Assembly (NCBI GenBank): GCA_001662655.1
Contig: KV460243.1
Source of the DNA: Pseudogymnoascus verrucosus
Taxonomy: Eukaryota
Strand: one strand, 5' to 3'
Length of the DNA: 64,000 nucleotides
Part shown: positions 1-64,000 of the stretch, piece after piece
Layout of the letters: every line of letters starts with the position of its first letter
How positions within the stretch are numbered: position 1 is the first letter of the stretch
The notes under the pieces: generated by a model
Seen by the model: the letters and a program-made list of their open reading frames with translations, nothing else
Database searches by the model: none
Told to the model about the DNA's origin: nothing
Translations under genes and position numbers: made by a program

Positions 1-1
1 G

Positions 2-214
2 ATCTGTGTTGGCACGCTGGATGAGGAGTTTCTGGTCGGGCGACGTGGGCCGGGGGGGAAGGTGATCCCCGGGACGGGGTTTGGGTCTTTGCTGGGACAC
101 CCTGAGGGCAGGATTCTCTGGGCGGAAAATGATATCATAGGAGTCACGGATCGGCTGACTGGGGTGAGGTATCAGAATAACAGTGCCAATGAGGTCAAGA
201 TCAAAGAGCACTGA
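2..214 (+). CDS. 3' end of a probable GFA/Mss4-like (glutathione-dependent formaldehyde-activating family) protein; truncated by window start
   Basis: Open frame ICVGTLDEEFLVG...LGHPEGRILWAENDIIGVTDRLTGVRY ending at TGA 212-214. The pattern resembles the C-terminus of fungal GFA-family proteins. Not in the ORF track because the start lies outside the window. Confidence 0.55.
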   Translation: MCVGTLDEEFLVGRRGPGGKVIPGTGFGSLLGHPEGRILWAENDIIGVTDRLTGVRYQNNSANEVKIKEH

Positions 215-902
215 TCAACTAGGCTTGGAGGGGAGGCAGGTTTAAAGGAGGGGGGAAACGGAAAAGGGAGAGGGATCGAGTAATGGCTAACTGAGTGAGG
301 GCTCTCCAGATGCGGGATGCTGACTCTGGTGTATATATCACCGTAGACTCTATCTTAGAGACACCCCGAACCGCATCCCCCGCGTTTCACCATCCCGTTC
401 ACGAAGAGAAAAATCGGCGAAGGGCGGCGCCCAGCGCACTTACCGACATCGGACGTGCGGCTGCGGCGCCACGGGCCTGGTCCGCAGCTACTCTAGAGAT
501 AGCAGGTGCGGCCAGATTGGCAGGGAGGGCCAGGCACACCGCTCTCAATGGGCATGGGGGGGTGGGGGTGTTACCGTTAGAGTTTGGGAGCGAAAAGGGG
601 GGAGGGGGGGTTCGGACTTGGGTCAGCAACGGTCCGACTGGACAGTACAGCTCTACGCTATCTATGTGCTGCATAACACATGGGTGGGAGAGGAGTCAAC
701 TCCATGCCAATGCCGAGTAGGGGGGATGTGGAGCGAAGATGCAGCTTTAACTCCGATCACAAGTCACGTTACAGAAATTGAGTCACAGAAAAAGTGACTA
801 GCGTATCTTTCTCCAATTCATAACATCTACTACACGCCGCTAGGGCAACATAAGGAAAATCCAAAGACAGTGTATATATTGTTACATGCGCCGCGTATCC
901 CT

Positions 903-3662
903 CTAACTGAACTCCTTCACCTCCTCGTCCTCCTCCAGCATCTGCCGGAAGCTGAACGGCTCGAACGCAATTCCATCACCCATGAAGTGCTTGCTCATCG
1001 CCTCGACCCAGTGCAGACGCAGCGAATGCAACATGGCGCTCGTGCCCTCCATGACGACGAGCACGCAGACACTGAGGAAGAACCACATGTAGAATGTTAT
1101 GACAAGGGTGATAACTCCGCCGATACCGGTTGAGGTCAACCCGTTGTTAAGAGTCATGGACCACAAAACAAGGGAAAGCTGTTGATGAGCGAGCGAGAGA
1201 GCCCAGAGACGCAGGTAGGACGCCGTGTGGGAAACGCAGTTAAGGCAGAATTCTAGTCTCTGTTAGAGTGGGCAAATTAGAAAGGGGAGGCTTGCTTACC
1301 AATAGTGTGGATAACTTGGTGGATCATGACTTCGCCAAACTCGAACTCTTCGTGGCCTTCACCGTCATTGTCAATGCCCTGAGTAATCATATCGACACCC
1401 TCCGTCTCACTAGCAATGCTAGCACGACGGTCATCATCGTCTCCATCGAGAGCGCTGATGCGCGACGTCTCGCCGATTCCGCGGTAACCCTTGGCGCGGG
1501 CCTGGTTATGCTCCCAGCGCAGATAAAACGGCTTGAGGAAGAGGAGGATGGGGACCTGGATAATAGCAATGACAACGAGGAAGTTCTGAATGATCTTCTG
1601 GTACGTTCCGTCACCGTATAAAGGCACATCAATCTTGTCGGGTTGGAGGAACATGTAGATCAACATATTCAAGAGTCCAGGTGGGTTCCTGTGGTTAGGC
1701 GCTTGCACGCCGGCAGGCCAGTCGTCGGGTGCAAGCGGGTACCAATCGGTTGACCACTTGTAGACGATGGTGAACACAAGGTATCCGAAGATGGATTGGA
1801 AGAAGATCATGCCCGGGATGAAGTTACCCCAAATATCGATCGGGGACTTGAAGCGACGGGCGTTGATATAGGAGAGGCACAGGGAGTAGGTCATGTGGCA
1901 CCAACCCATGAGGATACTGAGCTTCATCTTGTAACTGTTTGCAAAAAGAAGCTCGTTCTCAGCTCCGTGCCACATCCAGTCAAGACCGAACGGGTATCTG
2001 TGTCCATCGCGATTCAGATGCGCTACGACCGTATCCCCTTTCTTGAAGTCTGTAGGCCATTCCCATGCAGACGAGAAGAGGGACATCGATCGCGAAAAGA
2101 TATCGTTGTAAATGAGACCGGTATACATAGAGAAGATTCCCATCATAAGCATGATATAGCGTCCATAGTAAGCCATCGTGAACAGTTCGTCCCGAACCTT
2201 CTTCAGTGGCTTTTCCCAGTAGATCATGGCAGCTGCCGCACAGAACATGATGAAGCCATGTCCAAGATCACCGAACATGACGGCGAAGAGGAATGGGAAG
2301 GTGACGATAGTAGGAAGTCCAGGGTTGACTTCGTGATACTTCGAAGTACCATAAGCGTTGATAATGGTCTGGAAGCCCTCCGTGAATCGGTTCGTCTTTT
2401 GGAGAGTCGGTGGTGTCTTGTTTGTCCTAATCTCATTGATGATAGATGGGACAGCTAGACCGGCCCGGTTGTTGACATCTTGAAGGGCGGCCTTGATCTG
2501 AGGGAGGGAGTTTGACGGGCACCAAGCTTCCGCAATAAGCGTCTTCCTTGCATGATCATAGGATAGGAGGTTGAGCGTTTCATAAACAGCCTTCTCCTTC
2601 TTGATGATCACAATCCAAGCGGCCAAGCTGCGAGCGATCTGTGTCAACTCAGCATCGAGGGTTTGCTTCGTGTTTCGCAGGACGCTGCCAAGATCACTGA
2701 GTCGAGTGTTGACTTCGTGAATCTGGTCTCGGCGGAGGTCGCTGTTCTCGTCCACAGCGTATAAATCGGCTCCCAGGGACTCGGAGATCTTGCGGATCTT
2801 TGCGATAATCTCCTTTCCGTGAGCAAAAATGACGAAGACATTCTTATCCACGCTTTCGTTGTTGGTCGGGTCGACGAGGGTTTCGGGGATCTCGGACTGG
2901 TTCATATATAAGTTGCCGCGGAGCGTACGCCACAGGATCCTCTCGAAAGCTGCAACACGTTCGCGAGGGATGACACCGGAAACAAAGCCGATGTTCATGA
3001 TCGAAAGAGATCGCTCGCCAGCGTCGCCATTTTGTGGGTGCTGTTCCACATCCTGGAGTAGAGGCGCATCGTCATCCTGATCGATAGACGTCCGAAGTTC
3101 ATCAACATTGCCATGCGCCCTGTCAAAGAATCCTCCAGCCTCTTTCAACACCCATCTCCACTCAATCAGCTCCACCTCTCTCTTCTTCAGCGTCTCGTAG
3201 CTATCGTTTAGCGAGGCGACCCTTTGCTCGAGGCTTTGGCTTCGATCGGAGAGCTCGTCGATTTCGGAGGTAGATGGCGCAGCCAGGGACTCGATATCCA
3301 AATCCAGTTTTCGTAGAGGAATTCCAGCCTTCTCCATCTGTGAGTGAAAGTAGCCTGCTTGTGTCAGCGATTATCTCCCCAGAGGTTGCCAGGGGACATA
3401 CGAAGCTGTCGCTCCACGTTATCCAACCGCCGGATCTCCTGTGTGAAGGTACGTTGGAAGGCCGACGTTTCCGAGTTAAGCTGAATGAATCATCAGCATA
3501 TAAGCCACAATTGTCTCCCTTGGCAATACTCACGTCGCGGAATTGGATCTGTCCAATCTCGCCCAAAGCGTTGATGACCTCCCTGCCTATCTCGTTGGCG
3601 ACGTACAGTTGCACCATGCTCATGTCCACCGAGCGGAACATGGTATCCTTTGCTGGCGCCAT
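903..3662 (-). CDS. vph1: V-type H+-ATPase V0 subunit a
   Basis: N-terminal [52 protein letters not shown]. Exons about 3662-3534, 3480-3402, 3354-1300 and 1252-903 with GT-AG introns. Confidence 0.97.
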
Positions 3663-4125
3663 GATGGCGAAGAACCTCCACAGGCCGGCTCAGAGAAAGG
3701 AGCTTGAGAAGGGAAAGGTATCGAGATGTGAGGGGTGGTCCTTGAAGCTTCGACCAAAATGCAGTGATGGTATCCGTTGCAGTAACTGTAGCTACCTAGC
3801 GGATAGCAGATGACTAAGCCGCCACAACCAATCAGTCACGGGAACCCGTGACTTACAGTATCAAAATTCATGTGATCTCCAGGAGGCACAGTTATTATCA
3901 TACATGAGAAATACTACTTTATAGAGTTGGAAACAGTATTATTTATGAAGTTGGTTTTTACAATCTAACTCTGCTCCCATTATTTTCGACATCTATACAT
4001 AATGTATCTATACATAATGTAACTTGCAATATATTTCGTTACCAACAGTGTCGAGTAAACACGCTCCGGGCGCCAAACTTGCTATGAAATCCAGAACTGT
4101 GTGGGGTAGTACCGGTATCATCTTC

Positions 4126-5317
4126 TCAATACATCTTTGCTGACTTCGGTCTCGTTTTAACAGCTCCCCCCTCCTTGTCGTCACCATACTTCCTCTGCCA
4201 CTGCCATTCAATAAGAACAGGCAAGAAGTGTCTCAGGCTGAACTCCGGCCAGTAGCAGTCTAAAAATCTAAGCTGCGTGTCTTCGTGACATTGCCAGAGC
4301 ATGAAATCACTAAGGCGGTTCACGCCGCTTGTCCTGATCAGGAGATCCAGGGGCGGGTTTCCGGCAGTAAACAGATGCGCCTCGACCGTCGCAGCGGTGA
4401 TGCTCTCTGGGTCCGGATACGTGGGCTCCTCTGGGTTCGGGAGATCTGAACTCGACACAGAGTCAGGGTGGAGCGTCGCGCTTGAGGAAATGGAGTCATC
4501 GAGCTCGTTTCCAGCTGAAGGGACCTCAACCCTCGTGGGAGATTCCTGGCGGGGCGGCGAGGAGGAGGTGGATGTGAGGTTTCGGGACCGAAGTTTCTGG
4601 GCAATACGCCTTTCGGAAAACGGACGCTTTGGGGTGGGGAGAGGTGTGGATAGCTCGTCAACCGTGGAACGGATCGCGGTTGTGATCTCATCGCGGGAGG
4701 TGTATGGGAAGCAGATATTAAGTATGGCACTGAGTCAAGTTAGCTGACCGTAGATCTTCCAGAGAGGATGCGGAATAGACGAACTCTCCATTCCCTCGTG
4801 TAACTTCGACTGCATTGTTGCAGGCCTCGAGTATATCGGGCCTGATCAGGTCGCGCTGCCCCAATATCCTGATGCTTGCTCCGTATTGATCCAGTAGCTC
4901 CCCATGCTGTGATATTTGCGCCAGCTTGACTTTGAACAAGTCCATCAGCGCATCGACCTCGTATTTCGACCTTTTAAAGTTCTCGATGCTGAATGCGTAG
5001 ACTGTAATAACTTTGACGCCTAGCTTGTAGCAAACTTCGAGGATCTATGCGCGAGTTAGTATGGCCATACCCTGGCTGAGAGAGCGCTCGCAAACCTTAG
5101 CTAAAGACTCGAAGCCCAGGTTGTGTCCTTCCGCAGTCTCGATCTTGTGGCTCCGCGCAAACCGACGGTTCCCATCCATAACGAATGCGATGTGCTGGGG
5201 AACTGGTCCCTGGCTTACGGCGCCTATGAGCAGCTCGCGCAGCTGGTTCATTCCCCATTCAACTGGCGGAGAGGAGTACACCCATTTCCGCAACTGATTG
5301 AGATGCATAGACGTCAT
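4126..5317 (-). CDS. rer2: cis-prenyltransferase (dehydrodolichyl diphosphate synthase, Rer2/Srt1 family), spliced
   Basis: PQHIAFVMDGNRRFAR, VYAFSIENF, DLLIRTSGVNRLSDFMLWQ and YWPEF motifs spread over three exons, with a Ser/Pro-rich insert. Confidence 0.93.
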
Positions 5318-5767
5318 GTTGGCGGATGCGTCTTGCTCAGGCCGTCCAGGTCTTGGAGTTGAGGAGGTCGAGATAGCAATTGGGCATGCGGTTCGAAATG
5401 CGTAGTGCCAACAATCCTCTGGTAGTTTATGTTAAAAAGCGGTTATTGCGTGGTCATGAAGAGTTGTCAAAGTACTTTACGTGGACTTTTTGAAGTTGGC
5501 GAGGCTGGGGGATGAGAGGCAATATGTGGCTAAGCCTTACGCATACGACACCCTCGGGTAAGCCCGTACCCGACATCATCGACTGTGGCCTTGGTGATAT
5601 GTGGCAATCAACAGGTATCTTCAAATCTCACCCCCCACCGCTATTGCGACTTTCCCCTACCACATAGCGGGCTCAACTTCACATAAGCTCATCAGCAGCT
5701 TCTTACCTTCGTATGCGGTCGCATTGAGCTGCGCTCGGCGACATTGCGCATATCAGTTTCACCCACC

Positions 5768-6671
5768 ATGCACTCCTCAGGTTTTGCTGGTGCGCCTGTG
5801 TCCCGCAGCCTCGTCCTGGGAATCATAGCCGCGTCCATATTGGTTTCCGTCACTGATATTAAGTACTACTTTTGGATCCAAGTCGATCCGCACTTCTGGA
5901 AGTATGGTCAGCTATGGCGCGCATTTATATATCAGCTCTGCTACACCAACTCGAGCGAGGTTCTCATGGCTGCCATGACCCTGTATAGTCTGCGGGGCAT
6001 CGAACGGCTCTGGGGTTCGCGCAAATTCGCCGTAAGTCCTCTGCTCTAATAAAGCTGCCGGTTACAGGGTGGTTGCATATACGTACATGGCTAATTCAAC
6101 GCAGTCCTTCCTCCTCGTCCTCTTCCCTTTAACAGCGCTCCTGCCCCCAATCATACTCGCCCTGGTCATCCGGCCCCTCTCGTTCAACAAAATCAACTAC
6201 CTCCCCGCCGGCCTCACCCCTCTTATATACGCCCTCCTTGCGCAATACTATGCCGCTATCCCCCACACATACAAGTATCGCATCGCCGCGACTCCCACCC
6301 CACCTCCCAATGCGCCGTTTACCGGCATTACCTTCTCGGACAAGTCATATACCTATCTATTGGTAGGCCAGCTTGCTCTGGCTCAGTTTCCAGGGTCATT
6401 ACTCGGAGCTGCGATTGGTTGGGCGGTGGGATATCTCTGGCGGAATGAAGTCTTGCCTGGAGTGATGGTTTCCTGGCGCATTCCAGGGTGGATGGTTGGA
6501 ATTGCACCACAAAAGCGTGGAGAGGGGTTTGAGGGACTCAGGAGGAGGCTAGAAGAGGAGAATACAAATGCTGCCGCTGCCACAGGCTCAGATGGCCGTC
6601 AGGGAGGGAACGTGGCTCCGCGAAGGACGTTAGGAAGGCAGTTAGTTGACCAGTTTAGAGGCGCGTTCTAG
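5768..6671 (+). CDS. dsc2: Dsc2/UBAC2-like rhomboid pseudoprotease (DSC E3 ligase complex subunit)
   Basis: MHSSGFAGAPVSRSL...QLWRAFIYQLCY...ERLWGSRKFA|SF with several TM helices. One intron about 6032-6103. Divergent from the prenyltransferase gene. Confidence 0.8.
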
Positions 6672-7319
6672 ATGGCTACAGTAGCTATAGTAGAGTTAAT
6701 CATGACAATAAGAACCAATTAAGTATTACACGGACAATAAGGGGTGAAATTGGGACTCAATAAATATTCGAATATGATAGAAAGTTTCATGATAAAATGT
6801 TTAATTCTATGCCAATAAATTAATTATCTACACAAAAAAGCAACCAATTAATTCAATTAAATGAGTTTATAATAACTAATTAAATAGTAGCAAACTCCAC
6901 TTTATATCCTAATATTATATAATTATTTTTGAATCTGTGGTACACAAATATTTCTTTTATGGTGCTATTCACGTACGTACCTTGAAGCTATCAATGCTGG
7001 CGCGGCATTGTTATCCGTCCGGTAAATCCAACGGTGTGTTTGCACTGAAGACAAACACACCTTTTGGTTGCGACCATCAGCCCTCCCATTCCCGCCCTTT
7101 ACCCTCTCTTGTTCCAGCGCAAGAAATTACCCATGATCCCATGAATTCCATGGTGAATTATCGCTCTTCTCTATGCTTCATACTCAAAGAATAACAGAGC
7201 AGAATACGTATCTCTGACCTTCGTTATTATCGACCACATCGTCGCACACAGGAGCTTCCCGATAACCTCTGCCCTCCACCAGACGTCGACCATCATCGAA
7301 ACACAACTACCAGAACACG

Positions 7320-9524
7320 ATGAGGACGGCACGACAAATGCCCCCCGATACATCATCGGGTCGCAGGGCCCAGCCTGTTCGCCAGACTCGAGCAAACCCA
7401 CCAAGAGCTCATAGTGGCCTCGGGCGCTCATTCGGCGCTCGCGATGCCTCCGGACGCATTTCCCCCGACGAGGAGGAGCAGACCGAAATCTTTCCTGCGA
7501 TCACACATTTCACCGACGCTATAACTGCATTGCCTAGAGAGCTTGTTCGACACTTCACACTGCTCAAGGAAGTTGATGCGAAAATTTTTGCTCCAGAAGA
7601 GGCGCTGGTCCAACTCGTCGAGACCGCCCTCAACCACCCACTACCCGCACGATCACAATCTACAGACAGACTACAAATCACAGACTCAACTCCAACCCCA
7701 GGCAGTGTCCCAATGAGCGTCAATGGCTCAATTGCAACTGGCCGAAATACTTCCATGCTCGATGACACCGACAACCCAGATCGCGCGACCGCGGTTTATG
7801 ACGCAGACAACCTCCCTCGCCGCCAGCTCTTCCGGCAATGCGCCTACACAATGCAAGAGATGCTAGTATCCCTCGACGAAAAGAACCACGTCATCTCCAC
7901 TGCGACCGAGGCCCTTGATAAGCACCTCGCGAGGTTGACCGACTGCCTTCCTTTCGTCGAAGGCGAGATTAGCGAAGAGGCGCGACACGGCAACACAAAG
8001 CATTGGGCATACACCGAGAACAGGGTCGTCCCCAAGCCGAACGAGAGATCAAGACGCGAGAATGCGAATGTCAACCACCTCACAAATGCCGCTGCTGCAG
8101 CTGCGGCCGAAGAAGCGGCAGCCCGCAGCGACGCCAGGAAACAGGCGATGCTTGCGAAGAAAGGGCGCCAACAGCTTCCCGAGTCGGACTTCGATGACAA
8201 CACCGATCACCGCAAGGACAATAAGAGGCCCCATGGCAATACAAAGAAGGGCAGACCGGCCGAAACGTCGAATTCTGCCACTACAAATAGTGGCGGGGCG
8301 CACGCCAATCCACCGTCGAAGAGGCGCAAGGTCGACAAGGGACCGAATGGAGGAGCAGTTATGGAACGATCAATTAGTAGCGTCTATGGGAGCAATGGAG
8401 TTGGTGCTAAGGGCAAAACCAACAGCCCGCGCGGTACACCCCTTCCCGACTCGAAGAAGCGATCGAAGGCGGCGGCAACTACGAATGGCCAGCCAAGGAA
8501 AAGGTATGTCACCCAATGGAATGCGAATAACTCACATGCTAATATTGATCGCTTAGGACTGCTGCGGCGAACTCCAATGTCATGTCACCCAGACTTGCAT
8601 CCTCTCCTGTCCGGAACGTGCAAGAAATCAAGAACAACCGAAACTCCCCCCCTCTCGCCAACGGCCGACCCACCGCCATGCGAGCACGACAGAACTCCCT
8701 CCAAAACGTCGTCGACTCCTCTCGCCCGCGCGCATCCTCATCCGCATCAATCAAACCCAACGGCATCAACACCTTGCCCGATGTTACCAACGCCGCCAGC
8801 GTCACCGGCCGCCCCATCCCCGAAATCAAAACAACCATGAAGGAAACCGCCGCCAACACCAAGGGCGAACACGTCCTTGAAGACGCCGACCCCACCGACT
8901 CTGCCATACGCGGCGGCCTCCTCGTTGGACCCCGCAAAGACGGGCCACTCAAGCACGAGGACCTCGAGTCGGCCGCCGACGCTGCGCAGACTGTACAGAC
9001 CGTCACGGCACCACCCGTCATGACGAAGAGCGGGCGCGCGAGCAAGCCTTCTACGCCTGCTATGCCGACGTTCGCCGAGCCCGTGCGCGCGGGTAGTAGG
9101 CGCAACACCGTTGATGGCGGAGCGGCGAAGAGGTCACATAAGAAGGGTGCAGGACAGGCGGCGCTGCTTGTTGCTGCGCAGCCTGCTGAAGAGGACGCGG
9201 CGAATAGCGTGCTGGGCGACGCGGAGGACGATGAGGAGGTGGAGGTTGATGCTAATGAGCCAAGGTACTGTTACTGCAATGGTGTCAGTTACGGGGAGAT
9301 GGTGGCGTGTGATAATGATGCGTGTGCGAAGGAGTGGTTCCATATGGAATGTGCGGGACTGAAGGTCGCGCCGAAGAATGGTGAGTTTCCCCTCCCCCCC
9401 GCTCTCTCTCTGTCTATGTCATGACGATGGTGATGGAGACGGCTTGCTAACACCGCCAGCAGCAAAATGGTACTGCGACGACTGTAAGGAGAACATGAAG
9501 AGCCGGCGTTTTAATGGGCGGTAG
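7320..9524 (+). CDS. ING-family chromatin protein with C-terminal PHD finger (Pho23/Yng2-like)
   Basis: N-terminal ING domain (FTDAITALPRELVRHFTLLKEVD) and PHD finger EPRYCYCNGVSYGEMVACDNDACAKEWFHMECAGL...KWYCDDC. Introns about 8504-8556 and 9381-9462. Confidence 0.92.
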
Positions 9525-9666
9525 GCTAGCTAGGCTGGTGACGGAGATCCCAGACCAGACCCCTTCTTCAACGATATGGATTGATCGGACACACACGGCG
9601 TTTTGTTATTTGGCTGCGGAACACAGGCCGGCGGCCGGCTCTTCTACTCTGGCGCTTATAGGGCGA

Positions 9667-9724
9667 AACACACACACACACACTCACACGGTATATAGAG
9701 AAGGGAAGGAAAGGAAAGGAAAGG
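9667..9724. repeat. (CA)n and (GGAAA)n microsatellites in the ING 3' region
   Basis: acacacacacacacactcacac followed by ggaaggaaaggaaaggaaagg. Confidence 0.7.
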
Positions 9725-10484
9725 AGGGTTCGCTGGGATGAAAATAGGGAAACCTGGATACTGTTTGTGTCTATAGTTGTGTCTTCTTTTCCTGTGTTTT
9801 TTTGTTTTTTGAGTGGATTTGTTTTTGGGAACGAACCCCCCCCCAGCGCAGACGCAAAGTTCCGTTGTGGACAGGATATAACGAGAGTAACGTAAATAAG
9901 TTTTTTCTGCACAGCCCACTGCAACAGACAGACAGATCAATACATAATGACCAGTATATATCGTCTTTCTCCATCATGCATCGTGCTAGAATATAACACC
10001 ACTGCTGCCTTCCTGCGCCTATCCATACCGCCAAGCTCATGTCAGCCAGCTACTCCTCTGGCCCCCCGCCCCGCCCCGCTCCGCTGCCACGTCAAAGTTA
10101 CGGTTACCCCAGATTCCCGCCGTCCGTTCCTGAAATGGCGTGTCAATGCGCTGCACCCCTATGCGCCGCCCCGCCGTCCTATCCGCTGTAGTCCCCCGAC
10201 CGAAGCGGGAAATTATGTCAGGGCAGCAAGCGCAACGGGATGGTAAGACCAACGACGGCGGTCTCGACTTCAATCTCCCATTCATATGCGCCTTTCTTCC
10301 TCTAATACCCACCCACGCGCTTTTGTCGCGATATCTTGCGCTCATAATCGATAACCAGTGAACGAACAAGAGGAAATAGGTAGCGACGGATTGAAGCGCC
10401 CACCACTACAGCAGCGCGCGCAAACCGCGCAATTCACTCCCTCACCCACTCCACGATCCAACACCACCGCGCCAAACCACCACA

Positions 10485-11282
10485 ATGGCAACAGCAGACC
10501 CCTTCGCCAACCCCGCCTGGGAAGGCAACTCCCGCCTCCCCACCCACCCAGCGCAATCATTCCAATCCTCCATCGCCCCCTCCACCGACGCGGAGGAGAA
10601 AGCGCTCGAGATCGGTGCGCCGCCGTACGCAGCAGCGGCGCCTACGTATATCCCCCCCCCTCCTGCGGCGGCGGCGGCGCGGCCGGGGTTGAAGGAGAGG
10701 TTTGATGGGGTTATGCCTTCGCACAGACGGTATATGGGACGTAGTCGACGGACGGTGTTGTTAGGTGCTCTAGGACTGCTGGCGTTACTTGTTCTTGTGC
10801 TGGGATTGGGGTTGGGCCTTGGGTTGAAGAAGGGGGGTGGGGATTCGTAAGTGCACCTTCCTTTTGAGGGGTTGGATTTTTGGAGACATGGCTAACGCGA
10901 TGATCTATGTAGTGCCGCTCTACCACTCCCCGGAAACGCAACACCGCACACAGGCGACTTAACCTACTACTCCCCCGGCCCGGGGTACGGGAGTTGTGGA
11001 TTCGAAAACAACGCCGATGACCCCATCTGCGCCGTCTCTCACCTCCTCTACGACGCGGCCTCGATCTCAGGGAACCCTAATGAAAACCCGCTCTGTGGAC
11101 GGAAGTTGCGAGTGACGCACACAGACGCCAGGGATGGGAAGACGAGGAGCGTGGATGTTAAGGTTGTGGATCGATGCACGGGGTGTAAGGCGACGGATAT
11201 TGATCTTAGCCCTGGGATGTTTTTGAAGCTGGCGGCGGAGGAGGAGGGGAGAGTGGTGGGGACTTGGGCGTGGTTGGATTGA
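10485..11282 (+). CDS. Single-pass membrane protein with RlpA-like double-psi beta-barrel (expansin-like/Asp f 7-like) domain
   Basis: TM segment VLLGALGLLALLVLVLGLGLGLGL, intron about 10847-10912, then GDLTYYSPGPGYGSCG...NPLCGRKLRV...VKVVDRCTGCKATDIDLSPGMF...GTWAWLD; stop TGA 11280-11282. Confidence 0.9.
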
Positions 11283-11401
11283 TGATAATAGTGTGAAGCG
11301 AGCGAGCGAGCGTCGTCTTTTAGGAGTAAATGGAAACTTAATACCCTCTCTCTCTCTGTACTATACACCCCTTTCCCTCCTCCCCTCCGTCCCCAACAAA
11401 C

Positions 11402-12229
11402 TCACTTCCTAAACCTCCTAAACGCCTCACCCACCCCCATCCCCCCCGCAACCGCCTCCTTAACCCTCCCATCCGCCTCCCCCAGCCCCGGCAAAAGCGC
11501 CAACACCTCCCCCACCCTCTCAGCAGGAATAACCACAACCCCATTCCCAGGATCCGCCACCACCACATCCCCCGCCCTAACTGTCACCCCTCCAACTTCA
11601 ACAGCTACATCAACAGCATGCGCCTTCACCCCTCCTCCACTCCCTACTGTGGATGTGCCTAGTGACCAGACGGGTAACTCCACCTCCCTGATCTCCGCCA
11701 CGTCGCGGACGCGACCATGTGCGATCACGGCGCGCACACCACGGTATTTAAGTCGCATCGCCAAAATCCCCCCTAACATCGCAGCATGCGACACCGGCCC
11801 CGATTGGATGAGAATCGTATCCTCCCCCACGAGATCCGTCCAGTGGCTCCCGGCGGGGATATTTGAAGGGGGAGCAGGGGAAGGTGTAGATGCTGGCGCT
11901 GGGGGGTTAAGAGGGAGGTAAAGCAGTGTTGATGCCAGCGCGACGAGGGGGGATGATGAGGGTGGGGGGGAAACGGGGGAGAGATCTGGGATGAATCCGC
12001 CGTGGGGGAGGGAGAGGGCGAGGAGGGCGTCGGAGATGTCGCAGGCGGTGTAGGAGGCGAGGGTTGTGAGGGTGGAGGGGGGGATGGGGGTGGTCATTTT
12101 GGAGGAGAGGCGGGTGGTGGTGGTGGTGATGGTGGGTGGAAAGCGGGTTGTGAGAGGTGGGATGCCGATTGTGGTTGGTGTGAGGTTTCTGAGGGTGTAG
12201 AGACTTGGTCGAATGAGCGGTTTTGGCAT
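11402..12229 (-). CDS. RraA-like protein (HMG aldolase/oxaloacetate decarboxylase family), possible mitochondrial presequence
   Basis: TACDISDAL, AMLGGILA, GRVRDVAE and VRAGDVVVADPGNGVVVIP. ATG at 12229 begins an Arg/Thr/Ser-rich leader without acidic residues; a downstream ATG (MTTPIPP) is an alternative start. Confidence 0.88.
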   Translation of the reverse strand: MPKPLIRPSLYTLRNLTPTTIGIPPLTTRFPPTITTTTTRLSSKMTTPIPPSTLTTLASYTACDISDALLALSLPHGGFIPDLSPVSPPPSSSPLVALASTLLYLPLNPPAPASTPSPAPPSNIPAGSHWTDLVGEDTILIQSGPVSHAAMLGGILAMRLKYRGVRAVIAHGRVRDVAEIREVELPVWSLGTSTVGSGGGVKAHAVDVAVEVGGVTVRAGDVVVADPGNGVVVIPAERVGEVLALLPGLGEADGRVKEAVAGGMGVGEAFRRFRK

Positions 12230-12959
12230 TGGGTGGCTTGGAGAATTGGAGGGGTTGAGGCTTGGAGAGTGGTGGTGGTGGAGGAGGAGGGAGGGGAGTG
12301 GAGGGGGAGTATCATATGGCGATAAGATCTGATAACCGAGGTGGCAGGGACAGCGGCGGCGGTGACGTTTGAAGGTGGGGAAGTGGAGGTGGATCACGTG
12401 CTAGAGAGGGTTGGAGGTGTCTTTTCATGGTTTATAGGAGGGGAAATAATATACAATAGTATAGGATGTTGATATATGTTAGTATAGAGATATTACGTGT
12501 ATGGTATGATATGTTTAATATCAAACTTAGTCTGTACGGCTGGCTGGCTCTGGACGTATAAGCTTTCATGCCCTGGCTCTCACGCGTCATCCCGTCAGCG
12601 AGTTTATATGTCCCGATTTGGAAATCCATACTGAAAGTTTAGTAAGGGATGATGATAAGCTCAATATAATCACATACATCTGCATCTGTAAAATCCCACT
12701 GATTAGCTTCGAACGCCTCGAGAAGATAGGCTGGTATATATATTGGGGCATATTGCAGCACCCTCTCCATCCATCCTGCACGCACATGCAATGCATATGC
12801 AGGCAGAACATCGTTTGAGGAGACATATTGCTCTACTCATATTGCTCTACTTCATTCGTACCATATCGTATCGTATCGTATCGTGTTATATCCCTTTCAT
12901 CTATCATGCAGATGCAGCAGAGCCCTTTGAGAAAGCAGACAACTGGTGTTGTACTTGTG

Positions 12960-13030
12960 ATACTTCTCATACTTCTCATAATTCCCCGTCATTCTCACAC
13001 TTCTCACCCTTCTCATACTTCTCATCCTTT
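12960..13030. repeat. Degenerate 9-bp tandem repeat (CTTCTCATA-like)
   Basis: tacttctcatacttctcataatt...cacttctcacccttctcatacttctcatcc. Confidence 0.55.
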
Positions 13031-14340
13031 TCACCCTCCTCAAAATCCAAATCACGTGAACCACACACCTCTAAGATCTAGAATCCCCCCATCTATTAAA
13101 CCCAAAAGTCCCTCTTCCAATCATTTTCCCGCGCTTCACGCGCAATCCGCGCTCAATCTGTACCTGCCAGAAATCCCCCCAAGTAGACGAGTGTACCTGC
13201 AGATGAATTTTAGTGGAGTTCAGTGGATTTAGTGGACAAGATTACCCGAAATTACAGGAATTACTAGGCGATCGAAGCGCAACTTGGCTTAACTCGACCT
13301 AACTTAACTTCCGGGGTACTTGCATCTACCTCCGCTCGACTCCGCTCAAACTCCGCTCTTGGCTATCGCGGGACGGCGGATAAGTCGCCTGTTCCTCCGT
13401 CTTCCGCCCTCCTCTCTCTCCCCCAAAAGATTGAAAGATTGCCCCTCCACGTTGTCTGTCGTCTGTCGTTTGTCGTTTGCCTTCTAACCGCCCACTTAAC
13501 TTCTATTCTTCTATAAAATATATATTGATATATATATTAAGCATATACTGAGGATACATATATCTAAACAAACTTCTTACAACCCCCATACAACCCCCAT
13601 ACTCCTCTACCAACCATCGTCATCCAAAGTACCACCTCAACTCTTCAGCTGCCGTCCCATCTGCGCCCATCTGCACGCTATCTGCAAGCTCCTGCAGCCA
13701 AATCCACCCTCGTCTCACCCATACAGCCCGGTGCATTATTACCGCATTACCGCATTTACTTCTGCAGTAGTACGTGCAGAACACCGATTCTTTTCGAGCC
13801 GGCCATTGCCAAACAAGCCATCTAGCTATCTAGCCCTCCAGCCAGTCTAGCCAGTCTACTACCCAGCTAGCAGCTAGCCACCACCACCGCTCGGCCCACG
13901 CCAACACCAGAGCTCCCTCCCTCCATCGCGCACAAGCCCTCACAAACGCCAAACGCCCCCTCCCCCCCGCTCCTCATCGACCGTCCATTCTTGACATCGT
14001 CACCGAGATATCCACAGTTATAGTAGTTATAGACCCACGCCAGCTCGCTTGAACATCGTCCTGCAGGCTAGGGGTTGCTCCGGGCATCTGCGACAGCTCC
14101 CCCGAAGACCCTGAACCCGTCTACCACGTCTCTCTGTCTCTCCGTCGCCGCAGCTCCAGCGAAAAAACAGCAGTACCGGTCAGATCACCGCCGAGTAGCA
14201 ACCTCTCATATGAAGGAATCGTCAAACGCTGGAGACGAGCTCTAGTGGCGCTCCCCGCTTTCTGATAAAATCGAACTGCCGTCTAAGCCCGTTTCTGCAT
14301 CTTGTGCCAGTGGTCTAGGCGACAGTTAGAGAGCTCCAAG

Positions 14341-15495
14341 ATGTCAATCAAGTTCGTCCCGCCTTTTCTTTCTATTCCCGTTTCCCTTCATATTTGTATA
14401 TATGTACTGTACATACCATACCTGCAGGCCGCGACAGGGGCAGCGGGAAGGGAAGAAGAAGAGGACATGACATGTATATATCCCACCATGCCCATGTCGT
14501 GCCCTCCTACTTTGCCCTTGCCTGCGCGCACCGAAGCTTTATTTTCCCTCCTCCTTTCTTGTATCACGTTCTCGCGCCCCCCGTCCTCCCCGTCCTCCCC
14601 CTCCCCCCCGCATTATCACACGACATGCTCAAGTCAGCAACTGACCGTATGAAAAGCTGGGTGATGGTCTCACCTCAGTCGAGCGAACCCTTCGTCAAGC
14701 TCCCCAATGAACGAATCCTCTACCGTTCCCCCATCCGCACCTCTCTCACCCTCTCCTCCCCGCCAAACACACACTCCGCAACAGCACCCTGGTCCGTCTC
14801 CAGCGACGGCGGCGTCGCATACATCACCAACCAACGGGTAAACCCCCCCTCATCCCCTCCCCCACCTCACCCCCTCACCCCGCTAACCCCCCGCCCCTCC
14901 ACAGATAGTCTACATCCCCACCACCCCCTCCCCCACCCTAACCTCCTTCTCCTCCCCCATCCTCAACCTCCACGACACCTACGTCCGCGCCCCCTTCTTC
15001 GGCGCAAACTACTGGACCGCCTCCGTCCGCCCCGTCGCGGGAGGCGGCATCCCCCCCTCCCTCGCCCTCATCGACCTGCGCATGACCTTCCGCGAGGGCG
15101 GCGCCTTCGACTACCACAACGTCTTTGAGCTCATCAAGGAGCGGTTGCATCAGGCTGTGCAGGCGGCAAGGGATGCGGGGAGGAGTGTGGGAGGAGCCGG
15201 GGGGGGGATGGATCCGGGCGTGCTGCAGGGGTTGCATCTTGAGCAGCTGCCGGCTTATGAACCTGCTGCTGCTACGGCGGTAGCTCCGGGGACAGAGGCG
15301 GCAGCGGCGGATGAAGTGAGGAGAGCGTCAGTGGTTGATGGACAGACGACGGCGGAACCAGAAAGCGCGGCTGCGCAACAGCCGGATGAGCCGCCGCCGG
15401 GGTATGAGGAGGCGCAGGCGCAGGCGGTGGGGATTGATCTCGATCAGCGGCTGAGGCGGCGCGCGGAGTTTGGAAGGGATAGTGGGGATGAGTAG
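14341..15495 (+). CDS. WBP2-like (WW-domain binding, PH-GRAM) protein with PY-type motifs
   Basis: 11-nt first coding exon ATGTCAATCAA, intron about 14352-14656, giving MSINWVM...; then YITNQR|IVY, APFFGANYW, TFREGGAFDY, LPAY and PPPGYEE. Second intron about 14838-14904. Confidence 0.88.
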
Positions 15496-16400
15496 GGGTG
15501 GTGGGGTGGGGTGGGATTGTTTACTTGATGAGAATGGAGTGAAAGGGATGGAGATGGAGGACTTGGCTTGGCTTTGTGGTGCCGGTCTGGGAGAATGCAC
15601 AGATGGAATGTGAGAGGAGGTGTCTAAGCATCTGCCCTCCTGCTCCTGCGATGAGAAGTTGTACATGGTAATGTTACCATGTGTACCTTCTACAAAACCA
15701 CGAGATGGGCTGCCCAAGAGGGAACAAAAAGGAGCAATTTTTATAGAAACCTGAGCGAGCCGCCGCCAACTTTTTACCCACTTTCACGTTGGAGAAGGAG
15801 AGCCGGCTTTACGGCGAAGTAGATAGATTCGGATTATTAGGTGGCATAGCGTAGCATTACGAAAGATACCCGTCATTAATAACAAACATGCGATCTAACT
15901 TTCCCATCACCGTTCTATTAAGGGCAAGAGATCTATATACCTAGCAGCTATACTATATAGACAATAGCGGTGGCGGTAGTCTAGCAACGACGAACCAAGT
16001 ATTACAAACCCTACTAATAGTAAAACCATCAGGCAAATAAATCTTTACCAACGTCGTGCCTACATATATAGATCTTTTGCCCCCTTCCATCAATTGTCCA
16101 AAACTCCTTCATAATCCGCAAATCAATATTTCCCAGTCCAGCATCAATCATCCAAGCTCCCCTCCCTCCCGCCAAACCCAAACCACCAAACCATCGGCAT
16201 ACCTCGGACAAAAAAGCCCACCCATCACGTGATAACCAACCAATCACAACACTCGCAACTCAATCGACACATCCATCCGAGCTTCTGTTTTCCTCATCGT
16301 GGACCCGAACTGCATCATTCCGAGCACAGCACACCCACTCTCTGTCAATTGCAACCCCCGACCGACCGGCACGCATATTTAGCGATCACTCGATTTCATA

Positions 16401-17284
16401 ATGGGATTCTGGGACTTTGTGGAGGCGGCTACGCCGTGGAGCACTGTGGAGGCTGAGGCGCCGGCGAAGGAGGAGGAGGTATGTACTTTTGTTTCGTTTC
16501 CTTGGGGATTGGGGATTGGGGATTGGGCGGGATGAAGGCAGATGGATGGAGGAGGAATGGGGATATGACGAGCTGGGAGGGGGGGATGCGATGAGCTGGA
16601 CGGAGAGGCGATTGGGGGGATGGGGGGATGATGCCTCGATTGACCAACACGACCCGGAAGAAAGTTGCTGACCACCGCATAACAGGAGACCTCTACCACC
16701 GAGAAGACCGAGGAGTCCACCGAGGACGCTCCCGCTGAGGAGGAGGAGGAGGAGGAAGAGGAGGAGGATATCGTTGACCCCAAGGACACTCTTGAGGCGG
16801 GTGCGTAACCCCCCCGACTATACCCGCACAACATCATACCCAAGCCCGCCATTCAAACAGCTACCTGGTAGTGGCAGTTCTATACCGATAGAGTTGAGTG
16901 GATGGCGGGAATGGGTATTGGCGTGCAATTGGATAAGAGGAGATGATGACAGCCGCTGACGAATAAACAGAGTGCAGAGAGGCCAAGGAGTGCTCCGCAC
17001 CCAAGCACCACTACGACGACTGCGTTGCGCGCGTTACTGCTGCAGAGGATAATGGAGGCTCGAAGGAGGACTGTGTCGAGGAGTGTAAGTTTTTCTCGTC
17101 TGTTCTTTCTGTTTGAGGATTGTTGGTCTGGGGATGGGAGGGTGCTGAGGGGATGGGGCGGATGGATGGAGAGACATGATGGCACGATGAAAGGTTGACG
17201 GCTGCTAACATAACTGCAGTCTTCCACCTCGCTCACTGCGCCACTGCCTGCGCGGCCCCCAAGCTGTGGGCTCAGCTTAAGTAG
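16401..17284 (+). CDS. qcr6: Cytochrome b-c1 complex hinge subunit 6
   Basis: Four exons give MGFWDFVEAATPW...poly-Glu...DPKDTLEAECREAKECSAPKHHYDDCVARV...EDCVEEFFHLAHCATACAAPKLWAQLK. Confidence 0.95.
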
Positions 17285-17490
17285 AATGTCGGCGCGTGAT
17301 ATATACATGTCATAGAGGGCACGACGGGAAGAGAGAGTTGATGGGGATGATGAGGATGGGGATGAGAAGTGTATAGATGGCATGAGATGAGTGGATAGAT
17401 TTTGATTTGAGACAATTGTACCATACGTTGCCGCTACTCGCTTGTTTTGTTAGTATTGTTGTGTTGTTTTGTGAATGTGCTGGGCTGGGT

Positions 17491-17814
17491 TGTGACGGGG
17501 AATTATTAACTGGCAGGCACGACTCGTTGATGGAGTTATTGATGGGGACAAAGGGAAGGCGCGATGACAGTTGCTCAAGTGGCAAGCACGACCTATCGAT
17601 GGGCGCAAGGGGAAGGCGCGACGGTAACATTTCAACTGGCAGGCACGACCTGTCGACGAAATTATCGAAGGGCTCAAGGGGACGGCACGACGGCAACTCT
17701 TCAAACGGCAGGCATGACCCGCGGGCGAAATTATTAACGGGCTTAAAGGGAAGGCGCGGCGGCAGCTGCTCAACCGGCAGGCACGACCCGTCGAGGGAAT
17801 TGTCAACGGTCACA
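17491..17814. repeat. Degenerate 69-bp tandem array (about 4.5 units) bounded by TGTGAC...GTCACA
   Basis: Core GGCARGCAYGAC starts at 17512, 17581, 17638, 17707 and 17776 (spacings 69, 57, 69, 69). Confidence 0.85.
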
Positions 17815-17926
17815 AGAAGAAGGAGCGACGGCTGGAAGGCCGCCTATTCCATATCGGTAACAGTTTCCACAGGTATGTATTCCGTATATGCTAAACTATA
17901 GCCTATAATATATACTCCCACCACCC

Positions 17927-18882
17927 CTAAACGCTTGGCAGAATAAACTTCCCCGCCGCAATCGCCGCCTTGATCGCCTTATCCTCCACCGTATACGTCC
18001 TGAACTCCTTCCCCAGCTTCCCAAGAAGCCCACTCACCAAGTTCCCGAAAACCACACTCCCTGCCGCATTAAGGTGCGTGAAGTCCCCCTCAACAAGGTT
18101 ATACTTCGTCGCATCTGCCAATCCGATGGCCTCGAGGTACGCCACGCTGCCTTTGTTGAGATCAATGTATTGGGCGCTGATAGCCTTGGCTGCGACGATG
18201 GTGGCGGCGACTTGGTCGGCGAGGTTGAGGATGATCTTGCCGTTGGCGTCGTAGTTGCGGCGGCTGAGGGGGGTGACGAAGACCTGGGCGGAGTGTTAAT
18301 GAGGAGTGGTCGTCGGGGGGGGGGGATGAGAGGAGTGAAGGGAAAGGGGACATACGGGTTCTCCGCCTGCAGCACGGACTTGGTTGCCTAGGTTCTGGAG
18401 GTTGGCGGTGAATTGCGCGACGGAGATGTTGGCTGCTGCCTTCTGGTCGTTGTGGCCGAACTATACGGTGTTAGCGGCGTGGATGATGGGTGGCGCCCAG
18501 CAATGGGGTGGAAAGCATACCTGAATCGTCACGTAGGTGTCATACTTGGACGCCTTGGACTTCACATCGGCGATGACATTGGCCCAGTCACCTCCATCCA
18601 CGAAGCTGACGGTAGTCCGCCCATTGTGGCCGTAGTTGGTGCCGACAGCGCCGTTAGTGAGGGTGGCTAGGAAGCCAGTTCCCCATCCTAGGACAGTTAG
18701 CCAGGGCCACCGAGAATTTGGAGGGAATGCATACCTCCTCCGCCTGTGGACTGGACGGCTGTGGTGGAATCACCAGCTAGGAGAAATGCAGCGGGCTTGT
18801 CGGCGCGGCATCTCGTCGGTGACGCTGAGACGAGAGAGCCGGCGAGGAGCGCCAAGGACGAGAGGACGGATGAAGCTTTCAT
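17927..18882 (-). CDS. Secreted SGNH/GDSL esterase, carbohydrate esterase family 12 (rhamnogalacturonan acetylesterase-like)
   Basis: Signal peptide MKASSVLSSLALLAG, FLLAGDSTTA, GWGTGF, NYGHNGRTT, IQFGHNDQK and DFTHLN. Three introns. Confidence 0.9.
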
Positions 18883-19729
18883 TTTGGTGGGGTAAAACGG
18901 TAAAACGGTAAACGGCGGTGTTAAGGTTAAAAGTTAAAGAGATGCGGATATCTTACACTTCTAAAAAGGAGAGCATATTCGTGCCTCGAACCTACTGGCA
19001 TGTCTATATATGTACGTTTGTATAATCTGAACTATATGACATATCTGTATAATATCTGTGGATATTGGGTGGTGGATACGAGCGCATCGTAACGACGGAC
19101 ATGCTGAAATGTTTTCCCGTTTGCAATATCGCCGACGGAGGAACGGTGGTCGGATGAACGGAATGGGCTAAGGAGTATCTCTGGGCGAAGAGACATGCAA
19201 GCACAGTCTGTCGCTGCTGCTATTTTTCATATACCGGGGTACCGGCTGTCATTAGAGTAGATGAAGGCTAAGTTAGATCATCGCCGTCATCAACCATCGC
19301 CAGAGTCTCCCCCGCGTTCATCACCGTCACTAGAGTCCCCCGCGTTTCATTACCCCACAAACACCATTCTCGAAGATCTCGGCGCGAGATCTACCGACTT
19401 CCTCTCCCCCGTCGATCCCCCATCATCTCGCCTTGGCCTGACCGACATTTACATGCCTCTTAATATCCTTAGTGCTGCGCAAACCTGGTCAATCAATCCT
19501 TCTGATTGCTGGAAATTGGAATATATTGCAAGATATGCAGGTGAGTTGGGCGGGGGAGGTCGCCCTACGACCTTTCGGGTGCGATCGCCGCGATTTGAGT
19601 TCGTGCCTTGGGGAAGCTTGGTATATAGCTATATGGCTTGTTCATGTTTCGAGGGTGTGCTGATCAGTAACTTGTACGGCTTCCTGAGACGAAAGTGCAG
19701 GAGCCATTGGTCTGCTGTTTTGCTGGAAA

Positions 19730-22700
19730 ATGCATCTTTTTAAGCTCTTCGTTGGCCTGTTCGCCCTGCTGTGGACTGCACATGCCACGGACAATGGACT
19801 GCAGAAAATCGTCGAATGGGATGGATACAGTCTTATGATCAATGGGAAGAGGGAGTTTATCTAGTAAATATGCTGCAAGAAATTGTTTCAGATTAAAGGT
19901 TACTGACATGGCGTTATAGTTCGGCTGAGTTTCACTACCAGCGCATGCCTGTGCCTGAGATATGGCTTGTGAGTTCCTGCATCATGATGACTGACCGACA
20001 ATAAGCTTATAGAAAACTAGGACATCCTCCAGAAGCTGCGCGCTAATGGCTTTAATACTGTCAGGTATGACATTTTGCCTTGAGTATTTGCCTCTAAGAC
20101 TGACAAATTTAGCCTGTACTTCTTCTGGAGCTACCATTCCGCCTCCAGAGATGTTTACGACTTTGAGACATCCGGCAAGAACGTCCAGAGATTGCTTGAC
20201 TACTGTAAAGAGGCTGGGCTCTATGTCATTGCAAGATCCGGCCCTTATATCAATGCTGAAACCAATGGCGGCGGTTTCGCATTGTGGGGGTCTGATGGGA
20301 GCATGGGGAACCTGCGTACATCAGATGAGACCTACCACCAGGCTTGGCTTCCATGGGTCGCCAAGATGGGTAAGATTATTGCAGACAACGAGATCACCAA
20401 AGGTGGTGTAAGTATAACTCGAATCCTGGCATGAAGACATCTTGCTGACGCATATGCAGCCGGTTATTTTGAACCAGCTCGAAAACGAACTCCAAGAGAC
20501 ATCACATGTGGCCACTGCTTCGGCCGTGGTTTACATGGAACAGCTCAAGAAAGCTTTCCTTGATGCAGGAGTCACTGTGCCGTCTTCGCACAATGAGAAG
20601 GGACAGCGCTCGATGTCGTGGTCTACGGATTACCAGGACGTTGGTGGATCTGTTAACGTCTATGGTCTCGATTCTTACCCTGGTGGAACATCCTGCACCA
20701 ATATAAACTCTGGCTACAATGTAGTCCGCAATTACTACCAGTGGTTTTCAAACTACTCCTACACGCAGCCAAGTTACGTCCCCGAGTTTGAGGGTGGATG
20801 GTTCAGCCCCTGGGGAGGCAAATTCTACGATGAGTGCCTTGCAGAGCACAGCCCAGAGTTCGCGGATATTTACTACAAGAATAATGTTGGACAGCGGATT
20901 ACTATGCAGAATCTGTACATGACTTGGGGAGGAACCAACTGGGTAGGCGTCATTCATCTCTGATAGCAAAGACTCTGGCTAATGATAAACAGGGACACTC
21001 TGCGGCTCCGGTCGTGTATACGTCTTATGATTATTCCGCACCGCTGAGAGAGACTCGCCAGCAATGGGACAAACTGTACCAAACCAAGCTTCTCGGGCTC
21101 TTCACTCGGGTTTCAAAGGACCTGTTGAAAACTTACATGGTTGGAAATGGCACTGGATGGAGCGTAAGCCAATATCATATCCCATATTATATGGACTTGA
21201 TGAACTGACTCATATTAGGTATCGACGGATGCTATCTGGACGTGGCAACTGGCAAATCCCGATACTAAGGCAGGATTCTACGTCGTCCAGCACGCCGCCA
21301 CGAATTCTAGGAACAATGAAACTTTCAGTATTGATCTCACTACCTCGAAAGGGAACGTCTCTGTCCCTAATGTTAGTCTTACGGGCCGCCAGTCTAAGCT
21401 TATAGTGACCGATTACACATTTGGAAAGCACGCTCTTTTGTACTCTACTGCCGAAGTTCTTACATACGGCGTCTTCGACGTTGATGTATTGGTATTTTAC
21501 CTCAGAGAGGGCGACATTGGGCAGTTTGCATTCAAGGGTATGCCGGCTCACTTGACCTACAAGGTCTACGGCAAATCGAAACTCACATCTGCAACCACTG
21601 ATGGAACTACGGCATACACTTACACACAAGGGCCGGGCACATCAGTCGTGAAGTTCAGCGACGGCACTATTGTGTATCTGCTTGAACTGTGGACCGCGTG
21701 GCAATTCTGGGCACCGTCAACATCCAAGAACCCAACCGTGGAGGCAGACAAGCAGGTGTTCGTCATTGGACCGTACCTTGCACGAAGCGCCTACGTCCAA
21801 CACGGAGATGTTTTCGTGTCAGGAGACAGTAACTCCACCACCACTCTCGAGGTCTACGCTGGGAGCTCTGTAAGGAACATTGTCTGGAATGGGAAGCGGC
21901 TGCCAACCACGAAGACAGCCTGGGGGTCAGTTACAGCCAAAATCGCTGGTACAGAGCATCGCCATATCTCCTTACCTGAGTTCAAGAACTGGAGATCTGC
22001 CGACTCTCTGCCAGAGATCAACCCAGATTATGATGACTCGAAGTGGGTTGTCTGCGATAAACAGACTACGTTGAGCCCTGTTGCCCCCACGACACTGCCA
22101 GTTCTATTTGCTAGCGATTACGGTTTCTACGCTGGAGCGAAGGTCTACCGCGGTTACTTCGACGGCACCAGCGCCACGTTTGTTAACCTGACAACATCAG
22201 GCGGTTTCGCATTTGGATTCAACGCCTGGCTCAACGGTAAGCTCATCGGCGGCCACGGTGGTGATCCCGCCCAGAGCAACCTTATCAGCCAGCTCAGCTT
22301 TGCCAACGCCACTCTCCGCGCTACTAACAATGTCCTCGTCGTCCTGGTCGATTACCACGGCCACGACGAAACCTCCACCGCAAAGGGCGTCGAGAATCCC
22401 CGCGGCATCCTCGGCGCCTCCCTCTCCACAGGCCCCTTTAAGACCTGGAAAATCCAGGGTAATGCTGGCGGTCCCGCTAACATTGATCCTGTTCGTGGTC
22501 CCATGAACGAGGGCGGCCTCTACGCTGAGCGCCTCGGCTGGCATCTTCCTGGCTTCGACGTCTCGAAGTGGTCTCGCAGCGACGGACCTACTACGGGACT
22601 GGCCAAGTCAGGCGTTCAGTTCTACGTCACTACTTTCCGCCTTGCCATCGATGCTGACCTCGATGCTCCGCTGGGCATTGAGTTCAGCGCGCCAGCTGGC

Positions 22701-22979
22701 ACGGTTGCCCGTCTGATGTTCTGGATCAACGGGTACCAGTTCGGCAAGGCTGTGTTCCATATTGGCCCGCAGCTGCGCTTCCCAGTTCCCCCTGGAATCA
22801 TCAACAACCGTGGAGAAAATACATTGACGATTAGCTTGTGGGCACAGACTGATGAGGGAGCGAAAGTGAGCGAGGTTAAGCTGATTAATTATGGGCTGTA
22901 CCAGACAGACTTCGAGTTTAATGCTGATTGGAAGTATTTGCAGCCGAAGTATGTCGGAGGGAGAGAAAAGTATGCCTGA
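19730..22979 (+). CDS. Secreted fungal multidomain GH35 beta-galactosidase
   Basis: MHLFKLFVGLFALLWTAHATDNGLQKIVEWD..., SAEFHYQR, IARSGPYINAETNGGG, NQLENE (acid/base), PEFEGGW (nucleophile), YTSYDYSAP, RGPMNEGGLYAER. About six introns. Confidence 0.95.
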
Positions 22980-23296
22980 GAGGGCCAAGGGAAGATGTGG
23001 GTGGTAGTTATTATTCATATATTGGATTAATTCTTATATAGAGGAAAATAATAATATGGGATTTCTACCGGATTTATATGGTTTACTTTGGGGAGAGACA
23101 TTCAACAGTTGCTGTATGGATGGCCGATAATAAATCTGCCATTTGTTAAATAGTCCGGTACAATTCATATCCTAACTATGATCTGCAAATTCGACATATG
23201 CCGAGTGGTATAGAAACGGATAATCAAACCCCAACAGCAAATCCAACCTGCTCGCAGCCTCACATCACCACAGCAAGCATCCAAGAACCCCCCTCA

Positions 23297-24553
23297 TCAC
23301 TTCTCCTTATTCCACTCCTTCCCACTCCACAAACCTCCCACAGTCCACAACCAATAATCCCGTCCCTTAATCAACCAAATCATGAAACTGGGAAACTCGT
23401 ACCCCATAGCCGCCCCAACTCCTTTACTCGTTCCAATGGGCACCAACTGCGTCTCGCGTTTGTCAGCAACATACACCCTGTCGTCTCCGACCGCCGTCTC
23501 GGCCACCCCGGCATCGAGAAGGAGGTCCCGCTTGATATTGGCACCGAGAATGGGGATCGCGGCGAGCGTGAGATGGATCGCGGGACGCGAATAAGACGCC
23601 ACGTCTCCAATGGCGTAGACCCTTGACCCAGCTCCGTCAACCCTCAGCGTCGCGGCATTAGTTTCGACGCGACCATCCGCAGTCAGCAGCGACTTATCAA
23701 CAAAATCGGTATTTGGCTGCGTTCCGACTGCAGGGATATACAGATCAGCCTCCAGCGTCGTCCCGTCCGCAAGCGTCACCGTCGCCTTGGAACCCACGCT
23801 CTCCGTTCCAGCACCCTCGGGGACTACGCCCGCGACGCGGGTGTTCTTGACGACTGTTACCCCAACCTGGGCGAGGAGCCCCTCAGCCTTCGTCGCAATG
23901 GACTTGCGCAGGACAGGAAGGATCTGCGCCGCGGATGTCACGAGCGTGATCTTTACCTTTGGGTTCTCAAGCTTGGAACTAAACCACCCCGCGCGTCCAT
24001 TGAGGTACTCCCCCAACTCGCCAGCGGTCTCGACACCAGAAGGTCCACCACCTGCAATGACGATAGACTTCGCCGTCGCAAGAGACTCGCGGAATTCGGC
24101 CCAGCGCGCGCGCAGGAAGATGTCATCGCGGTTTAGTCCGAAGAGAGGCGAGGTGGTGGTGGCGCCGGTAGCGAGGACGAGGGAGTGGAAGGTGAGAGTT
24201 TCAGTTCCGCCTGCTGAGAGGGAGACGGAGACGGAGCGGCTCGTGTGGTCAACACCTGTGGCTTTGCCGTGGAGGAAGCGAAAATTGACAGTGGGGTATT
24301 GCGCGAATACCTCGGGGATGTTGACGAAGACTTTGGAGATGGGGAGGAGGTCGTCGGAGATTAGGACGCGGGGACAGGCTGGGCGGCACATGGTTTGCTC
24401 GGAGGGACTGATGAGGATAATTTGGTAGGAGGCGGGCGAGGGTAGCTTGGGGATGGCATGCTTGAGAAGGTAGTGGGCGATTGAGACGCCGCCGTAGGAA
24501 CCGCCGAGGACGACGATGTGCTTCTGAGCTGCTGGAGGGCTAGTTTGCGCCAT
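23297..24553 (-). CDS. FAD/NAD(P)-dependent oxidoreductase, AIF/AMID (FSP1)-like
   Basis: IVVLGGSYGG, LVLATG, IVIAGGGPSGVETAGE, VYAIGD and WLIKGRDY. Intronless; likely ATG at 24553. Confidence 0.9.
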   Translation of the reverse strand: MAQTSPPAAQKHIVVLGGSYGGVSIAHYLLKHAIPKLPSPASYQIILISPSEQTMCRPACPRVLISDDLLPISKVFVNIPEVFAQYPTVNFRFLHGKATGVDHTSRSVSVSLSAGGTETLTFHSLVLATGATTTSPLFGLNRDDIFLRARWAEFRESLATAKSIVIAGGGPSGVETAGELGEYLNGRAGWFSSKLENPKVKITLVTSAAQILPVLRKSIATKAEGLLAQVGVTVVKNTRVAGVVPEGAGTESVGSKATVTLADGTTLEADLYIPAVGTQPNTDFVDKSLLTADGRVETNAATLRVDGAGSRVYAIGDVASYSRPAIHLTLAAIPILGANIKRDLLLDAGVAETAVGDDRVYVADKRETQLVPIGTSKGVGAAMGYEFPSFMIWLIKGRDYWLWTVGGLWSGKEWNKEK

Positions 24554-25496
24554 TGTGGTGGTGCGATACAATTGATAAGAGATAATGAGGTGGTTAGGCA
24601 AGAATGGAGACTGTAGGAAGAGGCGCGATAATGATGGCTGTTGAGGCGATTTATCCTTTGTAGCACTGTATCGAGCGATTGTGATACCGATTGTGAAACT
24701 CCAGTTATGTATCCTGGATTCCTCACAAGAACGTCAACAGAAACGAAGAAACAGGGGAGGAAGCCGTATCTTTTAAAGGTAAAAACATGTAAATAAAGAC
24801 AACAACATCGCCGTCAGCTTGCTTTGCTATTAGATGCTTGGATACATGCGTTGCTCGCCGGCTTCGTCATCGGTGCCGCCTCAAAATATGCATAAGGTTG
24901 CGGAATGCATGCATGAAATGGGAAATGTGATATTTTATGAAGATCCGATTGGTGTTAGTGCTTATGTACTGCGGATAGTGCAGGGTTCCTTGTCATTTTG
25001 GGGTCCATGTCGCCCCTTTAGTTGGTCTAGACTGCTTGGCAACATATAATGCCGAAGGAGCGAAAGGCCGAAGTGTGATATTGGGCCATCAGAGAATATT
25101 TCCATCGAGATGTGTATACACTATTTGTATATATGTATTCCATAGACCGTACGTACATAGCTGACCACGCCCAAGTGGCCGCAAGCTGGTGTGGCCCGTG
25201 CCAATATCAACGCAAGATGTCGGAGGATTTGTGGCGAAAGGTTGGCCATGACGATTAATCGTTTACTATTTGTATCATGGCATTGCTTGTCGTGGCGGAA
25301 GTACATTTTAAACTGAGTTTTCAAAGCCATAAAAGAATTTATTGGGTTTTTCAGAACGTTATGAAAGAAGTGTAAAGTATAAATTGGTTAAAGATCTTAA
25401 AACCTCGAAGTGAACACTATCATCTTACCCCATCGCCCCTTGTCTTTAAGTTGAATTTAAACAACACGGCTAACCATGCTCATTGATCTTAAATAT

Positions 25497-26488
25497 CTAC
25501 ACAATGTCCAGAATCTCCGCTTCGCCCGGAATCACAGTTCCGTTTAGAACAGCATCCCCATGAGCCCTTGCAACAAGAGAGTAATCTGGTAGATACCTAC
25601 GCACGAAGTTAGTAAGACATATCTCTAACCATGCAGCATTCCACCAAACTTACACGTCCAGGAATGGCAGGACCTCAGCAGAGCCAGGGGTGCTACGCCA
25701 GTCTCTCATCAAGTCCATTGTGATGGCAAACAACCCTCCGAGATGTACACCCGCCTGCTCCATCCTACGATTTGCGTCCGCAGCGAGTTTTTCATTGAAC
25801 GTCCCACTCGCATCCGTATTGGCCCACACAGAGTAACCCTCCTGGCGAAGAGAAAGGGCGAGGAAAGAAGTACCTGGGCGTGTTAGCCTACGAATCTACC
25901 GGGTGCTTGGGTATTTGGTAGACTTACAAACTTCAGTGACGATACCGGCGAGGATGACGTGCTTTTTGCCCGTAGCCTTCACGGCGGCGCGGAAATCGGC
26001 ATTGTCCCAGGCGTCAACTTCACCCTGGCGGTGGATGAAGGTGGCGTTTGGGTGGAGGGCGACGATTTCTTTTGGTAGCTGGCCATTTGGGCCTGGTTTG
26101 GTCAGTACATTATTTGATAACGACGTTTAGAAGCATTTTTTACCAGTATCGGCAGACGTTGTGAGGATGGTTGGGAGGTTAAAGAGGTTCCCTAGAGCTG
26201 CGTGGCCGAGGACGGAGTTTCTGAACTCGACAGTGCCGTAGTCTCTCACGACTGCTTTGAGGCCGGTCTGGTGGTCTACAACGAGGAGGACCTGTAGAAA
26301 TTAGAGATGTATGGAATGTTAGAATTGTCGAATTCTTACAGCGTTGTTCTTGTCTAGCCTTTCAAAAGTGAATCCTGGCAAATATATATATCAGCTTGGC
26401 CATGGTCAGTCGTATGTGTATGTAAAAACTTACCATTTGCAGCAACTACGGTTGCAAGCGCAAGGCTTGTTAAAAGTTGAAACTTCAT
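25497..26488 (-). CDS. Secreted YcaC-like isochorismatase-family cysteine hydrolase
   Basis: Spliced product MKFQLLTSLALATVVAA...RLDKNNAVLLVVDHQTGL...PNGQLPKEI...RQGEVDAWDN...ILAGIVTEVCTSFLALSL...DASGTF...LMRDWR. About five introns; missed by the ORF track. Confidence 0.9.
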
Positions 26489-27660
26489 GTTGAAAGAGAA
26501 CAAAAAGTAATTGCTTCGTCTTGGAGTCTAATTCTGAGGAATGAGAAGGTGTAGAGCGATGTAGAGAAGATTAAAGATATGATCACTTGGGAAAGGCCGT
26601 CCCCTTTATACCTCAAAATCCAGACACTCAGAACTTCAAGGAATCCGAGTACGCCGTCCTTCATATGCATCATTCCAATAGTCAGAACTCCATAATTAAT
26701 AAAATGCCTGCATCTGGAGGCTTCTCAGACCGAGGAGCTGTTCTTTCAAATCCGTGAAACGTAGCATATCGTAACATCAGAACCAGTCCCACCCACCATA
26801 TACACGTGTATCCACTGATAAGTCATAAAATATGAAGCATCTCGAGCATACTCCCTCACCGTCTGAGAGCTATTGTGGAGAGAAGTAAAAATAGCCTACC
26901 TGTACGACGATTACACAATCACCTAGAGGCAATAAATGCGTGCATTAGCTCCTGCTCTCTGCGGGCTACTTAGGATAGAAAGAGTTAGCCACCATGTACG
27001 GCGATGACAGATGCTTCGCAGATATATTAAAGATTTTGGGTTTCGCCCATCCCGCGCCCAACGGCCGGCCCGTAGCCGCTCCTAGAGTGGGCCCTGCACC
27101 GGACAGCATCTTTAGTTGGTTTAGGTAAGTGAATGCCCATACCTAACCTGGGGCTAGTCACGGCTGACTGTGCAAGCTCAAAGAGTATGCCGTTTTTTCG
27201 TCACCCTGCGATCAATAGTTGCCATTGATGACTGTTGGAGCTCGTAGCACGTGTGCTACACGCCGGGATTTCGTGCATCAATACGGGCGCTGAATCATCG
27301 CCCGGGGGGTGTGCACGTCAACGCACCCCAGCTAGTGCTGATTTGTTAAAAAACAGCAGACTCATAGTAATATAAACCGCTTGCAACATGAGATGTAAAA
27401 AAGCCTAGGCTATTATTAATTTGCAAGAGGGTATTTCAACGTCGAGATGGATGCGCTGACGGAAGGCACTGACTAGCCTTTGCTTGTGCCATTATTTTAT
27501 CCCATAAGTGACTCCATATGCGGGTATATTTCACTCATCGATGTCCTCGTACACTACTGGAGATCTCCTTGTATCTATACACTATATGGAACTATATATC
27601 TAAGAGTGGAGTTTGCATACGAAATTATTAAAAGGCTGGTTATCAGGCAACCGGCGGCCG

Positions 27661-29069
27661 TCACACCCTCCCAAAAATGCCTTGAGGCGTGGCAATCTTT
27701 GTCAAAACAGCAATGAATCCACCAAACAAGCATACAGCGCCGCTGAACATACATGCCTCAAAAAATCCTCCATAATGATGCACAAACACCCCATTTACTG
27801 GCGGCCCTATCAATCCCCCGAGAGAGCTTAGAGACATGCCCATGCCCATATACATCCCTATCTCCCGTGGGTCTTTGGCGCAGAGCGAGATGCAAGCGGA
27901 GAGCCCAGAGATAATAGTTCCTGAGGTGAAACCAAAGACGACGCCATATCCAATTAACGAGCTATTGGTCTTTGCTGAGTTCATGCAGAAAATGGCAATG
28001 CCGGTCGAGACACCCCCTATCGCGAATACATTCAGTCTCCCGTACTTGTCTGCCAGCACGCCGGGGATAATACGGCCAAACGTTGATGATGCATTGACGA
28101 TTGCAAGAAGATATCCAGCAAGTGCCGGATCCATGCCTCGAGCGACAGCGTAGGTTGGAAGGTAGAAAAGCGGGGTGAGCATGCCCATAAATATGAAAAA
28201 CATGGACACCATCAGCAGGACAAAAATCACCTCCGTATACGCCCTCGAGAGCCAGAATGCCGTCGTCCGCGGCGTTAGACGCGGCCTGACAGCTACGCAT
28301 GCGAACGCTAAGAGCGGTATGAGTAGGAACCCAATAACCCTTACTGACCACCCGAAGCCGAGCGACGAGTTGTTCAGCATCTTCGATAGCGCGATAGGGA
28401 TCACTACTCCACCAATAGAAGACCCAGAGACTACCACTCCCAGAGCTGCGGCTCGGTTCTTGTCGAAGTACTGCGACACCGCTGCAAAGGCAGGGAACTG
28501 AAGGAAACCCATAGCGACGCCCATTAGGACGCCTTGCACCAACATAATCTGCCAGTACGCTTTGCACAGACTCAGCATCATCACCGAAAACACGTACACC
28601 ACTGCCGCCGGCTGCATAATCTATATCACCGTCAGTAGGCTTCCTATGCAACAACCAACTAAATTTGTAGACTTACCCGCGAGCCATACCGATCGAACAT
28701 CGGTCCCCCGACCATACCAGCACCGAATTGGAGGTACGCTGATATAGACCCAATCCAGGCAATTTTATCAGGAGAGTGGCCCTGGAGCTGGTGCGTTAGG
28801 TAGTATTGTTCGAAAGCACCAAATGAGTTCGAAAAACCAAGGCAGCAAAATAATATTGCAGCACCGCCGGCGGCGACAATCCAGGCCCTGGCACCGCCAT
28901 CCGGCGCTGGTTTGTCGGAGTCGGGTGGGGAGGCGGAGGAATTCACTTGGTCAAGTAGATCGGGTGAGCTGGGAGCGGAATTGTCTTTGTCGAGTTCGGA
29001 TTCAATGGTTGCCGTCGACTCTTTATCGTTGACCGGGGGAGAATTTTTTTCCCTAATTATTGTGGCCAT
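27661..29069 (-). CDS. MFS transporter, monocarboxylate-porter (Mch) family
   Basis: PDGGARAW, FSNSFGAFEQYY, SQYFDKNRAAALG, GRIIPGVLADKYGR and a 12-TM-like pattern. One intron about 28624-28677. Confidence 0.93.
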
Positions 29070-29279
29070 ATTTTATTAAGTAGTATCTCAAGAAAGCTAT
29101 TGTGAGAATAATGCTAGATATATTCAAGAAATACAACGCTCGCTGACTTTTTGACAACAACAGAAACATGAAAAATAACAGATAAGCATTAGAAGGAAGC
29201 TTGAATTTATTATAAATTTATTTTTTAGCCTATTTCTCCTCGATTACATTCCCATTGTCGGATATGAGAATAATCGGAG

Positions 29280-29430
29280 GTAATTGGGGACGGCGCCGTC
29301 GGCCGGACACGGGATCGGACTCGGCAACCGAACTCGGCGATACTAAACCCGACTTTAAAGCACACGACCTCCCCTCGACCTAACCATGATTCTGTTTCCC
29401 TAGCCTTTCGAAACCGAAGCCCGTCGGAGA
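29280..29430. promoter_or_regulatory. CGG/CCG-triplet cluster in the bidirectional promoter between the MFS and TF genes (candidate Zn2Cys6 sites)
   Basis: gacggcgccgtcggccggacacgggatcggactcggcaaccgaactcggcga; Zn2Cys6 factors bind CGG triplets. Confidence 0.4.
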
Positions 29431-29504
29431 TAATGTGAGATTTTCTACGCCCAACTATAGCTCTCAGTTTAAACAGCCTGAGTGCGACGCACATATTACT
29501 AGCT

Positions 29505-32074
29505 ATGACCGACCCCGAGCGGCGGCGCAGGCGTCTCACTGTGTATGTCCCCCACCAATACCTCACCTGTTGAATCCCCCACTAATAACGCCCACGAGGA
29601 AAATAGCTCCTGTACCTTGTGCAAGCGCCGCAAGATACGATGTAACCGCGAGACGCCATGTAGCAACTGCGTGCGCTCGCGGAACGGGACTTGTGTCTAT
29701 GAGAACAACGTTACTGCCCCTCCCAGACGGGACACGGGACTGACCCCTGAACGGGCTGGTGGGTTTGGGAGGGAATCAAATGCTAGTAGACGCAGCGAAC
29801 CGGCTTTCCCTCCCCTTCCCACCCCGTCGTCTAGCGCATCATCCCCTGCGCCCGATGTGGCGGCCATGCAGCGGCGTATCCTGGCGCTTGAATCGGAGCT
29901 TGCGGGGGTGTCTATCAAGCAAACCCCCACCCAGCAGCCTCCGATGGAACTGGCCCCGGCTCTACTGGATCCGTTCTCAACTCAGAAAGAGGACACGGTG
30001 ACGACCACGACGAAGCTGGCGGGTACATTTCATGTGCATAATGAGAATACCGAGTGTGGGATTGGGTACGAGGGGGGTATCCCGCGTAGTGTCACGCATA
30101 AGACGAGGGTTTTTGGCCAGAGTCATTGGATTAATGGGATTGTGCTGGTGAGTTGGGACTTTGCGCTGCGAAAATTGCCTTGCCGAGATTTGTTCTATTT
30201 TTATCAGGGGCCGGCGTGGAGTATCATAGTTTACAAAGGGGTTATTGCAGGTTGGAGAAAATGATAAACGATACGCTCGCTGACAACTTCTCAGTTCCTC
30301 GGAATCCCCAAACTTATCGAGTCCCATTTCCTCTGCGAAACATCCCGCGCCGTTGTTGGCATCCAACGCTGCAAATCGCTTGCTCGAACCATCAAGTTTC
30401 AACGCACACCTGCCGCCCGTTCTCTCCCACCAATCCCGGATCTGCCACCCAAAGAAGTCGCCGACACTCTCATAGAGTCCTACCTCCGTACCGTAGAGTC
30501 CGTCCACCGCATATTGCACATCCCCACCTTCCGACGCGACTACGCGGCGCTCTGGGCCTCTGAGTCCCCCACCAACACTGTATTCTTGGTGCAGCTGAAA
30601 CTCGTCCTCGCGATCGGTGCCTCGACGTACGATACGAAGTTCTCTCTCCGTACGTCAGCGATTCGATGGGTTTATCAGGCACAAAACTGGCTATCAGAAC
30701 CGGCGTTCAAGTCCCGCCTAAACATCCAGACGCTGCAGATCAGCCTCCTGCTACTGTTCGCGCGAGAAACGACGGGTGTCGGCGAAGATATGGTATGGGT
30801 ATCTGCCGGCTCGCTGTTGCGGACCGCCATTCACATGGGTTTGAACCGGGACCCGTCGCTCTTGCCAACACGTAGCTTGTTTGCAGCCGAAATGCGCCGG
30901 CGACTCTGGAACACGATCCTAGAAGCAGTCGTCCGAACAAGTCTCATGTCTGGCGGCCCGCCACTGCTGTCACTGAGTGACTTCAACACTGCGCCTCCTA
31001 GAAATTTTTCGGATGAGCAGCTCTCTGACGATGACTCTACGCCGGCCCCGGATGGGGAGTTCACGCAGATCTCTGTCGCCATCGCGCTGCGCGCCACATT
31101 CCCCCTTCGCCTCGCCGTTGCCAAATTTCTCAATGATTTTGGTGCCCATGGCACCTATGACGAGACCCTACGCCTTGACACCGAGCTGCGAACCGTCTAC
31201 CGCGCGCTCTGCCACACGCTCCAAGGATACGCTTCCTCCAGCACTGGATCTACGCCATCGAGATTCGCGCTCCGAGTCGTCGATTTCCACATGCTACGGT
31301 ACCAGCTGGCACTGCACGTCCCATTCTTCGGGCCTGCGCTTAAAGTCACAGCATATGCGTACTCGCGGACAGTCGTAGTCGAGAACTCCCTGCGGTTGTG
31401 GTATAGCGTCTGTCCACCGTCGTCCGGTGCGCGTGGGGTTGCTGTGGTGGAGGAAGAGGAAGAGGAGATAGGTAGGGACGACTTGATGCGGCTTGCAGTC
31501 TGCGGGTCAGGCTTCTATTGTACTGTTGCCATTCAAGCGAACCTCCTCATTGCAGTCGAGTTACGAACTCAGGTCATGGAAGCCGCAAGTCTCTCACCGC
31601 CGACGTTGCGCCCAGACCTACTAGCAGTTCTCGAGGATAGTAAAGCATGGGTGTTGCGGCGTATTGAAGCCGGCGAGACGAACATCAAAGGATACTTAAT
31701 GTTATGCGTTGTAACGACACAAATTGACGCGCTCGCTCTCGGTCTTGGGAAGGATGAAATGCTGCGATTATGTCTCGAGGCTGCGGAAGAGTCCGAGGAG
31801 GTATGTTTTCCCCTGCTTGAGGAGATGGTGGCGCAGGGGCGGGATGGAGGCGGGGATAGTGGGATTCCAACAGGCCTCGGAACACCTGAGGGAGGGGTAG
31901 AGGATTGGGAGTTCATGGTGAGTTGGGTGCTGGCATGTATGTGTGCAGTGTTGCCGTGGCTGACCAGTGTGATAGGTTTCAGATGCGCTGTTTGAGCTGG
32001 GGGGGGTGGATGGGATGAGTTGGATGTTCGGCCAGGAGAGTGGCCAGGGGGGGGGAGGACCGTTGGTTTGGTAA
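29505..32074 (+). CDS. Zn(II)2Cys6 transcription factor with fungal-specific TF domain
   Basis: MTDPERRRRRLTV|SCTLCKRRKIRCNRETPCSNCVRSRNGTC (intron 29543-29606), then RTAIHMGLNRDP and EMRRRLWNTI. Further introns about 30148-30294 and 31918-31975. Confidence 0.92.
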
Positions 32075-33263
32075 GGAAGGCGTGTCATAATTGTACAGTA
32101 CAATATGGTTGTGGTGGTTTATGGTGGTAGTCGCCGCTCCTTAGTGATCTGTTCTCATAGTGGATAATAATATAATGGATATGGGAAATATAAACTAGCT
32201 AAACGGACCAGCTGAGTAGCCAATAGAGTAACTAATAGCGAGTATATCCCCGATCATCAGGTGATCCCCCGCATTATCGCTCAAAAATCAGCGGGGTTAT
32301 ACCATGTGGTAAGTGTACAAACCTCGGTACCTTGTACAGAATCGAGATAAAGTTGCGGGGGCCCCACACTTGACAGGGGACGATCGACCAGCTTCATCAC
32401 TCCCCTCCGCGAATTATCCACGTTTTGGCCACGAATTACCAAAGTAGGAATCTACTCGAGTAATGTGACGCCTCTTTTCTTTTCTTGGCTTCGGACATGG
32501 CAGGCAAGACGGACATGACGCCCACCACTAATCGTTGATTAAAGTTGCTCAAGCACGTGTTAAATGCATGGGTCGGACGGTATTAGGGCTACACTTGGGG
32601 ATGTGTTCTCCGCATACGTCTCTATTCGCCCGTAGACCTGCAGAGTAAGCTCAGTCGGGCCGTATACTTTGGTCTCCTGAGCACATAGGAACAAAAAGCA
32701 CCAAGTACCGGGCATTATCGATGCAGGATGCTGTGAACAAGGGCTCGACATCGGTCCTTGCACACATTAAAGTTTAATATTTATGTGTGGTTATATGCAT
32801 GGGCAAATGTATTCTTACTTTACCATTGCCAACAGTTACAGAAGGCCCCTTGTTTGGCTGAGAGACTGAAATTTTTATAAAACGCGAGGTGTCTCAATAT
32901 AGACATAATGATAATTCCAACAACACGACTGGGTCATCGATAACCCCACCATCGTAAAGTTATAATAGCTCTAGTACCTGACCCCGCAAACAGTTTGAGA
33001 TTAGGCTCCCGCAAGCAGTTCCTATTTAGGCAATACTTGCTGAACTTCTGTAACTATTAGGCAGCACTTAGTTAACCTTAGTCGCCCTTGGCATGTTTAA
33101 GTTAGTGGGAATTGGCCTTGACGTCTTGGCATGTCCGGCAGATATCCCCAAAATCCAATCCCCGCGATCCCCCCTTCTCCACGTCCCCGCATTACATCCC
33201 CGTAGGACACATATCGAATTCTCATACAGGACCTCTTTTTAACCCTCAAAACCTTCAAAAACA

Positions 33264-33547
33264 CCTCGGCTTTTTTAGTAGGCCTCACCATCATCTTCCC
33301 TCTTTCCTATTCCGCTCTCTCTCTTCAAAATTCTCCAGCTCTTAATCTATATCTTCAGAAAATGCCGAGGCACTATCATTCTTCGCCCCTCCCCCTCGTG
33401 GCCTTATACGCATAGATCTAGTTTCAGCCTACTCTGTCTCCATTCCCCACTTCACTACTACCCCAAATCTCCGTTTCGATCGTCAAACGGACTCCATAAG
33501 ACCACATAATGCCTCGGCATGGACAGCTCTCCTCTAGGTATATATAT
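33264..33547 (+). promoter_or_regulatory. Cutinase promoter with CTF1/FarA-type sites and a TATA-like element
   Basis: CCTCGG 33264-33269, GCCGAGGC 33364-33371, GCCTCGGC 33511-33518, another CCTCGG at 32322-32327, TATATA about 33539. Confidence 0.6.
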
Positions 33548-33657
33548 GACTGCATCATCTCCATCATATCTTTTTTTTAACAACCAACTCTTCAGTCCAA
33601 CAACTCACCATACTCAGCCAGCTCACCTAAACCAACCCTCAAATACCCACCGCAAAT

Positions 33658-34412
33658 ATGAAGTTCCAATCCCTCATCGTCTCAGCTCTCGCCGCTGTCG
33701 CAGTTGCAGCCCCCTACCCTGCTGCCAATGAAGCAATCGACGCAGAGGCCCTCCCAGCGATCATGGCCCGCCAGTCGGCCACCTCTGATGAGCTCAAGAA
33801 CGGAGCCTGTAAGGATGTGACCTTCATCTTCGCACGCGGCTCTACCGAGTCCGGTAACATGGTTTGTGCCCCAGTTCCCTCTTCCCGACCACAAAGAAAC
33901 CCTAGAAATAGATGGATGCTAACCAAAAACAGGGCTCTATCGTCGGCCCCCAGGTCTGCACTGCCCTCAAGACCCTTCTCGGCTCCGCCAAGGTGGCTTG
34001 CCAGGGCGTCGGCTCCCCATACGACGCCACCCTCGCCGACAACTTCCTTCCCAAGAACACGTCGCCCACCGCCATCGGCGCCGCCAACACCCTCTTTAAC
34101 CTCGCCCATACCAAGTGCCCAAACACCAAGGTTGTTGCTGGAGGCTACAGCCAGGGAACCGCTGTGATCGATAACTCTATCCAGGCTCTGAGCGCCGCAG
34201 TGGTGGCGCAGATTAAGGGCGTTGTCCTTTTCGGCTTCACCCGCAATCTGCAGGATCGTGGACAAATCCCCGGCTACCCCACTTCTCAGACTAAGGTCAT
34301 CTGCGCTGTTGGCGATCTCGTGTGCGATGGCACTCTTATCATCACTGCCGCACATTTGACATACGGCATTAACGCTTCCTCTGCCGCGGCATTCCTGGCC
34401 AGCAAAGTCTGA
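33658..34412 (+). CDS. Cutinase (carbohydrate esterase family 5), secreted
   Basis: Signal peptide, [30 protein letters not shown] and [21 protein letters not shown]. One intron about 33862-33931. Confidence 0.96.
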
Positions 34413-34682
34413 GGGATGAGATGAAGATAGGGGGTTGTTGGTGAGCTTGGGCTCCGAAAGGGGTTGGGTGCTGGGATGCAGCCAGAAGGTTCTGAGAGGG
34501 ACTTAGGGCTTGTTTCCGCTTCTTGTTTCTTCTTTTTTGTATTTGCGATTTTTTGTCAATTTTGAAAGTATAAAGTTAGCTGCAGCTCAAAAATTAAACG
34601 TCATGTTTAGAAAAAAAAATGCCTTGGCCTTTTTTGTGTAAACCGGTACCGTAGTGAAGCGCTATTTACCATACCGTGTCTT

Positions 34683-35395
34683 CAGTGTGCGGCACGGATA
34701 CCAATATACCCGTGGTATCCGGGTATATCCTCGAGTATATACCTACCCGGCGATATTTTGGGAGTATCTGGGGTATCCGGATACTCTCGAGTATATATCC
34801 GGATACTTGCCAAGAGTTGCCAAGCCTAGTTAAGGCTTCATTTTACAGACGTCATCTCAACGTTATGCTTAAACTATAGCCTTATAAGCATACTAATACC
34901 CTTAATATCTAGTTATTACTTAGGCTATTCAGTAATTCTAATAAACACTATAGCCTTAGAATAAGGATTTAGTAATATTATAATATTATTATAAAATAGT
35001 AAAATAGGTTATTACTACCTATAACATTTACTTTACTTTACTTATAGAATTATATATAAGAGGCAAATAGTAATAGTAATAATGTTAATAATAAGGTAAA
35101 TAAATAGGTATAGGGAGTATAAGGAGTATAGGGAGTATAGGGAGTATAGGGGGTATAGGGAGTATAGGGAGTATAGGGAGTATAGGGAGTATAGGGAGTA
35201 TAGGGAGTATAGGGAGTATATAGGGTATAGGGGTTAGGTCGGTTAAGGTATCGTAAAAGCCTCATTTTTATATGCTGCTATTCAGCCTCATGTATCCGGA
35301 TATATACCCTACTCTACCCGTGAGATCTTGGCCGGATACATACCCTACCCGTCGACATCACGGATACTACCCGGATATGTATCCGCCGAACACTG
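34683..35395. mobile_element. Non-autonomous hAT-superfamily DNA transposon (713 bp) with 8-bp TSD
   Basis: Imperfect TIRs CAGTGTGCGGCACGGATAC / GTATCCGCCGAACACTG; identical flanks CGTGTCTT at 34675-34682 and 35396-35403; many subterminal GGATAC/GTATCC/ACCCG motifs; AT-rich interior. Confidence 0.9.
35108..35220. repeat. 9-bp minisatellite (GGGAGTATA) x about 12 inside the hAT element
   Basis: Directly visible; produces the spurious PYTPYT ORF. Confidence 0.95.
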
Positions 35396-36429
35396 CGTGT
35401 CTTTATTGGGAAGGCACGAGTGGAAGAATAGGAAGGCACGAAGGAGGAGAGAAGGAAACTGTGGCAGAGAAGGAAAGTGCGACAGGCGCAAATGCATCCC
35501 CAATAGCTCACTTGCTTTCAAAGTTAGCCTTTCATGTTTCAATTACTTCATGTCGACTTCACAACAATCCATGAACGGCTATTTTACAAATAATTACGAG
35601 TAACTCCCGACAACAAACCTGACAGAAACGTATTACCGCGAACCTAATCAGGCGGTCTAGCGTGAAACCCCTCGGAACATTGCGTTGTTGCGGTGAACAG
35701 CTGGGCGAGAGCCGAGTACCCCTACCAAACTGCCGCTGAAGACTTGGGAAAGAAGTTTAGATAAGCCTGTTTCACAGCTTATAAAGCTTATAAATTAGAT
35801 ACCAGTTCTTATTACCAATGAAGTGTTATGTGAGACTTACAAGGGGTGGCTATCTATTTACTCACTTTGGTTATGATTTTGTTACCGCCTTTCCCACTTT
35901 ACTATCTTATTTCTCACTCCCTACATCTTCCTTCTACATGTATTCTAATCATGCCTCCAATATATCCTCCATTATTGGCACGATCTCGACACACAACTTG
36001 AAGTTACAGCCGTTCCTGTCCTACCATCCTCGGAGAAGTCGGAGGCAGTCATACAGCACATTCAAAATCCACCTCTTACCCGTCGTTCTCACATCGCACA
36101 AGAAAATGCAAATGTGAGAGTAAGCATTGCGTGTGACTGTCTTCTGAGACAGCATGATCAATAGAAGCCCAACCATGCACGAAGGACAAGCCGACGAACA
36201 GGGACCTAGAGTGGACGAGAGCTAGTAACACACCATCGGATTTTGGCATGATGGTAGCTGTTCTGGATCCGGCGAACTGTGGTTGAGTGAGCGCACTTGG
36301 ATATAAAAGCTAGGTAATGGACTCGATGGGTTTGCGAAATATAACTTTCTCTCTCAGCTCGCTTGGGAATATCAGATATCTTACACTTAATTACCAAGTT
36401 GTATTTCATTCAAACTATATTCCTTAAAC

Positions 36430-37125
36430 ATGACTGTCTCAGCCATCATCGCCGTACTCCTCCTCGCCCTTTCTCAGGACTTCATAGTTGCTGCCATCCC
36501 AGCCGCTGCCAACAGCGTCGTCGTCACTCATGTAGCCTCCGATTACTTCCCTAATGCTAAGGGCGACCTGACCCGATTTGATGTTGACGCTCGCTACGTC
36601 GGCTACAGCTCGGAAACCCAATCCTGGCTCGCCAGAATTGACCCTTCCTCTGGAAAAACGGACGAGGAGATAGCCACCCAACTGATCGAAGCCGCCTACG
36701 CCCATGCCTTCAACCCCCTCGACCCTGACATGGCCGCCGACCTTACCGCGCTCCTTGCCGCTGTCGCCGGCTCCGAACCTCCTAGCACAATAGAACGACG
36801 CTCCTCGTTCGAAGTCTCCGTCGCACATGCAGTCAAATGGGCCAGCTGTGCAGGCGTCTTCAGCTGCCTCTCTGGCACGACATGCACGTTCAGCCTGGAC
36901 ATCGGGAAGGCGCCGCGTAGCCACTGCGAGAACCAAGGAGGGTCTAATTGCTGCATCAGCTGGTCGAACTATAATATTCGTGCGGGCTTCTTTTCGACGA
37001 CTTGGACGACGTGTAATAGTGAGGTGCAGGCGGAGCAGAAGTCGGATGCTAGTTGTGAGGGGTATGGGACTAATGATCAGGGAGGCGATGTGTGCTTGAG
37101 CAATAGGGCGAACGGGTGTACGTAG
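36430..37125 (+). CDS. Secreted cysteine-rich prepro-protein of unknown function
   Basis: Signal peptide MTVSAIIAVLLLALS, Cys-free pro-region, IERR dibasic site at aa 121-124, then a 107-aa domain with 10 Cys ending VCLSNRANGCT. Intronless; TATAAAA at about 36302. Confidence 0.85.
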   Translation: MTVSAIIAVLLLALSQDFIVAAIPAAANSVVVTHVASDYFPNAKGDLTRFDVDARYVGYSSETQSWLARIDPSSGKTDEEIATQLIEAAYAHAFNPLDPDMAADLTALLAAVAGSEPPSTIERRSSFEVSVAHAVKWASCAGVFSCLSGTTCTFSLDIGKAPRSHCENQGGSNCCISWSNYNIRAGFFSTTWTTCNSEVQAEQKSDASCEGYGTNDQGGDVCLSNRANGCT

Positions 37126-37549
37126 GTGGGATGGCTGTGGCGATTTGGTAGCGGAGAAAGTTGGGGCAGGGGGGTATTCCGAAAGCAATCTAGTGGTGGA
37201 GATGCGAGAAAGAGCAGTAAAATGATATCTTTTCTGCTTGATGAGAGTTCCTACAAAGTGACGAATACGCTTCCTCCGTAGCAATAGTAATAATATACCA
37301 AATCAGTAGCATGCTGGTTCTTCAACGGATCATCAGCGTCACTCTTTTCTCTCCCAGAAACTGCGTCGTTAGCCACATCCGTAACTGCACTCATAAATCC
37401 CCCTCTATCTATTATTATAGCGCTGGCATATTGAACCAATCATTACCACCTCCGCCATTGAATCACAAGGTCTCAATTGATGAAACCGCCGGGAATATAA
37501 CAGGAATTAAGGAAGTCTTACCGCGCAGTGCAGAGAAGATGGCTGGGCA

Positions 37550-38752
37550 CTACACAGAACAGTGCCGTTTCCTACCAGTACCCTGGCCGCCTATTATATG
37601 CTGTGGTCTCGGTGGCTTAGGAGCGTAGCACTTTTCTGCGCAAAGCCGGAACATGACCATCGGCTCGAAGCACGGCATGTCTCGCAACACCTTCGCAACC
37701 CATGGATGTTCCGTGTTTGTCACATCCGTCGCATGATTGAGAAAAGCCCACCCTCTTGGCGGGCGCATATAGTCTGAAAATGGGCCCGAATTACCTTGCA
37801 GAACAGTCCTCCACTCATCCTCCCTCCGAGTACGAAAGATTCCCTCCGGGTCTTGGATATCCGCACAGTTGTTCTTTGCCTCCGCTTTACGCAAATTGTG
37901 AGTCACCCATTTTGTCACCAGCCTCTGTTTCCACTGCGCTACTCGGGGTAACCATTCGGACTCGTGCCTGACCAAGGCCAATTCAAAGAACATCACAGGC
38001 TCGAGGGCTTTCCTCGGCCCCGCGGCCCAGAGTTTGTAATAAGCCTTTAGCGCGGTCTTATCTCCTGCCCTGACGAGCTTAACACGTTCTTCTCCCAAGC
38101 GACCAAATAACATCCCCCCTTCTTTCCGCAGAGCAGCATCTAGACTGAGGTGCAGGCTAACCACGCACAGGGTGGTCAGGTACGACCCGCCAGCTTCGGT
38201 GAGCAAGTCCAAATTTTTGTCCTCGTATGTAGTCATGAACTCGGCGCCCTGATAGTCGTTAAATGCTAGCACTAGTGGCGCAACAATAGAGATGTGCGTG
38301 GAATGGCCGAGCCGCCGTCTTAGCCACAGCAAAAACTGCAGCGGGTTGTCGCTGGGATGGTCCCTTCCAACATTGTAACAATTTCCGTAATTGAGGTGCA
38401 GCACGTCAATAGATGGAGTAACCCAAAGATCCTTGATGCTATTCATGGCCTTCCATCCTGGGGCATCACTGTCGACGAAATTGCCGTCGTATATCTGCTT
38501 GAAGCCGGCGAGGAGGGCGACGCTGCGCGACTCCTTGCAAATCTGGACAGCTATCGGGATCCGACTGTTGAATTGCGACGTATTATACATGCTGCACGGC
38601 GTGGTAACATTCTCAGTTATTGGCCTGTCTAGTTCGACAATGCGCGCGGGAAGACACAGTTCCCAGATGCGACGCTGTAGCTCGACGGGTAGCTGGGGGA
38701 ATAAAGTGAATGATTGTGCAGGCTCTTGCCTTGTGGCGTTAGTCGTGGTCAT
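37550..38752 (-). CDS. 2EXR-domain protein
   Basis: N-terminal FTLFPQLPVELQRRIWELCLPARIVEL...PIAVQICKESRSVAL...IDVLHL pattern. Intronless; ATG at 38752. Confidence 0.8.
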   Translation of the reverse strand: MTTTNATRQEPAQSFTLFPQLPVELQRRIWELCLPARIVELDRPITENVTTPCSMYNTSQFNSRIPIAVQICKESRSVALLAGFKQIYDGNFVDSDAPGWKAMNSIKDLWVTPSIDVLHLNYGNCYNVGRDHPSDNPLQFLLWLRRRLGHSTHISIVAPLVLAFNDYQGAEFMTTYEDKNLDLLTEAGGSYLTTLCVVSLHLSLDAALRKEGGMLFGRLGEERVKLVRAGDKTALKAYYKLWAAGPRKALEPVMFFELALVRHESEWLPRVAQWKQRLVTKWVTHNLRKAEAKNNCADIQDPEGIFRTRREDEWRTVLQGNSGPFSDYMRPPRGWAFLNHATDVTNTEHPWVAKVLRDMPCFEPMVMFRLCAEKCYAPKPPRPQHIIGGQGTGRKRHCSV

Positions 38753-39233
38753 TGAACCGAGTGATGATGCTGGTGCTGGCGGTAGTGTAACAAAAAGATA
38801 CCGTGGGAACGTCACTACGGCCAATTATTCGTGACTATTCAAAAGCAAGTTAGTGAGATTGTCGCCGTCGTGGATTTGGTGTTGGTGTTGTAGTTTGAGA
38901 GGGAAGAGGTCGCATTTAGGAATGGAAGCGGGGTTAAAAGGGGTGTCGGCCGCCAAGGAAATGTGAGACTTTACTGCAGTATGATAACTGACCAGTTCTC
39001 CAAACTCGAAAGTGCCTCCTCCGCCTAGGTCCTGAAGATTGATCGGGTTAGTAAAAAGTGTTGTTAGACTTGTCTAGGGTGACAGGGAGTTGGAAATGGG
39101 TGCATAAATCATATAAATTATATGTATATATAATGCTAATTGGAAAGAATGCATTTTATATCATGCAATAGTCACCATTCTATTGGCTCGCCAAGTGGTC
39201 AACGCGGAACGATGGTCTGATCTGATCATCCAT

Positions 39234-41105
39234 TTATGGAGCATCAGGATCGGGGTTGTTACCCCAGACTCGCTTTGAGATACCAACCGCGCTTGTGGCT
39301 TCTGCAAGAGGCTCGAGGGCGAGCACAGTAATTTGGTTGCCTTTATTCTTCAAGTAGCAGCCTGGGAGATAGAGCGACTGCTGCGGGCCAATAATCCAGT
39401 AGCGACCGAGATTGACACCATTGACCCATACGTTTCCCTTCACCCAGCCTGGCAGCTCAAGGAATGTGTCACCAATAGTTTCGACATCGAAGGATCCCGT
39501 ATAGAAGATTGGGGTTGAGGTAGCTGAGGGTGCTGGGCCGCGATACTTGGCTTGTGGAGCAGGTGGTTGCTCGAGAGCTAGGGGATATGTCACCCAGTCA
39601 AGCAGAACGTTGTCTCCGATAGTAACGTTTCCGACTACGCCCTTGCGTTGCTCGACGAGTGCCGGGCCATAATCAATGCGACCCATGTTCTCGACAAGTA
39701 GCTCAAGAACGTCCCCAGCCTTGAGGTCAAGCGTAACGGTGGCTGGTACCATGTAGATACGATCAACAACCCCAACGCGCTCCCCGTTAACATAAACCAG
39801 GACACGATCTCTTGGAACATCACCCGGCTTAAGAGACCCCTTAACTGCGGTATTGACCTTGTGCCTGTACATAATAAATCCATATGATTGGCCAAGAGCC
39901 TCCATATTGGTGGGATTCTGTTGACGAGCAGGTTCTGGCAGCGCGTCAAACAGAGCCACTGATGGTTTGAGTTGAAACGTCGGGATATCAATCATTGGGC
40001 TCTTCACTGGGATATCTGGCACCGTGGAATTGTCGCCTAGGTGCGCAATGATTGTCTCTCGTATGGCATGGTAAGCATCAGTCGGGCGACCACTCTCATC
40101 AAGGGGGGCGCCATAATCGTAGCTGGATGTTACTGCAGACAATGCATTATCGATCCATAGACCGGCGTTCTGGAAACCCATGTTTGTGCCTCCGTGAAAC
40201 ATGTAAATGCTGATAGACGATTTGTTAGTTAACACCCAGGCAACGTCATCTTGGATCGACTTCAACGCCGCGGCGTTCCCATCGTTTGTGTTGTGTGTGC
40301 TGTTGCTGCCCCAAGTATCAATCCATGTGACATAGTATTCTCCGTCCAGTTGGGGTCCGAGGCTAGTTGGGTCGGTGACAAATTTATCTCTAGCTTCAAA
40401 TCCAGTCTTTGGGTCGCCGTCAGTCTCTGCAAGAACGCCAGTGATCTGGCCTCCCGCAAGATATGATTCACCACCACCATCGTTTGTATAGAGTGGGACC
40501 TCGTACTGAGATTTTAGCATATCTCTCAAGGCAGCGACGTAAATGTGGTCATTGCCGAATGAACCGTACTCATTCTCGACCTGTACCATAAGGATGGGCC
40601 CGCCATTGGTGACTTGGAGCGGTGCTACTTCCTCAGCAAGATGTTCGAGGTATGCCTTGGACGCATCTAGGAATGGCTTGTTGTTGGTACGGACGGCCAT
40701 GCCGGGTACCTCACTGAGCCATGCCGGGAATCCACCCCATTCACGTTCTCCGCAGATGTACGGACCAGGTCTCAAAACGATATTGAGACCCTCTTCTTGG
40801 GCGATCTGAAAGTATTTCTTGATATCATTCTGACCGGTAAAGTCCCAGGTTCCGGGGGACGGCTCAATATCATTCCAGAAGATGTAAGAGAAAATCGTAT
40901 TGAGACCCATTGCTCGTGCCATGGACAGCCGATCTCTCCAGTATTCATTCGGAATTCGTTGGGGGTCCATCTGCCCCCCAATCATTTGGTAGGGCTTCCC
41001 ATGGAGAAGAAAGTCAGTCCTGTTGTATGTGAACGGCGCGGTGTCGGCAGAGGCCGCCGGGCCGAGTATGGCGGCCAAGGAAGTTAGGAGCCAGAATGAT
41101 CGCAT
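39234..41105 (-). CDS. Secreted compact GH35 glycosidase (GLB1/bacterial-type architecture), intronless
   Basis: Signal peptide MRSFWLLTSLAAILG, LRPGPYICGEREWGGFPAWL, QVENEYGS, DGEYY, YMFHGGTN, TSSYDYGAP and NLGRYWIIGPQQSLYLP. Confidence 0.93.
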   Translation of the reverse strand: MRSFWLLTSLAAILGPAASADTAPFTYNRTDFLLHGKPYQMIGGQMDPQRIPNEYWRDRLSMARAMGLNTIFSYIFWNDIEPSPGTWDFTGQNDIKKYFQIAQEEGLNIVLRPGPYICGEREWGGFPAWLSEVPGMAVRTNNKPFLDASKAYLEHLAEEVAPLQVTNGGPILMVQVENEYGSFGNDHIYVAALRDMLKSQYEVPLYTNDGGGESYLAGGQITGVLAETDGDPKTGFEARDKFVTDPTSLGPQLDGEYYVTWIDTWGSNSTHNTNDGNAAALKSIQDDVAWVLTNKSSISIYMFHGGTNMGFQNAGLWIDNALSAVTSSYDYGAPLDESGRPTDAYHAIRETIIAHLGDNSTVPDIPVKSPMIDIPTFQLKPSVALFDALPEPARQQNPTNMEALGQSYGFIMYRHKVNTAVKGSLKPGDVPRDRVLVYVNGERVGVVDRIYMVPATVTLDLKAGDVLELLVENMGRIDYGPALVEQRKGVVGNVTIGDNVLLDWVTYPLALEQPPAPQAKYRGPAPSATSTPIFYTGSFDVETIGDTFLELPGWVKGNVWVNGVNLGRYWIIGPQQSLYLPGCYLKNKGNQITVLALEPLAEATSAVGISKRVWGNNPDPDAP

Positions 41106-41988
41106 GTTGAGATTTGTTGAGCTTGCTCTGGTGCATTTCTCATGCGCCGAAGCGCCTGTTTTAAGGAGAAAGTCATGATGCAAAAAGTTGTCAGTGTTGA
41201 GCTGTCAGTGTTGCTCCGCAGCCAGTTTTGGCAACGTTGCATGCATGTAGCTGCGGGGAGTGTTCTCCAGTTTATTAAAGCAAAGACTCGACGTGAAGCT
41301 GGAGGAATATTCGCAGATCATCACCTTTAACCTCATCGTTGGGTAGCGTAGGGGTATCTTCCGAAGACCAATTAGGCATGGAAGGCTGGCGGATCTCGGT
41401 ATGAAGGGAGCTCTGTCGGATTTATGGCATCGGAACTCGATTAAATTGCCTGTTTAGGAAGGCAAGCAGCAACTTGGAAGCTTTTGACCCATATTTGATA
41501 GTGAAGCCAACCTGCTATGAGCCTTACAGCCGAACCCCGCATTCACGTTGGATGCCGGTAGCCTCTTTGCGGCTGCCGATCGACATTATACCACATAACC
41601 ACGCGACGTCACATCATATATGCACGTGATAAACCAACGAGAAAACCAATATCTCTTTCGGCTGATCTTAGATAAATCATTGACTTATTGAAGGAGTAAA
41701 ATGTTCTTGGTTTTGTAGATGTATTGGGGTTGGTGGAACTTAACTAAAGGTGCCGGATAAATACAGTTGGAGAGATTGCTGGGCGCCATTTCAACATGCT
41801 ACAATGACTGAGTATATCAGCGATGACTATATGGTATCTTGCTTAGTTCCTCAAACAATATAGACGAAAGGGTCAGAATCAAATAGCTGTCTTTGTACAA
41901 CAAAGTACGATAATGCGAAATAGACAAATTGACGAAGGAAATTCCATTCCAAAGCCACAGTAAGCGGACCCGTCTTCACTCTCCGAGC

Positions 41989-42888
41989 TCACCGTGCGAT
42001 GTTCTCAGCCGCCAACGCCTTTTGCCCAATCCGTACTAGATCTTCATGAAGCAGTGTGTCCTTCTCAATTCCATTAACAGCCTGTTGCAGCAGCGTTGCC
42101 GCTATCTCGCCCACATCGAGTATGGGAAGACTGATGATAGCACGGCCGATGGACCCTAGAACCTTCATCACCGGCCCCGTTCGCCCTGGCGCGTCAATTA
42201 TTCCAGGCTTCGTGACACACGCTTCTACTGCACCGTTTGAGTTTTTGGCAAACTCGAGAATGAGAGACTCTGTTTTTCCCTGCACCAGGGTCTCAGCAAT
42301 ACAACAGGGGGATTAGAACTAGGATCTAGGATGGGTAAAGGCTTACCCGCATCAAGGTGTAATCGCCCTGGATCCAAGGCTTCTGGCTCTGATCTCGCTG
42401 TGCCCCGTGGCCGCTAGTGTAAATAAAGCGCAGGGGATTGCTCGCGGAGTCGCGCGGCAGCTGTGCCATAGTTTCCATTCCCTTCAGGGTGTAGTCGAGG
42501 CAGATCTTCCGCACATCTTCAAATGGCATGGTCTTCACATTTGAGAACGTGACAGCGATGAGCCTATCACATAATACATTAGTAAAGGGGCATAATTCGA
42601 TTACACGTGATGAGCCAGAACAACAGAACAACGAGTGGTGAGGATAATGTACCAGATACATGCATCGGCCCCAACAAGCTCCTTCTTCACGGTCTCTGTG
42701 TAGTTCTCGAAATCATCACAGACGACAGATTTAAGCTTGCTTGCATCGGCGCTTGGCCCCGCATTCTGCGGCACAGCTGTCGTCCGACGTGCGAGGGCGA
42801 CGACGGAGGTGATGGCGGGAATGGAGAGGGCTTGGCGGATGACCTCCGTCGCGACGAACCCTGTCGAGCCGGCGACGATGATTTTCAT
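41989..42888 (-). CDS. NAD(P)-binding Rossmann-fold protein (atypical SDR/epimerase-like)
   Basis: MKIIVAGSTGFVATEVIRQAL...GADACIW, LRFIYTSG and KGKTE-like segment. Two introns. Confidence 0.85.
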
Positions 42889-44854
42889 GGTTTCTACTGC
42901 TTCAACCCGCTCCGCTGGTGTGGCTGACTCGCGGGAGAAGGGTCTTTGGGAAGGGGCTGGGAGATGTAAGTTTAAGGAGGCTGATTGATGGCTTTCAACT
43001 TCCTTCGCCGTCGTCGTCAGACCTTCGTATACCAGTCAGCATCGACAAGGTTCCCGACGATTATTCCTGGAGCTCAGATGTCTATGTAGTGGAGTCGTAG
43101 GATTCGTGGGATTTGGTTGGCTAGGCTAATCTAGTAGATGGAAGGTTCGACAGGGGATGGATCAGTGTTGTCGTAACTTCCCCGTCGTAATTTGCTGGAA
43201 TATGGAGGAGATCGTCACATGACTAGTTGTAAAGTAATCATTGGTTTATGGCTTGTATAATGGCACCGCGAAGTATAATTCTTCTAGTCTGTTACGTATA
43301 GAAGAAATGACGGTTTAGCAATTGACGGATGAGGGGGTTGACGGGGTCATGACAGTTAGAGTGAAGCAACACGTGATATAGTTACGGCAGGATAGGGTCC
43401 ACATTCTCTGCAAGCGGCTTGGTAAAGCTTGTTTTGAAGTGAGGAGAGAGAGATGCCGAGCGAAAACAGGGTGGGCGTCCTCAATGGGCGCTGGGCGTAC
43501 TACAAGCCGGCTCGGCTAAAGCTTGATGTCTATGTGGTCCCTTCAATCCCCTCAATCTCGTTCCCCTCCTCCTCCTAACCTTCCCCTATCGCTCGATATC
43601 TATACCCATCTAGTAGGTCCCGGGTATACGGCCGTTTTAGTGGACACATGGAAGGCACGAGTAAGACCAAATACGATACCACGGCGCTGTTTTACGGACA
43701 GTATTTTACCTATGTATGTACGTTGTTCGTTATCTGGCTGGGTAGGTGCCCCCCTGCGATATCTCCGTGCCCCTGTAGCAATACTAATATACCCCACTTA
43801 CACGATTGGCTATGGTTAGAAAAGGTGTTCTAGAGGCGTCATAGCAGAGGGCGGCACATGGCCACCCACCATAGCACCTTCCGCTAACTTTGGTCCCTAC
43901 CTACCTCTTTTATTCCCAGTGGCTTGTTGGTGATGGCTATGGTATTGCTTGCGATCGGCAAATTGACGCCGGCGCACGCTTCACACCTTCCTCTTTGGGA
44001 CTTATCAACACCATCCCCTCATATGCTTCTCATGTGCTCCCCATGTGCTCTTCATCGCATCCTTCTACAATACTGTGTACAGTTGCCGTATACAATGCTG
44101 TGTATTGTGTTGTATACGATGTGCTCTATACGGGTCGGTGATACGTAATCGATGCATTTGGGACTAACTAGGGACATCTGAGTACGACTAGGGATACATA
44201 GTTGTCGATGTCTCACAAAACACGAGACAGCACGACAGTTGCCCCGACTTACATTGCTACCCTCGTCCGTACAACTGTCATGTCTTAACAGCTTGGCTCC
44301 ATTAGCTCTTCTCATTGGACTGGTGGTGCTACTGTCTATCACTTCCGTCGGATTTTGGTCTCACCCCAGCGCACCATAAACCGACCAAATTGACTAGCCG
44401 CGCCCATCACCTTCCTGTTTCCGTCTTGGCACTTGTCAATCTTCACATCTCATCCTTGTCCACAGCTGTAGCTGTGGGTTGCACCGCGGAGAACACCTTG
44501 AAGGTGTGCCACGGCCTGTATCGCGGGGATAAAATAGCCCCGGCACGATGCAATTTACGGAAGGTGGTCGTTGATCGCTGATCGTCGCTGATACCAAATG
44601 CACCTACGCGGTCTAGTTGGCCACGAGCTTCACTAATGCGACCCTCGGTATCTCTGGGGGCCACCCCAAGAAACCCCAGGATTCGACTGTGTGAGACCAT
44701 CTCGCGCGATACCCTGCCTGTTGCGGAAGATCTTTATATATGATGCTCAATCCCCCCTTCACGAGACTGGAGCTTCCCCACTGCTTGCTGCATTCAATAA
44801 AGTGAATGTATTGAGCGACATCACGCCCTCAACTGAAGCTATCAGTGAAGCACC

Positions 44855-47447
44855 ATGGGTCTTCTCTCCTTCCGCAAGGGCCAAGGCCCGGTCGTTGAGA
44901 ACCCAACCACCGACGCCGATGCCATCTCGTCCGGTGTCGATAAAGGCGTCACAGCCGAACCGAAACACTATGTGCCACCGGATGAGATCCGAAAGGAGCT
45001 CTCGGCCTTTGAGAAAGAGCATATGTGGGATCCTAATATGCCCCAGGAGAACCTCAATGCTGTCAAGAAGGCCCTCCAGGCCGACGACGTGAACGCGGAA
45101 ATGGCCTTGGAAAATGCCCTCATTGAAGAGGACTCTCCATATGCTGAAGTCCGTGCTGCCGTCCGAAGTGAGTGACTTGCGACCCGAGAAAGCTTATTTG
45201 TATGCTAACCTGTCCGTAGACTACGATGAAGAAGTGCCGGCAAACACGATCCGCGCGTGGGTCATTGGGATGTTGTGGACGACGATTGGAAGTGCCATCA
45301 ATATGCTCTTCTCTCTCCGCAATCCTTCCATCTACTTGACCCCGGTTGTGACGCTGCTTCTCTCGTACCCCACCGGTGTTGCCTGGGCGGCCGTGATGCC
45401 AACCCGCAAATTCAAGACGTTCGGGATCACCTGGAGCTTGAACCCTGGCCCATTCAACATGAAGGAGCACGCTGTTATTGTTATCATGGCCAATGCTTCG
45501 TTTGGAGGTTCAACTGCATATTCGACCGACGTCCTCCTCGCTCAAGAGGTCTACTACAAACAGAAGTTTGGATGGGGCTACCAACTCCTCCTTACAATAA
45601 CCTGCCAGATGCTTGGATTGGGTCTTGCGGGTGTTACGCGCACCTGGCTCGTTGAACCAGCTGCCATGATCTGGCCCTCGAATCTCGTCACCACTACGCT
45701 TTTCGAGACCATTCACACCAAAACTGCTCCTGACGCCGTTAAGACTAGCGGATGGACCATGGGACGCTACAAGTGGTTCCTAATTGTCATGGGTGCCATC
45801 TTCGTTTGGGAATGGTTCCCACTATGGATCGCTCCGTTCCTCGCAACATTCACCTTCGTTTGTTGGGCAGCTCCTAACAATGTCGTCGTCAACCAACTCT
45901 TTGGCGGACAGACTGGCCTAAGTTTGATCCCAATCACATTTGACTGGTCTACCCTTACCGCTTTCATCTACAGTCCCCTGGTTTACCCTTTCCACGCCAT
46001 TGCCAACACCATGCTGGGCATGGTGGTTTTTGTCATTATCACGTCTATCGGGATCCACTACACCGGTGCTCTCTACTCAGAGTATCTTCCGATGTCAACA
46101 AGTGGCAGCTTCGACAATACGGGCAAAGCATATAAAGTTGCAAATATATTGAATGCAGACTACACCCTAAACGAGGAAAAATACAAGGCGTACTCGCCCC
46201 TATTCCTCTCGACCACCTTTGGTCTTACTTATGGCCTATCATTCGCTACCATTGCCGCTCTGGTTGTACACACAGGGCTTTTCAACGGCAAGCAGATCTG
46301 GCGGCAATTCCGTGCAAGTCGCGAAGATGGTGCCGACGTGCATATGCGCATGATGCTAAAATACAAAGAAGCACCAGTATGGTGGTACGGCGCATCGTTC
46401 GTCGTCATGTTTGCCCTCGGTTTGGTGACCTGCCTCGCTTGGGACACGCATCTGACGTGGTGGGGATTTATCATTGCACTTCTCATTTCCCTCTTCTTCT
46501 ACCTACCAATTGGAATTGTACAGGCTACGACGAACGTCCAGTTGGGACTGAACGTTATCACAGAGTTCATCGTCGGATACATGCTTCCCGGTCGTCCTCT
46601 TGCCATGATGATGTTCAAGATGTACGGCTACATCACTGTGTACCAAGGACTCTATTTCACACAGGATCTTAAGCTGGCCCATTACATGAAGGTTCCACAG
46701 CGAACTATCTTCTGGGCCATGTTTGTCGCGACGCTCTGGTCCTGCTTCGTCCAAATCGCCGTTTACAACTGGGCGCTTGGAAACTTCGACGGGGTCTGCA
46801 CAGATAGTCAACCCGACCGCTATACTTGCCCAGGGGCGAAAGTGTTTTTCACCGCCTCGATAATATGTAAGGAATCCTATGCAAACTCCTCCTGCTCTAG
46901 TTCCTGGATGATACTTATTACCTTTATATGCTATATTAAGATCTATACTAATAAATTGTTAGGGGGAGTCATCGGCCCAAACCGTGTTTTTGGCAGCAAC
47001 GGAATCTACCACTGCATGGAGTACTTTTTCATTCTCGGTGCTGGTCTCCCAGTCCTCGTCTATTTCCTCGCGCGCAGGTACCCACGCAGCATCATCCGCT
47101 TCATCAACACGCCTGTCCTCTTCGGCGGAACAGGAAACATCCCCCCCGCAACTGTAATGATTTACGCCTCGTGGGGTTTTGTCGGCACGATGTTCAACAA
47201 GGTTATCAAGAAGCGTCACCCAGGTTGGTGGACGGAGTACAACTACATCACCTCCGCAGCCCTCGACTCCGGCACGATCATTTGCGTGCTGCTCATCTTC
47301 TTCGCGCTGCAGCTGCCAAAGATCAACTCGCCACAGTGGTGGGGTGGAGCTAATGGCGGCTACACCAACAATGGAGATTGGAATGCTGCGACCCAGAAGC
47401 AGGTTGCTGATGGAGAGATTTTCGGTCCTGCTCGGGGGACGTGGTAG
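44855..47447 (+). CDS. OPT-family oligopeptide transporter
   Basis: EDSPYAEVRAAV, NPGPFNMKEH, DLKLAHYMKVP and YNYITSAALDSG. Introns about 45169-45219 and 46867-46961. Confidence 0.96.
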
Positions 47448-48004
47448 AGTAGTGTGTAGAGGATGTGGGGACAGCGGGGATGGACTGTTGTAGCCTGTGA
47501 CGGATGGGATGATGAGATGCTCTCAGATGAATGTTTCTTGCTGTGATAGTTACGTGACAGAAGCAATGAATAACATATTTCAAGCCAAGATTTGCCAAGT
47601 GCTCGAGTGTCATAGAATGAAGTTATTGAAATTTACCTCCTTGGTGAGGTCTCGAATTCAACGCCATGCATGCTTCCATCTAGCGGTTCCCTCGATAATA
47701 ACGTAGAAGTCATACAATACGAAGTCGTAAACTGTAGACTAAGGGGTTTCAAAATAACTTATAATACAATGTTTACGTGAGATGTTCGGCCGTATGGCAC
47801 AATCCCAACGCAAAATAGTGGGCGTGGTTTTAGATCGCTACGCACACACCCCAACCCCCAAAGATTTGCGCTGCGGATTATTTACGGGGTTATTTTAGTT
47901 TGTGGGGAAATCCTTCAAATGCGGGGAATTTTGCTTACAGTCCAGTACCACCAGGCATATCATGCGCCCGAACCTCCCTCCTCTCTTCACCACCAGAATC
48001 TATA

Positions 48005-50045
48005 ATGCGGTCGGACAAGCAGGTAAAGATAAATAGATCCTGCATCGAATGCAGACGGCGAAAGGTACGCTGTGATGGCCAGCAGCCGTGCAGCAACTGC
48101 GTATGGTATGTCGTGGCCGACAACTGCCAGTACCAACCACGAAGGCGACGGAACTGCAGCTCCAATAAGTACGGCCACCACAACCCACTCACTCTACTCT
48201 AGCGTGCTCTGCCCCATCCTTATCAGCGAACAGTTAGGATTAATATATTAATGCAGGGCCGGGAAGCAGATCGCTGCTGGCACAGCAGGCCAGAGCGCCC
48301 ATGACACTATTCTGAACACTCTTTTCCCCGGCTCCAGCGCAGATGAGCTGTCCAAGTTGTCCCGGGCCGAGCTCCTCCAGCTAGCACAGGAGGAACATTC
48401 ACAATCTCCCGGGACAGCGGAGCATCAAAGACTGGGCGAGGCATCAGATCAAACCTCCGACACGGACGACGAGCACGAGTGGAATGAGCGGCAGGAGAAT
48501 CAGGACCCGGCGGCTGACGATGTGAATGGCCTCTCGTTACAGCTCAATCTTAAATCGTACCTAGGAATCTCATCTGTCCGCGCAGCGTTGCGGACAATAT
48601 TCAGATTGAACCCTTCCATACGCGACTACGTGAGGCAGCGGATAGCGACCTGGGATGTATCCAACTCCTGGTGTTTCGCTCCCGGGGGAGTGGGGGTAGG
48701 CCTCCACCAGGAACCCCAATTGTTGAGTCCGACGATAGATGAGGAGACGTGCATCGACGCATACTTCCTCCACGCACATGAGATGACACCAATGCTTGAC
48801 GAAGCAGATTTCCGAGCGACCTGGAAGGAGGGGACCAGAACCGATGGGCCTTGGATTGCCCTCCTGAATATGGTTCTTGTCATGGGCTCGATGTCGACAG
48901 GCAGCGGCGACGATGAATCGCACAAATTTTACTACAGCCGGGCGAAACAATATATAAATATTGAGCTGTTTGGGGCAGGCTGCTTGGAGAGTCTGCAGAC
49001 GCTGTGCATTTTAGGGGGCTACTACCTTCATTACGTTAACACCCCGAACATGGCGCATGCAGTCATGGGTGCAGCTTTTCGGATCGCCATCGGCTTGGGT
49101 CTACATCGTGACACGGCGACCTTGGACACGAAGATAGGAGCAGCTAAAGCAGGTTCAAGACCACAGCTTCGCCGGCAGCTGTGGTGGTGCCTAGTCTGCC
49201 TAGATACTTGGAGCCATATGACGCTCGGCCGGCCGAGTCAAGGGCGATGGGATCCGAAGACCATGAACGTCAGCCTCTCAGAGTCGAGCGATTCAGCAAC
49301 GCTTTCTCTCGACCACAGTCAGACATTCTGCAAGATCGCCACTCGAGTCCAAGACCGATTTGCGCATCTCGAGCCAATTTCCATCAGTGAACTGAAAGCG
49401 TTCGATGTAGAAGTACAAAACTGGCATCGGAATCTCCCACCCGAATTCCGCTATCGCGAGATGTGCCCCGAACGGTTATTGACGTCGTACTCTTTCATGA
49501 GCAATAGGTTTTTCAACCTCCGACTCCTGTTATACCGGCCTGTCCTCCTAAGCTACGCCAATCGCAAAGTCGCATATGATACGCTACTTCCCGAGGAGCA
49601 GGCCGCCATCAATAGCTGTCAGGAAATCGCTTGCAATGCTATTGATAATATTGCTTCTGGATTTACTGAGCCGAATAGGTTGCGCGTGTGGAATTCGGTT
49701 TGGTATCTGTACCAGGCAACCATGGTGACGTTGGTCAGCCTCATCGCAGACCCAAACCACCCCAACGTCTCGCGATGGAAGGCAAGCACAGAGAAGTCGC
49801 TCCAGCTCTTCCAGATCGTAGCGCCGTGGACAAAACCAGCCGATCGCTCGAGAGACGTGCTGGCAAGTATCTACGAAGCGTCACAGCTCCCTCGGAACGA
49901 CATATCAGACATTCCCTTCGATTTCCAAATAGCGGAACTCGATCAGTTTGGGTTGAATGCATTTAGCGGCGGTTGGCAGTGGGATGCATTCAATGGGTTT
50001 GAAGAGGATTATCAGCAACAACATACGAATACGGCGATGTGGTAA
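48005..50045 (+). CDS. Zn(II)2Cys6 transcription factor with fungal-specific TF domain
   Basis: SCIECRRRKVRCDGQQPCSNC...NC, intron about 48169-48256, then SYLGISSVRAALR, RIAIGLGLHRD and RRQLWWCL. Confidence 0.92.
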
Positions 50046-50343
50046 GGCTCATTGGAGTGGGTTTCTGTGTAGATTATATCTACTGTAACGAATATTGATG
50101 TAAATAGTTCTCTACAATCGTATATCACTGTACCATAAACGGTTATGCCAACACGTACGACCTCTTTCGCCTACGCCTAAGATTGTGATTCATTCCCCAT
50201 GAGTTATGCCTGCCGTCCTATTTCCATTACCTCCTGCCCTGTGGCCATCCTGTTGTCGTCATCCCCTTATTGTGACTACTCTCTGTTGCCATCAATCATC
50301 GCCGTCGTTATATCGGCCTCCCCGCTGCTCTCCCCTCCCATCA

Positions 50344-50601
50344 CTACCCCTTCTCCTCACCCTCTGTCGATTTTTCTCCCTCCTTGTTGCTCTCCTTCCC
50401 TATTGCAATACTCGGATCTCGAGGAACCACTCTATCGAAAGCGCCCACCAGAAGCCACGCCGTAGCAGCCACCGAGAAGATGAAAACGCACACAGCGACG
50501 AGGAAACTCGGGAAGGGGTTTGCTTCAAACGATGCGCCTATAAACTCCGCGAAAGCATCGAATTTTGTCTGAGGGTTCTTGACCACGGACGACTGCGTCA
50601 T
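50344..50601 (-). CDS. Putative small single-pass membrane protein (85 aa)
   Basis: ATG in a CACA-ATG context; one hydrophobic helix FLVAVCVFIFSVAATAWLLVGAF and a charged tail. No family recognised. Confidence 0.45.
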   Translation of the reverse strand: MTQSSVVKNPQTKFDAFAEFIGASFEANPFPSFLVAVCVFIFSVAATAWLLVGAFDRVVPRDPSIAIGKESNKEGEKSTEGEEKG

Positions 50602-51457
50602 TGTGATAATGGGGATCTTGCCCGGCGGGGGAGGTAGGACTTTATGGTAGTGGATTGAATGTAAGAGATCTGCAGAAAGCAGGAGGTTCAATGTATCTCG
50701 GAGTGGTTATTAAAACTCCAGGATCACTCTTGCCAGAGAATAGTCATATGGTCCATATAGTGTAACTAGCCAGGTTGCGTACCACAATGATCGCACCCCA
50801 CGTCAAATCTTCAGGCGGGGTTAACGGACCCACGAAATGCGAAATAATGCGCTAATCCGATTTAGGGAAATACTCTCTGATTGGCGGTTTGGATATAGTG
50901 GGGCTATCAGCGCCGCTTCTTCCCCGAATGTTGATTAAGGCAAAGAACAGGGCGGAGCATCATGACGATGAAAATGAGATCTGGCGGAAGCTAGGCCGTG
51001 TGGAATAGCATAATGTAAGCATGGAGAGAATAAACTTCTATTTTAACTTGTTGCCTGCCAATGTCCGAATCGGGATGCTGCTCTCCCATAGGCGGGGACA
51101 ACGTTTTGGCCCACTGTAGACGTGCCTCACGGTTTTGTCATTGCTTCAGCATATGAGTTTAAGAGAAAGATCAGTCCATCGTCCGGGGTTTACAGTGTAA
51201 CTATCTCGGATTTTGCTAAAGGCCGATCAAGAAGAGACATGGTAGACTTTGTTGGCCCTGATCACCCAGAGGCACCATCAGATCTCTGGGGGTATATATA
51301 ACTGCTTCGATCCCTCCTCCACTGGATATCAGAAAGCAAGAACTCTCATCCTCACACCTTACCAACCTCAACTCAGAATCTATCCCTATATATATCATCA
51401 CAATCTTCTTCAATTTCGTTCCCACAAAGTCCCATTCCACCAACCCAACAACCAAAA

Positions 51458-52575
51458 ATGGCAGACGCAGTAGCCACTCAACCCCACAACCTCCCCCTCC
51501 ACATCTCGCGCGAGAAATGTGCCGGCAAGACCTACATCGTGACAGGCGCCAACGTCGGCCTCGGTCTCGAAGCCTCTAAGCACCTCGTCGCCGTCGGCGC
51601 CGCCAAAGTCATCATGGCCGTCCGCAACCTCAGCGCCGGCGAGGCAGCCAAAGCCTCCATCGAAGCCGGTACCGGGACATCGGGAGTGGCCGAAGTATGG
51701 GCACTCGACCTGTCGAGTTACGATTCCGTCAAGGTGTTTGCGAAGCGCGCGGTGGCGGAGCTGGAGCGCATCGATGCGCTGATTGAGAATGCGGGTGTTG
51801 CTGCTTTCGATAGGACGATGGCGGAGGGGCATTTGCTGAATATCACTGTTAATGTGCTTAGTACGCTGCTACTTGCTGTGTTGCTGTTGCCGAAGATGAG
51901 TGATGACGCGAAGAAGTTTGGGATTGTGCCGCATATTGTCCTGGTGTCAAGCGGAGTCGGCTTTGACGCGAAGGCGGACTGGGATGTTATTAAGAGTGAC
52001 CCGTTGGTGGAGGTAGAGAATGAAGGGCACAAGGGACTGAAAATGTACGTAACCATGAGTCCCATACATTGGCCCTCTTTTCCCTGACTGTAACTAACGT
52101 CGATACTAGGTATCCCCTATCCAAACTTGTCGAGACAATAGCGACTCGCCAACTTGCGGCCCTGGCCCCCGTATCCCGCACAGGCGTTGTCATGAACATC
52201 GTTTGCCCCGGAAGCTGTAAGACAGAGCTTGGCCGCCATGCACCACCCGCCTTCCGCAAAATGCTCCAAGAATCGAAAGAAAAGTACGGACGCACTGCCG
52301 AGGACGGAAGCCGGACGCTGCTGTATGGGGCTGTTGCCGGAAAAGAGAGTCATGGGTGCTTTCTCGATTCCTGCCGCATCGCTGAGTAAGTCTCACACGC
52401 GTCCTTTGACCCGCCCGGTTTGCAAGTCCTATGCTAATATTGTTGTTTTGATAGTGATATTGTACCAATCTGGGTAACCGATGAAGAGGGGCAAAAGTCG
52501 CAGAAGCTCCTCTGGGATGCTGTTGCTGGCGAGCTGGAGTCCGTTCAACCTGGCTGCGTGAAGGCTATTCTGTAG
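51458..52575 (+). CDS. Short-chain dehydrogenase/reductase (retinol dehydrogenase-like)
   Basis: IVTGANVGLG, ENAG, YPLSK (YxxxK) and VCPGSCKTEL. Introns about 52045-52109 and 52385-52453. Confidence 0.92.
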
Positions 52576-52657
52576 GACTATCGCGAGGTTGCCTGGTTGA
52601 CAGATGACTGAGGCAGCCTAGTCACTTAGGCTATCCCATCTCATAGAAGTTTTAAAT

Positions 52658-54205
52658 CTAGAAGAACGTCGATTTGTACCAGAGCGCCTGGCCCGATTTT
52701 CCGTGAACATCACTAACCCATGGAAATGTGGCAAGAACCTTGCTTACACCTTCCCAAGAATCAATTCCCAAGGAGCGCGTCGTCTCTGCCATCTTCGGCA
52801 AAAACCACTCATCGTCCACTTCTTCGAATGCCGAAGCTCGTCCAGTGAACAGTATCCAAAGAATGACCTCTTTGTCCACCCGTCCACTGCCTATATGGCC
52901 TTGTGCCACCGATCGAGCCAAATTGGAGATCAGTGGTACATTAGAGACCTTCATAGCGAGACCCCGTAGTAATGCCATTAAAAATACAGCTAGGCCTATG
53001 TGCACCGCATTTTCGAGGCTACTGAATAGTCGCGACCCAGATAGGGGGCTGACCTGGAGTAGGCGGTAACCAAGTAATATGACGGTGTCGAGGAAGATGT
53101 AGGGTTTTATCCTTGGGCAGTATCCCGCACAGGCATCGTTCATTAATCTTGCAAGGCTATTCATATCCATGAAAATCGTTTCTAAGTCGTTTCTTAGATG
53201 TTTCGAGAGCCTTGGATCAATCATATTAATATCGTAATTCATTTCGGGGCCTGTGAATCGTCCAAATAAGGCCGTGCTATTAGGCACGATATCCTCGGTA
53301 CTAAACCTCGTTGCTGTGCCCTGGTGCATTGCATATTCGAGGTCGACTTTAAACATTTTCTGCGTCAAGCCAGGTCGATATCTCGAAAGCGCCGTGACAC
53401 CGCCCCGTAACTGGACCATCCGCTCCAGTCCACTGATGTGGACGAGCCCTTCTCGGTACTGACCACGGAGGCGCTCATGCTGCGCCAGGATCACTACGAC
53501 CGCTATGGTCTCATCTGATACTGCATCGTCTCTTGATAATCTTTCATTAATGAGGCGGAATGTTTGAGAGAGGTGACGCATGGCCTCCTTGGGGTCGTCT
53601 TTTTCAACCACGAGGCCATTGCGAGCTGTGACGGAGGCAGCAATGGCGCAGTGAAAGACTTAGATTTTAGTTAGCATGAGAGTGGTAGACTGAAACAAAA
53701 CAAGTACGACTCACAAGCTTCATCTAAAAACATGAACTGCACCCACATCGACGTAGGCACGTCCGTCATATCAACAGAAGTCTGTAAATCGTCAGGCTGA
53801 AACGGCCGGCTTACGAAAGAGAAAGCTAGACGACAAAGATTAACAACCAAGGCCCATCTACAAGTTCAGATACAAGTAATAACACATACCTCTCTGCACA
53901 ATCCCCCTTGCCTTAACACTCCCCTGCTCCGGAAACGAAAACACAGAAAGCCTATCCCCAATCATCCGCTCAATCGCACAACCGCCCTCTTCCTCCGCCT
54001 CCACATCCCGCGCATCCGCCACAACGCGCGGTACGCATATGATCGCTGATATAGGTCGCGATCCAGCTTCTCGCGCAGCTGCTTTAGTCCGCGATGGTCG
54101 AACGAGCGTCCGTCCTGCGTTCTTGCCTGTGGCCACGTGACTGCGGATTCGCCGCCTCGCAGCACGGTCGATGGGGGTATTGTTGTCGACGAACTGGAAG
54201 GGCAT
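52658..54205 (-). CDS. Fungal transcription-factor-like protein (Fungal_trans_2-type, no Zn cluster seen)
   Basis: MPFQFVDNN...RRRIRSHVATGKN N-terminus and INERLS...VHISGLERMVQLRGG. Two introns between about 53660 and 53890. Confidence 0.75.
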
Positions 54206-54764
54206 GATGGGTATTGCGTGCTAATATGCGGGCAATAATGCAGGTGGACTTTGGGAATTTCTCCTGTTGGCATTTTGAGGTGACAAAGATGAGTTTGAGT
54301 GAGATGATGCGAGGCGGATTGAAGGTGGGGTTACCGGCGCTAACGATGAGTGAGGGACAGTGTGGTCAGCGCGCCAGTTGCGCAAACGCAGCTTGAAAAA
54401 ATATAGTTTGGCAACTGCGGTGAAGATGAGCTTGTGCCTATATATTTTGATATATATTTTAATAGCTATTGGCATTGAAAGACAAGGTAGAATAAACTTG
54501 TTCGATAACGGTGAAGTTAAAGTATGTATAATAATTAAATCATAAATTTTATTATTAAATAGGCATTCCACCAATTATCGAAATGAAATTATATTCGGCG
54601 ACAATGTAGGAGAAGGAGCAAAAGCATAACACATAGAACGTCTGGTGTTTAAATTCAGGATATATAACAAACAGTATTAATCGACAGCTAAAAGAATTCC
54701 GACTCCCGCATATAGTCCTCCAGTAACAAAACATCTCGCACGATCAACTATACACCTTCAACAA

Positions 54765-55991
54765 CTACGATGCTCGACTAATCCTCTCACTCTCTGCCCC
54801 ATTCGTCTCTCCACTCAACTCCACTGGCGGCCCTGGCGATTTCGGGCTGTGTAGCTCGGCAGGGCTGTGCGAAGAGTGTGGCAAAAACGTGTTGACCTTG
54901 TCACTCTGCGGCGAGAGGTAGTCTATTGACTCCGGACCACTCCAGTGCCGCCGAGCCTGGGGCTTTAAGAGCGAGGCATTACGGCGGCGTTGGATGAAAA
55001 ACAGAGCTACGGCGAGGAGACAGACGCCGACGATGCTGCCAATTGCAGCTCCTGCGATGGCGCCGGCGCTTAGTTTGTCGTTGCCTTTCACAGATGGGTC
55101 AGCGGAGCCTGAGGTCGGTTCTGTTGTCGAATCCGTGGAAGACGGATTAGATGATGCCCCTCCATCAGCCGTGAGGTTGGCATATGGCCCGCAGTCCGAG
55201 TTGGGCACCGCAAGCGGGCAAGAAGGGTCCTGGCACAAAGACAGGAGCTGCGGACCCTGTTGGGGATTAAACGTGACTGACAGGGCGCATCGGGAGTTAT
55301 ACATGCTGTTCATGCGGGTGTTTAGGGCCTGCGCATCGGCTGTCGAGAAGCCGTAGAACTCAGCTGCCCGTGTGAGCTGGTCGATAAAGTAGGCAACTTC
55401 GGCGAAATCGAGACTCATGAATTTATGAGCGTAGGCGAGATTCAGGGACCCTCCTGGAGTAGGAGGGTCAGCGGGTGGGAGAGAGCAGCCAAAGACGTGA
55501 GCGAAGGAGGTGTAGAAGTGGCCGAAAAGGCGGCTGGAAAGAGTTAGTTAAATATGCGTAGATGATAGTGGAGGAAGATGGGAGACGTACTATTCATTTG
55601 AAGAGCTGAAGAGACCAACGGATTGTGTTTTTCCAGACAAGTAGTTAGATAAGGGTGTCAGACCCCCATCATCGAGCCAATTTATCCCAACTGGTTGATT
55701 ATTCAGGTTCGTCGAAGCAAGTGAGCCGTTGAAAAATGGCAAGAGGTCCACACGTTGGCTGCCCTGAACACCTTGGTTGAGGATTCCCGTCAACTCCTTT
55801 GGCACATTCTTTGAAGGAATAGATTTTGGCCCAACAAACGCCAACGCGACGATGCTTTGCATTAGTTTCAGCTGATTTCCCTCCGAAGCCGTGCCATATT
55901 CAATCTGCGTATAGTAGTCGCAGATGGAGATAGTGCTCGGCCTCTGCGCAAGGATGGTAGCGAACAGGAGGAAATATAGCAACAACAAGAT
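54765..55991 (-). CDS. Predicted type-I membrane protein with an extracellular truncated-globin-like domain; start codon uncertain
   Basis: Signal-like LLLLYFLLFATILA-Q, intron 55534-55590, RLFGHFYTSFAHVFGC...AYAHKFMSLDFAEVAYFIDQL, Ser/Thr linker, TM AIAGAAIGSIVGVCLLAVALFFI followed by QRRR. No in-frame ATG before the signal peptide. Confidence 0.75.
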
Positions 55992-56237
55992 GATAGTTGA
56001 ATCGGCGAAGAGAAATTCGCAACGCTGGAGCACTCTTTGTTTTTGGACTACTGATGGCCGTTCTTTGTTATAGAGGCTGCACGTGCGGCCTACGGACGCA
56101 AGGGGGGAGCAAGGTTAGAATCACGGAAGACATGTCATACAGACTCCCCTTGGTGCTTCAAAAACCTACGTAGCCCGGAAGTCTGCCGCCCATGTATTCC
56201 AACTAGATTTCAAATCCTTCGTCCACTCACCATTCCA

Positions 56238-57095
56238 TTAATTCGACCCGTTCTTCGATTCAACAGCCCTCAAAAACCGCTCAATATCATCCATCTCCTC
56301 CGGCACCTTAACCCAATGCCCATTCAGTTCCGCTCCTTGATACTCCTTCCCCTCAACTTCCATTCCCAGCTGCTCCAACACCTTCCTCGCCTGTCGGCCG
56401 AGCTCAATATCGACCATCTCATCATCAATACCGTGCCCCAGGAACACCGGCGTATTCAACACCCCTCTAAACTCACGTGGGCTTGCAACGAGGTGTCTCA
56501 AATGCGACATCTTACTCTCCACAAAATCCCTCCCGGGACTGTCCTCCCCGCCCTTCCCCACATACTCCCCAATATGTCCAGCGAACGGTAACCACGTGCT
56601 AGCGCCCACGAACCCCCCCAACGTCTCCCTCTTCTCACCACAAAGCAACGTCCACATCCCCACTGCTGCACCCTGGCTAATCCCGCCCAACACCACTTTC
56701 CCCGCATCTCCACCTATCCGCACGATCTCATAGTCAAGCACAGAACTCAGATACCCCACCGCCTCGACGATCCCGGGCTCCTGCAGTTCCTGCCGGGAGG
56801 TGATGTCGCTGAGCGAGTGCGCCTCGAACCACGCCGGCATATCCTCTTCAAAGAGGGTGCTCCATAATTCCCGCGAGGAAGGGAAGACAAAGCGCCAGCT
56901 GGGAAGTTTTTCAGCTAGAGTTGGCTGGCCGGGGAGCTTGGACTCCTCCATGAGCTCTTCTGCGAATTCGGGACCGTTGCTGCCACGGCCATGGAGGAGG
57001 ATGGCGGTGTGTGTGTGTGGTGAGATGGGCTCGATGATGTGGAGTTCTGGGAAGGAATGGGGTGTGGTTGGTGGTTGATGAGTGTCTGGATCCAT
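56238..57095 (-). CDS. Phospholipase/carboxylesterase (acyl-protein thioesterase-like alpha/beta hydrolase)
   Basis: ILLHGRGSNG, LGGISQG, VFLGHGIDDEMV and GHW give a Ser-Asp-His triad. Intronless. Confidence 0.92.
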   Translation of the reverse strand: MDPDTHQPPTTPHSFPELHIIEPISPHTHTAILLHGRGSNGPEFAEELMEESKLPGQPTLAEKLPSWRFVFPSSRELWSTLFEEDMPAWFEAHSLSDITSRQELQEPGIVEAVGYLSSVLDYEIVRIGGDAGKVVLGGISQGAAVGMWTLLCGEKRETLGGFVGASTWLPFAGHIGEYVGKGGEDSPGRDFVESKMSHLRHLVASPREFRGVLNTPVFLGHGIDDEMVDIELGRQARKVLEQLGMEVEGKEYQGAELNGHWVKVPEEMDDIERFLRAVESKNGSN

Positions 57096-58294
57096 CCTGA
57101 TGTGGACTGCATTGGTGGAAGATAGGTCTAGTAGCACGATCCGACGTACTTGGTGAGTATAGTGGTAATTTGCAACTTGCTGCGATATTGTGACATTACA
57201 TGAGGGGTAGGTACAATATAGTAACTCTTTGCATGATGATGGTTCGAAAATACACCTCGCAAATAATACTACTTGTCTTATAATAGAGATCGTAGTGTTG
57301 GTTGGACCTTCGGGTTTAGGCCCGGCGAGGCGCTAATCGTGTTGGATAGAAGGGCCACTCCTTCCCCGTGTTGTTATCCCCTTCTAACCAACCAACCAAC
57401 AAGTTTTTCTTATAGTGCAGTACATCCCCTGTTGCCTAAATGCCTATAACAGTAAATCTTAACTGACGCCTACGAGCCACCCTAGCTACTAGCATCTCGA
57501 AGCGCAATCCCCGTCATAACTGTTGCGTTTACCTGCTAATCAGCCTTACGGACTAAACCCCACCCTAGCAATTGACGCCAGCAACCTTACTCCTCCTTAC
57601 TAACACTGATACGCGGAATCCGTATTGCTGACGCGTCTCCTTTTCTGCAACAACAAGGACGGCTTATACCCCGCAAAATACTTAGCCCTAAAACTGCCGA
57701 GCCCGTCATTCCCAAACGGTGGCGGCGGCCCAGACACGGGCACGATTATAATAGGCACTTGGGACAGGTAGATCCCGGAAACCTCGGCACTATGATCAGA
57801 AGCACACGACTCAACTGAAACAAAACAGAAATAGCTCCTACACTCTGTACCTAACCACCTCATCAAATATCTGGTCTTCCAACGAATCTACTGCAACTTC
57901 TTAGCAGGGCACAAACCTTTCCTGCCCAACCGGGACAGAGCCCTATAGCCGAGGACGAAGATAAACAGCGGCCCCTAGGCTAGCCCTCTAGCCCCCTCGT
58001 CCGTCCCAAGTCTAGATCGATCCACCACCAGATTGACATGCGCCGGTCATCCCAAAAACACTTCAAATTCCCCTCTTTTCTCCCAAGACAGACACCATCC
58101 CGAATCCACACTCCCATCTCCCTAGGAAAGTCACATGATAACATGTGCGCACGCCGATCGTCGTCAATAGTGTTAATCTGTTTCGGATTTGTTTGTGATT
58201 GAAATACCAAGGACCTCGCTCCCGTGCCCTCGCCTGGACCTAGAGACCCTACTTCTTAGTTCCGCGCCCGCATCCCAACGCCGGGAACCCTTGC

Positions 58295-58390
58295 ATCGCA
58301 TCGATCGATCAATCGATCAATTGATCACCCGACTACGATCGATTCGATAGACGACAATGCGATACGGCACGACACGATACGATACGACAA
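58295..58390. repeat. Short ATCG/GATAC microsatellite tract upstream of the GNAT gene
   Basis: gcatcgcatcgatcgatcaatcgatcaattgatc...cacgatacgatacgac. Confidence 0.5.
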
Positions 58391-58430
58391 CGTAGCTTAA
58401 CAGAAATCGTGGCCGTGGTGGCTATTAATC

Positions 58431-59652
58431 ATGTCGAATTTCTATAGCCTGTACCCGACCACAAGCGCCTCGGGGGTGGCAGCGACGCCGACGGAGATGG
58501 CGCCGCCGCCAACGCCGACGAGCCTGGCGACGAGGGGGAGGTCGAGTACGAGTACGAGCTCCGTTAGCTTCAGTAAGGGGAGTGCTAGTGGGAGCAAGAG
58601 GGACAGTAGGGATAGTAAGGCGAGTGTGGGGTGGTCGAGGAAAGATTGGATGGAGGCGCCGTTGCCGGTGGGGGTTACGATTGGGGGGAAAGGTATGTGG
58701 TGTTTTGTTTTATTTTGTTTGCTTCTATTCCGTTGGGTTTGCTTTCGTTCTTATACCCAGCACGCGATCAATTGGCCGAATTGACTTGTTCAATTCCCGT
58801 CTCCCCTACCTCAATTTCCACAGCCCGCGTCCAATTGATGCGATCCCATCCATTCGATTCCCCGCAAACACCCCCATCCCCGTTATAACACACCCACAAT
58901 ATCCACTCCAGCTCCCCATACCGAAATTGGAACCCTACACTGACAACCACCCCACAGAACGCGTCCCCCAAGCCGTCGCCCTCCTCGCCCCCGCCTTCGT
59001 AGATAACCCCCTTAACACCTACCTCCTTAACAGCCTCGACCCCGTGGATCGGCGCGCCTTCCTCCCCAAGTACTTCACCGCGCTCCTCACGCAAGCATCA
59101 CTAAACGGCGGGTACATATTCGAGCACTCAAACTGGGAGAGCTGCATGATTGTCCTCCCGCCCGGAAAGGGCGTCGGGAACCCGTTTACGCTTCTGCAAT
59201 CGGGGCTGGCGGGTCTGTTGAGGAAAGTTGGCTTGACGTGCGTTAAGCGGATGTTGGGGGAGTTTGAGGGCGCAGCTAAGAAGTCGAGGAAGGTGGGGTT
59301 GGCGAAGGGGGAGGTGCCTTATTATGTATTTTTCATTGGGACGAGGGCGGATCGTCAGGGACGGGGGTTGGGGACTGCGTTGATGGAGGAGGTGTGCGAG
59401 AGGGCGGGGAGGGAGGGGAGGAGTGTGTGGATAGAATCTACATCAGAGGGGAGTGCGAGGTTGTTTCGACGGTTGGGGTTTGTGGATGTAGAGGAGGTGG
59501 TGCTGGGGAAGGGGAAGGTGGGGGAGGCAGGGTATGGTCAGGTTGACGGGCCGGGGGTGAAGATGTGGACTATGGTTTGGAGGAAAAGGGAGTTTGAGGA
59601 GAGTGTGGATGAAGTGTTTAAACTGAATGAGTTGGGGATGGATAATGATTAG
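58431..59652 (+). CDS. GNAT-family N-acetyltransferase
   Basis: Intron 58693-58957; YYVFFIGTRADRQGRGLGTALM (acetyl-CoA motif A) and WIESTSEGSARLFRRLGF. Confidence 0.9.
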
Positions 59653-60590
59653 GGTGATGGGGTAGATCGGTTTGGCCGGTTGAAAGGGCGTTGAGTTTCG
59701 GAATGGATTGGGGGGTCTTAAAATTAGAAATAGATTGGGGGTCAGAATACGGAACTGCTTTTGGGGGGGTGGGGGTTAACAGGATAGGGGGGTTCGGGGT
59801 GTCTTGGGTCTCTATTCTTGGTGGCGGATAGGCCGACAGTGCCCTTGGAACCAATCTGTCTGTTTGGCAAGTTTGTCTTGTCTGTTGTTCTCGTTCAACG
59901 TCTGAGAGAGGGTGTAGGAATTTGTTTTACAATATGTAGTGGAGTCTTTATCATTTATTTATCATTTGATACCACAAAATTGTTAGTACTACAGTTTTTT
60001 TTAATTCTTTTATAGAGTCAATGGAGCTATCTATCCAGAGTTATAATGGGCCAGAAGTAGCATATTCGGAGACAGGATAACGGGTTTTGGTTTTTAGAGC
60101 TCAGGTGCAGCTCCTTGAATTCAAAATTATCCAGTGGTCGATCGCCAAGCAAGGCACTTGATTAAATCCTGGTGTTCAAGGCTGCATAAAGCAGCAACTG
60201 ACGCCAGCAGAAAACAGCAGCTCTGACACCACAATCTTGCATTATGTTATAATCTAGATCGCGACGTCGTTGCACCAGGTTTAGCGCCTGCTTAATCAGG
60301 GAAGCCGCATCCTGACCCCATCGGCCGCCGTCAAGCTATATTAAGAACGACGTCCTCCCCATAATTTTATTGTGCCAATGGAAACCCAGCTAACATAGGA
60401 TGAAGGGATACGCTGCTAACGGTGTAGAAAGGCCTCTAAATTGTTGCCGAGGGATGCTTTCATTTGCCTATAGTGCACAACTGAATTAACTGAGAAATTC
60501 TACACTGGATTAAAAGAAACATTGAGGGCACCCGACATCAGACCCCATAAAACAAACACCCCTGAGACAGCGAGACAACCCTCAAATCGC

Positions 60591-61301
60591 CTAGAATATT
60601 ACTTCCGGCGTAAATCCCTGCATGTTTTCAAAAGAACACAGGCTCACGGCGGGGAACTCCACAGTCTCTGGAGCATTAGCAAGATGACTCTCGACAAGCG
60701 CCTTCAACTCATTCCCTTCTTGCGGAGTTGGGGCCCGCAGTAGATACGCCAAAGTCACATGGAAGATGTAAGAGGCCGGGGCCGTAATTCCTGTTAAGTC
60801 CTCTAGTTGTTCGCGCAGATGCGCGAGTTTGGGGCTCGTATCTGGTGTCGCTTCCAGCCTCACACCGATACTGTATCCTATCTGAGGAACCTCCTTCTCC
60901 ACAAAAAACATGTATGGCGGTCGCATTTGATCCTCCAGGGAAACATCCTGAGCTTTTTGGATGGTGTACTGCAGCCATTCGTCATACGGCCCTGTCAGCC
61001 CGCTTCTTTCCGTGATCTCCGGCGCATAGCCGTCCTTAGGCATGACGTTCTCTCCTCGCTCTAGGTCGCGCACACAGATGAAGACGGTCATATGGTAACT
61101 GGAGGCGGGCAACAGGGCCTCGTTCTTGAACAGTTCAGAGTGCTTGTGCTGGCTCAGGGTTTGGCGCAAGCCTCTCAAAGTAGCGGCCAGCGGGGAATCT
61201 TGAGGGAGCTGACATATCACCGAGTGTCCGAGGTATGTCTTGCTGCTACCATCGTGGTCGAATTTCTTGATGACTTTTGGAGGCAGCGAAGCTATGGACA
61301 T
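60591..61301 (-). CDS. 2H phosphoesterase (DUF1868-like; cyclic-nucleotide phosphodiesterase/RNA ligase fold)
   Basis: KFDHDG...GHSVIC with two HxT motifs, SYHMTVF and FHVTLAY. Intronless; ATG at 61301. Confidence 0.88.
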   Translation of the reverse strand: MSIASLPPKVIKKFDHDGSSKTYLGHSVICQLPQDSPLAATLRGLRQTLSQHKHSELFKNEALLPASSYHMTVFICVRDLERGENVMPKDGYAPEITERSGLTGPYDEWLQYTIQKAQDVSLEDQMRPPYMFFVEKEVPQIGYSIGVRLEATPDTSPKLAHLREQLEDLTGITAPASYIFHVTLAYLLRAPTPQEGNELKALVESHLANAPETVEFPAVSLCSFENMQGFTPEVIF

Positions 61302-62328
61302 GGTGCTGAATGATAGTACGAGTTTGGTACTAAGAAAACCGTAAACAAAGATACGTCTGTAGTTGCTCAGATGGGGATGGCGGGGTAATACTAGCCGAAT
61401 TACCCCATATTTATATCCATTCGCGGGGCAAGGCTGACTTGAGCTAGGCTGCCTCCGCTTTAGAGAAACGCGCATTCAATATTTATCATGTCGTGCAACC
61501 CGAGAGTAGAGTCAAATCAAAGCCATGAACCTCTCGGCGGAAGTCCACCGGTCAACTACTCGAAGATATGCTAACAAAGACATGCCCACGTAGGGGAACC
61601 CGATTTCCCATGGAGTATTCCTTCGAAGAAAAGCGGCGCAGGCGACACTGATAGTTCAACCAAATTGGAAAGCCGACGTTGAATATAAGGTAACTTGAAT
61701 AAAAGTATTATGCGTCTGGAATATAATTGGCAAAGAATGTGTGGGGTATGCTCACTGAGCTCCGACCGGTGGGCAGGGAAGTGGTAGTCCTGCAACGATT
61801 GGCAGTGCGAGGGAGCTACATCATCTACAAACCCAACGACAGCCACTAATCTTCAATCACAGGTTGAAGTATCAAATATTTACATCTCCAAGTTTTACAT
61901 GACTAGGCGATCAGAGCGAAGGAGGCCATATCATGAAGCACGTGGTAAATTGTAAGGATTGTCTGGTCTAAAAACATCCCTTCAATAGAAAGGCCTTCCA
62001 TGCCGTGTAACAGTTGAATCCTTAGTGACAGCGGGATTGGAGTATCCGCAAGCGGGGTAAATGCAGCCTGCTAACAATCGGATCTGCCATTGGCAAGGCG
62101 AAGGCTGAGGCGCTTTTGCGATGCGATTTGGTGCAACCATCAGCCCCTTCCGGCCCCGCGGAGAACCATCTATTCGATACACCAAGAGTGAGGCTCCGAA
62201 GTGTCTACTATCCATTGGGTAAATGCACAATATGGGCCCGCATAAGTGATTACGAAATCCCCCTAGAGATGAGCGTGATTCTCAAGACGTAATAATTTCT
62301 GCACGCACGATTACTATAAAGACCCGCC

Positions 62329-64000
62329 ATGGATCCCGCTAGCGGTGTTTCCATTCCTGGAAACACCTTTCAATTCCTCACCCTAGCGTATACCGTATCC
62401 TCTCGACTAACAACGTACTGCAAGGCTAGCAGCGAGACTCCTCCGATATTCCATGAGCTGTCCGTTCAGATTCCTCTAGTCGCTGATATATGCCAAAAAC
62501 TCCAAGACGATTCTTCGATCACCCCAGAACGACTATCTCATGTTCTAAAGGGGTGCAGTCGTATCCTTGAGACCCTGAACCAGATATTGTCAAAGGTCAT
62601 CCCTGAAACGGGCGACTCCGTAAGGTCCAAAGTCCGAAAGGGAATAAAAAGCGTTACCATTGAGAATAAAGCCAAAGAATGCAAGACTGAGCTAGAGAGT
62701 TACAAAGCGACATTAACGCTTTATCTTAGTGCCCAAAGACCATTCTTAGCTCACGCAGCTCTTGAACTTCCAACCTATCACTATCTGCCGTCGTTGGGAC
62801 AAGCGAAATTCATCGGGCGGAAACAGCTTCTCAAGGCCATCGACCGTGTATTAAAAGCGGGAGGTCGAGACACCTGTGTTGCAGTCCTGCTGGGAATGGG
62901 CGGACAGGGCAAAACTAGCCTAGCCATCGAATATTGCAGAGGAGAGAAATCCCGGGAACACTTCAAGACGATTCTGTGGATAAACAGCGTCTCGCACCTC
63001 TCCATCCAACGGAGCTTCGCAGAGATTGCAAAGAACATTGTAGCTTTGTCTGGCGAGCAGCGAGTCTTCCCTTCATCTAAAGCTCAGATTACCTTTATAC
63101 ACGGTATTGTCGAGAGCAGAAGCGCTCCGTGGCTCTTCGTATTTGATAACTACGATTGGCCTCAGAAGGTCAAACGCGTGCTCGATTACGCGCCACACTC
63201 AGCGAAAGGAGCAGTGATAATGACGACTCGACATGCGGATGTTGCTCAGTTAGGAACGCTTATTCCTGTATCCGGGATGAACGAAGTCGATGCGGTCGAA
63301 CTTCTCTTGGAACGCACTGGTCATGCACGCACTATCGGCAACTTAGAACAGGCAAAGGCTGTAGTGAAGATGCTTGGATATTTGCCTCTAGCCATTGATC
63401 AGAGCGCAGCTTATATTCGTTCTCGAAAGATCTCTCCCGAGCAATTTCTTGATCACTATAAAACTAGGAAAGAAAAATTATTGAAGTACCTTCCGTCTGT
63501 GTGGGACTATCAACGATCCTCGGGGGACGACGAAGATGAGCCTCCGCCTCTTAGTGTTTTTACAACATGGGAAATGTCCTTTACCCAAGCTGAGGAACAC
63601 AGCCCTATTGGCGATAATATTGGACACTTCCTTACCATACTTGGATTTTTCTCTCCACTGCAGATTCGGATGGAGATGTTCCAGGCCTACTATGAAGGGA
63701 TTCAACCCACGGGTGCTAACGCTTCGTCTTGGCTAGAGCCATTCTCGGATGGATCAAGCTGGGATAAATATGAATACCAGGACGCTGTTGTATTCGTATC
63801 CGAATTATCTCTTGTGACACACAGCGAAACATCCACTGATCCCGATGACCAACTACAAGATGCCCCCGGCTTCTGTACCATTGCACTGCACCCGCTAGTG
63901 CGGGACTGGGTGCAACTCAGGGTTCCGACTAGCGAGAGAAGGAAATATACCATCGAGGCCATAATTATCCTCGAACATTACATAATCTCCGCGGGCGATG
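62329..64000 (+). CDS. Fungal NLR: SesA/HeLo-like N-terminal domain plus NB-ARC; truncated by window end
   Basis: Uninterrupted frame from ATG 62329: MDPASGVSIPGNTFQFL..., FIGR, GMGGQGKT (Walker A), WLFVFDNYD (Walker B), VIMTTRH, LGYLPLAIDQSAAYI, WEMSF, LHPLVRDW. Absent from the ORF track because no stop falls in the window. Confidence 0.92.
   Translation, partial: MDPASGVSIPGNTFQFLTLAYTVSSRLTTYCKASSETPPIFHELSVQIPLVADICQKLQDDSSITPERLSHVLKGCSRILETLNQILSKVIPETGDSVRSKVRKGIKSVTIENKAKECKTELESYKATLTLYLSAQRPFLAHAALELPTYHYLPSLGQAKFIGRKQLLKAIDRVLKAGGRDTCVAVLLGMGGQGKTSLAIEYCRGEKSREHFKTILWINSVSHLSIQRSFAEIAKNIVALSGEQRVFPSSKAQITFIHGIVESRSAPWLFVFDNYDWPQKVKRVLDYAPHSAKGAVIMTTRHADVAQLGTLIPVSGMNEVDAVELLLERTGHARTIGNLEQAKAVVKMLGYLPLAIDQSAAYIRSRKISPEQFLDHYKTRKEKLLKYLPSVWDYQRSSGDDEDEPPPLSVFTTWEMSFTQAEEHSPIGDNIGHFLTILGFFSPLQIRMEMFQAYYEGIQPTGANASSWLEPFSDGSSWDKYEYQDAVVFVSELSLVTHSETSTDPDDQLQDAPGFCTIALHPLVRDWVQLRVPTSERRKYTIEAIIILEHYIISAGD

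Follow-up and report, generated by a model that had tools for sequence, protein, structure and literature searches.

An apparently undescribed fungal family of predicted extracellular truncated globins, with a Pseudogymnoascus copy that lacks its start codon

The two-exon gene at 55988-54765 on the minus strand of the window, the 64,000-nucleotide stretch of Pseudogymnoascus verrucosus contig KV460243.1 analyzed here, belongs to what is apparently a real and so far undescribed family of extracellular truncated globins, as judged from alignments and a structure model. We are nearly certain that the core of the predicted proteins is a 2/2 globin to which two insertions and six conserved cysteines have been added, that histidines occupy positions F8 and E10, and that the proteins are held at the cell surface by a transmembrane (TM) helix or a GPI-like signal. 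An earlier, sequence-only reading of this gene missed how far the family extends beyond a single fungal protein, as well as the absent start codon of the gene and the existence of an undamaged paralogue.

Exon 1 (55988-55591) encodes the signal peptide, helices A, B and C, and both insertions. Exon 2 (55533-54765) encodes helices E to H, a Cys-rich C-terminal part, the stalk, the TM helix and the tail, and ends with the stop codon. The single 57-nt intron between them (55590-55534) is of the GT...AG type, has a CTAAC-type branch site and would introduce an in-frame stop if left unspliced. Its position is identical in a paralogue in the same genome (G000:C23:190059-191380), and the spliced product is colinear with the public orthologue P0003 (Pseudogymnoascus, 388 aa), to which 374 of 388 residues (96%) are identical; both observations uphold the splicing proposed by the sequence-only reading. 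P0003 numbering is used for residues throughout. The proposed 5' end at 55991 did not survive the comparison, because the codon there is ATC and the orthologous start position is 55988-55986.

The order of parts in the earlier proposal (signal-like peptide, Cys-containing ectodomain, Ser/Thr stalk, one TM helix, tail) agrees with the hydropathy profile, which has a hydrophobic stretch at the N terminus and one TM segment. By hydropathy, residues 1 to 14 (55988-55947) resemble a signal peptide, and the conservation of A14/Q15/R16/P17 together with hydropathy places the predicted cleavage site before Q15-R16-P17. Helices B and C are separated by insertion 1 (approximately residues 54 to 81; 55829-55746), which carries a GIL motif and a beta-hairpin, its probable limits being taken from DSSP of the model and from conservation. 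Insertion 2, between position CD1 and helix E (residues 88 to 130 or so; 55727-55599, limits likewise approximate), contains a hairpin, an N[WF]LDxG motif and an extra helix. The six conserved cysteines are Cys149 and those at 55922, 55289, 55235, 55220 and 55193; that Cys23 and Cys149 pair in a disulfide is our guess. The Ser/Thr-rich stalk (about residues 255 to 287; 55169-55071) was recognized by its composition and low pLDDT, and is followed by the single TM helix (about residues 294 to 314; 55052-54990; hydropathy 2.4), modeled as a helix at residues 300 to 319. A Gly-spaced GAIAG motif precedes and overlaps this helix. The cytosolic tail (54989-54768), delimited from sequence and model, begins with a basic stop-transfer stretch and continues into a disordered Ser/Pro-rich region; both stalk and tail are disordered in the AlphaFold model of P0003.

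That model was built with our alignment A3 and contains no haem. Its mean pLDDT is 79, with block means of 88 to 98 over residues 21 to 250. A structure search against 48,161 chains returned group I truncated haemoglobins (trHbs) in the top five places (Z 9.9 to 11.1, rmsd 2.1 to 2.5 Å, 116 to 118 aligned residues), the best being 1IDR (Z 11.1, 2.3 Å, 118 of 127 residues). Next came groups II and III and the algal THBs (Z 7.9 to 9.3), then 3/3 globins (Z at most 6.8), and the first clearly unrelated match stood at rank 46 (Z 5.2). A second, shorter family member from metagenomic data gave a Z of 12.8 at 1.8 Å over 116 aligned residues. The structure tool cautions that Z values below about 13 may arise by chance for helical proteins; a chance match is unlikely here because the ranking is graded, the target chains are covered in full and the sequences lend support. 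DSSP of the model finds the features expected of a 2/2 globin, namely, the BE and GH helix pairs, a short helix A, no helix D and a long EF loop. The group I fold suggested by the sequence-only reading is thus borne out by the model of a 96%-identical orthologue. The Foldseek comparison that it called for came out divided: the top 7 rows were all group I trHbs, but no match reached an E value of 0.001 or lower (best, 0.26 and 0.095 for two queries). The additional ~110 residues of the domain are accounted for by the two insertions and the Cys-rich C-terminal part. Modeling of a homodimer with haem returned a score of 0.00, left the alignment unused and gave no contacts; it is evidence neither way.

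With the window exons as queries, neither Pfam nor the PDB yielded a globin match by sequence, PF01152 retrieved 0 candidates from the source genome, and neither the window exons nor P0003 matched at the PF01152 cut-off of 21 bits. PF01152 matched 20 of the 40 relatives in one set, 5 of the 11 in another, and 1 of 27 closer homologues (E 0.16). The cut-off was passed by 3 of the 11 and 2 of the 40, all of them repeat proteins whose domain scores add, and the best single-domain family protein scored 20.1 bits. phmmer and profile searches of the PDB reached group I trHbs at E values of 0.004 to 0.08.

His169 (55427-55425) aligns with the proximal histidine of the Tetrahymena trHb, position F8, and is invariant (119/119). 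In the GlnE11Val and GlnE11Ala structures, the mutated residue lines up with the one that directly follows the first histidine of the family. Hence, His138 (55520-55518) is E10, a candidate distal ligand, and Leu135, Phe139, Ser142 and Phe143 are E7, E11, E14 and E15; the assignment of Phe62 to E15 in the accessible text of PMC7082302 agrees. The register of helix G, checked on Leu90 = G12 in the same text (PMC7082302), makes Val179 G5 and Phe182 G8, the latter conserved in 118 of 119 sequences. Position 138 is His in 108/119 members, comprising 50 of 50 with a GPI-like end and 41 of 48 of the TM class, where it is replaced in the other 7; Asn or Gln stands there in 9/119. Both histidines are kept in all 41 sequences of a second alignment, made up of unnamed metagenomic proteins. 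The motif, the two His codons and the F8 and E10 assignments of the sequence-only reading are upheld, including the spacing of ten residues between His138 and Gly148, the Gly of its FGC motif. Phe86 (55733-55731), which probably occupies CD1, is Phe in 99 of the 99 rows that have a residue. As a separate observation, a third histidine on helix G (A3 column 181; window 55391-55389) is present in 25/119 members, the paralogue among them, and is Tyr in the window copy.

Other marks of group I are altered. The GG motifs, one between helices A and B and one closing helix E, and AspB16 are canonical in this group according to the part of PMC4720485 available. In the family alignment the AB motif is absent, and helix E ends in Gly148-Cys149 (Cys149 codon, 55487-55485) rather than GG, with Gly in 97/118 and Cys in 118/118 sequences. 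AspB16 has been lost from the fungal members (Asp at column 54 in 3/92). The PheB9-TyrB10 pair is absent as well, Tyr occurring anywhere in columns 44 to 52 in only 6 of 93 sequences. Anchored on AspB16 of the metagenomic members, B9 would be Val47 and B10 Ala48, the latter replaced by Asn in 53/98, from the other classes. G5 is Leu or Val, versus Phe in the Tetrahymena protein. Since several canonical marks failed, we file the family as a divergent 2/2 globin subfamily and not as canonical TrHbN. The resulting distal pocket is apolar, with Leu at E7, Phe or Leu at E11, Phe at E15 and G8, no TyrB10 and no GlnE11. An aromatic residue is found at E11 or E14 in 106/119 members and at both in 0/119, as might be expected of a cavity whose size is conserved; the swap follows one clade and so may be a single event.

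The family is large and taxonomically broad. Word-based searches recovered 27, 46 and 190 relatives, and a profile search recovered at least 288 representatives (50% identity clusters) at an E value of 1e−30 or lower and 732 at 1e−10, counts that are rough because the profile included the stalk and TM helix and many matches were exon fragments. The family spans ascomycetes, a basidiomycete and a diatom, with named members in Pseudogymnoascus, Xylaria, Colletotrichum, Aureobasidium, Parastagonospora, Beauveria, Aspergillus, lichen fungi, Flagelloscypha (a basidiomycete) and Nitzschia inconspicua (a diatom). A scan of prokaryote genomes with six exact 8-residue patterns gave 33 pattern matches, none of which was confirmed; the sensitivity of such patterns is low, and absence from prokaryotes is not proven by it. 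The ESM Atlas gave no usable match for P0003, and the clusters that it returned for P0281 all bore automatic names, peroxidase or hypothetical, and shared no Pfam domain.

Alignment A3 is a selection of 119 matches spanning either the domain or the half of it encoded by exon 2; near-duplicates, most N-terminal fragments, and most proteins that are tandem or very long were left aside. Sorted by a rule based on hydropathy, 48 of the 119 have a TM helix and a tail, 50 a GPI-like C terminus and 21 neither. In the FastTree phylogeny the TM class comes out as a clade, 26 of its 27 full domains being placed in the same group of 30 with a support of 1.0. It has its own pocket residues, with Phe or Trp at E11, Ala or Ser at E14 and Ala or Ser at the presumed B10, and its tails contain a median of 5 S/T-P sites, are poorly conserved and carry no known domain. 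Tandem forms have 2 to 5 domains. P0057, a Nitzschia protein named "bacterial-like globin," has four, P0061 three and P0058 two. P0093 (1,221 aa, ENA) appears by eye to have five near-identical repeats in which E10 is not His but Lys, the residue of Chlamydomonas THB1, with a much shorter second insertion and a GPI-like end. P0052 is a fusion of a family member with a But2 C-terminal domain (PF09792, E 2e−20).

What could such a globin do outside the cell? We take the family to derive from group I truncated haemoglobins and its members to be exported, the class of the window gene being anchored by stalk and TM helix and the sister class by a GPI-like signal, as their hydropathy indicates. We consider it probable that haem b is bound through His F8 and loaded in the secretory pathway; whether His E10 then acts as a reversible sixth ligand we regard as an even question. 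Coordination of the iron by E10 may yield a hexacoordinate complex and so ease electron transfer, and hydrophobic residues at B10, E7 and E11 go with low O2 affinity (PMC11904497, in the text available). The apolar distal pocket would accordingly stabilize bound O2 poorly, and the protein would have a cytochrome-b-like role, serving one-electron redox reactions and as a site for NO, nitrite or peroxide at the outer cell surface, with release of His E10 as the gate. We guess at an extracellular, hexacoordinate redox role because the pocket has neither TyrB10 nor GlnE11. The whole chain is our best guess, held with somewhat less than even confidence. Evidence against it, and against simple bis-His ligation in particular, comes from the TM class, in which no more than 41 of 48 members have His at E10, and from the model, which resembles ligand-bound conformers more closely than hexacoordinate ones. 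The apo model is closer to cyanomet THB1 (6CII, Z 9.8) than to the THB1 structure 4XDI (Z 8.3), which we take to be the hexacoordinate form, a ranking to be read with the caution that AlphaFold may favour the form more commonly solved. In the ligand-bound THB11 structure, E10 is directed away from the haem (PMC7082302, accessible text). No reductase partner for the globin was identified.

An unlikely reading, yet the best placed of the alternatives, is that the proteins capture ferric haem outside the cell and hand it inward along a relay of secreted, GPI-anchored and TM forms, with the tailed TM form as the receptor. Forms without an anchor, GPI-like forms (50/119) and TM forms (48/119) indeed coexist in the family, tandem arrays of 2 to 5 domains are typical of binding proteins, and the GPI-anchored CFEM haemophores offer a fungal precedent (PMC4183699, in the part available). 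The source genome fits such a relay badly, since its two family copies are both of the TM class and no GPI-class copy is found among the scored candidates. Moreover, globins bury their haem, the insertions may even cover the distal side, and there is no iron-uptake gene among the neighbours scanned.

The separate clade formed by the TM class, with its own pocket residues, bears on another explanation, a single-pass gas or redox sensor in which O2, NO or the redox state would act as a switch on His E10 and helix E, with the shift relayed through the Gly-rich TM helix to a phosphorylatable tail. The Gly-spaced motif, present in 36 of 48 TM-class members, and the S/T-P sites of the tails suit it. 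We nevertheless think it improbable: between the domain and the membrane lies a long stalk that is disordered, the tails show little conservation and no known domain, and the GPI-like and secreted members could not signal in this way. Similarly improbable in our judgment is a five-coordinate globin that uses His F8 only, with His E10 turned outward and paired with a propionate or the insertions, acting as a weak surface buffer of O2 or NO. The model does lie nearest to pentacoordinate or ligand-bound trHbs, and Asn or Gln replaces His E10 in some members (9/119). A basic residue at E10 is a general support for haem, and care is urged over His or Lys there (PMC4720485, as far as available). But E10 is His, rather than Lys or Arg, in 50/50 GPI-like and 41/41 metagenomic members. 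Ferrous haem outside the cell also requires a reductant. Finally, a haem-less adhesion or ligand-binding protein that retains the globin fold, with histidines that are structural or bind another metal, would suit the lost trHb marks (both GG motifs, PheB9-TyrB10 and, in fungal members, AspB16) and a stalked surface architecture common in adhesins, but is very unlikely given the invariant F8 His, the CD1 Phe and the apolar pocket positions conserved across fungi and a diatom.

The boldest reading would have the proteins constitute an undescribed class of extracellular, disulfide-stabilized bis-His trHbs shared by filamentous fungi and diatoms, one fungal clade of which became a single-pass surface receptor or haem-uptake protein. 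Fungi would then possess, beyond the plasma membrane, a haem-based sensor of O2, NO or redox state or a haemophore system, independent of CFEM proteins and flavohaemoglobin. We regard this as doubtful, if conceivable.

The copy in the window is itself probably a weak or null allele, because TTG replaces ATG at its start position (55988-55986) and the next AUG belongs to a different frame. There is no N-terminal ATG in its reading frame, and ATG is present at 55988-55986 in 3 of 3 related sequencing runs (X2, X4 and X6, from three studies), as is Met in the six public homologues checked (P0003 to P0006, P0201 and P0202). Run X1 agrees with the window, with TTG at a depth of 189, but may be the source of the window DNA and so is not independent support. 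The first AUG downstream of the lost start (55897-55868) lies in a favourable context, with A at −3 and G at +4, and opens a 9-codon ORF in another frame. The first in-frame ATG (Met43; 55862-55860), where the public model P0203 (346 aa) begins, has C at −3, and a product from it would be without the signal peptide, helix A and Cys23. Five in-frame near-cognate codons lie around the old start position; since UUG and AUC can initiate in Neurospora and filamentous fungi (PMC5487733, in the text available), leaky expression of some full-length protein is possible. Upstream ATGs were rejected as starts because every upstream ATG frame stops early and the orthologues begin at 55988. An alternative 5' intron near 56140-56090 was also set aside because of the orthologous start.

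Comparison with P0003 found 9 residue changes specific to the window gene, 3 specific to P0003 and 2 unpolarized, and of the 16 listed coding differences common to the three runs (17 more rows of the comparison lie beyond this list), 10 are non-synonymous and 6 synonymous. The mild excess of private changes and this tally hint at relaxed selection on the window allele. The paralogue (L003/L004), 56 to 64% identical to the window gene, is intact: it has its ATG and both histidines and belongs to the TM class. With the window copy probably decaying, the value of the finding lies in the family.

The neighbours give no functional hint. A phospholipase/carboxylesterase gene (56238-57092, minus strand; PF02230, E 2e−27) ends 250 bases upstream of the globin start, and the public model P0030 (608 aa), which carries both PF02230 and the globin part, is probably a gene-calling fusion. 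The multi-exon gene just downstream (52658-54205, minus strand) has by eye the look of a fungal transcription factor, and the two frames of it that were scanned had no Pfam match at an E value of 0.001 or lower. A short-chain dehydrogenase (51458-52084) and a GNAT acetyltransferase (58831-59649), both on the plus strand, are ordinary neighbours.

The family adds a third globin type, placed outside the cell, to the flavohaemoglobins and sensor globins of ascomycetes and basidiomycetes. If haem is bound, it is a testable candidate for extracellular handling of NO or reactive oxygen species (ROS), electron transfer or haem capture in moulds. The sequence-only reading knew of no characterized fungal surface protein of this kind, and our literature search, which covered chiefly the main texts of freely available articles, likewise turned up no account of a secreted or anchored 2/2 globin from Dikarya; InterPro or AlphaFold DB annotations may already flag the fold. 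In the accessible part of a 2012 census (PMC3287990), Ascomycota and Basidiomycota have only flavohaemoglobins (F) and sensor (S) globins. Globins of type T1, the same superfamily as ours, were then seen in two early-diverging fungi only, Allomyces and Batrachochytrium, as a 116-residue single domain and as a domain in a 1,129-residue LRR protein (PMC3287990). A 2020 review, in the text available, mentions T1/T2 globins in stramenopiles and opisthokonts in general terms, as well as multi-unit T globins (PMC7475203); hence, the diatom members may have been counted before.

Members now carry the names "hypothetical" or "heme haloperoxidase," and our result corrects a label propagated through databases. 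The PCP motif, which defines heme-thiolate peroxidases (PMC8293615, in the part available), occurs in 0 of 8 proteins labelled as heme haloperoxidase or chloroperoxidase, is absent from P0003 and is found somewhere in the sequence in 4 of 119 members. No peroxidase Pfam domain was found at an E value of 0.5 or lower in 40 proteins that included the 8 labelled ones. The family and the heme-thiolate peroxidases (UPO/chloroperoxidase) are both secreted fungal proteins and have only the automatic name in common, the fold here being that of a globin. The CFEM haemophores of the Rbt5 type are likewise Cys-rich, extracellular, fungal and GPI-anchored, but have a different fold of their own; the CFEM Pfam domain has no match in the window exons and is absent from the 25 families listed, of 26 in all, for 27 members.

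Two other globins are likewise tethered to membranes. Acanthamoeba AccaN is a trHbN with a predicted C-terminal TM segment, a likeness drawn from its description, and the available text makes no mention of a signal peptide (PMC4081604). Vertebrate globin X is an acylated, hexacoordinate, lipid-anchored 3/3 globin (PMC7475203). For such membrane-associated globins, protection from ROS or sensing has been proposed (PMC4081604, PMC7475203, in the parts available). The hexacoordinate TrHbN-1 proteins, cyanobacterial GlbN with its distal His and Chlamydomonas THB1, THB2 and THB4 with Lys E10, share with the family a potential E10 ligand, here His; they are small proteins with polar pockets, unlike the apolar pocket of the family. 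The distal His of GlbN is at E10 (PMC11904497, PMC4720485), and GlbN structures were absent from the fold-search lists. The nearest relatives are the group I TrHbN proteins HbN (1IDR) and those of Tetrahymena (3AQ5), Paramecium (1UVY) and Shewanella (7TT9), whose 2/2 fold is matched over the whole target chain (116 to 118 aligned residues) and with which the family shares His F8, Leu E7, Phe E15, the probable Phe CD1 and an F-G-H region alignable by sequence. In contrast to them, it has a domain of ~230 residues with two insertions and six conserved cysteines, a signal peptide and a membrane anchor, no PheB9-TyrB10 or Gln E11, altered GG motifs, and single domains that score below the Pfam cut-off.
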